Origin: Eledone cirrhosa
Taxonomy: Eukaryota
Reading direction: 5' to 3'
DNA: 64,000 bases
NCBI GenBank assembly: GCA_964016885.1
Contig: OZ024752.1
Coordinates: forward strand, 6,820,001 to 6,884,000
Below are positions 1 to 64,000 of the stretch, piece after piece. The number at the start of each line of letters is the position of its first letter. The stretch's first letter is position 1. The notes beneath the pieces were generated by a model. It did no database searches and had not been told where the DNA came from. It saw only the letters and a program-made list of their open reading frames with translations. The translations under genes were made by a program, and so were the position numbers.

Positions 1-1710
1 TACCTCACATAATATCTCGCATAACATTTACATTACTCTATATATGCTATTGTATTTTCACAGTAAAGACTTTACCTCACATAATATCTCGCATAACATT
101 TACATTACTCTATATATACTATTGTATTGTCACAGTAAAGGCTTTACCTCACATAATATCTCCCATAACATTTACATTACTCTATATATGCTATTGTATT
201 TTCACAGTAAAGACTTTACCTCACATAATATCTCACATAACATTTACATTACTCTATATATACTATTGCATTGTCACAGTAAGGGCTTTACCTCACATAA
301 TATCTCACATAACATTTACATTACTAAATATATACTATTGTATTTTCACAGTAAAGACTTTACCTCACATAATATCTCACATAACATTTACATTACTCTA
401 TATATACTATTGTATTGTCACAGTAAGGGCTTTACCTCACATAATATCTCACATAACATTTACATTACTCTATATTTACTATGGCATTTTCACAGTAAAG
501 GCTTTACCTCACATAATATCTCACATAACATTTACATTACTCTATATATACTATTGTATTTTCACAGTAAAGACTTTACCTCATAATATTTACATTACTC
601 TATATATACTATTGTATTTTCACAGTAAAGGCTTTACCTCACATAATATCTCACATAACATTTACATTACTCTATATATACTATTGTATTTTCACAGTAA
701 AGGCTTTACCTCACATAATATCTCACATAACATTTACATTACTCTATATTTACTATGGCATTTTCACAGTAAAGGCTTTACCTCACATAATATCTCACAT
801 AACATTTACATTACTCTATATATACTATTGTATTTTCACAGTAAAGACTTTACCTCATAATATTTACATTACTCTATATATACTATTGTATTTTCACAGT
901 AAAGGCTTTACCTCACATAATATCTCACATAAATTTACATTACTCTATATTTACTATGGCATTTTCACAGTAAAGGCTTTACCTCACATAATATCTCACA
1001 TAACATTTACATTACTCTATATTTACTATTGTATTTTCACAGTAAAGGCTTTACCTCACATAATATCTCACATAACATTTACATTACTCTATATATACTA
1101 TTGTATTTTCACAGTAAAGGCTTTACCTCACATAATATCTCACATAACATTTACATTACTCTATATATACTATTGTATTTTCACAGTAAAGGCTTTACCT
1201 CACATAATATCTCACATAACATTTACATTACTCTATATTTACTATTGTATTTTCACAGTAAAGGCTTTACCTCACATAATATCTCACATAACATTTATAT
1301 TACTCTATATATACTATTGTATTTTCACAGTAAAGGCTTTACCTCACATAATATCTCACATAACATTTACCTTACTCTATATATACTATTGTATTGTCAC
1401 AGTAAAGGCTTTACCTCACATAATATCTCACATAACATTTACATTACTCTATATATACTATTGCATTTTCACAGTAAAGGCTTTACCTCACATAAATTTA
1501 CATTACTCTATATTTACTATAGCATTTTCACAGTAAAGGCTTTTTACCTCACATAATTATATCACATAGTATGGAATCTATGAGATTTTGATATTTATTT
1601 TGAGAACAATACCTTAAAGTCGATATGAGGGGCCAGTTATGGCTGGTTTGAACAGAAAGAGGTGAGAGCATTCTGGCCGGATATGGCTGGTTTAAATGCT
1701 AAAGAGTTAA
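1..1710 (+). repeat. 72-bp tandem array (about 21 units, runs off the window edge) inside the TTAA MITE
   Basis: Unit tacctcacataatatctcacataacatttacattactctatatatactattgtattttcacagtaaaggctt to about 1555, then the MITE body ending aaagagTTAA at 1710. Confidence 0.92.
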
Positions 1711-2087
1711 TCACATCTGCAAATATGGGAAATAACTCTGAACATATGTTGATCCTATTGGAGCTCCTCAGCAAAACCTAGGTTTGACTGTACTTGCCAA
1801 ACTGGGGGAGAATCATTAAGTAAATTCACAATAACATATACACGTAGACATGGGGAAAAGTAAGCTTATCACTTATCACTGAGTCTAACTACTTAGAAAA
1901 CCTATCTGCATGTAAAAAAACAACAATAGTTCTGCAGAGAACATCAAATATTTGAAATACTTATTCAATAAGACAGCATCAATCCATATTTTAATATTCT
2001 AATGATTTCTGTGAATGAATGTTAAACCACAATAAACAAACTTTAAAAAGCCACTTTCAGCATCATACCAGGAGTTATTTAAACCCA

Positions 2088-2655
2088 CACACACACACAC
2101 ACGCACACATATATATACATATATATACACACACACATATATACACATATATATACATATACATATATACACGCACACATATATACACATATATATACAC
2201 ACACACATATATATATATATACACATATATATACATACACACACACATATATATATATACACATATATATACATATATACACATATATATACATATATAC
2301 ACATATATATACATATATACACATATATATACATATATATACATATATATATACACATATATATGCACACATATATATACACATATATATATACACATAT
2401 ATATACACAAATACATATATACATATACATATATACACACATATACATATATACACACATATACATATATACACACCTACATATATATACACCTACATAT
2501 ATATATACGTACATACACATACACCCACATATATATATATATATATATACACACATACACATACATATACACCCACACATATACATACATACACATACAT
2601 ATACACCCACACATATACATACATACACATACATATACACCCACATATATATATG
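2088..2655. repeat. Compound (CA)/(TA) microsatellite
   Basis: Directly visible. Similar tracts at about 14570-14960, 23325-23930, 29810-30640, 50195-50505, 54690-55035, 55370-55950, 63420-63630. Confidence 0.95.
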
Positions 2656-3284
2656 ATTCTCTCCACCATATATAATAAGCTTATAAATTTCAAGAAAAAA
2701 AAAGTTTACTAAAGATTTTAAAGGGATGAAGAGAGAGATAGAGAGGTGTGGAGAGATAGAGAGAGGGGGGAGATATAAAGAGAGGGCGATGGGAGAGAGA
2801 GGGGGGTAGAAAGTGTGTGTGAGAGAGGGAAAACAGGGAGGAAAAAGAGAAGGGGGAAAAAGTGTGAGAGAGAGGGGGGAATGTGAAAAAGAGAGATGGA
2901 ATTATTTTTGAGGTTTTAATATAAAATTTTAAGAAACCCCCCACCCCACAACCGCCACCCCAGGCCTGTCTCCAGCTCTACATACATCTGTCAGTACATC
3001 TCCCTCTCTCTCTCCCCTGTCAGTAGGTCTCTCCCCCCCTCTCTCCCCTGTCAGTAGGTCTCTCTCCCCTCTCTCTTCCATCAGTAGGTCTCCCCCCTCC
3101 CTTTATAAAAATAAAGAATTAATTTCCATAAGATTCTTATTAAATTTTATATTTTCCAAGATTTTCACTTGAAGAAAATAAAGCTGAGGATTTTAAAGTG
3201 TGTGTGTGTGTGTGTGGGGGGGGGGGGTAATACATGTGTATGTGTGTGTATATATGTACTTTTGTGCGTGTATATATGTGCCTG

Positions 3285-4265
3285 TGTTACACAGTACAAC
3301 ATCACACTGTGTAACACAGTACAACATCACACCATGTAACACAGTACAACATTACACTGTGTAACAGTACATCACACCGTGTAACACAGTACATCACTAC
3401 ACCATGTAACACAGTACATCACTACACCATGTAACACAGTACATCACACCATGTAACAGAGTACATCACTACACCATGTAACACAGTACATCACTACACC
3501 ATGTAACACAGTACATCACTACACCATGTAACACAGTACATCACTACACCATGTAACACAGTACATCACACCGTGTAACACAGTACATCACTACACCATG
3601 TAACACAGTACATCACACCGTGTAACACAGTACATCACTACACCATGTAACACAGTACATCACACCGTGTAACACAGTACATCACTACACCATGTAACAC
3701 AGTACATCACACCATGTAACAGTACATCACACCATGTTACACAGTACAACATTACACTGTGTAACACAGTACAACATTACACTGTGTAACAGTACATCAC
3801 ACCATGTAACACAGTACATCATCACACCATGTTACACAGTACATCATCACACCATGTTACACAGTACATCACACCATGTAACAGAGTACATCATCACACC
3901 ATGTTACACAGTACATCATCACACCATGTTACACAGTACATCACACCATGTAACACAGTGCATCACACCATGTAACACAGTGCATCACACCATGTAACAG
4001 AGTACATCATCACACATGTTACACAGTACATCACACCATGTAACACAGTACATCACACCATGTAACAGAGTACATCATCACACCATGTAACAGAGTACAT
4101 CATCACACCATGTAACACAGTACATCATCACACCATGTAACACAGTACATCACACCATGTAACAGAGTACATCATCACACCATGTAACAGAGTACATCAC
4201 ACTATGTAACAGTACTCTGTTACATGGTGTGATGTACTGTGTTACCATCACACCATGTTACACCG
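3285..4265. repeat. 22-25 bp minisatellite
   Basis: Unit catgtaacacagtacatca(tca/cta)cac. Confidence 0.93.
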
Positions 4266-4586
4266 TTCTTTAACCAATGTATGTCAGAGAAGATGTCTGG
4301 CCTTCATTCCTGATATCAGAAATGAGATAAAAGACTGAAGACGCAGCAGTAAGATAGCAAATGAACTGGAAAGCAACACAGGTCATCTGCTTCTACAGTA
4401 TTTCAGATAAAACCAGACCGGACTAATGTCAAACTGTGTCTAGAATAAAATAACTTTTTCACTTTTTCACTTTTTCACAGAATATCTTTTTTGCAATATT
4501 TTATATCCATTCATCTATACATCATCATCATTGTTTTAACATCTGCTTTCCTTGCTAGTAAGGGTTCGACTATGTTTGTGTATATA

Positions 4587-4619
<33 letters not shown>

Positions 4620-4633
4620 TTAATAGAGAAATG

Positions 4634-4674
4634 GCTTCTATAGGGCTAGAACTGATTCATTCGACGGAAATCAT
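4634..4674 (-). pseudogene. Truncated, degenerate family A hammerhead copy
   Basis: Minus strand ..ATGA T TTC cgtc GAA T GAAT CAG ttctagcc CTATA GAAGC. The 5' core is missing and GAAA is mutated; flanked by (TA)n. Confidence 0.55.
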
Positions 4675-4784
4675 TGTATATATATATATATATGTATGCA
4701 AAAGGTAAACAGAAATAACAACACAATCAGTACAGTATATGGAAGAGATATATTAGGTTAACGCTTGATATAGCAGGAAGAGGG

Positions 4785-4820
4785 TCTTAATGTTTCGGAC
4801 GCTAGTCCTTCATCAGAAAA
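4785..4820 (-). ncRNA. Hammerhead-like motif with weak stem I
   Basis: Minus strand tttt-CTGATGA-a-GGAC tagc GTCC-GAAACATTA-agac. Core and stem II are clear; stems I and III are marginal. Confidence 0.55.
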
Positions 4821-4861
4821 AAGAAGGAAAAATAAGATAGATTGAGGGGACGGGCGGGTTG

Positions 4862-4907
<46 letters not shown>

Positions 4908-5081
4908 GTTATTCCGGGTTGAGTCGGAGGTAACCACAGTAAGTAAGGTACTCAATATATTGCAGAGTATAAAAGTGTTAATATAAATGAGATTCTACAG
5001 GACTAGAACTGTTTCATTCTTTAGAAATCATCAGGAATCCAGTGAAACAGTTCTAGTCCTGTAGAATCTCATCTATATTAA

Positions 5082-5084
<3 letters not shown>
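4908..5084 (-). mobile_element. Short non-autonomous Penelope-like/retrozyme element (family A) with inverted partial duplication
   Basis: Hammerhead followed by a tail (TATTGAGTACCTTACTTACTGTGGTTACCTCCGACTCAACCCGGAATAAC) that recurs at about 18460-18518 and 18800-18880. 5043-5084 is an inverted copy of about 4976-5017. (TA)n on both sides. Confidence 0.65.
4991..5039 (-). ncRNA. Type I hammerhead ribozyme motif (family A)
   Basis: Minus strand GATTC-CTGATGA-T TTC taaa GAA T-GAAACAG ttctagtc CTGTA^GAATC: stem I GATTC/GAATC, stem III ACAG/CTGT, GUA triplet. The base of stem II is a U-U mismatch. Confidence 0.8.
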
Positions 5085-5127
<43 letters not shown>

Positions 5128-5422
5128 TCTAATGAAAAACACTGTCTATGATTTTCAAATAATTTTGAAAATAGAATAATATGAAGGGGCTGAAACATTC
5201 ATCGACTGACTATGAAGGAGTGATGCTAGAGTTATCTTGCATACATTAATTTCAACTTTTTTTATTAATAACTGCATTGTTTCTTTCATTTGGCCATTCC
5301 ATGAGAGTATCTTGGTCAGCCAACCTTCATATAACTAGCTTTCTCATTATGAAGATGGTGTATGAAACAAAACTCAAAGATTCTTACGTAAAATTATGAT
5401 TTTTTAGATAAATATAAAAACT

Positions 5423-5633
5423 TTAACCCTTTATTAATTAAACCAGCCGTATCTGGCCAGAATTCCCTCACCTCTTTTTATTCAAACTGGCTGTAACCAG
5501 CTGCTCATACTGATGTTAAGATATTGTTCTCAAAATAAATAATATCTCATAGATTCAATATTATGTGAGATAAAGCCTTTACCATGAAAATATAATAGTA
5601 TATATAAAGTAATGTAAATGGTAAAAGGGTTAA
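5423..5633 (-). mobile_element. TTAA-flanked piggyBac-like MITE (unexpanded copy)
   Basis: TTAACCCTTT...AAAGGGTTAA ends. Same internal sequence at 37457-37663, 43216-45512 and 1-1710. Confidence 0.7.
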
Positions 5634-5759
5634 AACAAACAGTTTTGGGTTGTAAAACAACAGGCAGTATCAGACAATTTGGTATGGAAAAATCTAAAGA
5701 AAAAACATCAGAAATCACTGGTTAGTTAACTATTTCTCAGGATATTGAGACATTGTAGT

Positions 5760-6240
5760 GTACAAAACATCTAGAATCAGGAATTTCCAAATTAATCTAA
5801 CACAACAATCCCAGTCTTTTTTTAAATTTCTATCTACACTTCCTATAACTTCACAAAACACACAGATGCAGATGGCATCACAAGTTACATGCTTCTGCCA
5901 TTATTCTACAGATACAGCTGCAAAACTACTCCAAACTCAAAAACAACCACCTAGAAACCTGGCTCTGCAACAACAGACTACCTCTATCCCACACAACAGA
6001 CTACTTCTATCCCACACTAAATTGTCTTCACTTTCTTACTAAGCAACATCAAAGAACATGAGCCATAACTAACTATTACTCTGATCATAAACACACCGCA
6101 TAGTGAGAAGAGAAGAAAATAAGAGTAACTATCTACAGAACTTCCACAACATACAGGATGACAGAAGTTAATAATGAAATGATAGACCAGCACCAGTGCA
6201 ACACTGAGAGCTATTACATATGGCCGACACCGAAACAATA
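5760..6240 (+). mobile_element. Degraded non-LTR reverse transcriptase fragment
   Basis: Across frameshifts: SPVFF..LSTLP...DADGIT (from YADDIT)...TAAKLLQT...NHLETWLCNNRL, the usual order of LINE RT C-terminal motifs. Confidence 0.55.
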
Positions 6241-7461
6241 ATACTTCAAGATTTAAGCTAAATTACATGTAGATAAAACTACTGCTAATTAGATGCCTTT
6301 GGCTGTGAAAAGAATGAACTAGTGAAGGGGAAACACTTAACAATTCCTCCCTAGTCAGAAGAATATAACAAATTAACCTTATGTTGCATTTCAGATATTT
6401 ATGTCTCCTCATCAGAGAATATCTACCTCTATAAATTTGAGTATGAAGGAATATTACTATATTATTACACGGAGGGAGAGACAAGGTATATTGGGGATGA
6501 TGGCCTATCGCCATAGTAATTCTCAGATGGCTGGATGACCACACCACTCTAACCTTTTCAAATCTTCCACCAATATCCATAGAGTATGGAGAGCTCTTCA
6601 CTTGAGTTAATGATGGCCTCTCTAGTGTCAATGCCATGATAAATGCACCCTATAAGGTTGTTAGTGATAGGGAGGGGACCCTAATGTAGAAACCATGCCA
6701 AAAGGGTCAAAAGAACTCCAGTGTTGGTACATTAAATGCTATTTGCACCCAGTACACTCTGAAGTGATTAGCAATAGAAAGGGCACACTGCTGTAGAAAC
6801 TAGATGTCCTAGTTGTGTCAGGAGCTCAACACTCACTCTAGTGTTAGTGGATTACAATATATACACCCAGTACACTCTGTAAAGTGGTTGGTGAGGGCAT
6901 CCAGCTGTTGAAAACTTACAAAACAACGGGTTTGCACGACTCTTCAGCTGTACTGATGATGAAGACTGTGGTTTTGGAGAGTTAACTATGTGTCCTCTAT
7001 TACAGGGGACGACAAAGAGAACAATGTCACTATTCTTATACGACAAACTGTTTCTAAAACTGCGTCGTATTAAGAAATATAATCCGAGTGTTGCCTTCTT
7101 TATTAACAATTCATGTATTGAATTATGAAACTAAAACATCATGCTACATATAACTCTGACAGTATGACATGTTACAGTTGTCAGGCCAGGGCCAGGCTGG
7201 GGCACTACCATAACTGGCTTGATTAGGTAGAATGGCTAATGAACATAAGAGGAGGCTGTTACTCTGAGAGAGGGAGGGGAGATGGGGAGGTATAGGAGGG
7301 AGAGATAGGGGGAGGTAGAGGAGAGTAAGATAGGGAGAGGGGGAGGTAGGGAGAGAGATAGAAAAAGAGAGATAGGAAGAGAGAGAGAGAGAGAAAAAGA
7401 GAGGTAGATAGGGAGAGAGAGAGATAGGGATAAATAGGGGAAGAGAGATAGAGAGATGGGG

Positions 7462-7517
<56 letters not shown>

Positions 7518-7656
7518 AAATAAAAGAAATGCTCCAAAGTTCTTTTTACAGATTAGATTAAATTACAGACAAAATTTAATCTTTGTAAAGAGTTTGATAA
7601 TAATAATAATAATAATATGTGTAATATAAAGTACACACACTGTCATTATAGACATA

Positions 7657-7792
7657 CTAGCAGATGTACTCGGCGTTGCTCGGGAAATGAATGGCAGCCT
7701 GTTTGTCCGTAACGGCCTAGTACTTCAAAAGTTAAAAGGAGCCTAGTATTTGTACACAGACAGACAGACAGACTTGCTTTTATATATATAGA
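7657..7792 (-). mobile_element. Short non-autonomous Helitron
   Basis: Minus strand 5' TCTATATATATAAAAGC(TGTC)n ... CGAGCAACGCCGAGTACATCTGCTAG 3', at an A|T site. Confidence 0.72.
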
Positions 7793-9509
7793 TACACACT
7801 GTCATTATAGACATACACACACAGTCATTATAGACATACACACACAGTCATTATAGACATACACACACAGTCATTATAGACATACACACACAGTCATTAT
7901 AGACATACACACACAGTCATTATAGACACACAGTCATTATAGACACACAGTCATTATAGACACACAGTCATTATAGACACACACACACAGTCATTATAGA
8001 CATACACACACACACACTGTAACCAATGGTGTAGTAGTGACCAATAGTTTAGTACTGACATAGCTATGTTGTCAAGAAGTCCACTTTGGTATCCAACTGG
8101 TTCCAACATGAAGTATCTTCTCTTTTACCATAGCATCAGTTGACCACTGCCTTGTGAGTAGAATTTGGTAGACAGTGTCTGTGCAGAAGCCCATCATATA
8201 CATACATTAAACACCCAAGAAACCTCCTATGAGGCGTACCCTCTAATGAAAGACTCTACCTATGATTTCCAAATAATTTTGAAAGTAATCAACAATTTGA
8301 AGGGATTTCGTTATATAACTAACTTTTTCATTAGTAGGTTAGAAAACAAAGGCTGTAACATAAAATTAGAATTGTTTCTACGTTTGGCACAAGGCCAGCA
8401 ATTACCCAGTGTATTACTGGTACTTTATTTTATCGACCCCGTAAGGATGAAAGGCAAAGTTAACCTCGGTGGGATTTGAACTCAGAATGGCAGGGCTGTA
8501 ACTCTATACGTCAAAACATAGCGTCCGACCCTCTACCGATACTGCCAATCCACCACCCATGGTGTCCGACCCTCTACCGATACTGCCAATCCACCGCCCA
8601 TAGCGTCCGACCCTCCACCGCACATGGCGTCCGAGCCTCTACCGATACTGCCAATCCACCACCCATGGTGTCCGACCCTCTACCGATACTGCCAATCCAC
8701 CGCCCATAGCGTCCGACCCTCCACCGCACATGGCGTCCGACCCTCTACCGATACTGCCAATCCACCACCCATGGTGTCCGACCCTCCACCGATACTGCCA
8801 ATCCACCGCCCTATGTAACATAAAATTATAATGGAAGGTTTTTAGATAAATACGAGACCACACGTGACCTGTTGGGTGACAGGTCGTCTGGTATTATATA
8901 GAGAGAGGGTTATAATATATATAGAGAGAGAGGGGTTTGTAATATATATAGAGAGGGGGGGGGGTTATAATATATGTAGAAAGAGAGGGGGTTATAATAT
9001 ATATATATAGAGAGAGAGGGATTTATAATATATAGAGAGAGGGGGTTGTAATATATATATAGAGAGAGGGAGTTATAATATATATATATAGAGAAGGGGC
9101 TTATAATATATATATAGAGAGGGAGGGGTATAATATATATAGAGAGAGAGGGGGTTATAATATATATATATAGAGAGAGGGTTATAATATATATAGAGAG
9201 AGGGGGTTATAATATATATATAGAGAGAGGGGGTTATAATATATATAGAGAGAGAGGGGGTTATAATATATATATAGAGAGAGAGGGTCATTGGTTATCA
9301 TGGAGCTGTTGGCTATTTATGAAGGTGCCCAGAAAAACCCTGTATCTCGGGAACCCGTATTCCGATTTACACGAAACTTGTTTTATTCCATTTGTATTCC
9401 CATTTCAGGGGCAACTTCCTTTCAAAGTATTTCCTCATCATGCACCGTTTTGACTATTAAATTACAGAGAAGCACACAATCGCAGAGTTTTAGTAGATAG
9501 ATAGATATT

Positions 9510-9755
9510 GTTGTAGAACAAGGGGTAGTTTCAGGGAGGTTGGTAGAACAAGGGGTAGTTTCAGGGAGGTTGGTAGAACAAGGGGTAGTTTCAGGGAGGT
9601 TGGTAGAACAAGGGGTAGTTTCAGGGAGGTTGATAGAACAAGGGGTAGTTTCAGGGAGGTTGATAGAACAAGGGGTAGTTTCAGGGAGGTTGATGGAACA
9701 AGGGGTAGTTTCAGGGAGGTTGGTAGAACAAGGGGTAGTTTCAGGGAGGTTGGTA
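9510..9755. repeat. 30-bp G-rich minisatellite (about 8 units)
   Basis: Unit tggtagaacaaggggtagtttcagggaggt. Confidence 0.95.
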
Positions 9756-10594
9756 TCAAAAGGGTTAGGTTGATTCATAATGTAAATATTGTAATATTTA
9801 AACCTTTTAACATGTGGCTGACTGAAACGACCACTGGTTCTGTAGTACAAAACTGACTTAAAGTGCTTATATTTATCTAAATATTTTCATTATTATTTTT
9901 TGGCAGTATCGGTAGAGGGTTGGACACCATGCTTTGACGCATAGAGTTACGGCCCTTGCCATTCTGAGTTCAAATCTCGCCGAGGTTAACTTTGCCTTTG
10001 ATCCTTACGGGGTCGATAAAATAAAGTACCAGTAATGTGCCAAAAGTAGAAACAATTATTATTTTATGTAAGAAACTTTTTTAAGTTACAATTGCAAACA
10101 TCAGATAAATAATGAGCAAGATATATTACCAAATCCTTCAAAATTATTGATTATTTTCAAAATTATTTGAAAACCATCGACAGTCATTAGAAATGTTGCC
10201 ATATAATATAGAGTCTGCTAATACTTATGATGATTCCTCATGTGAAGATTATATCATTTCAGTAGAGATTAACAATTGGATAAGGTTCTTGCTTCCCCTT
10301 CTGCCAAAATGTTAAGATTAATTTCTCCAGAATGGCATTTGCCCCTTATCTAATCCACCTTGACCTAATCCAAGGATAAAAGACAGATTACCTCTAAAAC
10401 AAATAGACCTTGTAGACAAGGGCATAAATTATCATACAGAAGACAAACAGACAGACTTTGTAAGGAAGGACATAAATTAGAGTTGCTGGTTACTAGTTTG
10501 ATAAGAGATAAAATCTAAATGTGTTTAGTTTAGAAGTTCCTGCGCAGAAGAAATCTATTTTCTTGTCATCAGTGCACTATTATTTATCCACAGT

Positions 10595-11033
10595 TCTGCC
10601 CTTCTGCCTTAGATATATAATTAACATGTCCCTCTGCCTTAGATATATAGCTAAGATGTCTCTCTGTCTTAGATATATAACTAAGATGTCCCTGTGTCTT
10701 ATATATATAGCTAAAAGGTCTGTCTTAGATATATAACTAAGATGTTCCTCTGTCTTATATATATAACTAAGATGTCCCTCTGCTTTAGATATAGAACTAA
10801 GATGTCCCTCTGCTTTAGATATAGAGCTAAGAGGTCCCTCTGCCTTAGATATATAACTAAGATGTCCCTCTGTCTTAGATATAGAGCTAAGATGTCCCTC
10901 TGCCTTAGATATATAACTAAGATGCCTCTCTGCCTTAGATATATAGCTAAAAGGTCTCCCTACCTTAGATATATAACTAAGAGGTGTCTCTACCTTAGAT
11001 ATATAACTAAGATGCCTCTCTGCCTTAGATATA
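10595..11033. repeat. 30-bp minisatellite (about 14 units)
   Basis: Unit ctctgccttagatatataactaagatgtcc. Confidence 0.93.
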
Positions 11034-11770
11034 CTAGCAGAAAAATCACCCTTCGGGTGGTTTTCTGCTAGCATGTGTAGTGTGTATATTGATATTATAC
11101 GCAAGTATATATACATGTAGATATGATACATCAAATAAAGTTTTAATTGACAATATACACAGAAATTGAACGAAGACGTTGTTACACTGTCTTATGTAAT
11201 CAGTAACGTAATCCATGATACATTAAAAAAAGACGATATTATATATAAACTGCATTAGGAGAAAATTAGTATGTTTATTTAAGTGATCACCACCGGAAGT
11301 GTTGACATCACACACTCTCTCTTTCTCTATATATGGTAGTTGAAGTGGTGGTGGTGGTGGCGATGATATACCGGAAGAGCAACTTTGAAAAGAAGTCAAT
11401 TTTAAATTATTTATTTTTAAGAAATTTTATTTTTGTTTACGAAATTTAGTAGATAAATTATGTAATATTCATTCATTATTTATTCAAGGGCGGTGGATTG
11501 GCAGTATCGGTAGAGGGTCGGACGTCATGCTTTCCAGCATAGTTACGTCCCTTTACGATCTGAGTTCAAATCCCGCCGAGGTTGACTTTGCCTTTCATCC
11601 TTACGGGGTCGATAAAATAAAGTACCAGTAATGCACTGGGTAATTGCTGGCCTTGTGCCAAAAAGTAGAAACAATTATTTATTCAAAGTAATCCAACTTA
11701 TTTTACTAACGGGATAAAAAAAAAATAAACCATACACAGTCCCGCAGACCTTCCTTTATTATAGTTTAGA
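11034..11770 (-). mobile_element. Non-autonomous Helitron with a nested SINE
   Basis: Minus strand starts TCTAAACTATAATAAAGG and ends with a hairpin plus CTAG. Inserted between A and T with no TSD; removing it restores the host 30-bp unit (ccttagatata|taactaagagg). Confidence 0.75.
11487..11680 (+). mobile_element. tRNA-derived SINE family 1 (representative copy)
   Basis: A box TGGCAGTATCGG, B box GAGTTCAAATCC, core GCCTTTCATCCTTACGGGGTCGATAAAATAAAGTACCAG. Other copies or fragments at about 8372(-), 9900(+), 24052(+), 24278(+), 34280(-), 40338/40522/40720(+), 46945(-), 49613(-), 56150(-), 59195(+), 59625(-), 62795(-). Confidence 0.9.
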
Positions 11771-12639
11771 TAACTAAGAGGTCTCTCTAAGATTAGTTTA
11801 GAAATAAGTTCCTCTACCTAGCTGACATTGATATACATTTTAGTAGCAGCTGTTTTGGTTATATCCAAGATACTTTATATATATGGTGATGGTGATGGTG
11901 ATAATGATGGATATTTTTATGCCTTTAGTAAATAGTTGTGGAAAACTGTTGGAAAAAACTGCATGTTTGGTTAAATGTGGCTTAAGTTGGCAGGAGTTGA
12001 TATTTCTAGAGAGATAATCAGAGATGTCTGACAATGGAAGAGGTTCAGCTCAACTTTAGTTAAGAAATTAATGAGAATTTCAGTTTATAGTCAGAACATT
12101 TCATTAGTTCCAGTCTTGGTAATTTCTTCATTTACAGTGAATTAAAGTGAACTGGCATCATCACCACCACCACCACCACCACCATCATTATTATTATACC
12201 TAAGTTTTTCAATTCTGGGATGGGTTGGACATCTCTCACTCTCCCTGTCCCCCCCTCTCTCTCACTCACTTTGTCTCCCCCTCTACCCCTCTCTCACTCT
12301 CCCTCACTCTGTCCCACTCTCCCACCCTCTCTATCTACCCCTCTCTATCTACCCCTCTCTATCTACCCCTCTCTCTCACTCTCTCCCCTGCTCTCTCTCT
12401 ATCTACCCCACTCTCCCCCCTCTCTATCTACCCCACTCTCCCTCTCTCTCTATCTACCCATCTCTTTCTCTCCCACCCCCTCTCTCTCTCTCTATCTACC
12501 CCCTCTCCCATCCACCCCCACCTCCCTCCAATATCCTTTTTCTTCAAATGCTGATTTATTGAAAGATAATTATTTCTGCTGAGATAAAATTATTATTAAT
12601 TAATGACTTAATCTGTTGAAAGAATTCATTGTATTTATC

Positions 12640-13792
12640 ACACACCACACACCACACACGTTAACATATTAACACACACTAACACACACACTAACACCTC
12701 ACACTAACACACACACTAACACACACACTAACACCACACACTAACACCACACACTAACACACACACTAACACACACACTAACACACACACTAACACCACA
12801 CACTAACACACACACTAACACCACACACTAACACCACACACACTAACACACACACTAACACCACACACTAACACCACACACTAACACCACACACACTAAC
12901 ACACACTAACACCACACACTAACACCACACACTAACACCACACACACTAACACACACACTAACACCACACACTAACACACACACTAACACCACACACTAA
13001 CACACACACTAACACCACACACTAACACCACACACTAACACCACACACAAACACCACACACTAACACCACACACTAACACCACACACTAACACCACACAC
13101 ACTAACACACACACTAACACCACACACTAACACCACACACTAACACACACACTAACACCACACACTAACACCACACACTAACACCACACACTAACACACA
13201 CACTAACACCACACACTAACACCACACACTAACACCACACACTAACACCACACACACTAACACACACACTAACACACACACTAACACACACACTAACACC
13301 ACACACTAACACCTCACACTAACACACACACTAACACCACACACTAACACACACACTAACACACACACTAACACACACAGTAACACCACACACTAACACC
13401 ACACACACTAACACACACACTAACACCACACACTAACACACACTAACACCACACACGCTAACACCACACACACACTAACACCACACACACTAACACTACA
13501 CACTAACACACACACACTAACACACACACTAACACCACACACTAACACACACACTAACACACACACTAACACACACACTAACACACACACTAACACCACA
13601 CACTAACACCACACACACACTAACACCACACACACGCACTAACACCACACACACGCACTAACACCACACACTAACACACACTAACACCACACACTAACAA
13701 ACACTAACACCACACGCTAACACACACTAACACCACACACTAACACACATTAACACCACACACACTAACACACACATTAACACCACACACTA
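12640..13792. repeat. 12-13 bp (CACACACTAA-type) satellite
   Basis: Units actaacacacac / actaacaccacac. Confidence 0.93.
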
Positions 13793-13896
13793 AATGGGAC
13801 ACATCTCTACACACACACAGTTATCTACAATGCAGTGCTTTATATTACACACACACACAGCCATGTATAAACACACGTATGCACACACACACAACT

Positions 13897-13951
<55 letters not shown>

Positions 13952-14047
13952 ACACACAGCCATTTATATATATGTACAATAATATACTTTATATACACAC
14001 AATACCAACCATTTATATACACACAGCCTGTTATATCATATACAGCC

Positions 14048-14089
<42 letters not shown>

Positions 14090-15051
14090 TAGATAGATAG
14101 ATATATACACACAGCCTGTTATTATATCATATACACCCATTATATATATACATATATATATACATATATATATACATACACACACAGCCTGTTATTATAT
14201 CATACACACCCATTATATATATATATATATATACATATATATATACACACACAGCCTGTTATTATATCATATACACCCATTATATATACACACACACAAC
14301 CTGTTATTATATCATATACACCCATTATATATACACACACAGCCTGTTATTATATCATATACACCCATTATATATACACACACACAACCTGTTATTATAT
14401 CATATACACCCATTATATATACACACACACAGCCTGTTATTATATCATATACACCCATTATATATATATATATATATATACATACATATATACACACTAT
14501 CATTATATATATACATACACACACACTATCATTTGTGACTATCACACTTATAGACATAAACATGCCTTATGCTATACACACACACACACACTCGTGTACT
14601 CACATGGACAGAATGCTTTACATACCTAGATCCTATAGACACACACACACAGGCACATGTACACACACACATGTACACACACACGTGTACACACACACAT
14701 GTACACACACGCACATGTACACACGCAGATGTACACACACACACACGTGTACACACGCACATGTACACACACGCACATGTACACACACACACACATGTAC
14801 ACATACACGCACATGTACACACACACATGTACACACACACACGTGTACACACACACACATGTACACATACACGCACATGTACACACACACATGTACACAC
14901 ACACGTGTACACACACACGTGTACACACACACGTGTACACACACACATGTACACACAGTACAATGCTGTTTCTTTACATAACCATATCCCATTATACACT
15001 CTCTCTCTCTCTTCCTCTCTCCCGCAGTCAGTGTTTTTCACTAGTATTGTA

Positions 15052-15293
15052 CTGCTGCAGCAGCAGCAGTAGTAGTAGTAGTAGTAGCAGCAGCAGTAGT
15101 AGCAGTAGTAATAGTAGCAGTAATAGTAGTAGTAGTAGTAGCAGCAGCAGCAACAGCAGCAGTAGTAGTAGTAGTAGCAGCAGTAGTAGTAGTAGTAGCA
15201 GTAGTAGTAGCAGTAGTAGCAGTAGCAGTAGTAGTAGTAGTAGCAGCAGTAGTAGTAGCAGTAGTAGCAGTAGTAGTAGTAGTAGTAGTAGTA
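15052..15293. repeat. (CAG/TAG)n trinucleotide tract
   Basis: Directly visible. (CCA/CTA)n at 17453-17690 and (TTG/TTA)n at 54215-54540 are comparable. Confidence 0.95.
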
Positions 15294-16639
15294 AATGGTC
15301 TGTGAGGAATTAGTTAAAACAGCTGATAAATAAACCAATGTTTCAAAGACAGGAGTTTAGTGTTAGGAAGATAAGACTGGTTACTTTGATTTGGTAGTGT
15401 TTGTAGCACTGGTACAGTGTGTCAGGGACATCTAGAGCTGTGTCAGGAACTGGCACATCTGGAGCTGAGACTTGTATCACTGGCAGTCTGTCAGGGACAT
15501 TATATATTTGTTTATATATTGTTTAAAACAATAAAATATAGCCAGTCAGCGCTGTAAAGTGGTCGTTTTCGTGCAATGGTAAAAATCTCTCAGTCAGCGT
15601 TGTAAAGTGGTTGGTGTTACAAAGGGAATCCAGCCATAGAAACCAATCCAGAAACAGTTCTGTACGAGCAAGACATGGACATCTGATCTGGCTTGTCTCA
15701 TTTCAGGACAACCTGTCTAACCCATGCTAACAGGGAAACTGGGCATTAAACAGTGATGATGATGATGATGATGTAGACATTATATACCAGGAGTAGCTCA
15801 ATAAGCTGTGTCAGTGACCAATATTACTACATACAGTGCAACAAACATTTTCACACCACGAAAGATATAAATATATAATAACAAAGTGAATTTAACAGTA
15901 TTTGTGTGATTTTAGAAATGTCTAAAATGACTGTTCCATGGTGTAATTACTTTAGTTCCAACACATGTTCTTAGCCAAAAACACTTACCAAACAACTACA
16001 ATTCTAAAATGAAATTTTTCGAAAGCTTCAGCCATGTTAGAACCCCTCAAGGGACCCTGGTAAATCCTCCGCCACCCCTCTTTTATATGTTGTCTTCATG
16101 GCAATTTCTTGTGTGTTCCTTCTAGAGTCTCCATAGAGTTTATGTAACCTACTCAGCCACCCACACCCCGACAACAACAACAATCATAATGGCCACAACA
16201 CATTCTTCTTTAAGTTGTGTGTCTGTTTCTGTGGGAACTGCTGAAGAAATTGAAGTAAATCTATCCCTTTTTTACACTTATCAATTGTTTAACAACTCAG
16301 AGGGGGGAAGGAAGGGAGAGGGGGGAGAGAAGGGAGAGAAAAGAGGAGAGATGAACAGAGGGGAGAAAAGAGAGAAAAAAAGAGAGAAAAGAGAAGAGAG
16401 AGAGAGGAAAGAAAGAGAGAGAAAAAGAGAGAGAGAGAAAAAGAGAGAAAGAGAGGAAGAGAGAGAAAGAAAGAGGAGTGAGGGGGGGGGAAGAGGTGAT
16501 GCGCCAAGATAGATATTAAGTTACAAGCAGTTGGTACCAAATCCTTGCCCTAAATACCAAATGTCATTTAGAAGGGCTACAGAGTTCTTTAAGAGACAAA
16601 ATATAGAAAAATTGATTTGGGTTGCAGAGAGGGAACATT

Positions 16640-17235
16640 ACCTCCCTTACAACAGTGGGTGTGTCTGGTATAGACCCCGCCCACCTCCCTTACAGCAGTG
16701 GGTGTGTCTGGTATAGACCCCGCCCACCTCCCTTACAGCAGCGGGTGTGTCTGGTATAGAGCGCACCCACCTCCCTTACAACAGCGGGTGTGTCTGGTAT
16801 AGACCCCGCCCACCTCCCTTACAACAGCGAGTGTGTCTGTTATAGACCCCGCCCACCTCCCTTACAACAGTGGGTGAGTCTGTTATAGACCCCGCCCACC
16901 TCACTTACAACAGTGGGTGAGTCTGTTATAGACCCCACCCACCTCACTTACAACAGTGGGTGTGTCTGGTATAGACCCCGCCTCCCTTACAACAGTGGGT
17001 GTGTCATAAGTAGACCCCACCTCTATTACAACAGTAGGTGTGTCCGATATAGACACCACCTCTATTACAACAGTGGGTGTGTCATAAGTAGACCCCACCT
17101 CTATTACAACAGTGGGTGTGTCTGTTATAGACCCCGCCTCCCTTACAACAGTGGGTGTGTCTGGTATAGACCCCACCTCCCTTACAATGGTGGGTATGTC
17201 TGTTACAAATAAACCCCACCTCCACTATAAACCCT
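16640..17235. repeat. 39-43 bp minisatellite
   Basis: Unit cacctcccttacaacagtgggtgtgtctggtatagaccccgcc and shorter variants. Confidence 0.92.
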
Positions 17236-17931
17236 GCCTCCACTAAACTTTACAAACATATGAGAGGTGCTGCCCTAAGAGATCTTATATACAGACCACA
17301 TGACAAACCAGTGTGGGTCACCCATCAAATATCAGACTGGCTCCCATGGAGGCCTCAATGGGGAAGGAGAGAAAACAGATGATATGGACATTATAACAGG
17401 GTCCAGTAGTGTTGTAAACATGTTGGGATACTGTGTAGAGTGGTTGGTGAGGCCACCACTACTACTAACTACCACCACCACCACCACCACTACTACTACC
17501 ACCACCACTACTACTACCACCACCACTACACTACCACCCCTACCACACTACCACCACCAACACACTACCACTACCACCACTACTACCACTACCACCACAC
17601 TACTACCACCACTACTACCACCACTACCACCACTACCACCACACTACTACCACCACCACTACCACCACCACTACCACCACCACCACCAGCTAGACAATTT
17701 TCTGTCTGGCCAGTAGTAAATGAAAGAAATAAGTCAGAAGTATTAAACGAGGGAGGTTAATTCAGAGTGACATTATTAAAGATTGTAGATATATATGAGG
17801 GGGGGGGGATGAGGAGACAGAGAGGGGAGGAGAGAGAAAGGGGAGGGATAGAGGGAGAGGAGGAGAGAGAAACTGGCTGGTGCCAGTGGGACTCTTCAGG
17901 TCATTTACAATAAAACACACAATCAATGAGG

Positions 17932-17974
<43 letters not shown>

Positions 17975-18214
17975 CTCCACTGATGAGATGAATTTAACAG
18001 AAGTTGCCAAGTAAACAAACCACAAATAGTAGACTTTATTTTATATATATATATATATATATATAAGAATTAAAATACTAGAGTGTGTTGGAGTTAAACA
18101 CCCTCTACATATTATAGAAATGACAGTAAAGGTATAGCTCAATGTAATTAAACAGAGCCGAAAAATTATGAAAATAAACCAAAGAAGCCTTCAATACATC
18201 AAAAGTCTTTATTA

Positions 18215-18252
18215 GCCAACAATGTTTCGTCCTATTAAGGACTCATCAGGGC
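18215..18252 (-). ncRNA. Minimal type I hammerhead ribozyme motif
   Basis: Minus strand reads GCC-CTGATGA-GTCCT taat AGGAC-GAAA-CATTGTT^GGC: intact core, 5-bp stem II, short quasi-palindromic stem III (ACATTGT), GUU cleavage triplet, stem I GCC/GGC. Confidence 0.85.
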
Positions 18253-18297
18253 AAGTAAAGCTATAAGAAGCACTATCGGCCAATACAAGCCAAAAAC

Positions 18298-18322
<25 letters not shown>

Positions 18323-18329
<7 letters not shown>

Positions 18330-18520
18330 TTTTATAGAAGGAGCTTCTACAGGACTAGTACTGTTTCATTCAGATGAAATCTTCAGGAAGCCCTGAAGAT
18401 TTCATCTGAATGAAACAGTACTAGTCCTGTAGAAGCTCCTTCTATAAAATAAAAAATTTTACTCTGCCATGTATTGAGTACCTTACTTACTGTGGTTATC
18501 CCCGACTCAACCCGGGACCT
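18323..18520 (+). mobile_element. Family A element with a 65-bp perfect inverted repeat
   Basis: Arms 18323-18387 and 18392-18456 with loop AAGC, continuing into the family A tail; (TA)n on both sides. Confidence 0.7.
18343..18391 (-). ncRNA. Type I hammerhead ribozyme motif (family A), left arm of a perfect palindrome
   Basis: Minus strand GCTTC-CTGAAGA-T TTC atct GAA T-GAAACAG tactagtc CTGTA^GAAGC. The mirror copy on the plus strand (18392-18436) lacks the 5' strand of stem I. Confidence 0.8.
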
Positions 18521-18660
18521 ATGTATATATATATATATATATATATGCAGAGGTTATATTTAATTTGTTGGGATTCAACAAGCTTTATCCAGGAAGCTCC
18601 AACCGTTAAGGTGTTCTTTTTTTTCCGGGTATGTCAATATTTATTTATACAACAAATCTG

Positions 18661-18726
18661 TATTTTATCTGATGAAAGCGCACCATAATTTGCCTTGGTT
18701 GCCCTTGAAATATGTATAATAAAATA
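18661..18726 (+). ncRNA. Type I hammerhead ribozyme motif
   Basis: TATTTTAT-CTGATGA-AAGcGCACCA taatttgcct TGGtTGCcCTT-GAAA-TATGTATA^ATAAAATA: 8-bp stem I, imperfect stem II, AUA triplet. Confidence 0.72.
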
Positions 18727-19174
18727 AATATGGTTTTATAAATATAGTTTCCATTTATTAATATATTGTATATATATATATATATATATATATAGTTTTA
18801 ATATATTAAAACTTTTATACTCTGCCATGTATTGAGTACCTTACTTACTGTGGTTACCTCCGATTCAACCCGGAATAACTTACCTATATATATATATATA
18901 TATAACCAAAGATTAATATGGTTTGTTGATTAATCAACAAATACAATATTACAATAGATTAGAAGCACTCAGCAGTTGATTTTTCTGGAGTTTTTAATAT
19001 TATTCAAAATGTTAATAAATGAAAAATATTCTCATAATTAAAATATATATTTTATTATACATATTTCAAAGGTACAATGGTGTTTAAGTACGTTTTCATC
19101 AGACAAAATATAAGATTTGATATGTGACACCGCTACGGTCTTGATTATTCAATTCCAGTATTGACAATACATTC

Positions 19175-19224
<50 letters not shown>

Positions 19225-20138
19225 GGTGAGAGGGAGAGGGTGAGAGGGAGAGGGTTAGAGATAGAGAGATAGAGAGAGAGAGATAGAGAGAGAGAGTAGT
19301 TAGATGTGTAAAGTGTCTGCCATATCCCTGAGACTATTGATAAGAACATTTGGTTTTTCAACAGATCAAATCAGGTAGAATTAAATATAAAGATATTAGA
19401 GCAACTGTTTTATCTTATTTATGGCACCATTTTATACCACCTCTCTCTCTATCTTCACACCACCTCTCTCTCACCACACCCCTCATGCTACCACCTCTCT
19501 CACATACCACCTCTCTCTCTATCTTCACACCACCTCTCTCTCACCACACCCCTCATGCTACCACCTCTCTCACATACCACCTCTCTCTCTATCTTCACAC
19601 CACCTCTCTCACCACACCCCTCATGCTGCCACCTCTCTCACATACCACCTCTCTCTCTATCTTCACACCACCTCTCTCACCACACCCCTCATGCTACCAC
19701 CTCTCTCACATACCACCTCTCTCTATCTTCACACCATCTCTCTCACCACACCCCTCATTCTCTCTCCTCTCTCTACCCCTGTCTCACACCACCTCTCACC
19801 TCTCTCACCATACCCCCTCATTCTCTCACATACCACCTTTCTCTCTGCCCCTCTCTCACACCACCTCTCTCCCTCTCACACCACACCCCCTCATTCTCTC
19901 ACCTCTCTCTCACCTCACCCCCTCATTCTCTCACCTCTCTCTCCTCTTTCTCCCACTCTCTCTCACCACACCCCTCATGCTACCATCTCTCTCCCTCTCT
20001 GACCACTTTTCTCTCTCTCTGACACTCTTACCTTTCTCTCATCTCTTTTTTACTCCTTTTAACTCCCACTCCCCTCTCTCTCCATACAACACCTCTCTCT
20101 ATCACCTCACCTCTCTCTCTCTCTATATATATATGTGT

Positions 20139-20169
<31 letters not shown>

Positions 20170-20173
<4 letters not shown>

Positions 20174-20918
20174 AGCCATCTGTAAACACGTGCCTCACTA
20201 ACCATCACTCTACATATATATACATACATATATACATACATACATACATATACACATACATACACACCTAAGCCATCTGTAAACACGTGCTTCACTAACC
20301 ATCACTACATATATATACACATATACAGATACCTAAGCCATCTGTAAACACGTGCTTCACTAACCATCACTCTACACATATATACATACACACATACAAA
20401 CACACCTAAGCCATCTGTAAACACGTGCCTCACTAACCATCACTCTACATATATATACATACACACATACACACACACACACACACACCTAAGCCATCTG
20501 TAAACACGTGCTTCACTAACCATCACTCTACATATATATACATACACACATACACACACACCTAAGCCATCTGTAAACACGTGCCTCACTAACCATCACT
20601 CTACATATATATACATACACACACACACACACACACACACCTAAGCCATCTGTAAACACGTGCTTCACTAACCATCACTCTACATATATATACATACACA
20701 CACACACACACCTAAGCCATCTGTAAACACGTGCTTCACTAACCATCACTCTACATATATATATATACATACACACACACACACACACACACACACCTAA
20801 GCCATCTGTAAACACGTGCTTCACTAACCATCACTCTACATATATATACATACACACATACACACACCTAAGCCATCTGTAAACACGTGCCTCACTAACC
20901 ATCACTCTACATATATAT

Positions 20919-20955
<37 letters not shown>

Positions 20956-21163
20956 AGCCATCTGTAAACACGTGCTTCACTAACCATCACTCTACATATA
21001 TATACATACATACATACATACACACACACCTAAGCCATCTGTAAACACGTGCCTCACTAACCATCTCTCTACATATATATACATACACACACACACACAC
21101 ACACACACCTAAGCCATCTGTAAACACGTGCTTCACTAACCATCACTCTACATATATATACAT

Positions 21164-21199
<36 letters not shown>

Positions 21200-21241
21200 C
21201 TAAGCCATCTGTAAACACGTGCCTCACTAACCATCACTCTA

Positions 21242-21276
<35 letters not shown>

Positions 21277-21404
21277 CTAAGCCATCTGTAAACACGTGCT
21301 TCACTAACCATCACTCTACATATATATATACACACACACACACACACACTTAAGCCATCTGTAAACACGTGCTTCACTAACCATCACTCTACATATATAT
21401 ATAT

Positions 21405-21444
<40 letters not shown>

Positions 21445-21507
21445 ACACACACACACACCTAAGCCATCTGTAAACACGTGCCTCACTAACCATCACTACA
21501 TATATAT

Positions 21508-21550
<43 letters not shown>

Positions 21551-21655
21551 AGCCATCTGTAAACACGTGTTTCACTAACCATCACTCTACATATATATAT
21601 ACACACACACACACCTAAACCATCTGTAAACACGTGCTTCACTAACCATCACTAC

Positions 21656-21691
<36 letters not shown>

Positions 21692-21904
21692 CTAAGCCAT
21701 CTGTAAACACGTGCCTCACTAACCATCACTCTACATATATATACATACACACACACACACACACCTAAGCCATCTGTAAACACGTGCTTCACTAACCATC
21801 ACTCTACATATATATACATACACACACACACACACACATACACACACACACACCTAAGCCATCTGTAAACACGTGCCTCACTAACCATCACTCTACATAT
21901 ATAT

Positions 21905-21941
<37 letters not shown>

Positions 21942-22472
21942 AGCCATCTGTAAACACGTGCCTCACTAACCATCACTCTACATATATATACATACACACA
22001 CACACCTAAGCCATCTGTAAACACGTGCTTCACTAACCATCACTCTACATATATATACATACACACACACACACACACACACCTAAGCCATCTGTAAACA
22101 CGTGCCTCACTAACCATCACTCTACATACACACACACACACACACACACACACCTAAGCCATCTGTAAACACGTGCTTCACTAACCATCACTCTACATAT
22201 ATATACATACACACACACACACACACACCTAAGCCATCTGTAAACACGTGCCTCACTAACCATCACTCTACATACACACACACACACACACCTAAGCCAT
22301 CTGTAAACACGTGCTTCACTAACCATCACTCTACATATATATACATACACACACACACACACACACACACCTAAGCCATCTGTAAACACGTGCCTCACTA
22401 ACCATCACTCTACACACACACACACACACACCTAAGTAATCTGTAAACACGTGCTTCACTAACCATCACTCT

Positions 22473-22509
<37 letters not shown>

Positions 22510-22614
22510 AGCCATCTGTAAACACGTGCTTCACTAACCATCACTCTACATATATATACATACACACACACACCTAAGCCATCTGTAAACACGTGCCTCA
22601 CTAACCATCACTCT

Positions 22615-22651
<37 letters not shown>

Positions 22652-22768
22652 AGCCATCTGTAAACACGTGCTTCACTAACCATCACTCTACATATATATA
22701 CATACACACACACACACACACACACACCTAAGCCATCTGTAAACACGTGCCTCACTAACCATCACTCT

Positions 22769-22809
<41 letters not shown>

Positions 22810-22996
22810 AGCCATCTGTAAACACGTGCTTCACTAACCATCACTCTACATATATATACATACACACACACACACACACCTAAGCCATCTGTAAACACGT
22901 GCTTCACTAACCATCACTCTACATATATATACATACACACACACACACACACCTAAGCCATCTGTAAACACGTGCCTCACTAACCATCACTCTACA
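20170..22996. repeat. Composite array: constant 43-bp unit separated by variable (TA)/(CA) tracts, about 40 units
   Basis: cctaagccatctgtaaacacgtgcYtcactaaccatcactcta followed by a microsatellite of varying length. Confidence 0.95.
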
Positions 22997-24051
22997 AACA
23001 ATCTCATTTATTCTCCAGACTTTCACATGTCTCAACATTCTCTCCCAAACTGACAAATCTCATCACTAAAGTTTCCACAACAACAACCAACCCCACCCCA
23101 CCCCACCAGCCCCACCCCACACTTCCTCTCCAACCTCACCCACCCCTCCCCTCCCCACCAGCCCCACCCCCACCAGCCCTACCCCACCCTCCCATTTCAC
23201 ATTAATCCACCTAATAACTTTCCTATTCTTTCATTTTCTCTTTTCCTTTTATAAGTGTGAGAGAGAAGAAGAGGGAAAGAGAGAGAGAAAGAGAAGGAAA
23301 GAGAGTTAGAGAGAGAGAGAAAGAGAGAGTGTGTATGTGTGTGTGGTATGTGTGTATGGGTGTATGTGTGTGTGTATGTGTGTGTATGTGTAAATATATG
23401 TGTACGTGTGTGTATGTGTGTATATGTGTATGTGTGTGTATGTGTGTGTGTGTATGTGTGTGTGTGTATATGTGTGTGTGTGTATATATGTATATGTGTG
23501 TATATGTGTGTGTGTGTATATGTGTGTGTATGTGTGTGTGTGTATGTGTGTGTGTGTATGTGTATGGGTGTATGTGTGTGTGTATGTGTGTGTATGTGTA
23601 CGTGTGTGTATGTGTGTATATGTGTGTATATGTGTATGTGTGTATATGTGTGTATGTGTATGTGTGTATATATGTATATGTGTGTATATGTGTGTGTGTA
23701 TATGTGTGTGTATGTGTATGTGTATATGTGTGTGTGTGTATGTGTGTGTATGTGTAAATATATGTGTACGTGTGTGTATGTGTGTATATGTGTATGTGTG
23801 TGTATGTGTGTGTGTGTGTATGTGTATGTGTGTATATATGTGTGTGTGTATATGTGTGTGTATATGTGTGTATATGTGTGTGTATGTGTGTGTGTATGTG
23901 TGTGTGTATGTGTATATATGTGTGTGTGTGTAAACTTTAGCCCTCCATTTTTCCTTGTGGCTCCTCACTACAATCAGTACAAACCCCCTAGTGGGACAAT
24001 AAGAAACTAAAAACTGGTCCACAGTGAGAAAGGTTCTTCATTATTTTATAT

Positions 24052-24472
24052 AGGGCGGTGGATTGGCAGAATTGGTAGAGCATCGGATGCCATACTTTGC
24101 AGCATAGAGATACGGCCCTTTACAATCTGAGTTCAAATCTCACCGAGGTTAACTTTGCCTTTCATCCTTTCGGGCTCGATAAAATAAAGTACCAGTAATG
24201 TACTGGGGTTGATTTAATTTACTTTCCCCAAATTGCTGGCCTTGTGTCTAAAGTAGAAATCCTTATCAACATGAGGAGGGCGGTGGATTGGCAGTATCGG
24301 TAGAGGGTCGGATGCCATGCTTTGCAGCACAGAGTTATGGCTTTTTACTTTCTGAGTTCAAACACCGCCGACATTAGCTTTGCCTTTCGATCTTACGGGG
24401 TCAATAAAATAAAGTACCAGTAATACACTGGAGTAATTGCTGGCCTTGTGCCAAAAGTAGAAACAATTATTT
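24052..24472 (+). mobile_element. Two head-to-tail SINE family 1 copies
   Basis: Both begin GGGCGGTGGATTGGCAG and carry the B box and core. Confidence 0.88.
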
Positions 24473-24724
24473 TATGTCTGTTTTCCATGCCGGCATGGGT
24501 TGGATAGGTTGTCCCAGACAAAACTAAGCAAAGAGCCTCAGCTTCTTTTCATTTTCTTACATGGTTTCTATGACTGGAAACTTTTCCTAATGCCAAACAT
24601 TTTACAGAGTGTACTGGGTGCATTTTATTGTGGCACCAGTACTATCATTTTAAAAAGAGTGTACAAGACACATCTTATCAAAGTACCAACACTACCACTT
24701 TACAGATTATACAAGGTGCATTTT

Positions 24725-27700
24725 ATCAAAGCACCAGTACTGCCATTTTACAGCATGTACTGGACATATTTTATAGCACCAGTACTGCCATTTTACAGCA
24801 TGTACTGGACATATTTTATAGCACCAGTACTGCCACTTTACAGCATGTACTGGACATATTTTATAGCACCAGTACTGCCATTTTACAGCATGTACTGGAC
24901 ATATTTTATAGCACCAGTACTGCCACTTTACAGCATGTACTGGACATATTTTATAGCACCAGTACTGCCATTTTACAGCATGTACTGGACATATTTTATA
25001 GCACCAGTACTGCCACTTTACAGCATGTACTGGACATATTTTATAGCACCAGTACTGCCACTTTACAGCATGTACTGGACATATTTTATAGCACCAGTAC
25101 TGCCATTTTACAGCATGTACTGGACATATTTTATAGCACCAGTACTGCCACTTTACAGCATGTACTGGACATATTTTATAGCACCAGTACTGCCATTTTA
25201 CAGCATGTACTGGACATATTTTATAGCACCAGTACTGCCACTTTACAGCATGTACTGGACATATTTTATAGCACCAGTACTGCCATTTTACAGCATGTAC
25301 TGGACATATTTTATAGCACCAGTACTGCCACTTTACAGCATGTACTGGACATATTTTATAGCACCAGTACTGCCATTTTACAGCATGTACTGGACATATT
25401 TTATAGCACCAGTACTGCCACTTTACAGCATGTACTGGACATATTTTATAGCACCAGTACTGCCACTTTACAGCATGTACTGGACATATTTTATAGCACC
25501 AGTACTGCCATTTTACAGCATGTACTGGACATATTTTATAGCACCAGTACTGCCACTTTACAGCATGTACTGGACATATTTTATAGCACCAGTACTGCCA
25601 TTTTACAGCATGTACTGGACATATTTTATAGCACCAGTACTGCCACTTTACAGCATGTACTGGACATATTTTATAGCACCAGTACTGCCACTTTACAGCA
25701 TGTACTGGACATATTTTATAGCACCAGTACTGCCATTTTACAGCATGTACTGGACATATTTTATAGCACCAGTACTGCCACTTTACTGCATGTACTGGAC
25801 ATATTTTATAGCACCAGTACTGCCACTTTACAGCATGTACTGGACATATTTTATAGCACCAGTACTGCCACTTTACAGCATGTACTGGACATATTTTATA
25901 GCACCAGTACTGCCATTTTACAGCATGTACTGGACATATTTTATAGCACCAGTACTGCCACTTTACAGCATGTACTGGACATATTTTATAGCACCAGTAC
26001 TGCCATTTTACAGCATGTACTGGACATATTTTATAGCACCAGTACTGCCACTTTACAGCATGTACTGGACATATTTTATAGCACCAGTACTGCCATTTTA
26101 CAGCATGTACTGGACATATTTTATAGCACCAGTACTGCCACTTTACAGCATGTACTGGACATATTTTATAGCACCAGTACTGCCACTTTACAGCATGTAC
26201 TGGACATATTTTATAGCACCAGTACTGCCATTTTACAGCATGTACTGGACATATTTTATAGCACCAGTACTGCCACTTTACAGCATGTACTGGACATATT
26301 TTATAGCACCAGTACTGCCATTTTACAGCATGTACTGGACATATTTTATAGCACCAGTACTGCCACTTTACTGCATGTACTGGACATATTTTATAGCACC
26401 AGTACTGCCACTTTACAGCATGTACTGGACATATTTTATAGCACCAGTACTGCCACTTTACAGCATGTACTGGACATATTTTATAGCACCAGTACTGCCA
26501 TTTTACAGCATGTACTGGACATATTTTATAGCACCAGTACTGCCACTTTACAGCATGTACTGGACATATTTTATAGCACCAGTACTCCATTTTACAGCAT
26601 GTACTGGACATATTTTATAGCACCAGTACTGCCACTTTACAGCATGTACTGGACATATTTTATAGCACCAGTACTGCCACTTTACAGCATGTACTGGACA
26701 TATTTTATAGCACCAGTACTGCCATTTTACAGCATGTACTGGACATATTTTATAGCACCAGTACTGCCATTTTACAGCATGTACTGGACATATTTTATAG
26801 CACCAGTACTGCCACTTTACAGCATGTACTGGACATATTTTATAGCACCAGTACTGCCACTTTACAGCATGTACTGGACATATTTTATAGCACCAGTACT
26901 GCCACTTTACAGCATGTACTGGACATATTTTATAGCACCAGTACTGCCACTTTACAGCATGTACTGGACATATTTTATAGCACCAGTACTGCCACTTTAC
27001 AGCATGTACTGGACATATTTTATAGCACCAGTACTGCCACTTTACAGCATGTACTGGACATATTTTATAGCACCAGTACTGCCACTTTACAGCATGTACT
27101 GGACATATTTTATAGCACCAGTACTGCCATTTTACAGCATGTACTGGACATATTTTATAGCACCAGTACTGCCATTTTACAGCATGTACTGGACATATTT
27201 TATAGCACCAGTACTGCCATTTTACAGCATGTACTGGACATATTTTATAGCACCAGTACTGGACATATTTTATAGCACCAGTACTGCCATTTTACAGCAT
27301 GTACTGGACATATTTTATAGCACCAGTACTGGACATATTTTATAGCACCAGTACTGCCATTTTACAGCATGTACTGGACATATTTTATAGCACCAGTACT
27401 GCCATTTTACAGCATGTACTGGACATATTTTATAGCACCAGTACTGCCATTTTACAGCATGTACTGGACATATTTTATAGCACCAGTACTGCCATTTTAC
27501 AGCATGTACTGGACATATTTTATAGCACCAGTACTGCCACTTTACAGCATGTACTGGACATATTTTATAGCACCAGTACTGCCATTTTACAGCATGTACT
27601 GGACATATTTTATAGCACCAGTACTGCCACTTTACAGCATGTACTGGACATATTTTATAGCACCAGTACTGCCATTTTACAGCATGTACTGGACATATTT

Positions 27701-27820
27701 TATAGCACCAGTACTGCCACTTTACAGCATGTACTGGACATATTTTATAGCACCAGTACTGCCATTTTACAGCATGTACTGGACATATTTTATAGCACCA
27801 GTACTGCCACTTTACAGATT
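24725..27820. repeat. 45-bp tandem array (about 68 units)
   Basis: Unit gcaccagtactgccaYtttacagcatgtactggacatattttata; explains the 634-905 aa ORFs. Confidence 0.97.
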
Positions 27821-27934
27821 CTACAGAGTGCATATTTTATCAAAATACCAGCACTACCATTTTAAAGAATATACTGAGTGTATTATATTGTGCAACCAGC
27901 AAATGTATATTTACATGATTACAGAGAAATAAAT

Positions 27935-28248
27935 CTTCTTCACCCATTTATTTCTGGGAGGATCATGGGGGCAGAGTCCTCAAACACTCCTTCCAGCGGG
28001 TCCTGTCAGAAGCAACCATCTCCAACTGATCCGGCTGGATCCCCAATTGAGACCAGCTGAGCTCATGGATGTAATCAAACCATCTTGCTCTGTAAAATCT
28101 GTCCAGCAATTCTTTCCTGAGACATTCTAATCACATGACCATAGTACCGAAGCCATGATCTTTCAATTTGTTGAAGTAGCAGCTCTACCTGGAGTGAGTC
28201 TCAGATCTCCGAGCTACGAACTTTATAGAGTAATATTACTCCAAAGAC
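27935..28248 (-). mobile_element. RTE-clade LINE 3' remnant (Expander/Rex3-like)
   Basis: Minus strand translates as KVRSSEI*DSLQVELLLQQIERSWLRYYGHVIRM...RWFDYIHELSWSQLGIQPDQLEMVASDRTRWKECLRTLPP, typical of an RTE ORF C-terminus. Confidence 0.8.
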
Positions 28249-28287
28249 CCTTTGGGGGGAATCCCTACCAATTCACCATCAAAGAGC

Positions 28288-28998
28288 AGAGAGCTGGAAT
28301 GCATACCAAGGAACTTAACCAATGTTCTAACTATCCTACCATTTCACCAGAGCTGGAACACATACCAAGGAACTTAACCAATGTTCTAACTATCCTACCA
28401 TTTCACCAGAGCTGGAACACATACCAAGGAACTTAACCAATGTTCTAACTATCCTACCATTTCACCAGAGCTGGAACACATACCAAGGAACTTAACCAAT
28501 GTTCTAACTATCCTACCATTTCACCAGAGCTGGAACACATACCAAGGAACTTAACCAATGTTCTAACTATCCTACCATTTCACCAGAGCTGGAACAAATA
28601 CCAAGGAACTTAACCAATGTTCTAACTATCCTACCATTTCACCAGAGCTGGAACACATACCAAGGAACTTAACCAATGTTCTAACTATCCTACCATTTCA
28701 CCAGAGCTGGAACACATACCAAGGAACTTAACCAATGTTCTAACTATCCTACCATTTCACCAGAGCTGGAACACATACCAAGGAACTTAACCAATGTTCT
28801 AACTATCCTACCATTTCACCAGAGCTGGAACACATACCAAGGAACTTAACCAATGTTCTAACTATCCTACCATTTCACCAGAGCTGGAACAAATACCAAG
28901 GAACTTAACCAATGTTCTAACTATCCTACCATTTCACCAGAGCTGGAACACATACCAAGGAACTTAACCAATGTTCTAACTATCCTACCATTTCACCA
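28288..28998. repeat. 59-bp tandem array (about 12 units)
   Basis: Unit cagagctggaacacataccaaggaacttaaccaatgttctaactatcctaccatttcac. Confidence 0.95.
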
Positions 28999-30914
28999 TC
29001 TACATTTCTAGAGAGGAGAGAATGTGTTTATTTAGCTAAGAAAGAAGTAAAAAGCAGTAAATGACACTTTGTATCTTGTACGAGAGGTGTGAATATTTTT
29101 GGAGTGTATCCAAAATATAATATAGTTGTGCTTGATTTTATTGATAAGGGATGAAGATGGAAGGCTGCTGGAGAAGGAGAGTATCAAGGGAACTGGGGAG
29201 TTTCAACTGCAACAGAAGAATTACGAGAAAGAAAGACCGAGAAAGAAAGACCGTAGAGATTAGACAAGCAATAAAGACCAGTGAAGGTGACAAAAGCATT
29301 AGGGATGGTTGTTAACAGGATGAAAGGATGAAGGTGGTGTAGGGCAAGTTGTATACATAACCAATGAAATTGTGCAAGAATGTGTTAACTTTGATAAGAA
29401 ACAGACTTAGTAGCAACCCCATTATTAGCTGATAGCAAAGAATGAGTGAATTACTGAAGGGTGAAATTAGAGGGGAATGTTAAAAGACCAAATAATGACT
29501 ATAGGGTGGGTAACCTTAGGATTCTAACAGAAGATAGAGTTGATATGGATAGAATGAAGTCAGGGGTTTATTCCGGGACATAAAACTGAAGATAACATTT
29601 CCAGTGTAATATACCCAAAAGAATAGGGGTTTGCTATAAGAGAAAACAAAAGCAATGATCTAATATGAATTGAAATGAGGCGGTAGAGATGTGTGGGGAA
29701 ATGTGCTGTTACTATGTCTAAAGAATTTGGAACAATATGCCAAAATAAGATTTAAAAACTCTTTAACTTGCACCAATAGAGAATTATGATGTTGAATAAC
29801 AAGTTTAGTGTAAGTGTATGTATGTGTCAATAGTATGTATGTGTGTGTGTGTCTGTAGTGTGTATAGACAATGTATGTGTATGTATGTGTGTGTATGTAT
29901 GTGTGTGTGTATGTATGTGTGTGTATGTATCTGTGTGTGTATATGTATGTGTGTGTATGAGTGTGTGTGAGTGTGTGTATGTGTGAGTGTATGTGTATGT
30001 ATGTGTGTGTATGTATGTGTGTGTGTGTGTGTCTGTAGTGTGTATAGACAATGTATGTGTATGTATGTGTGTGTATGTATGTGTGTGTGTATGTATGTGT
30101 GTGTATGTATCTGTGTGTGTGTATATGTATGTGTGTATGAGTGTGTGTGAGTGTATGTGTATGTATGTGTGTGTGTGTGTGTGTATGTATGTGTGTGTGG
30201 GTGTGTATGTGTGTGTGTGTATGTGTGTGCGTGTATGTGTGTGTGTATGTATGTATGTATGTGTGTGTGTGTATGTATGTATGTATGTATGTATGTGTGT
30301 GTGTGTGTGAGTGTGTTTGCTCATGCCATTTTTTTGCATTAATATAAACAAATTTTAAGAAAATTATTTGAGAATGTTTTTCTGAAATTTTTTTTAAAAG
30401 AAACACACACACATACATACATACACAAACACACACACACACAAACAAACACACACACACTCACAAACAAACACACACACACACAAACATACAAAACAAA
30501 CACTCACAAATACATACAGAAACTCAAACACGCACACATATATATATATATATATAATACACACACACACGCACATATATATATATAATACACACACACA
30601 TATATAATACACATACACACACATATATATATGAAACACTAAACAAAGTAAAAGATATTTACAAATTATATTTTAAGAATGGTCTTATAACAATAAACAA
30701 AGAGACAGCTGATTCAGAACACACACATATACACACATATATATATATACACACATACACACACACATATATACATACACACATACATACACAGACAGCT
30801 GGTTCAGAACACACACATATATACATACACACACACCATTCTATTAGAGATTAGATCACATATTTAAGTAGTTCTATTTCATACTGAAATGTTATGTAAA
30901 GTATACACTACAAA

Positions 30915-31742
30915 CTGTACCGTACGGTACAGTTTGGTACAGTACAGTACAGTACGGTATGGTATGGTATGGTATGGTACAGTACGGTATGATATGGTAT
31001 GGTATGGTACAGTACGGTATGGTATGATACAGTATGGTATGGTATGGTATGGTATGGTACGGTACGGTATGGTATGGTACGGTATGATATGGTATGGTAT
31101 GGTACAGTATGATATGGTATGGTATGATACAGTATGGTATTGTATGGTATTGTATGGTATGGTATGGTATGGTATGGTACGGTACGGTATGGTATGGTAC
31201 GGTACGGTACGGTACGGTATGGTATATGGCATGGTATGGTATATAGTATGGTACAGTATGGTATGGTATGGTATATGGTATGGTATATGGTATGGTATGG
31301 TACGGTATGATATGGTATGGTACGGTATGGTACGGTATGGTATGGTATGGTATGGTACGATATGGTACGGTATGGTATGGTATGGTATGGTATATAGTAT
31401 GGTACAGTATGGTATGGTATGGTATATGGTATGGTATGGTACGGTATGATATGGTATGGTACGGTACAGTATGGTACGGTACAGTATGGTACGGTACAGT
31501 ATGGTATGGTACAGTATGGTACAGTACAGTATGGTACGGTACGGTACAGTATGGTACAGTACAGTATGGTACGGTACAGTAAGGTACAGTATGGTATAGT
31601 ACAGTACAGTATTGTACAGTATGGTACGGTACAGTATGGTACGGTACAGTAAGGTACAGTATGGTATAGTACAGTACAGTATTGTACAGTATGGTACGGT
31701 ACAGTATGGTACGGTACAGTACGGTACAGTACAGTATGGTAC
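30915..31742. repeat. Pentanucleotide satellite (GGTAT/GGTAC/AGTAC)n
   Basis: Directly visible. Confidence 0.95.
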
Positions 31743-34022
31743 TGGGTGATAGACACTGGGTGATAGCCCCAGATCTGTCTGGACACTGGGTGATAGCCAG
31801 ATCTGTCTGGACACTGGGGGATAGCCAGATCTGTCTGGACACTGGGGGATAGCCAGATCTGTCTGGACACTGGGGGATAGCCAGATCTGTCTGGACACTG
31901 GGGGATAGCCAGATCTGTCTGGACACTGGGGGATAGCCAGATCTGTCTGGACACTGGGGGATAGCCAGATCTGTCTGGACACTGGGGGATAGCCAGATCT
32001 GTCTGGACACTAGATGAGAGCCAGATCTGTCTGGACACTGGATGATAGCCAGATCTGTCTGGACACTGGGGGATAGCCAGATCTGTCTGGACACTAGATG
32101 AGAGCCAGATCTGTCTGGACACTGGGGGATAGCCAGATCTGTCTGGACACTGGGGGATAGCCAGATCTGTCTGGACACTGGATGAGAGCCAGATCTGTCT
32201 GGACACTGGATGATAGCCAGATCTGTCTGGACACTGGGGGATAGCCAGATCTGTCTGGACACTAGATGAGAGCCAGATCTGTCTGGACACTGGATGATAG
32301 CCAGATCTGTCTGGACACTGGGGGATAGCCAGATCTGTCAGGACACTGGATGAGAGCCCCAGATCTGTCTGGACACTGGGTGATAGTGCCAGATGTCTGG
32401 ACACTGGGTGATAGCCCCAGATCTGTCTGGACACTGGGTGATAGCCCCAGATCTGTCTGGACACTGGGTGATAGCCCCAGATCTGTCTGGACACTGGGTG
32501 ATAGCCCCAGATCTGTCTGGACACTGGGTGATAGCCAGATGTCTGGACACTGGGTGATAGCCAGATCTGTCTGGACACTGGGGGATAGCCAGATCTGTCT
32601 GGACACTGGGGGATAGCCAGATCTGTCTGGACACTGGGGGATAGCCAGATCTGTCTGGACACTGGATGATAGCCAGATCTGTCTGGACACTGGATGATAG
32701 CCAGATCTGTCTGGACACTGGATGAGAGCCAGATCTGTCTGGACACTGGGTGATAGCCCCAGATCTGTCTGGACACTGGGTGATAGCCAGATGTCTGGAC
32801 ACTGGGTGATAGCCAGATCTGTCTGGACACTGGGGGATAGCCAGATCTGTCTGGACACTGGATGATAGCCAGATCTGTCTGGACACTGGGTGATAGCCCC
32901 AGATCTGTCTGGACACTGGGTGATAGCCAGATCTGTCTGGACACTGGGGGATAGCCAGATCTGTCTGGACACTGGATGATAGCCAGATCTGTCTGGACAC
33001 TGGGGGATAGCCAGATCTGTCTGGACACTGGGGGATAGCCAGATCTGTCTGGACACTAGATGAGAGCCAGATCTGTCTGGACACTGGATGATAGCCAGAT
33101 CTGTCTGGACACTGGGGGATAGCCAGATCTGTCTGGACACTGGATGATAGCCCCAGATCTGTCTGGACACTGGGTGATAGCGCCAGATGTCTGGACACTA
33201 GGTGATTGCCAGATCTGTCTGGACACTGGGGGATAGCCAGATCTGTCTGGACACTGGATGATAGCCAGATCTGTCTGGACACTGGATGATAGCCAGATGT
33301 CTGGACACTGGGTGATAGCTCCAGATCTGTCTGGACACTGGGGGATAGCCAGATCTGTCTGGACACTGGATGATAGCCAGATCTGTCTGGACACTGGGTG
33401 ATAGCCCCAGATCTGTCTGGACACTGGGGGATAGCCAGATCTGTCTGGACACTGGATGAGAGCCAGATCTGTCTGGACACTGGGGGATAGCCAGATCTGT
33501 CTGGACACTGGATGATAGCCAGATCTGTCTGGACACTAGATGGTAGCCAGATCTGTCTGGACACTGGATGATAGCCAGATCTGTCTGGACACTGGATGAT
33601 AGCCAGATCTGTCTGGACACTGGATGAGAGCCCCAGATCTGTCTGGACACTGGATGATAGCCAGATCTGTCTGGACACTGGATGAGAGCCCCAGATCTGT
33701 CTGGACACTGGGTGATAGCGCCAGATGTCTGGACACTGGGTGATAGCCAGATGTCTGGACACTGGGTGATAGCCAGATGTCTGGACACTGGGTGATAGCC
33801 CCAGATCTGTCTGGACACTGGGTGATAGCCCCAGATCTGTCTGGACACTGGGTGATAGCCCCAGATCTGTCTGGACACTGGGTGATAGCCAGATCTGTCT
33901 GGACACTGGGTGATAGCCAGATGTCTGGACACTGGGTGATAGCCAGATGTCTGGACACTGGGTGATTGCCCCAGATCTGTCTGGACACTGGGTGATAGCC
34001 AGATCTGTCTGGACACTGGGTG
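31743..34022. repeat. 28-bp array with 24-30 bp variants (about 80 units)
   Basis: Unit ctgggggatagccagatctgtctggaca. Confidence 0.96.
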
Positions 34023-35152
34023 AGTGTGTGCAGGATAATTTCATCACTCTGCCTGTATTTGGGACAGGTCAGTCTGACCAGCAATGGTACTATATATTGA
34101 TGCCACAATAAAAGGCACCCAGTACACTCTGTAAAGTGGTTGGCTTTATTAGGAAGGCCACCCAACTCTACAAATTTGTTGGAGGGACACTAAACTGTAG
34201 CTATGCCATATAATGAATGAACTTTAAATTCATCTTTTATATTTGGAGAGCAACACTCTTTGAAAAATAATAGTAATAATGTTTCTACTATTGGCACAAG
34301 GCCAGCAATTACCCAGTACATTACTGGTACTTTATTTTATCGATCCCGTAAGGATGAAAAGCAAAGTTAACCTCGGCAGGATTTGAACTCAGACCGCAAA
34401 GGGGCGTAACTCTATGCTGCAAAGCATGGCGTCCGACGCTCTACCGATACTACCATAAAACCATTTGTTTATCCGATCAAACCCCGGGTTTTGTTTCTTG
34501 GCATCCATTTTGCATAAGCTGGATCAAGGGAAATAACTCTTACAAAGTTTTCTAGTAAAAAATATTTAATCAGCTCTTTAAAAATTCAAACAACAATCAC
34601 ATCTTTTAGACATTGATTTATTCACATTATTAGGTCAATGATTCATCAAACTAAATTGATCTGCCTCAATCAGTGCAGTTGACTAACTTTACACCAATAT
34701 GCTTAACACTAACATGCACTATATTCAATGTTTGAATTAACCCTTTAAATTATTTCTCCCCTTGTTTTTAACCCCTTCCTGTGGCAATATAGTCTTTAGG
34801 TTGATTAGATTTTAATAAAAACAACCTCAACCTTAAAAGTCAATCATTTTAGACATAAATTTCATTTTTATTCTTTCATTAAATCAATTTTGTTTTTATC
34901 GATTTTTTTTCAATTTGTTTAACAAAATTGATTTCTTAGAAGGGTGCAAGACCATGAATTTTATAAATAGAGGAAAATGATGAAACTTTGATGAGATTGC
35001 CAGAAGTCTTTGTGACATAACTGACATGAATTAGCTACAACTGATGACCAAAATAGAATAACAGACCTGGTTAGGAATTGGTAAAGTTATTGAAGGGTCA
35101 GGATTAAAATGGTTTGCAGTATTAGAGACACTCTGGGTTAAGAACCTACAGA

Positions 35153-35415
35153 CATCATCATCATACGTCCACTTTTCCCTGCTTGCAAGGCTGGGACAGG
35201 TTCTCTTCAGCACAGCATCTCTCCACTTGTCATGGTCCTTCGTCATCTCCTCCGTGAACTTCAGCGATCTGAGATCTGCTCTCACCACCTCCGCCCATGA
35301 TTTTCGTGGTCTTCCTCTACTGCGTCTTCCACTGGGATTTCTTGGCACTTCTTTACCCAGAGGTCATCCTCCATGCACATCACATGTCCATACCATCTTT
35401 ACATTTTATCCTTTC
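35153..35415 (-). mobile_element. RTE-clade LINE 3' end
   Basis: RWYGHVM...GRRSRGRPRKSWAEVVRADL...DKWRDAV followed by TTGCAAGCAGGGAAAAGTGGACGTA(TGA)n tail. Confidence 0.82.
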
Positions 35416-35755
35416 AGAATTGATAAATACAGTACCAGACCTGACTAATTGATAAATACAGCACCAGACGAAAATAATTGATAATTACAGTACTAGACAA
35501 AACTAATTGATAAATACTGTACTCGACCAGACTAACTGTTAAACACAATACCAGATTATACCATACCAGATCAGTACTAACAATCATCCACACCAACTAT
35601 GGGTTAAATAACCTCACCAACCCACAACTGGCCAACCATGGTGAGTACAGCTACACCCCTCACATGACCAAAACCACAGAGAGAGCAGTGGAGGTCAACC
35701 AAGGAGGGGTTCCTCCAACAGGAGTGAGAAGGACCTGGATTGGATCAGATATATA

Positions 35756-36994
35756 CAGGGTGCAGACGGAATTCATTCACAATTTTCAACTGCTAGTTTT
35801 ACATATATTTTCTTTACTTTCGTTTTTTTACTTGAAAACAACCATTATTTAATTTGGTTTTTCCAGAATAATTGACTATGGACAAATTGGCATCCATGCT
35901 GGAAGGAAAAACAAGAAGATTTGAGAGTTCTCTAGCAGAGGGAATGTAGAAAAGGTCAGAAAGGAGCTGGAAGATTCAGGATTCAACTATGAGGCAACAG
36001 CAGAGATGAAGACTCATGATTAATGATCGGACAGCATCAGAATCAGAATGCCAGAGTTCATCGCTGAAGTCCTGGAGAACGTTAACAAAAGTTCAGATCA
36101 TCCCAGCAAGTCTATGTATGCCATTGCAAGGGAGAAAGGTGTGGATGAAAAACTCATCAGGCTGGTGGTGCGTGAGGACATTTGCTACTTTTCGTACAAG
36201 ATGAGGAAGGAACAATTTCTGTCCAAAACGATGCAGGAAAAGCAACTCAATCACACAAGAATCTGAAGTTGAAACACTTGCTGGAGCCAGACATGCTGTG
36301 GTTCTTCTCCGATGAGAAAAACTTTTACCAAGACCAAGAGATCGACTCCCAGAACAAGAGATGGCTTGCTGTCTCACCCAAGGACATGCTTAGAGTCATG
36401 CTGATGAAGTTTTCAGCAACAATCATGGTTTCTGGTGTGGTCAGCAGTGAAGATGACATCATGCCACCTCACTTTTTCCCTGAGGGCCTCACACTGAACA
36501 CTGACAGCTACATCCATGTTCTGAGTGAGGTGGTGGAGCCCTGAATTGACCTGATAGCAGCAGGGAGGCCATACTTAGCCTCAAGCTGCAAGACTTGGCA
36601 CCCTGCCATACCAGCCAGAAGACCCAGGCCTGGCTGTCGGAGAACTTCTTTGACCACACTGTACCTTAACTCGTCTGACTGAAACCTCTTGACCTCTTTG
36701 TGGAGGGGGTGTGGTGGAATGAGGGACCAACAGATCCAGCTGCATCACGAAGGATGAGCTGAGTGCCAGATCACCAGGAACTTTAGGAGTGTAAGTTGGA
36801 AGACTGTGAAGAAGGCCTGTGAGTGGTTTTGAGGCTGCCATTGAAGCCAAAGATGGGTTCATCAAGTGAGAGTGATAGAACATGTCATGAAAACAAACTG
36901 ACCCATGTTTGGTAAATATATCTAAAAAAACAAACAACTCTTGTGTTATTTTTCCCAGCCAGTAATCTTGTGAATGAATACTTTCAACACCTTG
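35756..36994 (+). mobile_element. Decayed full-length Tc1/mariner-superfamily DNA transposon (maT/DD37D-like)
   Basis: Imperfect TIRs CAGGGTG..ATTCATTCACAA / TTGTGAATGAAT..CACCTTG with TA on both sides. Broken transposase with WFFSDEKNF, MVSGVVS, MPPHFFPEGL, QDLAPCH (from QDSAPAH) and a degraded SPDxN motif. Confidence 0.88.
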
Positions 36995-37111
36995 TACACA
37001 CACAGAGTAAGGGGTCAACCGAACAAGGAGTGCGAACCACTTAGTGATCTGTTGGTTGTCAAGCAGATAAAAGACCTGTATAAAAGTGTAAGTCGGAGAA
37101 TTATATAAATG

Positions 37112-37405
37112 AATCACCAAGGTTCAATACATTGATACGTTATATAATTGATTTACATGTTTCAATCAACTACAAACGATGTAGATTTTAACACTTTCCC
37201 TAAATACAAAATTTGTTTACATTTTTCAAATCTTTGTAGTTGGATACGTAAGAACATGGAATTGGTAAGTAAATATCTTTCTATATTATATTTACTAATT
37301 CTGAAGATTTCTCTACAAAGGAATTAAATGCTACATCCTTTGTAGTTGAATAAAACATATGGAAATCAATTAAATAATCTATCAATGTATTGAACTTGGG
37401 TGATT
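37112..37405. mobile_element. Old MITE with about 80-bp diverged TIRs
   Basis: AATCACCAAGGTTCAATACATTGATA... versus ...TATCAATGTATTGAACTTGGGTGATT. Confidence 0.68.
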
Positions 37406-37456
37406 TTTTTTTACATTTTTATATATGTTCTGTGATTTACAAATCTACATACTGTT

Positions 37457-37663
37457 TTAATCCTTTAACATTTAAACAGGCCTTATCCAGCCAGCATTCT
37501 CTCACCTATTTCTGTTCAAACTGGCCGTAACTGGTCACTCATACTGATGTTAAGATATTGTTCTCAAAATAAATATCAAAATCTCATAGATTCAATATTA
37601 TGTGAGATAATTATATGAAAATACTATAGTAAATATAGAGTAATGTAAATGGTAAATAGTTAA
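37457..37663 (-). mobile_element. TTAA-flanked piggyBac-like MITE (unexpanded copy)
   Basis: Homologous to 5423-5633, with TTAA at both ends. Confidence 0.68.
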
Positions 37664-38994
37664 ACTCTGACCTGTCTTTTACCATCTTGATGTTGACAAA
37701 ATCACACCGGAGCTTTAAATATCTGACTGCCTTATACAGTTGTATCAACTCATATAATTTACCATATATATCATCATCACTGTTTAGTGTCCATTTTTCC
37801 ATGCTTGCATGGGTTAGATGTGTTGTCTATACTGACAGACAAGTCTGGCCAGAGTTGGCCACATCATACCTTGCTCCGACAAGGACTGTAAATTTGGCCA
37901 TGGATTTTACAGTGGGATGCCCTTCCTAACACTAAAAACCTCTTTTACAGTGTGGAACTGGATGGCACCATGAAGAGAAGGGACAGGATAGTTGGCTGTG
38001 TCGAACACTCCTCACAGCAGAAGCACAGTTCCATTAGTCGCACCGACCTTTCACACAGTTCAGGTGCCACATGGCACCATTATGAGGAGGGACAGAACAG
38101 TTGGCCACACCTAACATATATATGTGTGTGTATATATATATATACACACACACACATATAGATATACATATTCATACTTGTGCCATGCAAAAGGTACCCA
38201 GGACTGTAAGAAAATTGTTGATAGCAAGGGCATACCTCCATAGAAATTATGCCAGACAAAGGGCCAAGAAGGCTCTTCAGTTCCAGAAAGGGCATGACAA
38301 CCTTTCTAGTGTTGGTGACATAAAACTCATCCAGTATACTCAGAGTCCAGGAAGATATCTAAGCAAGAGGTCAGTAACTTTGATTAAATACCGGCTTTGT
38401 CTGTGACGACATGTCCAACCGTTGCTAGCAGGAAAAAACAGACATTAAATGATGCTGACACACACATGTCTCCAAAGAATATAATACATAGAAAAAGATG
38501 AATGATTGGTTAATGAGATAATGGCTTTATGGTGAGTTAATGGTTGTTGTAGTAATTACTGTGTTTACGTCTTATTTAGCCTGTAGCTAAGATAGTGACA
38601 GATTAATTGATATCTTTGTATGGAGATTACAGAGACAAGAGTGAAAGAGATATTATGGCTAACTAAATAGATCTGGACTTCAGCCATGGAAATTGAAATA
38701 TTTATTTGAATGGTACTTTTTTATCAATCAATTGGATAATTAGTTTATCAATCAATCGAAATACGATCGCCACAACTTGTTATTTATCGATGCCTCAGTT
38801 TACCTTGGCAGAATGACTCTACCAAAGTAGAACAATAACTTAAACAATTTCACATCAACGATCTTATCTAAAAAAAAAAAAAAAAGTTGCCATTTATTTA
38901 GTTTGCAAGGGAAGGGAGGTAACCCCAGCATAGTTATTAACTTGTGGTTAACTTTAATATTAATGGCAGTTATTAAATAGAAGTCGGTTGGATT

Positions 38995-39195
38995 AGTAAA
39001 CATCCTGCCCATGAAATTAGCGTGCTATTGGCCGAGCATTTCACAGACACGTGTACCCTGTAAATCTGAGAAAGATTCTCCGAGGCAGCACTTGAATTAC
39101 GGGTACAGTCTAGTCGATGGGCTTCCAAACAGTTTCTGTCTACCAAATTTCACTCACAATGCTTGTGTCGCCCCAAAGCTATGGTAAATGATACG
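38995..39195 (-). mobile_element. Third SINE family, degraded copy
   Basis: ACAGTTTCTGTCTACCAAATTTCACTCACAA..GC motif also present at about 8060-8200(+) and 51640-51880(-). Confidence 0.55.
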
Positions 39196-39687
39196 GCTTA
39201 TGAATTTCAAGAATTGCCACCGATGATGGCGAGACTGAGAAGCAGGAATAGCTAAACACCTTTGCAGGCCGAACCTGACATGCCGACACAACAAGTCATT
39301 GATATTATTGACAAGAGCTTGTCAACTGTTCAGCTTCCTGAAATGTCTCAAACCTCACAAATATTTGACTTTTTAATGACATTTTGTAGACATACTTCCG
39401 TTGATATAGATCACAGTTTTGTTAATAAAATGTATGTCAATACTCATCTTTTTCCATTCCTCCGAGGGTTCTAAACGACACTATCAGGCTAAAATTTCTT
39501 CAGTTAAAAAATACAGCGAAAGCTTCTATTTCTAATTTTAATGAATAATTAAATATTTAAAAAATACGTACAATCAATTTTTTTGGACAAAAAAAAAAAA
39601 AAAGAAATTCATTTATTGAATATAGAGACTCTGAGAATGTCGTTTAAAGTTATGACATTATATATATATATATATAGTTGAACAGAA

Positions 39688-39995
39688 GGACTGGGTGGTG
39701 ACTCGGCCGCACCCCGGACTGAGTGGTGACTCGGCCGCACCCCGGACTGAGTGGTGACTCGGCCACACCCCGGACTGAGTGGTGACTCGGCCACACCCCG
39801 GACTGGGTGGTGACTCGGCCGCACCCCGGACTGGGTGGTGACTCGGCCGCACCCCGGACTGGGTGGTGACTCGGCCGCACCCCGGACTGGGTGGTGACTC
39901 GGCCGCACCCCGGACTGGGTGGTGACTCGGCCGCACCCCGGACTGGGTGGTGACTCGGCCGCACCCCGGACTGGGTGGTGACTCGGCCGCACCCC
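39688..39995. repeat. 28-bp GC/CpG-rich array (11 units)
   Basis: Unit ggactgggtggtgactcggccgcacccc. Confidence 0.95.
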
Positions 39996-40337
39996 AACGA
40001 CAAAACAACAAATGTATTACTACGGAGAATGGCTAGAGACACCTGCTCAGGTGTATAGTTTCGTTCATTACTGAATTCTTTTGGTTTTGTCATCGTTAGC
40101 AGCTCACCTTAACCAGGTGTCAGGTGATGTCCGTGAGGATACCTGGTTGTTCAAGTGTCTTAGACTCGCCACCATCCGGCCTTAACCAGGTGTCAAGTGA
40201 TGCCCGTGGGGGTACCTGGTTGTTTCAACGCCATCCCATCGTTTTACCGAGGTGTCAGCTATGAATTAAGAGGGAGGGGGGTTATTTTTAAAAAATGTTG
40301 ATCAATATATTTGGAAATTACATCATGGAGATCTATA

Positions 40338-40866
40338 ATCGGTAGAGCCTTGGGCAGCATGTTTTGCAGCATAGAGTTATGTCTCTTTATGTTCTGAGTT
40401 AGCTATGCCTTTCATCCTTACGGGGTCAATAAAATAAAGTACCAGTAATGTACTGGAGTTGATTTAATGACCACCGCCCCACCACCACCAAGACCTTGTG
40501 TTTAAACCAGGAACCATTATTGGATTGGCAGTATCGGTAGAGGGTCGGACGCCATGCTTTCCAGCATAGCTACGTCCCTTTACGATCTGAGTTCAAATCC
40601 CGCCGAGGTTGACTTTGCCTTTCATCCTTACGGGGTCGATAAAATAAAAGTACCAGTAATACACTGGATAATTGCTGGCCTTGTGCCAAATGTAGAAACA
40701 ATTATTAAGAAGCGATTTGCGCCATAGAGTTACGTCCCTTTGCGTTCTGAGTTCAAATCCCGCCAAGATTAGCATTACCTTTCGTCCTTACGGGGTCGAT
40801 AAAGTAAAGTACCAGTAATACACTGGTGTAATTGCTGGCCTTGTGCCAAAAGTAAAAACAATTATT
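40338..40866 (+). mobile_element. Three head-to-tail SINE family 1 copies
   Basis: The core CCTTTC.TCCTTACGGGGTC.ATAAA occurs three times. Confidence 0.88.
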
Positions 40867-41122
40867 AAGAAAGGAAATAAATTCAGGGACGGAGCTCTAA
40901 ATTACAACGGAATATCTGAGGACTTTGTTAAAACATTTATTTAATTATCAGGAATTATATTATCAGAAAAAGGAAAGTTAACATTTTAACGAATGACTTC
41001 GTTAATAAAATATAAGGGATATGAAGGGGAGGTAACTGTTGTTTACAAATTGTAAAAGGACAGAAATATTAGAATTAAATTAATTACTCTACAATGAACC
41101 ATAATACACCACGTGTATGTAA

Positions 41123-41153
<31 letters not shown>

Positions 41154-41263
41154 GATAGAGATAGCGAGAGAGAGAGAGATGTAAAATCCTACTCTACATC
41201 TCCCTTGCACTAAGTACTCCCATGATTAGAGGTCTGCCTGGTCTCAGCACTGTACGTGTGTGT

Positions 41264-41304
<41 letters not shown>

Positions 41305-41655
41305 TTGGGTGCAAGCCGAAGCTGAAGCATAGAGACAGTATGCCCCCCCCCCCCTCCTGTAGCGTGGTCGCATAGATGTCACAACAAAAAGCACCCAGTA
41401 CACACTGGAAAGTGGTTGTGTAGGTGTCACAACAAAAAGCACCCAGTACACACTGGAAAAGGTACCACGGTAAAAGGCAGCCAGTCCACACTGTAAATGA
41501 GGTTGGTGTTAGGAAGGGCATCCACCTGTAGAAATCAAGCCAAAATCAGTTCCCGTATGAACAAGACATGATCACCTGACCTGGTATTGCCCACAACAAA
41601 ACAACAGGACAACCTGTCTAACCCATACTAGTGTGGAAGAATGGATGTAAAACGA

Positions 41656-41704
<49 letters not shown>

Positions 41705-41987
41705 TATATATATATATTTGTCTGTAACTCTAACCTTTACATGTTTAGTTCTAACCCTACATTTGTCCCTATAAATAGTTTTATTGCTCCAGAGTTACTC
41801 CTACATTTAATCCTGTCATTTGTACAATAAATACTGAAGATTTATGTCATCATATAGAAATAAATCAACAAAATGTCACTTTTATCTTTAACAACATCCA
41901 CTTGTCTCTAATCAACAAACTATAAGGTTTTATCAACCAGTAATTTATCAAACCAAAATTTCCCAATTTGTCAACATATTTAATAAG

Positions 41988-43105
41988 CGTGGTATATATT
42001 ACTGTGGTATATATTACTGTGGTATAACTTTGGTATATATTACTGTGGTATATATAACTGTGGTACAACTGTGGTATATATTACTGTGGTATAACTTTGG
42101 TATATATTACTGTGGTATATATAACTGTGGTACAACTGTGGTATATATTACTGTGGTATAACTTTGGTATATATTACTGTGGTATATATAACTGTGGTAC
42201 AACTGTGGTATATATTACTGTGGTATAACTTTGGTATATATTAATGTGGTATATATAACTGTGGTATAACCGTGGTATATATTACTGTGGTATAACTGGT
42301 ATATATTACTGTGGTATATATTACTGTGGTATTACTGTGGTATATATAACTGTGGTATATATTACTGTGGTATATATAACTGTGGTATATATAACTGTGG
42401 TATATATTACTGTGGTATAACTATGGTATATATTACTGTGGTATAACTGTGATATATATTAGTGTGGTATAACTATGGTATATATTACTGTGGTATAACT
42501 GTGATATATATTAGTGTGGTATAACTGTGGTATAACTATGGTATATATTACTGTGGTATAACTGATATATATTAGTGTGGTATAACTGTGGTATAACTAT
42601 GGTATATATTACTGTGGTATAACTGTGATATATATTAGTGTGGTATAACTGTGGTATAACTATGGTATATATTACTGTGGTATAACTGTGATATATATTA
42701 GTGTGGTATAACTGTGGTATAACTATGGTATATATTACTGTGGTATAACTGTGATATATATTAGTGTGGTATAACTGTGGTATAACTATGGTATATATTA
42801 CTGTGGTATAACTGTGATATATATTAGTGTGGTATAACTGTGGTATAACTATGGTATATATTACTGTGGTATAACTATGGTATATATTACTGTGGTATAA
42901 CTGTGATATATATTAGTGTGGTATAACTGTGGTATAACTATGGTATATATTACTGTGGTATAACTGTGATATATATTAGTGTGGTATAACTGTGGTATAA
43001 CTATGGTATATATTACTGTGGTATAACTATGGTATATATTACTGTGGTATAACTGTGATATATATTAGTGTGGTATAACTGTGGTATAACTATGGTATAT
43101 ATTAC
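41988..43105. repeat. Short-unit actgtggtata(tatt) satellite
   Basis: Directly visible, with higher-order repetition in the 3' half. Confidence 0.92.
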
Positions 43106-43215
43106 ATGTGAATCCTGTACTCCAAAGGTTAAAGAAATTCAATGTTATTGCCATCATTATTAATGGCACTGCTCCAATAATATATATGATATTGTCATTC
43201 TTCAAAGTTCTGCAT

Positions 43216-45512
43216 TTAACCGTTTAACATTTAAACCGGCCATATCTGGCTAGAATTCTCTCACCTCTTTCTATTCAAACCAGCTGCTCATACTTATGTT
43301 AAGGTATTGTTCTCAAAATAAATAATATCAAAATCTCTTAGATTCAATATTATGTGAGATATTATGTGAGGTAAAGTCTTTACTGTGAAAATACTATAGT
43401 ATATATAGAGTAATGTAAATGTTATGTGAGATATTATGTGAGGTAAAGCCTTTACTGTGAAAATACAATAGTATATATAGAGTAATGTAAATGGTATGTG
43501 AGATATTATGTGAGGTAAAGCCTTTACTGTGAAAATACAATAGTATATATAGAGTAATGTAAATGTTATCTGAGATATTATGTGAGGTAAAGCCTTTACT
43601 GTGAAAATACAATAGTATATATAGAGTAATGTAAATGTTATCTGAGATATTATGTGAGGTAAAGCCTTTACTGTGAAAATACAATAGTATATATAGAGTA
43701 ATGTAAATGTTATCTGAGATATTATGTGAGGTAAAGCCTTTACTGTGAAAATACAATAGTATATATAGAGTAATGTAAATGTTATCTGAGATATTATGTG
43801 AGGTAAAGCCTTTACTGTGAAAATACAATAGTATATATAGAGTAATGTAAATGTTATCTGAGATATTATGTGAGGTAAAGCCTTTACTGTGAAAATACAA
43901 TAGTATATATAGAGTAATGTAAATGTTATCCGAGATATTATGTGAGGTAAAGCCTTTACTGTGAAAATACAATAGTATATATAGAGTAATGTAAATGTTA
44001 TCTGAGATATTATGTGAGGTAAAGCCTTTACTGTGAAAATACAATAGTATATATAGAGTAATGTAAATGTTATCTGAGATATTATGTGAGGTAAAGCCTT
44101 TACTGTGAAAATACAATAGTATATATAGAGTAATGTAAATGGTATGTGAGATATTATGTGAGGTAAAGCCTTTACTGTGACAATACAATAGTATATATAG
44201 AGTAATGTAAATGTTGTGAGATATTATGTGAGGTAAAGCCTTTACTGTGAAAATACAATAGTATATATAGAGTAATGTAAATGTTATGTGATATTATGTG
44301 AGGTAATTATGTGAGGCCTTTACTGTGAAAATACAATAGTATATATAGAGTAATGTAAATGTTATGTGAGATATTATGTGAGGTAAAGCCTTTACTGTGA
44401 AAATACAATAGTATATATAGAGTAATGTAAATGTTATGTGAGGTAAAGCCTTTACTGTGAAAATACAATAGTATATATAGAGTAATGTAAATGGTATGTG
44501 AGATATTATCTGAGGTAAAGCCTTTACTGTGACAATACAATAGTATATATAGAGTAATGTAAATGTTGTGAGATATTATGTGAGGTAAAGCCTTTACTGT
44601 GAAAATACAATAGTATATATAGAGTAATGTAAATGTTATGTGATATTATGTGAGGTAATTATGTGAGGCGTTTACTGTGAAAATACAATAGTATATATAG
44701 AGTAATGTAAATGTTATGTGAGATATTATGTGAGGTAAAGCCTTTACTGTGAAAATACAATAGTATATATAGAGTAATGTAAATGTTATGTGAGATATTA
44801 TGTGAGGTAAAGCCTTTACTGTGAAAATACAATAGTATATATAGAGTAATGTAAATGTTATGTGATATTATGTGAGGTAATTATGTGAGGCCTTTACTGT
44901 GAAAATACAATAGTATATATAGAGTAATGTAAATGTTATGTGATATTATGTGAGGTAATTATGTGAGGCCTTTACTGTGAAAATACAATAGTATATATAG
45001 AGTAATGTAAATGTTATGTGAGATATTATGTGAGGGTAAAGCCTTTACTGTGAAAATACAATAGTATATATAGAGTAATGTAAATGTTATGTGAGGTAAA
45101 GCCTTTACTGTGAAAATACAATAGTATATATAGAGTAATGTAAATGTTATGTGATATTATGTGAGGTAATTATGTGAGGCGTTTACTGTGAAAATACAAT
45201 AGTATATATAGAGTAATGTAAATGTTATGTGAGATATTATGTGAGGTAAAGCCTTTACTGTGAAAATACAATAGTATATATAGAGTAATGTAAATGTTAT
45301 GTGAGATATTATGTGAGGTAAAGCCTTTACTGTGAAAATACAATAGTATATATAGAGTAATGTAAATGTTATGTGAGATATTATGTGAGGTAAAGCCTTT
45401 ACTGTGAAAATACAATAGTATATATAGAGTAATGTAAATGTTATGTGAGGTAAAGCCTTTACTGTGAAAATACAATAGTATATATAGAGTAATGTAAATG
45501 GTAAAGGGTTAA
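43216..45512 (-). repeat. Same MITE with an internal 72-bp array (about 30 units), opposite orientation
   Basis: Reverse complement of the 1-1555 unit from about 43350 to 45500, bounded by TTAACC and AAAGGGTTAA. Confidence 0.92.
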
Positions 45513-45730
45513 ATCTTGTGCTTAAGAACATAACATGCTGCTTACTTGAGGAATAAAACCCACAACCTTATGATCAACAATCCAATAAGCTAACCACTAG
45601 GCCACCTGCCTACCATTATAATATATTAATTTGGTTTCTTCCTATTAAATCGAAATTGTTGAAGAAAAAAAAACAATTTCAGATATTATGACGCTACATT
45701 TATATCTCATTTGAGACCAAAAACTAGTAC

Positions 45731-45763
<33 letters not shown>

Positions 45764-46014
45764 GTCGTTTCAGATATGCTTTCAGGCTGAAATGTGAATA
45801 TATTACAGTATAACATGCACTATAGGAATGATGCAAGTGATGAGGCCCATTCCCTACTGTACCATACGCTACTATTCCATTTTATCGCTTTTTTTAGTTC
45901 TTTATTAGAACTAGTAATCAATAAAAGATATTGAAGAATATCTGCTACATCAATTATTTCAAAATTGATTTAGATGCAGATAAATAAAGCAAAATATCTA
46001 TGGCAGAATCTGGC

Positions 46015-46830
46015 TTAACCCTTTCATTACCATATTTCTAATGAAAGACCCCGTCTATGTCATTAACCCTTTCATTACCATATTTCAAATGAAAGACCCC
46101 GTCTATGTGATTAACCCTTTCATTACCATATGTCTAATGAAAGACCCCGTCTATGTGATTAACCCTTTCATTACCATATTTCTAATGAAAGACCCCGTCT
46201 ATGTCATTAACCCTTTCATTACAATATGTCTAATGAAAGACACTATGTCATTAACCCTTTCATTACCATATTTCTAATGACAGACACTGTCTATGTCATT
46301 AACCCTTTCATTACTATATTTCTAATGAAAGACACTGTCTATGTCATTAACCCTTTCATTACCATATTTCTAATGAAAGACACTGTCTATGTCATTAACC
46401 CTTTCATTACTATATTTCTAATGAAAGACACTGTCTATGTCATTAACCCTTTCATTACCATATTTCTAATGAAAGACACTATGTCATTAACCCTTTCATT
46501 GCCATATTTCTAATGAAAGACACTGTCTATGTCATTAACCCTTTCATTACTATATTTCTAATGAAAGACACTGTCTATGTCATTAACCCTTTCATTACCA
46601 TATTTCTAATGAAAGACACTGTCTATGTCATTAACCCTTTCATTGCCATATTTCTAATGAAAGATACTGTCTATGTCATTAACCCTTTCATTACCATATG
46701 TCTAATGAAAGACACTGTCTATGTCATTAACCCTTCCATTATCATATTTCTAATGAAAGACACTACCTATGTCATTAACCCTTTCATTACCATATTTCTA
46801 ATGAAGCAGACAACATATTTCAAATAATTT
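46015..46830 (+). repeat. 48-bp array (about 16 units) made from the terminus of a second TTAA-CCC MITE
   Basis: Unit ttaaccctttcattaccatatttctaatgaaagacactgtctatgtca, running into ttcaaataattttggaaa as in dispersed copies at about 5125, 8240 and 59460-59530(-). Confidence 0.9.
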
Positions 46831-46944
46831 GGAAAATAACCAAGAGGATGTAGAGGTCTGACAGTATAAGTAACTTTCTTATTATTAACCTGGGGTTGTT
46901 TTTTTTTTAAATTTACTTCACTTAAAGTTCTTACATAGAATTAT

Positions 46945-47128
46945 AATTGTTTCTACTTTAGGCACAAGGCCAGCAAATTACCCAGTGCATTACTGGTACT
47001 TTATTTTATCGACCCCGTAAGGATGAAAGGCAAAGTCAACCTCGGCGGGATTTGAACTCAGATCATAAAGGGACGTAACTATGCTGGAAAGCATGGCGTC
47101 CGACCCTCTACCGATACTGCCAATCCAC
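46945..47128 (-). mobile_element. SINE family 1
   Basis: Near-exact reverse complement of 11487-11680. Confidence 0.9.
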
Positions 47129-47607
47129 CAATTATAATGAAAGATTTTAATAAGTTTCCACACAAAAGTGGGGGCAGTTTCAGGTGGTTCCGTATCAAAA
47201 GTGACCCAAAATAGATTATCAATAAAAATTTATCAATAAAAATTCCTTCCATAAAAGACAATAAAATTCAAAAGACTAAAACATTTGGTTATATCACAAA
47301 CAAAGGTTTTGGTACAACAGAATTCTATAACAGGAATTCTTAGCTTGAAGTAAAGAATAGCTGTTAACTGTTACAAAGTATTGTCAAGGACATGCCTCCC
47401 ATTTTAATAGATAGAAAGAATGATTTAACTAATATTTTTGGTGATCAGACAAAATCTATGTCCAGCTAAATATTCCATTTTATTCATCTCATTGTTTTCC
47501 CTTCTTCTTAAGACTGGAACTCTTTCAGTCTTCATTCCTTTATCTTAATTTCTCCTTCTTCATTGCCCCACCCCTTACACTAAGAGGCTTCACACTCTGT
47601 TTGAGAC

Positions 47608-47640
<33 letters not shown>

Positions 47641-48028
47641 TTAGGGTGGCCCTTACTTTTCAACTTTCTAAAGATTTAGCTCCCACCCTCCTATCTTGTT
47701 CCAGGTAACAAAATACCAATCTATGCAAAATTTTAGCCCAAGCAGACAACTGCAAGGCGACCCTCATCGACCGTGAAATTTTGAAGTTTTCGCCCAGAAA
47801 GTCATTTTTTAGATAAAAATTTGTTATTTCTTATATAATTTTCTCTAATTAAAAACTTGTTCAGACTTATTCTTGGTATTAGAAAGATAAGTGGCAATAA
47901 ATATAATGGGGAAGGTAACTTGTAAAGCTGGGGACAGAGCGCAGGTATAGGGCAAACACCTATTTCCCATGTAGGAGCAGCAACATTTTAACTTTTGGAA
48001 AATTACCTATTGCTAAGGGTCACCCTAA
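47641..48028. mobile_element. MITE with 15-bp TIRs
   Basis: TTAGGGTGGCCCTTA ... TAAGGGTCACCCTAA. A related right end (AAATTACCTATAGCTAAGGGCCGCCCTTA) lies at about 50755-50783. Confidence 0.7.
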
Positions 48029-48277
48029 TATACATCTGTATGTGGTTGACAGCTGAGTAATACATATGCATATATACATAATGTATATATGCATATATAC
48101 ATATATGTATATATACATATATATATGATATATATATATGTACATATATATATATGATATATATATATATATGTATAAATACATGTATATATATACTCTC
48201 CTTACTATCCTTGCTTTCATATTTTCCTTGCTTCCCATTGTATTTGTATATAAACAAGTACATAGATACAAGAAAGG

Positions 48278-49003
48278 AAGAGCAATGAGAGCAATGGGAA
48301 AAGGAGAGCAATGAGAGCAATGGGAAAAGGAGAGCAAGGAGAGCAATGGGAAAAGGAGAGCAAGGAGAGCAATGGGAAAAGGAGAGCAATGAGAGCAATT
48401 GGAAAAGGAGAGCAAGGAGAGCAATGGGAAAAGGAGAGCAAGGGGAACAATTGGAAAAGGAGAGCAATGAGAGCAATTGGAAAAGGAGAGCAAGGAGAGC
48501 AATGGGAAAAGGAGAGCAAGGGGAACAATTGGAAAAGGAGAGCAAGGAGAGCAATGGGAAAAGGAGAGCAAGGAGAGCAATGGGAAAAGGAGAGCAATGA
48601 GAGCAATGGGAAAAGGAGAGTAAGGAGAGCAATGGGAAAAGGAGAGTAAGGAGAGAAAGGGGAACAATTGGAAAAGGAGAGCAAGGAGAGCAATTGGAAA
48701 AGGAGAGCAATTGGAAAAGGAGAGCAAGGAGAGCAATTGGAAAAGGAGAGCAAGGAGAGCAATTGGAAAAGGAGAGCAAGGAGAGCAATGGGAAAAGGAG
48801 AGCAAGGGGAACAATTGGAAAAGGAGAGCAAGGAGAGCAATTGGAAAAGGAGAGCAAGGAGAGCAATGGGAAAAGGAGAGCAAGGAGAGCAATGGGAAAA
48901 GGAGAGCAATGCGAAAAGGAGAGCAATGAGAGCAAAGAGAGCAATGCGAAAAGGAGAGCAATGAGAGCAAGGAGAGCAATGGGGAAAAGGAGAGCAAGGA
49001 GAA
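48278..49003. repeat. Purine-rich 17/26-bp satellite
   Basis: Unit ggagagcaaggagagcaatgggaaaa. Confidence 0.93.
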
Positions 49004-49202
49004 AAGGGGGGGGGGAGAAAAGGGGGGGGGGTGAGAGAGAAAAAAGGGGAGGGATGAGAGAGAAAAAGGGGGAGGGTGAGAGAGAAAGGGGGAAGGGGAG
49101 GAAGGGATGGAAATGGAGGTAGAAGATGGAGGTTGGGAAGGTGAGGGTGGGGAGGGGTGAGGGTGGGGAGGGGTGAGGTATTGGAGGGTGAGGAGGAGAG
49201 AA

Positions 49203-49245
<43 letters not shown>

Positions 49246-49268
49246 TATGTGGTTATATATATATATAT

Positions 49269-49597
49269 GGAGGCACATGGCTTAGTGGTTAGAGCATTGG
49301 GCTTGCAATCGAAAGGTTGTGAGTTCAATTCTCAGACCGGGTGATGTGTTGTTTCCTTGAGCAAGACACTTTATTTCACATTGCTCCAGTTTACTCAGCT
49401 GTAGAAATGAGATGATAGGGACTGGGGTCCCTATCATTCCACTGTAAAGTGGTCGTGGAGGTGCCACGGCAAAAAAGCACCCAGCACTCACTGTAAATGA
49501 GGTTGGTGTTAGGAAGGGCATCCAGCTGTAGAAATCAAGCCAGAATCAGTTCCCGTCCCACCCTTGCAAGCGGGGAGAGGCGGACGTAAAATGATGA
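49269..49597 (+). mobile_element. tRNA-derived SINE family 2 with RTE-type tail
   Basis: A box TGGCTTAGTGG, B box GAGTTCAATTC, central TCCTTGAGCAAGACACTT, then GTTAGGAAGGGCATCCAGC and a GGACGTAAAATGATGA tail. Confidence 0.88.
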
Positions 49598-50091
49598 AAT
49601 GCTGATATATATAATTGTTTCTACTTTAGGCACAAGGCCAGCAATTACCCAGTACATTACTGGTACTTTATTTTATCGACCCCGTAAGGATGAAAGGCAA
49701 AGTTAACCTCGGCGGAATTTGAACTCGGACTGTAAAGGGACGTAACTATGCTAGAAAACATGGCATCCAACCCTCTATCGATACTGCCAATTCACCAAAG
49801 GTTAAACAAGGTTCAATGAATAAATCAATAAATAAAGTTTCACAATAGATTAGAAGCACTATAATGTATATATATATATATATATCAGTATGTGGTTATA
49901 TATATACAATGTATATATAAAAAAAAAAAACCTCACATCGATTATGTGTTTGTATTAACTGAAGGCGGGTTTTCTGTTGTATATAAATGTATATAAATTT
50001 TGAGTAACAACCCAACCAGGAAGTGGACATTGTATTGACGGAGTTAAACACTTCAACAACATGTGTACCTGTCTCTACCACACCAATTCGG

Positions 50092-50146
50092 ACTGCCTGA
50101 AGAGGTCACAGCCAATCATGGCTGTCACCGAAATATATATAGCAGT
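50092..50146 (+). ncRNA. Minimal type I hammerhead ribozyme motif (family B)
   Basis: ACTGC-CTGAAGA-GGTcACAGCCA atca TGGCTGTcACC-GAAA-TATATATA^GCAGT: stem I ACTGC/GCAGT, long stem II, palindromic AT stem III, AUA triplet. Confidence 0.88.
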
Positions 50147-50455
50147 AATAAACGAAGCCAAATTTTAAATATTTGACTTAATTACTTTATTTTACAATGT
50201 ATATATATATATATATATATCAGTATGTGGTTATATATATACAATGTATATATATATATATATATATACAATATATATATATATACAATATATATACAAT
50301 ATATATATATATACAATATATATATATATATACAATATATATATATATACAATATATATATATATACAATATATATATATAATATATATATATATAAATA
50401 TTGTATATATATATATATACAATATATATATATATATATATATATCAGTATGTGG

Positions 50456-50502
<47 letters not shown>

Positions 50503-50781
50503 TATACATTTGCTGGGGTTGCCTGGATGTGTCCACATAAATTTCTCTGAGAAGAAAAAAGAAAATGGTTGAGATAGGGAACAGTATCCCACCTTTGAAC
50601 AGAATTAAGCGTTGTGTATACTATGTTCCAACTTGAAGGTGTTTGAGGGTCTCCTAACAGTTGTCTGATTGAGCTGAAATTTTGCACACCCAGTTTTTTT
50701 GTTTTGGAACACGATTAGGGGGGTGGGGGGTGGGAGCAAATTTTAACTTTCAGAAAATTACCTATAGCTAAGGGCCGCCCT

Positions 50782-50833
<52 letters not shown>

Positions 50834-50840
<7 letters not shown>

Positions 50841-51525
50841 TAATTTAATATATCTACTAACATAAGCGCACAGATGTATGCTAATGCCAGCAAATACACA
50901 GGTTATGTCATAGTACCTAGGTGGTTCAATGCAGGAGGATGCAGAACAATAATATAAAAGACGTAAAATAAGAACATTTAAAAAAAAAAAAAAAAAAAAT
51001 ATTGTTCTGCATCCTCCTGCATTGAACAACCTAGGTACTATGACATAACCTGTGTATTTGCTGGCATTAGCGTACATCTGTGCGCTTATATTAGTAGATA
51101 TATTAAATTATCTATATTTATCTCCAAATCACTGATTTGTCGAGCAAACCTGCCAAAACCACTACTAAAATTTTTTTGGGGGTGTTAGTAGGCGTCTGTC
51201 ATCTTACCATCCCATTCCTATTGACTAGCCTCTGTGTCACGTGATTGATTCTTTAGAATCGGCCATTTGACCAGTGGCAGTGAGAATTTTCAGTGCCTGG
51301 AATCCAGTCCTCGATAGCTGTTCCATTTACCAAATTATTATTATTTTTATATGAGTCCCCAGTGTCCGCGCATTGCCTGGAGACTTGGCTGAGAATAGAC
51401 CTCCCTGATGACGCAATGAAATTCTCAACAGTTCATTACGTAACTGTCTTTATCCCATTGCAGAAACTAATTAGTTGGAGTGAAAATTTAAGTAAGTTAA
51501 TTCTTTAAAATTTTTTTTTTTTACG

Positions 51526-51532
<7 letters not shown>
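50834..51532 (+). mobile_element. Putative Penelope-like terminal-repeat remnant with a 118-bp inverted duplication
   Basis: Arms 50834-50951 and 51000-51117 (3 mismatches seen). The spacer contains the reverse complement of the element's far end (TTTTACGTCTTTTATA, about 51518-51534). Decayed CTGATGA plus hairpin at 51405-51440; (TA)n flanks. Confidence 0.5.
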
Positions 51533-51564
<32 letters not shown>

Positions 51565-51593
51565 CATATATATATATATACATATATATATAC

Positions 51594-51626
<33 letters not shown>

Positions 51627-51943
51627 AATCTGGGTTAAATTTTTTCCAAAGAATGCTGGATTGAATGCAAATTGAGTTCAAATGAAGTGTGACTTTAACA
51701 TATTTCTCAGGGAGACAGGTCTTTGAATTACAGGTACATTCCATCCAACAGGTTTTCAACAGCTTCTGTTTACACAATTTCACTGAAAAAGCAGGGGTCA
51801 ACCTGAGGCTGTGGTAAAAGGCACCCAATATGTCCCAGATATAGGATTGAACCTGGGACCCAATGATTAATAAACTTCTTCATTTTTCTGTGCTACATTC
51901 GTCATAAAAAGAAGATCAAACAAAAGAAAAAGGTGAAACTTAC

Positions 51944-52238
51944 TTTATGAAGTATTGCTGTCCATCAGCAGTATAAGCAGCTTCCCAATTACCAGGTAAA
52001 GGTCCAAGATTAGAAGAGCTCCGTGCCTTTTCCAATGACCGTTGGCGTATCACAGGAACATTGTCTCGGAATGGCAGCAGTGAAGATTTAGAAGACGACA
52101 TTTCTGAATTACTAGGTAACTTCCGTTTTGTTTCACCTTGATTACTATTTCCAAAAAGTAAACTTCCAGCTGACCCTGTACGTCGTACATGAACTACATT
52201 TGGCTCTTTAGGGGGCTTTGGTGTCCCATAGTGATTAC
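51944..52238 (-). CDS. MAGI: Internal exon of a MAGI-family scaffold (membrane-associated guanylate kinase, WW and PDZ domains): end of GK-like region, linker and N-terminal half of WW1
   Basis: Translation (G)NHYGTPKPPKEP...LGPLPGNWEAAYTADGQQYFI matches the MAGI motifs GNYYGTPKPP and [22 protein letters not shown]. Acceptor ctttcttcgcag|GT at 52239-52240, donor AA|gtaagt at 51943-51938. Length 295 nt, phase 1 to phase 2, no stops. Confidence 0.93.
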
Positions 52239-52333
52239 CTGCGAAGAAAGGACAGCAATTATTAGAATTTGTTTTGATATAGGGTTTCAACTGAAAATAT
52301 TGATCATTTCATCTATAATTATATATATATATA

Positions 52334-52679
52334 CTAGCAGTGGTATCCGGCGTTGCACAAGATAAGGTATTTTGGAACGTGGCCGCCAACAGACCTAATC
52401 GTGGAAAAACTACATGCCTGGACAATATGTAAAGAAAATAAACCAAATACTCTGATGGCTGGATAATCTTTAAGATTTTCCTTGAGGAAGCCGAAAAATG
52501 CAGGTTTTCACCTAATGCAGGCCCTAGGGGATCAAAAAGTTGAATTTGTTTATGTACATAACACTCCTTGAAACACAAGTAATACACATGTTAAGTTTGA
52601 AAACATTTGGTTGGGTACTTCTCGAGTTTTAGGGATTCACACACACACACATAGACATCCTCAGTTTTATATATATAGA
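52334..52679 (-). mobile_element. Non-autonomous Helitron
   Basis: Minus strand 5' TCTATATATATAAAACTGAGG ... GCAACGCCGGATACCACTGCTAG 3'; termini resemble those of 7657-7792. Confidence 0.7.
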
Positions 52680-52852
52680 TCTATCAGAATTTCTGTATAA
52701 AACTATTTGGTAAATATATACTTTCTTATACAGCTCTCTACACATAAATAGTTATATTTTTATCCTTGATTATGAGAGCACGAATATATATATATATATA
52801 AACAAGAAGTGTAAGTCAACAGGTTAAAATTAGCTTCGTTTATTCATATTCA

Positions 52853-52905
52853 CTGCTATATTTCGGTGATAGCCATTATTCAACAGCTATGACCTCATCA
52901 GGCAG
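52853..52905 (-). ncRNA. Minimal type I hammerhead ribozyme motif (family B)
   Basis: Minus strand CTGC-CTGATGA-GGTcATAGCTGTT gaat AATGGCTATcACC-GAAA-TATA^GCAG. Stem II covaries with the 50092 copy, and both share the downstream tail AATAAACGAAGC..AATTTTAA..TTGACTTA. Confidence 0.85.
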
Positions 52906-53334
52906 CTAGAACTTGGACAGAAAAAAAACAAGAAAACATAATGATGGAACAAAGTTTACCTCTGTTATTTCGTTGATATGCCCAGTTCAAAAGTGTGGTG
53001 GTGTTTTCTCAAAGAACTGGTGGCATATCTTTGTTAAACTTGGACTTTTATTATTTTAAATATTAATGCTCTACTACATCAACTGTCCTCAACAACAACA
53101 ACAACAACAACAAAGACTTATTCGTCTGTTTTAAACTCCTTACAAGCAGACGATATTAGGGTGTTGAGAGCTTCTCTCATCTTACCAATAATTATAGTGG
53201 AATACTCCCCTATAATCACCTATATTTATAATGTAGATTTCCAATGTATATCAGGAGGTGAGTACAATTAAAAAAGGAACTCAATATGTTAATAGAATAT
53301 AGGTATATTTATAATATATCTTATTATAGAAATA

Positions 53335-53384
53335 ACTTCCACAGGACTAGAACTGTTTCATTCATAAGAAATCATCAGGAAAGT
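53335..53384 (-). ncRNA. Family A hammerhead motif, probably inactive
   Basis: Minus strand ACTTTC-CTGATGA-T TTC ttat GAA T-GAAACAG ttctagtc CTGTG GAAGT. The cleavage triplet is GUG, which breaks the NUH rule. Confidence 0.65.
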
Positions 53385-54506
53385 CCTGGAAATACTCGAT
53401 TTAGTGTCCGAGCATGCGGTTACCCCACATAGAATGAGAGACCCTAGTTCATTCTCAGAGGCTATTCTCATTAATAGAACCAAAACATTAAACAACAGGA
53501 GTTACATGAAACCAATTGACTGTTGTGATTGCGCCAGTCTGTACATGGCACCAATCCTCCAACTTAATTTCTACGCAGTAGAGAACCTCTAGCCATCAAA
53601 ACCAGAGTCAATTTCCTTTCCTTTGAAAAGGGGAACCTAATCCCGAAATATCATAAAATATAAGGTAAGCTGTTTTGTTTTGTTTTCTAACACTAGTTTT
53701 CACTCATGATTTTGTAATTTACATTGTCTTTTATAACCAAATAAATTACCAGTCAGTAATGGGGTCAATACTTCTACTACTCCCTCCTTTCTTTGGAAGA
53801 AAGCATCTCTGTTCAGATATAGCGAGAGGGGGGGGGGGGACTCTACAACTCCATCAGGAATGTGTGGATCAAGACTGGATAAATGGTTGGTTGGTTAGTA
53901 GCGAAACTTGTATATTTGATTTTTTTTTTGTATAAATAATATTTGTAATGAATATTTCTCTAAGAAAACAAGTGAAGCATGTGTAATGAGAAATCTTGAG
54001 TGAAATATCACATTTTTTCATATGTTATTTTAATGGAATTATAACGACACCGAACAAGTTTAGAGAATACAATATAAAATCTTTAACTCGGATGGAAAGA
54101 TCCAATCAAATCAAATTTGAATTTAATCTTTATTACAGAGAAACTGCAAACTTATACTTTATTCAATTAAAGAGTAAACAACTACGAATATAATCTCATT
54201 TCAGTTCAATCATCATTATTGTTGTTGTTGCTGTTGTTGTTGTTAATGTTATTGTTGCTATTGTTAATATTATTGTTGTTATTGTTGTAGTGGTGGTTAT
54301 TATTGTTAGTTGTTATTACTGTTGTAGTGGTGGTTATTATTGTTAGTTGTTGTTATTATTATTGTTACTATTGTTGTTATTGTTAATGTTATTGTTGTTA
54401 TTAATGTTATTGTTATTGTTGTTATTAATATTATTATTGTTAGTTATAATTGTTGTTGCTATAGTTGTTGTGGTGGTTGTTGTGATTGTTATTGTTATTA
54501 TTATTG

Positions 54507-54541
<35 letters not shown>

Positions 54542-54691
54542 TCTGATTAGTGGCATTAATTAGCCAAAAACAGAAACAGCGTGATTAACAATTGGCTTAT
54601 TATCAATACCACCTTTTTTTATATTTACGCTGCATGGATGTGCATATATGTGCATGTATTTGCATGGGTAAATATGCATGCACATGCACTT

Positions 54692-54737
<46 letters not shown>

Positions 54738-54924
54738 TCATGATAGCAAATATGAATATTTTCTCAGTATTGATTTTGTTGTACACAACTGTAGTAAAAT
54801 TGGTACACACACAGACACACACAGACACACACACATATATATAAACACCTAAATAAACACACAATGTATGCATCTGTCTATATACAAATATATGAACACA
54901 CACACACATCTGTACATAAATGTA

Positions 54925-55004
<80 letters not shown>

Positions 55005-55036
55005 TGTGTGTATATATATATATAGAGAGAGAGAGA

Positions 55037-55369
55037 GAGGCACATGGCTTAGTGGTTAGAGCATTGGGCTTGCAATCGAAAGGTTGTGAGTTCAATTCTC
55101 AGACCGGGTGATGTGTTGTTTCCTTGAGCAAGACACTTTATTTCACATTACTCAAGTTTACTCAGCTGTAGAAATGAGATGATAGGGACTCGGTTCCCTA
55201 TCATTCCACAGCAAAGTGGTCGTGGAGGTGCCACGGCAAAAAAGCACCCAGTACTCACTGTAAATGAGGTTGGTGTTAGGAAGGGCATCCAGCTGTAGAA
55301 ATCAAGCCAGCATCAGTTCCCGTCCCACCCTGGCAAGCAGAGAAAAGTGGACGTAAAATGATGATGATG

Positions 55370-55370
<1 letters not shown>
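55037..55370 (+). mobile_element. tRNA-derived SINE family 2
   Basis: Highly similar to 49269-49597, ends in (TGA)n. Tail fragments also at about 6640-6920, 15590-15775, 24475-24640(-), 37770-37960(-), 41380-41660. Confidence 0.88.
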
Positions 55371-55434
<64 letters not shown>

Positions 55435-55665
55435 CTGCTCTCAACAACTATATAATACACTGATAATGTGTGAAGAACACACTTTCAACTGGAACCATCC
55501 TGCTCAGGTAGAGGTATTGAGTGCTCCTACTGCTACCACCTGCTGTAATTAACTAACATGACAAAATAACTGACACAATGTGTGAGTGTGTGAGTGTGTG
55601 TGTGAGTGGTGTGTGGTGTGTGTGGTATGTTTGTGTGAGTGTGTGTGTATGCCTGTGTGTGTGTG

Positions 55666-55699
<34 letters not shown>

Positions 55700-55784
55700 T
55701 GTGTGTGTGCGAGTGTGTGTGAGAGTCTGTGTGAGAGTCTGTGTCTGTGTGTGTATGTGTGTGTGTGTGTGTGAGTGTATGTGT

Positions 55785-55825
<41 letters not shown>

Positions 55826-55856
55826 TATGTATGTGTGTCTGTGCATGTGTGTGTGA

Positions 55857-55890
<34 letters not shown>

Positions 55891-56594
55891 CTGTGTCTGT
55901 GTGTGTGTGTGTGTGTGTGTGGGTGTGTGTGTGTGGGTGTGTGTGTGTGAATGCCTCGCTTTCTTAATTTTGAGTTTATTCTTTACTAGACCCCACCCCA
56001 CCCAGTGGCAATGTTGTAAAGAGATACAAATGTCCATCATTCCTTGAGCAATTATCTTTCGAGGTTCCAGATAGATTGGAGCTATGTTCTTTCTCCAGAG
56101 TCACACTTTGGTCAGGGTAGGTTGCTATATATTCTGTAGCTCCTACAACAATGGTTTCTTATATAGGCAACTTTGGGGGAGGGGAAAGTCGATTAAATCG
56201 ACCCCAGCGCGTGACTGGTACTTTATTTTGCATGACTGGTACTTTATTTTATCAACCCTGTAAGGATGAAAGGCAAAGTTAATCTCAGCAGGATTTGAAC
56301 TCAGACCTTAAAGAGGCGTAACTCTGTGCTGCAAAGCATGGCTTCTCACCCTCTACCGATACTGCCAGTCCAATGCTTCGATAATAATAGCTATGAAAGT
56401 GAACATCTATTTTGGGTAAAGGATTTCCAAATTGCTCATTAATGGTGGATAGATATCATCCTGCTATCTTGCTACACTGATATGGGGGTGGCAGCTAACT
56501 TCTGCAGCCGAGCCTGTTTTCAATCTCTGATTCCAGATAACAATGTCAGACCTGTTGTGGTTTTATTTGGAGGTGGCTTCATTTTTAGGTTTAT

Positions 56595-56654
56595 GTGTGT
56601 ATATATATACACGTGTATATATATATATATAGATATATATATATATATACACAG

Positions 56655-56688
<34 letters not shown>

Positions 56689-57296
56689 GAATATATATAT
56701 ATATACACACACAGAAATATATATATATACACGTATATACATATGAATATAGATATATAGATATATATATACAGGAATATATATATATATACACACACAG
56801 AAATATATATATATATACACGTATATACATATGAATATAGATATATAGATATATATATACAGGAATATATATATATATACACACACAGAAATATATATAT
56901 ATACACGTATATACATATGAATATAGATATATAGATATATATATACAGGAATATATATATATATACACACACAGAAATATATATATATACACGTATATAC
57001 ATATGAATATAGATATATAGATATATATATACAGGAATATATATATATATACACACACAGAAATATATATATATACACGTATATACATATGAATATAGAT
57101 ATATAGATATATATATATACAGGAATATATATATATATACACACACAGAAATATATATATATACACGTATATACATATGAATATAGATATATAGATATAT
57201 ATATACAGAAATATATATATATATACACACACAGAAATATATATATATACACGTATATACATATGAATATAGATATATAGATATATATATACAGGA

Positions 57297-57332
<36 letters not shown>

Positions 57333-58020
57333 AAATATAGATATATATACACACAAGAATACAAATATATATACACACAAGAATACAAATACATATACAC
57401 ACAGGAATATAAATATATACACACGAGAATATAAATATATATACACACAGGAATATATATATATATACACAGGAATATATATATATATACACACAGGAAT
57501 ATATATATATATACACACAGGAATATATATATACACACAGGAATATATATATACACACAGGAATATATATATACACACAGGAATATATATATATATATAC
57601 ACACAGGAATATATATATATATATACACAGGAATATATATATATATACACAGGAATATATATATATACACACAGGAATATATATATATACACAGGAATAT
57701 ATATATATACACAGGAATATATATATACACACAGGAATATATATATATACACACAGGAATATATATATATACACAGGAATATATATATATACACAGGAAT
57801 ATATATATATATATACACACAGGAATATATATATATATACACAGAGGAATATATATATACACACAGGAATATATATATATATACACACAGGAATATATAT
57901 ATATACACAGGAATATATATATATATACACAGGAATATATATATATACACAGGAATATATATATATACACAGGAATATATATATATATATACACAGGAAT
58001 ATATATATATACACACACAG
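56595..58020. repeat. Composite (TA)n-ACACAGGAA satellite
   Basis: About 78-bp units up to about 57300, then 20-26 bp units; source of the 483-505 aa pseudo-ORFs. Confidence 0.93.
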
Positions 58021-59130
58021 TAATATATACCGTACAATTATAACTTTGAGGAAGTTTCAGAAACCTCCCCCCCACTTAACCCCCCCCCCCATACACCACC
58101 ACCATTGTCTCCACCACCACCAACACCATCTCTACCCCCCTCCCTACCACACAACTTAATCCAATTATTTGCCAGTAATATTCCAATAATGGTACAAGTT
58201 GAATCCCTAACACTCTCCACAGCCATTTATTAACAATTCTCACCACGTTCTACAGACATAATAACCACCAACTCTTGCTCTATTCCGTTCTAAATGATTC
58301 TCTCCTCCATTATTAAACATGGTTGATAAGTTCTGATGGTAAAGATGATGTGAGTGTAGCAATAGTTTTACACTTTTCATACCAAACTATCCTGGATTCT
58401 ACAATACAAAGATGTGTATTTAAAAAAATATATATAATCCATCACAGGGTTAAACCCCCAGTTATTACTGGTACTCATTTTAAGCTGAGTATACTGGAGC
58501 AATGTGAAATGAAGTGTTTTGCTCAACAACACAACACCCAACCCAGTCCAGTCCAGTCATCAAACCCACAACATTATGATCACAAGTCCAACACCCTCAC
58601 CACTAGGCCTCATAACAGTCCAGGAATCAAACCCACAACATTATTATCACAAGTCCAACACCCTCACCACTAGGTCATTTTGAAGTGCTTATATTTATCT
58701 AAACACTGCTCCAAACACCAGCTTCATAATGATAATTTATTTTATAAAATTTCTTCAAATTCTTCATTATTTTCAAAATGATTTGAAAATCATAGGTGTA
58801 TGTAGTGAGGTCAAACCTAGAACTATATGATTGTAAAACAAACTTCTTACCCACACAGCCATAACAACACCTTATTTACTAAATCCTAAACTGTTTATTA
58901 TTTTCAGTGAAATTTAGTGAAACGCAGATAATGGACTTCGTTAGAAATTTGAAAGTGTCAGCCATTTTTTGATACCCACTCGCCTAAAACTGTTGTCCCT
59001 GGTTTTAAGATAAAATAGAGCTTGTTTTAAGATATTTATATTTATCTAAATACCTTCCATCATATTTGTATGTAAGAACCTTTATTAACTTATATTCCAA
59101 ACTCCCAGCTTAATGAGAAAGTTAGTTATA

Positions 59131-59439
59131 CAGGGTGTTTCAAAAGCATTAATATCATGGCCTGTTCCCAAGGTTTTCATATAGTATATATAACTTTACC
59201 TTTCATCCTTACGGGGTTGATAAAATAAAGTACCAGTAATGTACTGGGTATTTGCTGGCCTTGTGCCAAAAGTAGAAACAGTTATAATAAATATATCATG
59301 AATTAGTGTTATAATGTTGACAATTTTTGAACAATAAATCTTATCTTGTTCAACATTAAACCTGTCCCATCTTGTCCTAGTCTTGGTAGTCTCTGGATAT
59401 TTACATCTCAAATGATATCAATTATTTTGAAACACCCCG
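59131..59439. mobile_element. Tc1/mariner-type MITE with a nested SINE fragment
   Basis: TA-CAGGGTGTTTCAAAA ... TTTTGAAACACCCCG. Confidence 0.62.
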
Positions 59440-60249
59440 TGTTACTAAGCCTCTCCAAATCCTTATTTTCAAAATGGTTTGAAAGTCATAAGAAGCAGTG
59501 TCTTTCAATAGAAATATGAAAGGGTTAAATAATTTTCTGATTATGAAACTCATTACAGAAGTGAAACCATTTCAATAACTGTGGAATATTAAAAGGAGAT
59601 ATTACCATAAACTTATAGGGTTTTTGAAAACAAGGCCAGGAATTTGATGGGGAGGGGGAAGTCGACCCCAGTGTATTACTGGTACTTTATTTTATCGATC
59701 CCGTAAGGATGAAAGGCAAAGCTAACCTTGGCAAGATTTGAACTCAGAACGTAAAGGGATGTAACTAAATGCTACCAAAGCACTTTGTCTAATTTATTTC
59801 AGAGAAAAAGAGAGAGGAGGGGGAAGAACCACGCCCAGTAGTAGACTGGTACTTTATTTCAGAGAGAGAGGTGGGGTGGGAGGGGGATCAACCCCAGTAC
59901 TAGACTGGTACTTTATTTCAGAGAGAGAGGTGGGGTGGGAGGGGGGATCAACCCCAGTACTAGACTGGTACTTTATTTCAGAGAGAGAGAGGTAGAGGGA
60001 TCAACCCCCAGTAGTAGACTGGTATTTTATTAACCTTGAAGGACGAAAAGCAGACTTAACTTCAGCAGGAATCAAACAGATTATGATCCCATCCAAGCTA
60101 AGTTTTATCCTACATCCATTATTATTCTTTTCAACTAGAAACAAAATTCTGGTGACTTTATGAATTCCATTCACCTTCGAAGACATTTTCTTTCTTTTAA
60201 GAAAATGTTTCCACTGATCATCTTCCCATTCCATTATCTGGTCGTAACT

Positions 60250-62536
60250 TCCGACAGAAGGAAGCAGGATTTGACCTCATACAGCCAGATCCGACAGAAG
60301 GAAGCAGGATTTGACCTCATACAGCCAGATCCGACAGAAGGAAGCAGGATTTGACCAGACACAGCCAGATCTGACAGAAGGAAGCAGGATTTGACCTCAT
60401 ACAGCCAGATCTGACAGAAGGAAGCAGGATTTGACCACATACAGCCAGATCTGACAGAAGGAAGCAGGATTTGACCAGACACAGCCAGATCTGACAGAAG
60501 GAAGCAGGATTTGACCTCATACAGCCAGATCTGACAGAAGGAAGCAGGATTTGACCAGACACAGCCAGATCTGACAGAAGGAAGCAGGATTTGACCACAT
60601 ACAGCCAGATCTGACAGAAGGAAGCAGGATTTGACCTCATACAGCCAGATCTGACAGAAGGAAGCAGGATTTGACCTCATACAGCCAGATCTGACAGAAG
60701 GAAGCAGGATTTGACCTCATACAGCCAGATCTGACAGAAGGAAGCAGGATTTGACCACATACAGCCAGATCTGACAGAAGGAAGCAGGATTTGACCACAT
60801 ACAGCCAGATCTGACAGAAGGAAGCAGGATTTGACCTCATACAGCCAGATCTGACAGAAGGAAGCAGGATTTGACCTCATACAGCCAGATCTGACAGAAG
60901 GAAGCAGGATTTGACCTCATACAGCCAGATCTGACAGAAGGAAGCAGGATTTGACCTCATACAGCCAGATCTGACAGAAGGAAGCAGGATTTGACCTCAT
61001 ACAGCCAGATCTGACAGAAGGAAGCAGGATTTGACCACATACAGCCAGATCTGACAGAAGGAAGCAGGATTTGACCACATACAGCCAGATCTGACAGAAG
61101 GAAGCAGGATTTGACCTCATACAGCCAGATCTGACAGAAGGAAGCAGGATTTGACCTCATACAGCCAGATCTGACAGAAGGAAGCAGGATTTGACCTCAT
61201 ACAGCCAGATCTGACAGAAAGAAGCAGGATTTGACCACATACAGACAGATCTGACAGAAGGAAGCAGGATTTGACCAGACACAGCCAGATCTGACAGAAG
61301 GAAGCAGGATTTGACCACATACAGCCAGATCTGACAGAAAGAAGCAGGATTTGACCACATACAGCCAGATCTGACAGAAAGAAGCAGGATTTGACCACAT
61401 ACAGCCAGATCTGACAGAAGGAAGCAGGATTTGACCAGACACAGCCAGATCTGACAGAAGGAAGCAGGATTTGACCTCATACAGCCAGATCTGACAGAAA
61501 GAAGCAGGATTTGACCACATACAGCCAGATCTGACAGAAAGAAGCAGGATTTGACCACATACAGCCAGATCTGACAGAAGGAAGCAGGATTTGACCTCAT
61601 ACAGCCAGATCTGACAGAAAGAAGCAGGATTTGACCACATACAGCCTGATCTGACAGAAGGAAGCAGGATTTGACCTCATACAGCCAGATCTGACAGAAG
61701 GAAGCAGGATTTGACCACATACAGCCAGATCTGACAGAAAGAAGCAGGATTTGACCACATACAGCCTGATCTGACAAAAGGAAGCAGGATTTGACCTCAT
61801 ACAGCCAGATCTGACAGAAGGAAGCAGGATTTGACCACATACAGCCAGATCTGACAGAAAGAAGCAGGATTTGACCACATACAGCCAGATCTGACAGAAG
61901 GAAGCAGGATTTGACCCTACACTGCCAGATCTGACAGAAGGAAGCAGGATTTGACCTCATACAGCCAGATCTGACAAAAGGAAGCAGGATTTGACCTCAT
62001 ACAGCCAGATCTGACAGAAGGAAGCAGGATTTGACCTCATACAGCCAGATCTGACAGAAGGAAGCAGGATTTGACCACATACAGCCAGATCTGACAGAAG
62101 GAAGCAGGATTTGACCCTACACTGCCAGATCTGACAGAAGGAAGCAGGATTTGACCTCATACAGCCAGATCTGACAAAAGGAAGCAGGATTTGACCTCAT
62201 ACAGCCAGATCTGACAGAAGGAAGCAGGATTTGACCTCATACAGCCAGATCTGACAGAAGGAAGCAGGATTTGACCACATACAGCCAGATCTGACAGAAG
62301 GAAGCAGGATTTGACCCTACACTGCCAGATCTGACAGAAGGAAGCAGGATTTAACCACATACAGCCAGATCTGACAGAAGGAAGCAGGATTTGACCAGAC
62401 ACAGCCAGATCTGACAGAAGGAAGCAGGATTTGACCAGACACAGCCAGATCTGACAGAAGGAAGCAGGATTTGACCACATACAGCCAGATCTGACAGAAG
62501 GAAGCAGGATTTGACCACATACAGACAGATCTGACA
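60250..62536. repeat. 40-bp tandem array (about 57 units)
   Basis: Unit acagccagatctgacagaaggaagcaggatttgacctcat. Confidence 0.97.
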
Positions 62537-63420
62537 TAAAAAAAAGCATTACATTTTAGTATTTAACAAATCTGCCAAATCACAGCACAGAGTCTGGTGT
62601 TTTATTTGATATAGTATGGTCCCATAACTCCTGATGGAGTCAGCGGGTGCCGTAGTGGCATATAATATTTGTTGGGCATTTTTAAGCCTGGCAGAGCCCA
62701 TCTCTTCTCCAAGTCAGGACACAACACATTTCTTCCAGAGAAAGAGAGAAAGTGAGAGAGAGAGAAAGTGAGAAAGAGATATAGGGGTTGGATTGCCCCC
62801 AGTTCTAGACTGGTACTTATTTTATCAACCACAAAAGCATGAAAAGCAAAGTTAATCATGGCAGGATTTGAAGCCAGAGTGAATAGAACTGGAAGAAATA
62901 GCACAAGATATTTAATCCGACAATAACAACTCTGCCAATTTACTGCCTTTTAAAACTGCTGATAAAATGAAGGGGGATAAAAAACAAAAGTATTATGAAC
63001 AATTTCCTATAAGCTTTTTTTCTGTTTGGCCAAGATAATAGATGGTGCTGACTGCTATACTTTAAACAACAATCAATAAAGACAACAACATTATGAGAAC
63101 ATTATCAAGTTCAATGATACTTAAAAGTAACGTAGTTATTTGTTTATCATTGGGGAAAACTTCAAAAGAAGCTTTTCTAACATGCACCAGTGTTTGAGCT
63201 CATTGAAGAGAACAAAATCAATCAGTGCATATAATTGGCAACAGCTTCAGCCTCTAGTTAGTTTGTCTAGTAAGAAGATGAGTGAGAAGAAGCCTACAGC
63301 TAAGTCTTGGCTTAAAAACACAATTACCTCCTTTTATGTTAGAGTTGATGACAACTTGATGGAACGATACCAGAACTGAAAGACATCCATGATGCTGCTT
63401 TCAACATTATGTAAGAGAAT

Positions 63421-63460
<40 letters not shown>

Positions 63461-63593
63461 CATATATAGACATACATATACATAAACATATATCCATATA
63501 CATATATACAAATATACATATACAAATACACACACATATATACATACACATACACACACACATATATACATACACATACACACACACATACAG

Positions 63594-63635
<42 letters not shown>

Positions 63636-64000
63636 CGTTTTTCAATTTGTTTTGCAAGATTTCTCATCTGAAAACGTGTGTTGAAACAGATATTGCTATA
63701 GTTTGGGAGGGTCATGCTGCCAATAAAAACACATGCACCTGTTGGTTTTCACTTCAATTTATTATAAATTTCAGGAAGGTTGTTTATATATATAGTCACA
63801 CATTCTGTCACCTCCTCAGTGACTGATTTCTTATTTTGTGTCTCTCCTGTGTTGCCCTACACCTTCTTGTTTTTGTGTGCATATCTGTGTGGTATATATG
63901 TTATATGTGGTATATATGATATACGTGAGATATGTGATATATATGTGGTATACATGTGATATATGTGTGTGAAAGTGAGAGAGTGTGTAAGTCTGTGTGT

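What the first reader, a model, noticed from the sequence alone, without database searches (positions are those of the whole stretch)
18040..18905. Ribozyme pile-up: four inserts and three hammerhead families in one fragmented (TA)n tract
Seen: (TA)n - insert with HHR 18215(-) - (TA)n - palindromic family A element - (TA)n - insert with HHR 18661(+) - (TA)n - family A tail - (TA)n, all within about 860 bp. The same pattern occurs at 4580-5120 (three inserts), and TA runs also flank the elements near 49860-50250, 50780-51630 and 52785. Inference: these elements target (TA)n microsatellites, which act as repeated landing pads.
Basis: partly seen in the sequence, partly recalled or inferred. Interest (0 to 1): 0.72.

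Follow-up and report, generated by a model that had tools for sequence, protein, structure and literature searches.

The report
Five Penelope stubs in one microsatellite
This TA repeat holds five separate cut-short end pieces of Penelope-like jumping genes, four carrying a predicted self-cutting RNA motif; such elements are already known to land in TA repeats, so the pile-up is real but ordinary, although one family's short copies stop at a spot that likely marks the start of the element's RNA.

Summary
Four inserts (A1, A2, B, C) are ends of dispersed repeat families (221-2512 first-look candidates each). Each was traced to a long element with an RT + GIY-YIG frame between pseudo-LTRs and the Hydra-clade motifs RW[K/R], DKT, CxCX5C and no CCHH. 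The fifth (D) has the same ribozyme and tail layout but was not traced to a frame. TA targeting is real: 42 of 50 hammerhead motifs in a 790-kb sample have (TA)5+ within 150 nt downstream, against 11.8% of random sites. It is published for Hydra elements, including an Octopus family. The tract is not one composite element. Re-use of a tract beyond local density is not shown (p 0.08-0.27). The palindrome is the known inverted, 5'-truncated copy plus one-sided tail, with a new junction in each copy. Extra: A1 arms stop 5-7 nt before the ribozyme core (17 of 24; 0.8 expected), 29 nt below a TATA box, sometimes with an extra G. They are likely run-off copies of the capped RNA start. The scan noted both readings before on other DNA.

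The parts
18042..18065 (.). (TA)n run 1 (part of the split target tract)
18066..18297 (-). Insert B: 5'-truncated 3' end of a Hydra-type PLE. Long (tail) end at 18066, hammerhead core at 18249, predicted cut after 18218, truncated 48 nt above the core
   Evidence: linked frame between two pLTRs in L316, also L128/L129
18298..18320 (.). (TA)n run 2
18321..18523 (+). Insert A1: head-to-head pair. Inverted tail-less arm 18323-18387 (whole hammerhead on -, core 18386), direct arm 18392-18456 (core 18393, stem I truncated), one-sided tail to 18523
   Evidence: linked frames in L320, L322, L326
18524..18546 (.). (TA)n run 3
18547..18585 (-). Insert C, left piece: 39-nt inverted long (tail) end of family C
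18586..18768 (+). Insert C, right piece: 5'-truncated arm with hammerhead (core 18669, predicted cut after 18718) ending at the short end; it starts at family C's common 5' stop (about -83 to -85)
   Evidence: linked frame in L313 and L314
18769..18794 (.). (TA)n run 4
18795..18884 (+). Insert A2 stub: 18-bp fold-back (18795-18812) plus tail, no ribozyme core; the end of a family with intact 758-codon frames
18885..18904 (.). (TA)n run 5
18905..19176 (-). Link to a coding element inferred, not tested
   Evidence: 91% copy in L263

Best explanation
The tract holds five separate 5'-truncated end pieces of repeat families, four of them traced to Hydra-type Penelope-like retrotransposons (the fifth likely the same), which likely inserted one after another by target-primed reverse transcription into one (TA)n microsatellite. 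Shown: separate dispersed families, fixed 3' ends abutting TA, variable 5' ends, long parent elements with an RT + GIY-YIG frame between pseudo-LTRs, and a long end and a short end in families A1, A2, B and C. Inferred from published work on a related element (PMC11167929): the endonuclease nicks both strands of the TA tract; the RT starts at one of two internal sites in the RNA (long end with tail, or short end 5-14 nt before a shared hairpin); two cDNAs made from the two strands join head to head by microhomology, giving TA at both sides. Each insertion leaves TA on both flanks, so the target survives. Inferred for A1: most short copies are run-off cDNAs that reached the capped 5' end of an uncut transcript starting 5-6 nt before the ribozyme core.
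For: Family status and flanks. Parent elements: L121, L123 and L124 hold a 758-codon open frame (98.8-100% identical) next to hammerhead + tail pLTRs; 18 of 150 genome hits have that same open frame. A1, B and C link to frames 72-78%, 38-45% and 36-45% identical to it. Hydra motifs in all four match the diagnosis in PMC8557442 section 11. TA enrichment. Junctions differ from copy to copy. Long + short pairing: 19 of 29 tail-selected A1 loci have an inverted arm, all tail-less (read by eye); B 4 of 4 and C most inverted arms end short. Hammerhead stems show two-sided changes between families, e.g. stem I GCTTC/GAAGC vs GATTC/GAATC and stem II AAG/CTT, AAA/TTT, AGG/CCT. A1 stop: 17 of 24 arms at risk end at -7..-5 vs 0.83 expected; TATAAA lies 29 nt above in 14 of 17 long copies.
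Against: Pfam gave only a sub-threshold GIY-YIG hit (E 0.008) and no RT family for the L121 protein; the RT call rests on the YRDD motif, on homologs and on by-eye comparison with the paper's alignment. No tree with reference PLEs was built. Parent units are about 3.1-5.2 kb, longer than the 'generally <3 kb' of Hydra. D was not traced to a frame. The 5' stop is sharp in A1, suggestive in C (7 of 8 alignments reaching -82 end by -88, but no clear TATA box), weak in A2 (5 of 36 at -7..-5) and absent in B (3 of 24 at -47..-49, 11 far longer). The extra G is weak (8/13 vs 5/21, p 0.04), and 13 of 18 informative -5 arms have T instead. Arms of one insertion are not independent, so that p-value is optimistic. 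Minimum-energy folds of the isolated A motifs do not give the hammerhead fold.
Confidence: 0.92

Rival explanations
1. Family A is a fixed, non-autonomous palindromic element (MITE-like or two-armed retrozyme) that is copied as a unit.
For: 40 of 40 scored hits match the 191-nt unit at 98-100%, and the palindrome centre sits at nearly the same place in many copies.
Against: That search selected for the same centre. With single-arm and tail-only queries the junction differs in almost every copy, with fillers, shorter arms, no inverted arm, or long 5' extensions into a coding element. The tail lies outside the inverted repeat.
Confidence: 0.03
2. The fold-backs arise by self-priming on an antisense template (proposal in PMC3846280, passages read), not from two sense cDNAs primed on both strands.
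For: Head-to-head palindromes are the common form, and the stem I region of A1 contains a 4-nt self-complementary word that could fold back.
Against: Both outer ends are fixed family 3' ends abutting TA (long and short), many junctions hold fillers or unequal arms, and insert C joins a 39-nt tail end to a distant 5' point. In vitro, a related protein cuts and extends both strands from two RNA start sites (PMC11167929, parts 1-2 read).
Confidence: 0.15
3. The sharp 5' stop in A1 reflects RT stalling at ribozyme stem I, or microhomology at the self-complementary word, not the end of a capped RNA.
For: The stop coincides with the 5' strand of stem I; 45 of 77 arms at -7..-5 are explained by fold-back overlap; B shows no such stop.
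Against: The RT has already opened stem I when it arrives there (inference). The stop lies 29-30 nt below TATAAA in both A1 and A2 parents. Non-parent G or T precedes most informative arms (26 of 32). Only 1 of 43 arms ends between -40 and -8.
Confidence: 0.35
4. The pile-up is only what local density of elements and TA tracts gives; no tract is a preferred landing pad.
For: Within-locus shuffles: 27 vs 22.7, p 0.18, p 0.08-0.27. These elements cover more DNA on small chromosomes, such as the window's (485 vs 259 bp per 10 kb, p 0.013, a library with one SINE-containing member).
Against: Genome-wide shuffles are exceeded (p 0.002-0.025). One library version gave within-locus p 0.008. The longest run in 790 kb was 3, against 5 here.
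Confidence: 0.5

Closest known systems
Hydra clade of C-terminal EN+ Penelope-like elements (Craig et al. 2021, PMC8557442; abstract, section 11, passages and supplement rows read), including Hydra-1_Obim of Octopus bimaculoides
   Same: Single RT + C-terminal GIY-YIG frame; RW[K/R], DKT, CxCX5C linker, no CCHH, CxxC and CxH near the end; hammerhead in the pLTR; (TA)n insertion preference; inverted 5'-truncated copy with one-sided tail.
   Different: Different families: a 15-nt piece of the Hydra-1_Obim ribozyme had 0 matches in all held DNA, and the protein differs by eye. RWR in place of RWK. Units of about 3.1-5.2 kb (long, partly microsatellite 3' UTR). Tails of about 65-100 nt rather than 30-40.
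Poseidon element of Anolis, PAc (Frangieh et al. 2024, PMC11167929; parts 1-2 of 4 read)
   Same: Two RT start sites bounding the tail, cutting of both strands at AT-rich DNA, and uncut RNA as template fit the long/short ends and the copies that span the ribozyme cut site.
   Different: Other clade; targets ATT, not (TA)n. The parts read do not describe a 5' pile-up at a start site.
Adineta vaga Penelope elements (Arkhipova et al. 2013, PMC3846280; passages read)
   Same: Direct and inverted pLTRs, palindromic junctions, tail, and a TATA box with Inr-like site in the pLTR.
   Different: Few copies, clear target-site duplications; an antisense self-priming model was proposed.
Non-LTR retrozymes and PLE minimal hammerheads (bioRxiv 10.64898/2026.07.22.740005, part 1 of 5 read; PMC4209133, passages read)
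   Same: Type I hammerheads with a short, palindromic helix III or loop 3.
   Different: The inserts here are not tandem non-coding units; four of five are ends of coding elements.

Membership tests
EN+ Penelope-like element | Single ORF with RT and C-terminal GIY-YIG endonuclease | tested here: met
   L121/L123/L124 (A2) and L322 (A1) are open over the whole length; B and C are broken or frameshifted in the copies seen. YRDD and VY..YIG/YVG motifs present. Pfam GIY-YIG only sub-threshold, no RT family.
EN+ Penelope-like element | Pseudo-LTRs from partial tandems flanking the ORF | tested here: met
   Two direct copies around the frame in L121 (A2), L320 and L326 (A1), L316 (B), L313 (C)
EN+ Penelope-like element | 5' truncation, adjacent inverted truncated copy and optional one-sided tail | tested here: met
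EN+ Penelope-like element | Hammerhead motif in the pLTR | tested here: met
   Motif scan and two-sided stem changes; no Rfam hit
EN+ Penelope-like element | Target-site duplication | tested here: inconclusive
   Cannot be discerned inside (TA)n; the same problem is stated in PMC8557442
Hydra clade | RWK motif and DKT in place of DKG | tested here: met
   DKT in A1, A2, B and C; RWR (K to R) in all four. Homolog P0001 also has RWR, P0003 has RWK
Hydra clade | CxCX5C linker; no CCHH in the endonuclease; CxxC and CxH near the conserved E and N | tested here: met
   CxCX5C in A1, A2, B and C, with no CxxC between the GIY- and YIG-like words; CxxC in A1, A2 and B, CxH in A1, A2 and the B copy L128. 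C's C-terminus is broken in the copies seen
Hydra clade | Insertion into (TA)n | tested here: met
Hydra clade | Placement in the Hydra branch of an RT tree | not tested
   Reference proteins were seen only as supplement text and compared by eye
Hydra clade | Descriptive trait, not part of the motif diagnosis: 'generally short (<3 kb)' | tested here: not met
   pLTR-to-pLTR spacing about 3.1-4.3 kb (A1), 5.2 kb (A2), 4.6 kb (B), 4.4 kb (C) in single copies that may hold later insertions
Hydra clade (insert D) | Link to a Hydra-type ORF | not tested
   Only its hammerhead type and tail hairpin are shared with C
Non-LTR retrozyme | Non-coding tandem units, each with a type I hammerhead | tested here: not met
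   A1, A2, B and C continue into coding elements; not tandem in the tract
MITE | Fixed length with terminal inverted repeats at both ends | tested here: not met
   Variable junction and arm length; the tail lies outside the inverted repeat
Type I hammerhead ribozyme | Self-cleavage | not testable with these tools
   No RNA holder listed; no clear pile-up of 5' ends at the cut site (A1 1 of 43 at +39; C ambiguous)

The most novel reading that the evidence does not exclude
Most of the roughly 10^5 ribozyme-bearing stubs in this genome are not random RT drop-offs but PLE 'strong-stop' DNAs. The RT would start at the tail copy near the 5' end of its own capped, uncut mRNA, run about 130 nt to the cap, and do so on both nicked strands from two start sites set by a tail hairpin shared across Hydra families. 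This would give a genomic read-out of the promoter and priming rules of Hydra elements, and show that the ribozyme mostly stays uncut on insertion templates in vivo.
Probability: 0.45. Interest if true: 0.55.

Novelty: new member of a known kind. Interest (0 to 1): 0.3.

Why it matters
The main finding explains the site by a known class and a published target preference. It adds several undescribed Hydra-type families, one with many intact and nearly identical copies (18 of 150 hits with the full 758-codon frame), which makes it a good candidate for the first in vitro test of a (TA)n-targeting PLE. If the 5' stop is the capped start site, it tests an open question: how PLE inversions, tails and pLTRs are made, and whether the ribozyme cuts the template.

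Tried and rejected
Rfam at gathering threshold: no hammerhead family hit. Pfam: no RT family, weak GIY-YIG. Empty alleles: public contigs and RAD reads laid on 17975-19170 and 4265-5580 gave no listed piece spanning either tract, so nothing follows. Expression: no RNA holder listed. Ends at the ribozyme cut site: A1 1 of 43 arms; family C had about 3 of 20 loci near +48..+50, but stem I complementarity and AT-richness blur these, so they were not counted as evidence. A T-at--6 subfamily as the cause of the T before -5 arms: 16 of 17 long copies have A, so unlikely. The ungapped 5'-end mapping for B and C failed on indels and was dropped in favour. Clustering was tested four times with different libraries. 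The library held flanking DNA, the library held one SINE-containing member, and the library lacked 5' parts; one search is the cleanest. All four results are reported. The first raw G count at -6 (19/46 vs 13/50, p 0.13) was not significant before fold-back overlaps were removed. Composite element, MITE and retrozyme readings were rejected. Eight paper searches were answered. I saw listings for all and passages of seven papers. None of the passages describes a 5' pile-up at a PLE start site or the shared tail hairpin, but I did not read the whole texts, and unread supplements may.

Full report
Setting. The window is G000:C12:6820001-6884000 in a 3.0-Gb assembly of 1796 contigs. I take it for an octopus-like genome from SINE sequences that I recall; no call tested this.

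Observation. Five (TA)n runs and four inserts lie as described. The last belongs to a fifth insert (18905-19176) that abuts the fifth TA run. Rfam found no hammerhead at gathering score. The motifs are short type I forms with palindromic helix III or loop 3, as described for Penelope-like elements (PMC4209133, passages). Across held loci the stems show two-sided changes between families.

Separate elements. Each of the four inserts is a dispersed family: 1581, 2512, 632 and 221 first-look candidates, with the best 40 scored. Their tail ends abut TA in 28/29 (A1), 27/29 and 19/20 (B), 20/20 (C) and 25/29 (A2) other loci. B's 5' side abuts TA in 0 of 29, because most of those copies run on into the element. 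Among 223 near-full copies in held loci (redundant loci included), none lay within 80 nt of another in the window's order. The tract is not a composite element.

Parents. Two direct A2 ends 5.2 kb apart (L121) enclose a 758-codon open frame; L123 and L124 hold it intact at 98.8-98.9%, and 18 of 150 genome hits have the same open length. A1, B and C each sit on both sides of related frames (L320/L322/L326; L316; L313, and L314 on one side) at 72-78%, 38-45% and 36-45% identity. All carry RWR, DKT, YRDD and CxCX5C and lack CCHH (B and C seen as broken pieces). That is the diagnosis of the Hydra clade (PMC8557442 section 11). Its supplement lists (TA)n for all 20 Hydra rows shown, including Hydra-1_Obim of Octopus bimaculoides. 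Pfam gave only a weak GIY-YIG hit. A database search found 1416 homologs at E <= 1e-20 among 7994 scored, none of the 120 listed named. No tree was built. D was not traced to a frame; a 91% copy with both ends was found among held loci.

Anatomy of the palindrome. With queries that do not select for the centre, the junction differs in nearly every copy. One arm carries the tail (long end). The inverted arm stops at a fixed short end, 5-14 nt before a hairpin shared by A1, A2, B, C and D; the hairpin motif occurs in 68 of 112 long library members (redundant) vs 0 shuffled. This is the published 'inverted 5'-truncated copy plus one-sided tail'. In vitro work on a Poseidon element explains the tail by two internal RT start sites, with both DNA strands cut and extended and uncut RNA as the main template (PMC11167929). 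In the tract, A1 and the A2 stub pair short-left with long-right, C pairs long-left (39 nt) with short-right, and B and D are single truncated arms.

Target preference. I took 79 of 80 requested 10-kb stretches at round coordinates (small chromosomes are over-represented). The scan gave 53 motifs vs 1 in reversed sequence, of order 10^5 per genome. Of the 50 away from edges, 42 have (TA)5+ within 150 nt after the cut site vs 11.8% of random sites. Element 3' ends followed by TA: 86 of 138, a lower bound because long copies run through short ends. SINE ends: 11 of 54 and 14 of 79. Random: 10.9%. Targeting is therefore real and well above the SINE controls.

Landing pads. In the cleanest test, 51-63 of 995 inter-TA segments were element-filled. 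Adjacent pairs exceeded a genome-wide shuffle (p 0.002-0.025) but not clearly a within-locus shuffle (p 0.08-0.27). The other versions gave no excess, p 0.008 and p 0.18. Since every insertion leaves TA on both sides, the target survives (inference). Preferential re-use beyond local density is not shown, and no empty allele could be read.

A sharp 5' stop. Of 43 A1 arms from tail-selected and sampled loci, 19 end before -4 (relative to the first core base), 17 at -7..-5, 1 between -40 and -8, and 6 further out. The background rate predicts 0.83 at -7..-5 (arms are not fully independent). TATAAA lies 29 nt above position -6 in 14 of 17 long A1 copies and 30 nt above it in 43 of 47 A2 copies (not de-duplicated). 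After removing fold-back overlaps, 8 of 13 arms ending at -6 have a G that is not in the parent vs 5 of 21 elsewhere (p 0.04); 13 of 18 arms at -5 have T. An extra G marks the cap in full-length L1 insertions (PMC11702581, one passage). I infer run-off to the capped 5' end of an uncut RNA. C shows a similar cliff at -82..-88 (7 of 8) without a clear TATA box, A2 a weak one (5 of 36), and B none. I give this step about 0.55 for A1.

Earlier notes of the scan, read after my reading was written down, report Hydra-type fold-backs with a tail hairpin in this genome, the short-end/long-end rule elsewhere, and strong-stop copies in a Neptune-type family of another genome. They are unchecked AI notes and are not used as support. 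An Octopus vulgaris repeat paper lists 31 Penelope-like families, with no use of 'ribozyme' or 'Hydra' in its main text (PMC13282606, passages).

Verdict. A real pile-up of new family members of a known kind with a known target. Interest 0.3.

Noticed in passing
   Followed up: partly
tails of A1, A2, B, C, D; supplement of PMC8557442: A shared hairpin (RCTC..GAGY) opens the tail in all five families. By eye a similar motif lies at the 3' end of the coral element Hydra-2_Amil printed, so it may be clade-wide.
   Followed up: partly
window 4694-4872 (-): A different family with a minimal hammerhead lacking helix III; several copies end in (CA)n or (AC)n rather than (TA)n. Possibly a non-Hydra PLE or retrozyme.
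   Followed up: partly
window 50839-51530: Long fold-back element in (TA)n with about 150-nt inverted ends and a hammerhead-like motif with a long stem II at 51405 (+); dispersed relatives at 75-95%.
   Followed up: partly
window 49910-50200, 52801-52911, 53308-53388, 4620-4676: Further hammerhead-bearing or A-type ends, most of them beside TA runs.
   Followed up: partly
L121:4760-7100: The active A2 family carries about 2 kb of TA/TG microsatellite inside its 3' UTR, so it may seed new targets for itself wherever a long copy lands.
   Followed up: no
L345, L358: A1 insertions whose junction holds a piece from the end of the element's own coding region, suggesting template jumps.
   Followed up: no
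L141-L219: Hammerhead ends and SINEs both cover about twice as much DNA on small as on large chromosomes.
   Followed up: partly
window 49270-49600 and 55040-55365: tRNA-derived SINE copies whose 5' ends sit next to TA/GA runs; SINE ends abut TA about twice as often as random sites.
   Followed up: partly
window 1-1568 and 43346-44224: The same 72-bp satellite in opposite orientation, 95-97% alike, 42 kb apart.
   Followed up: no
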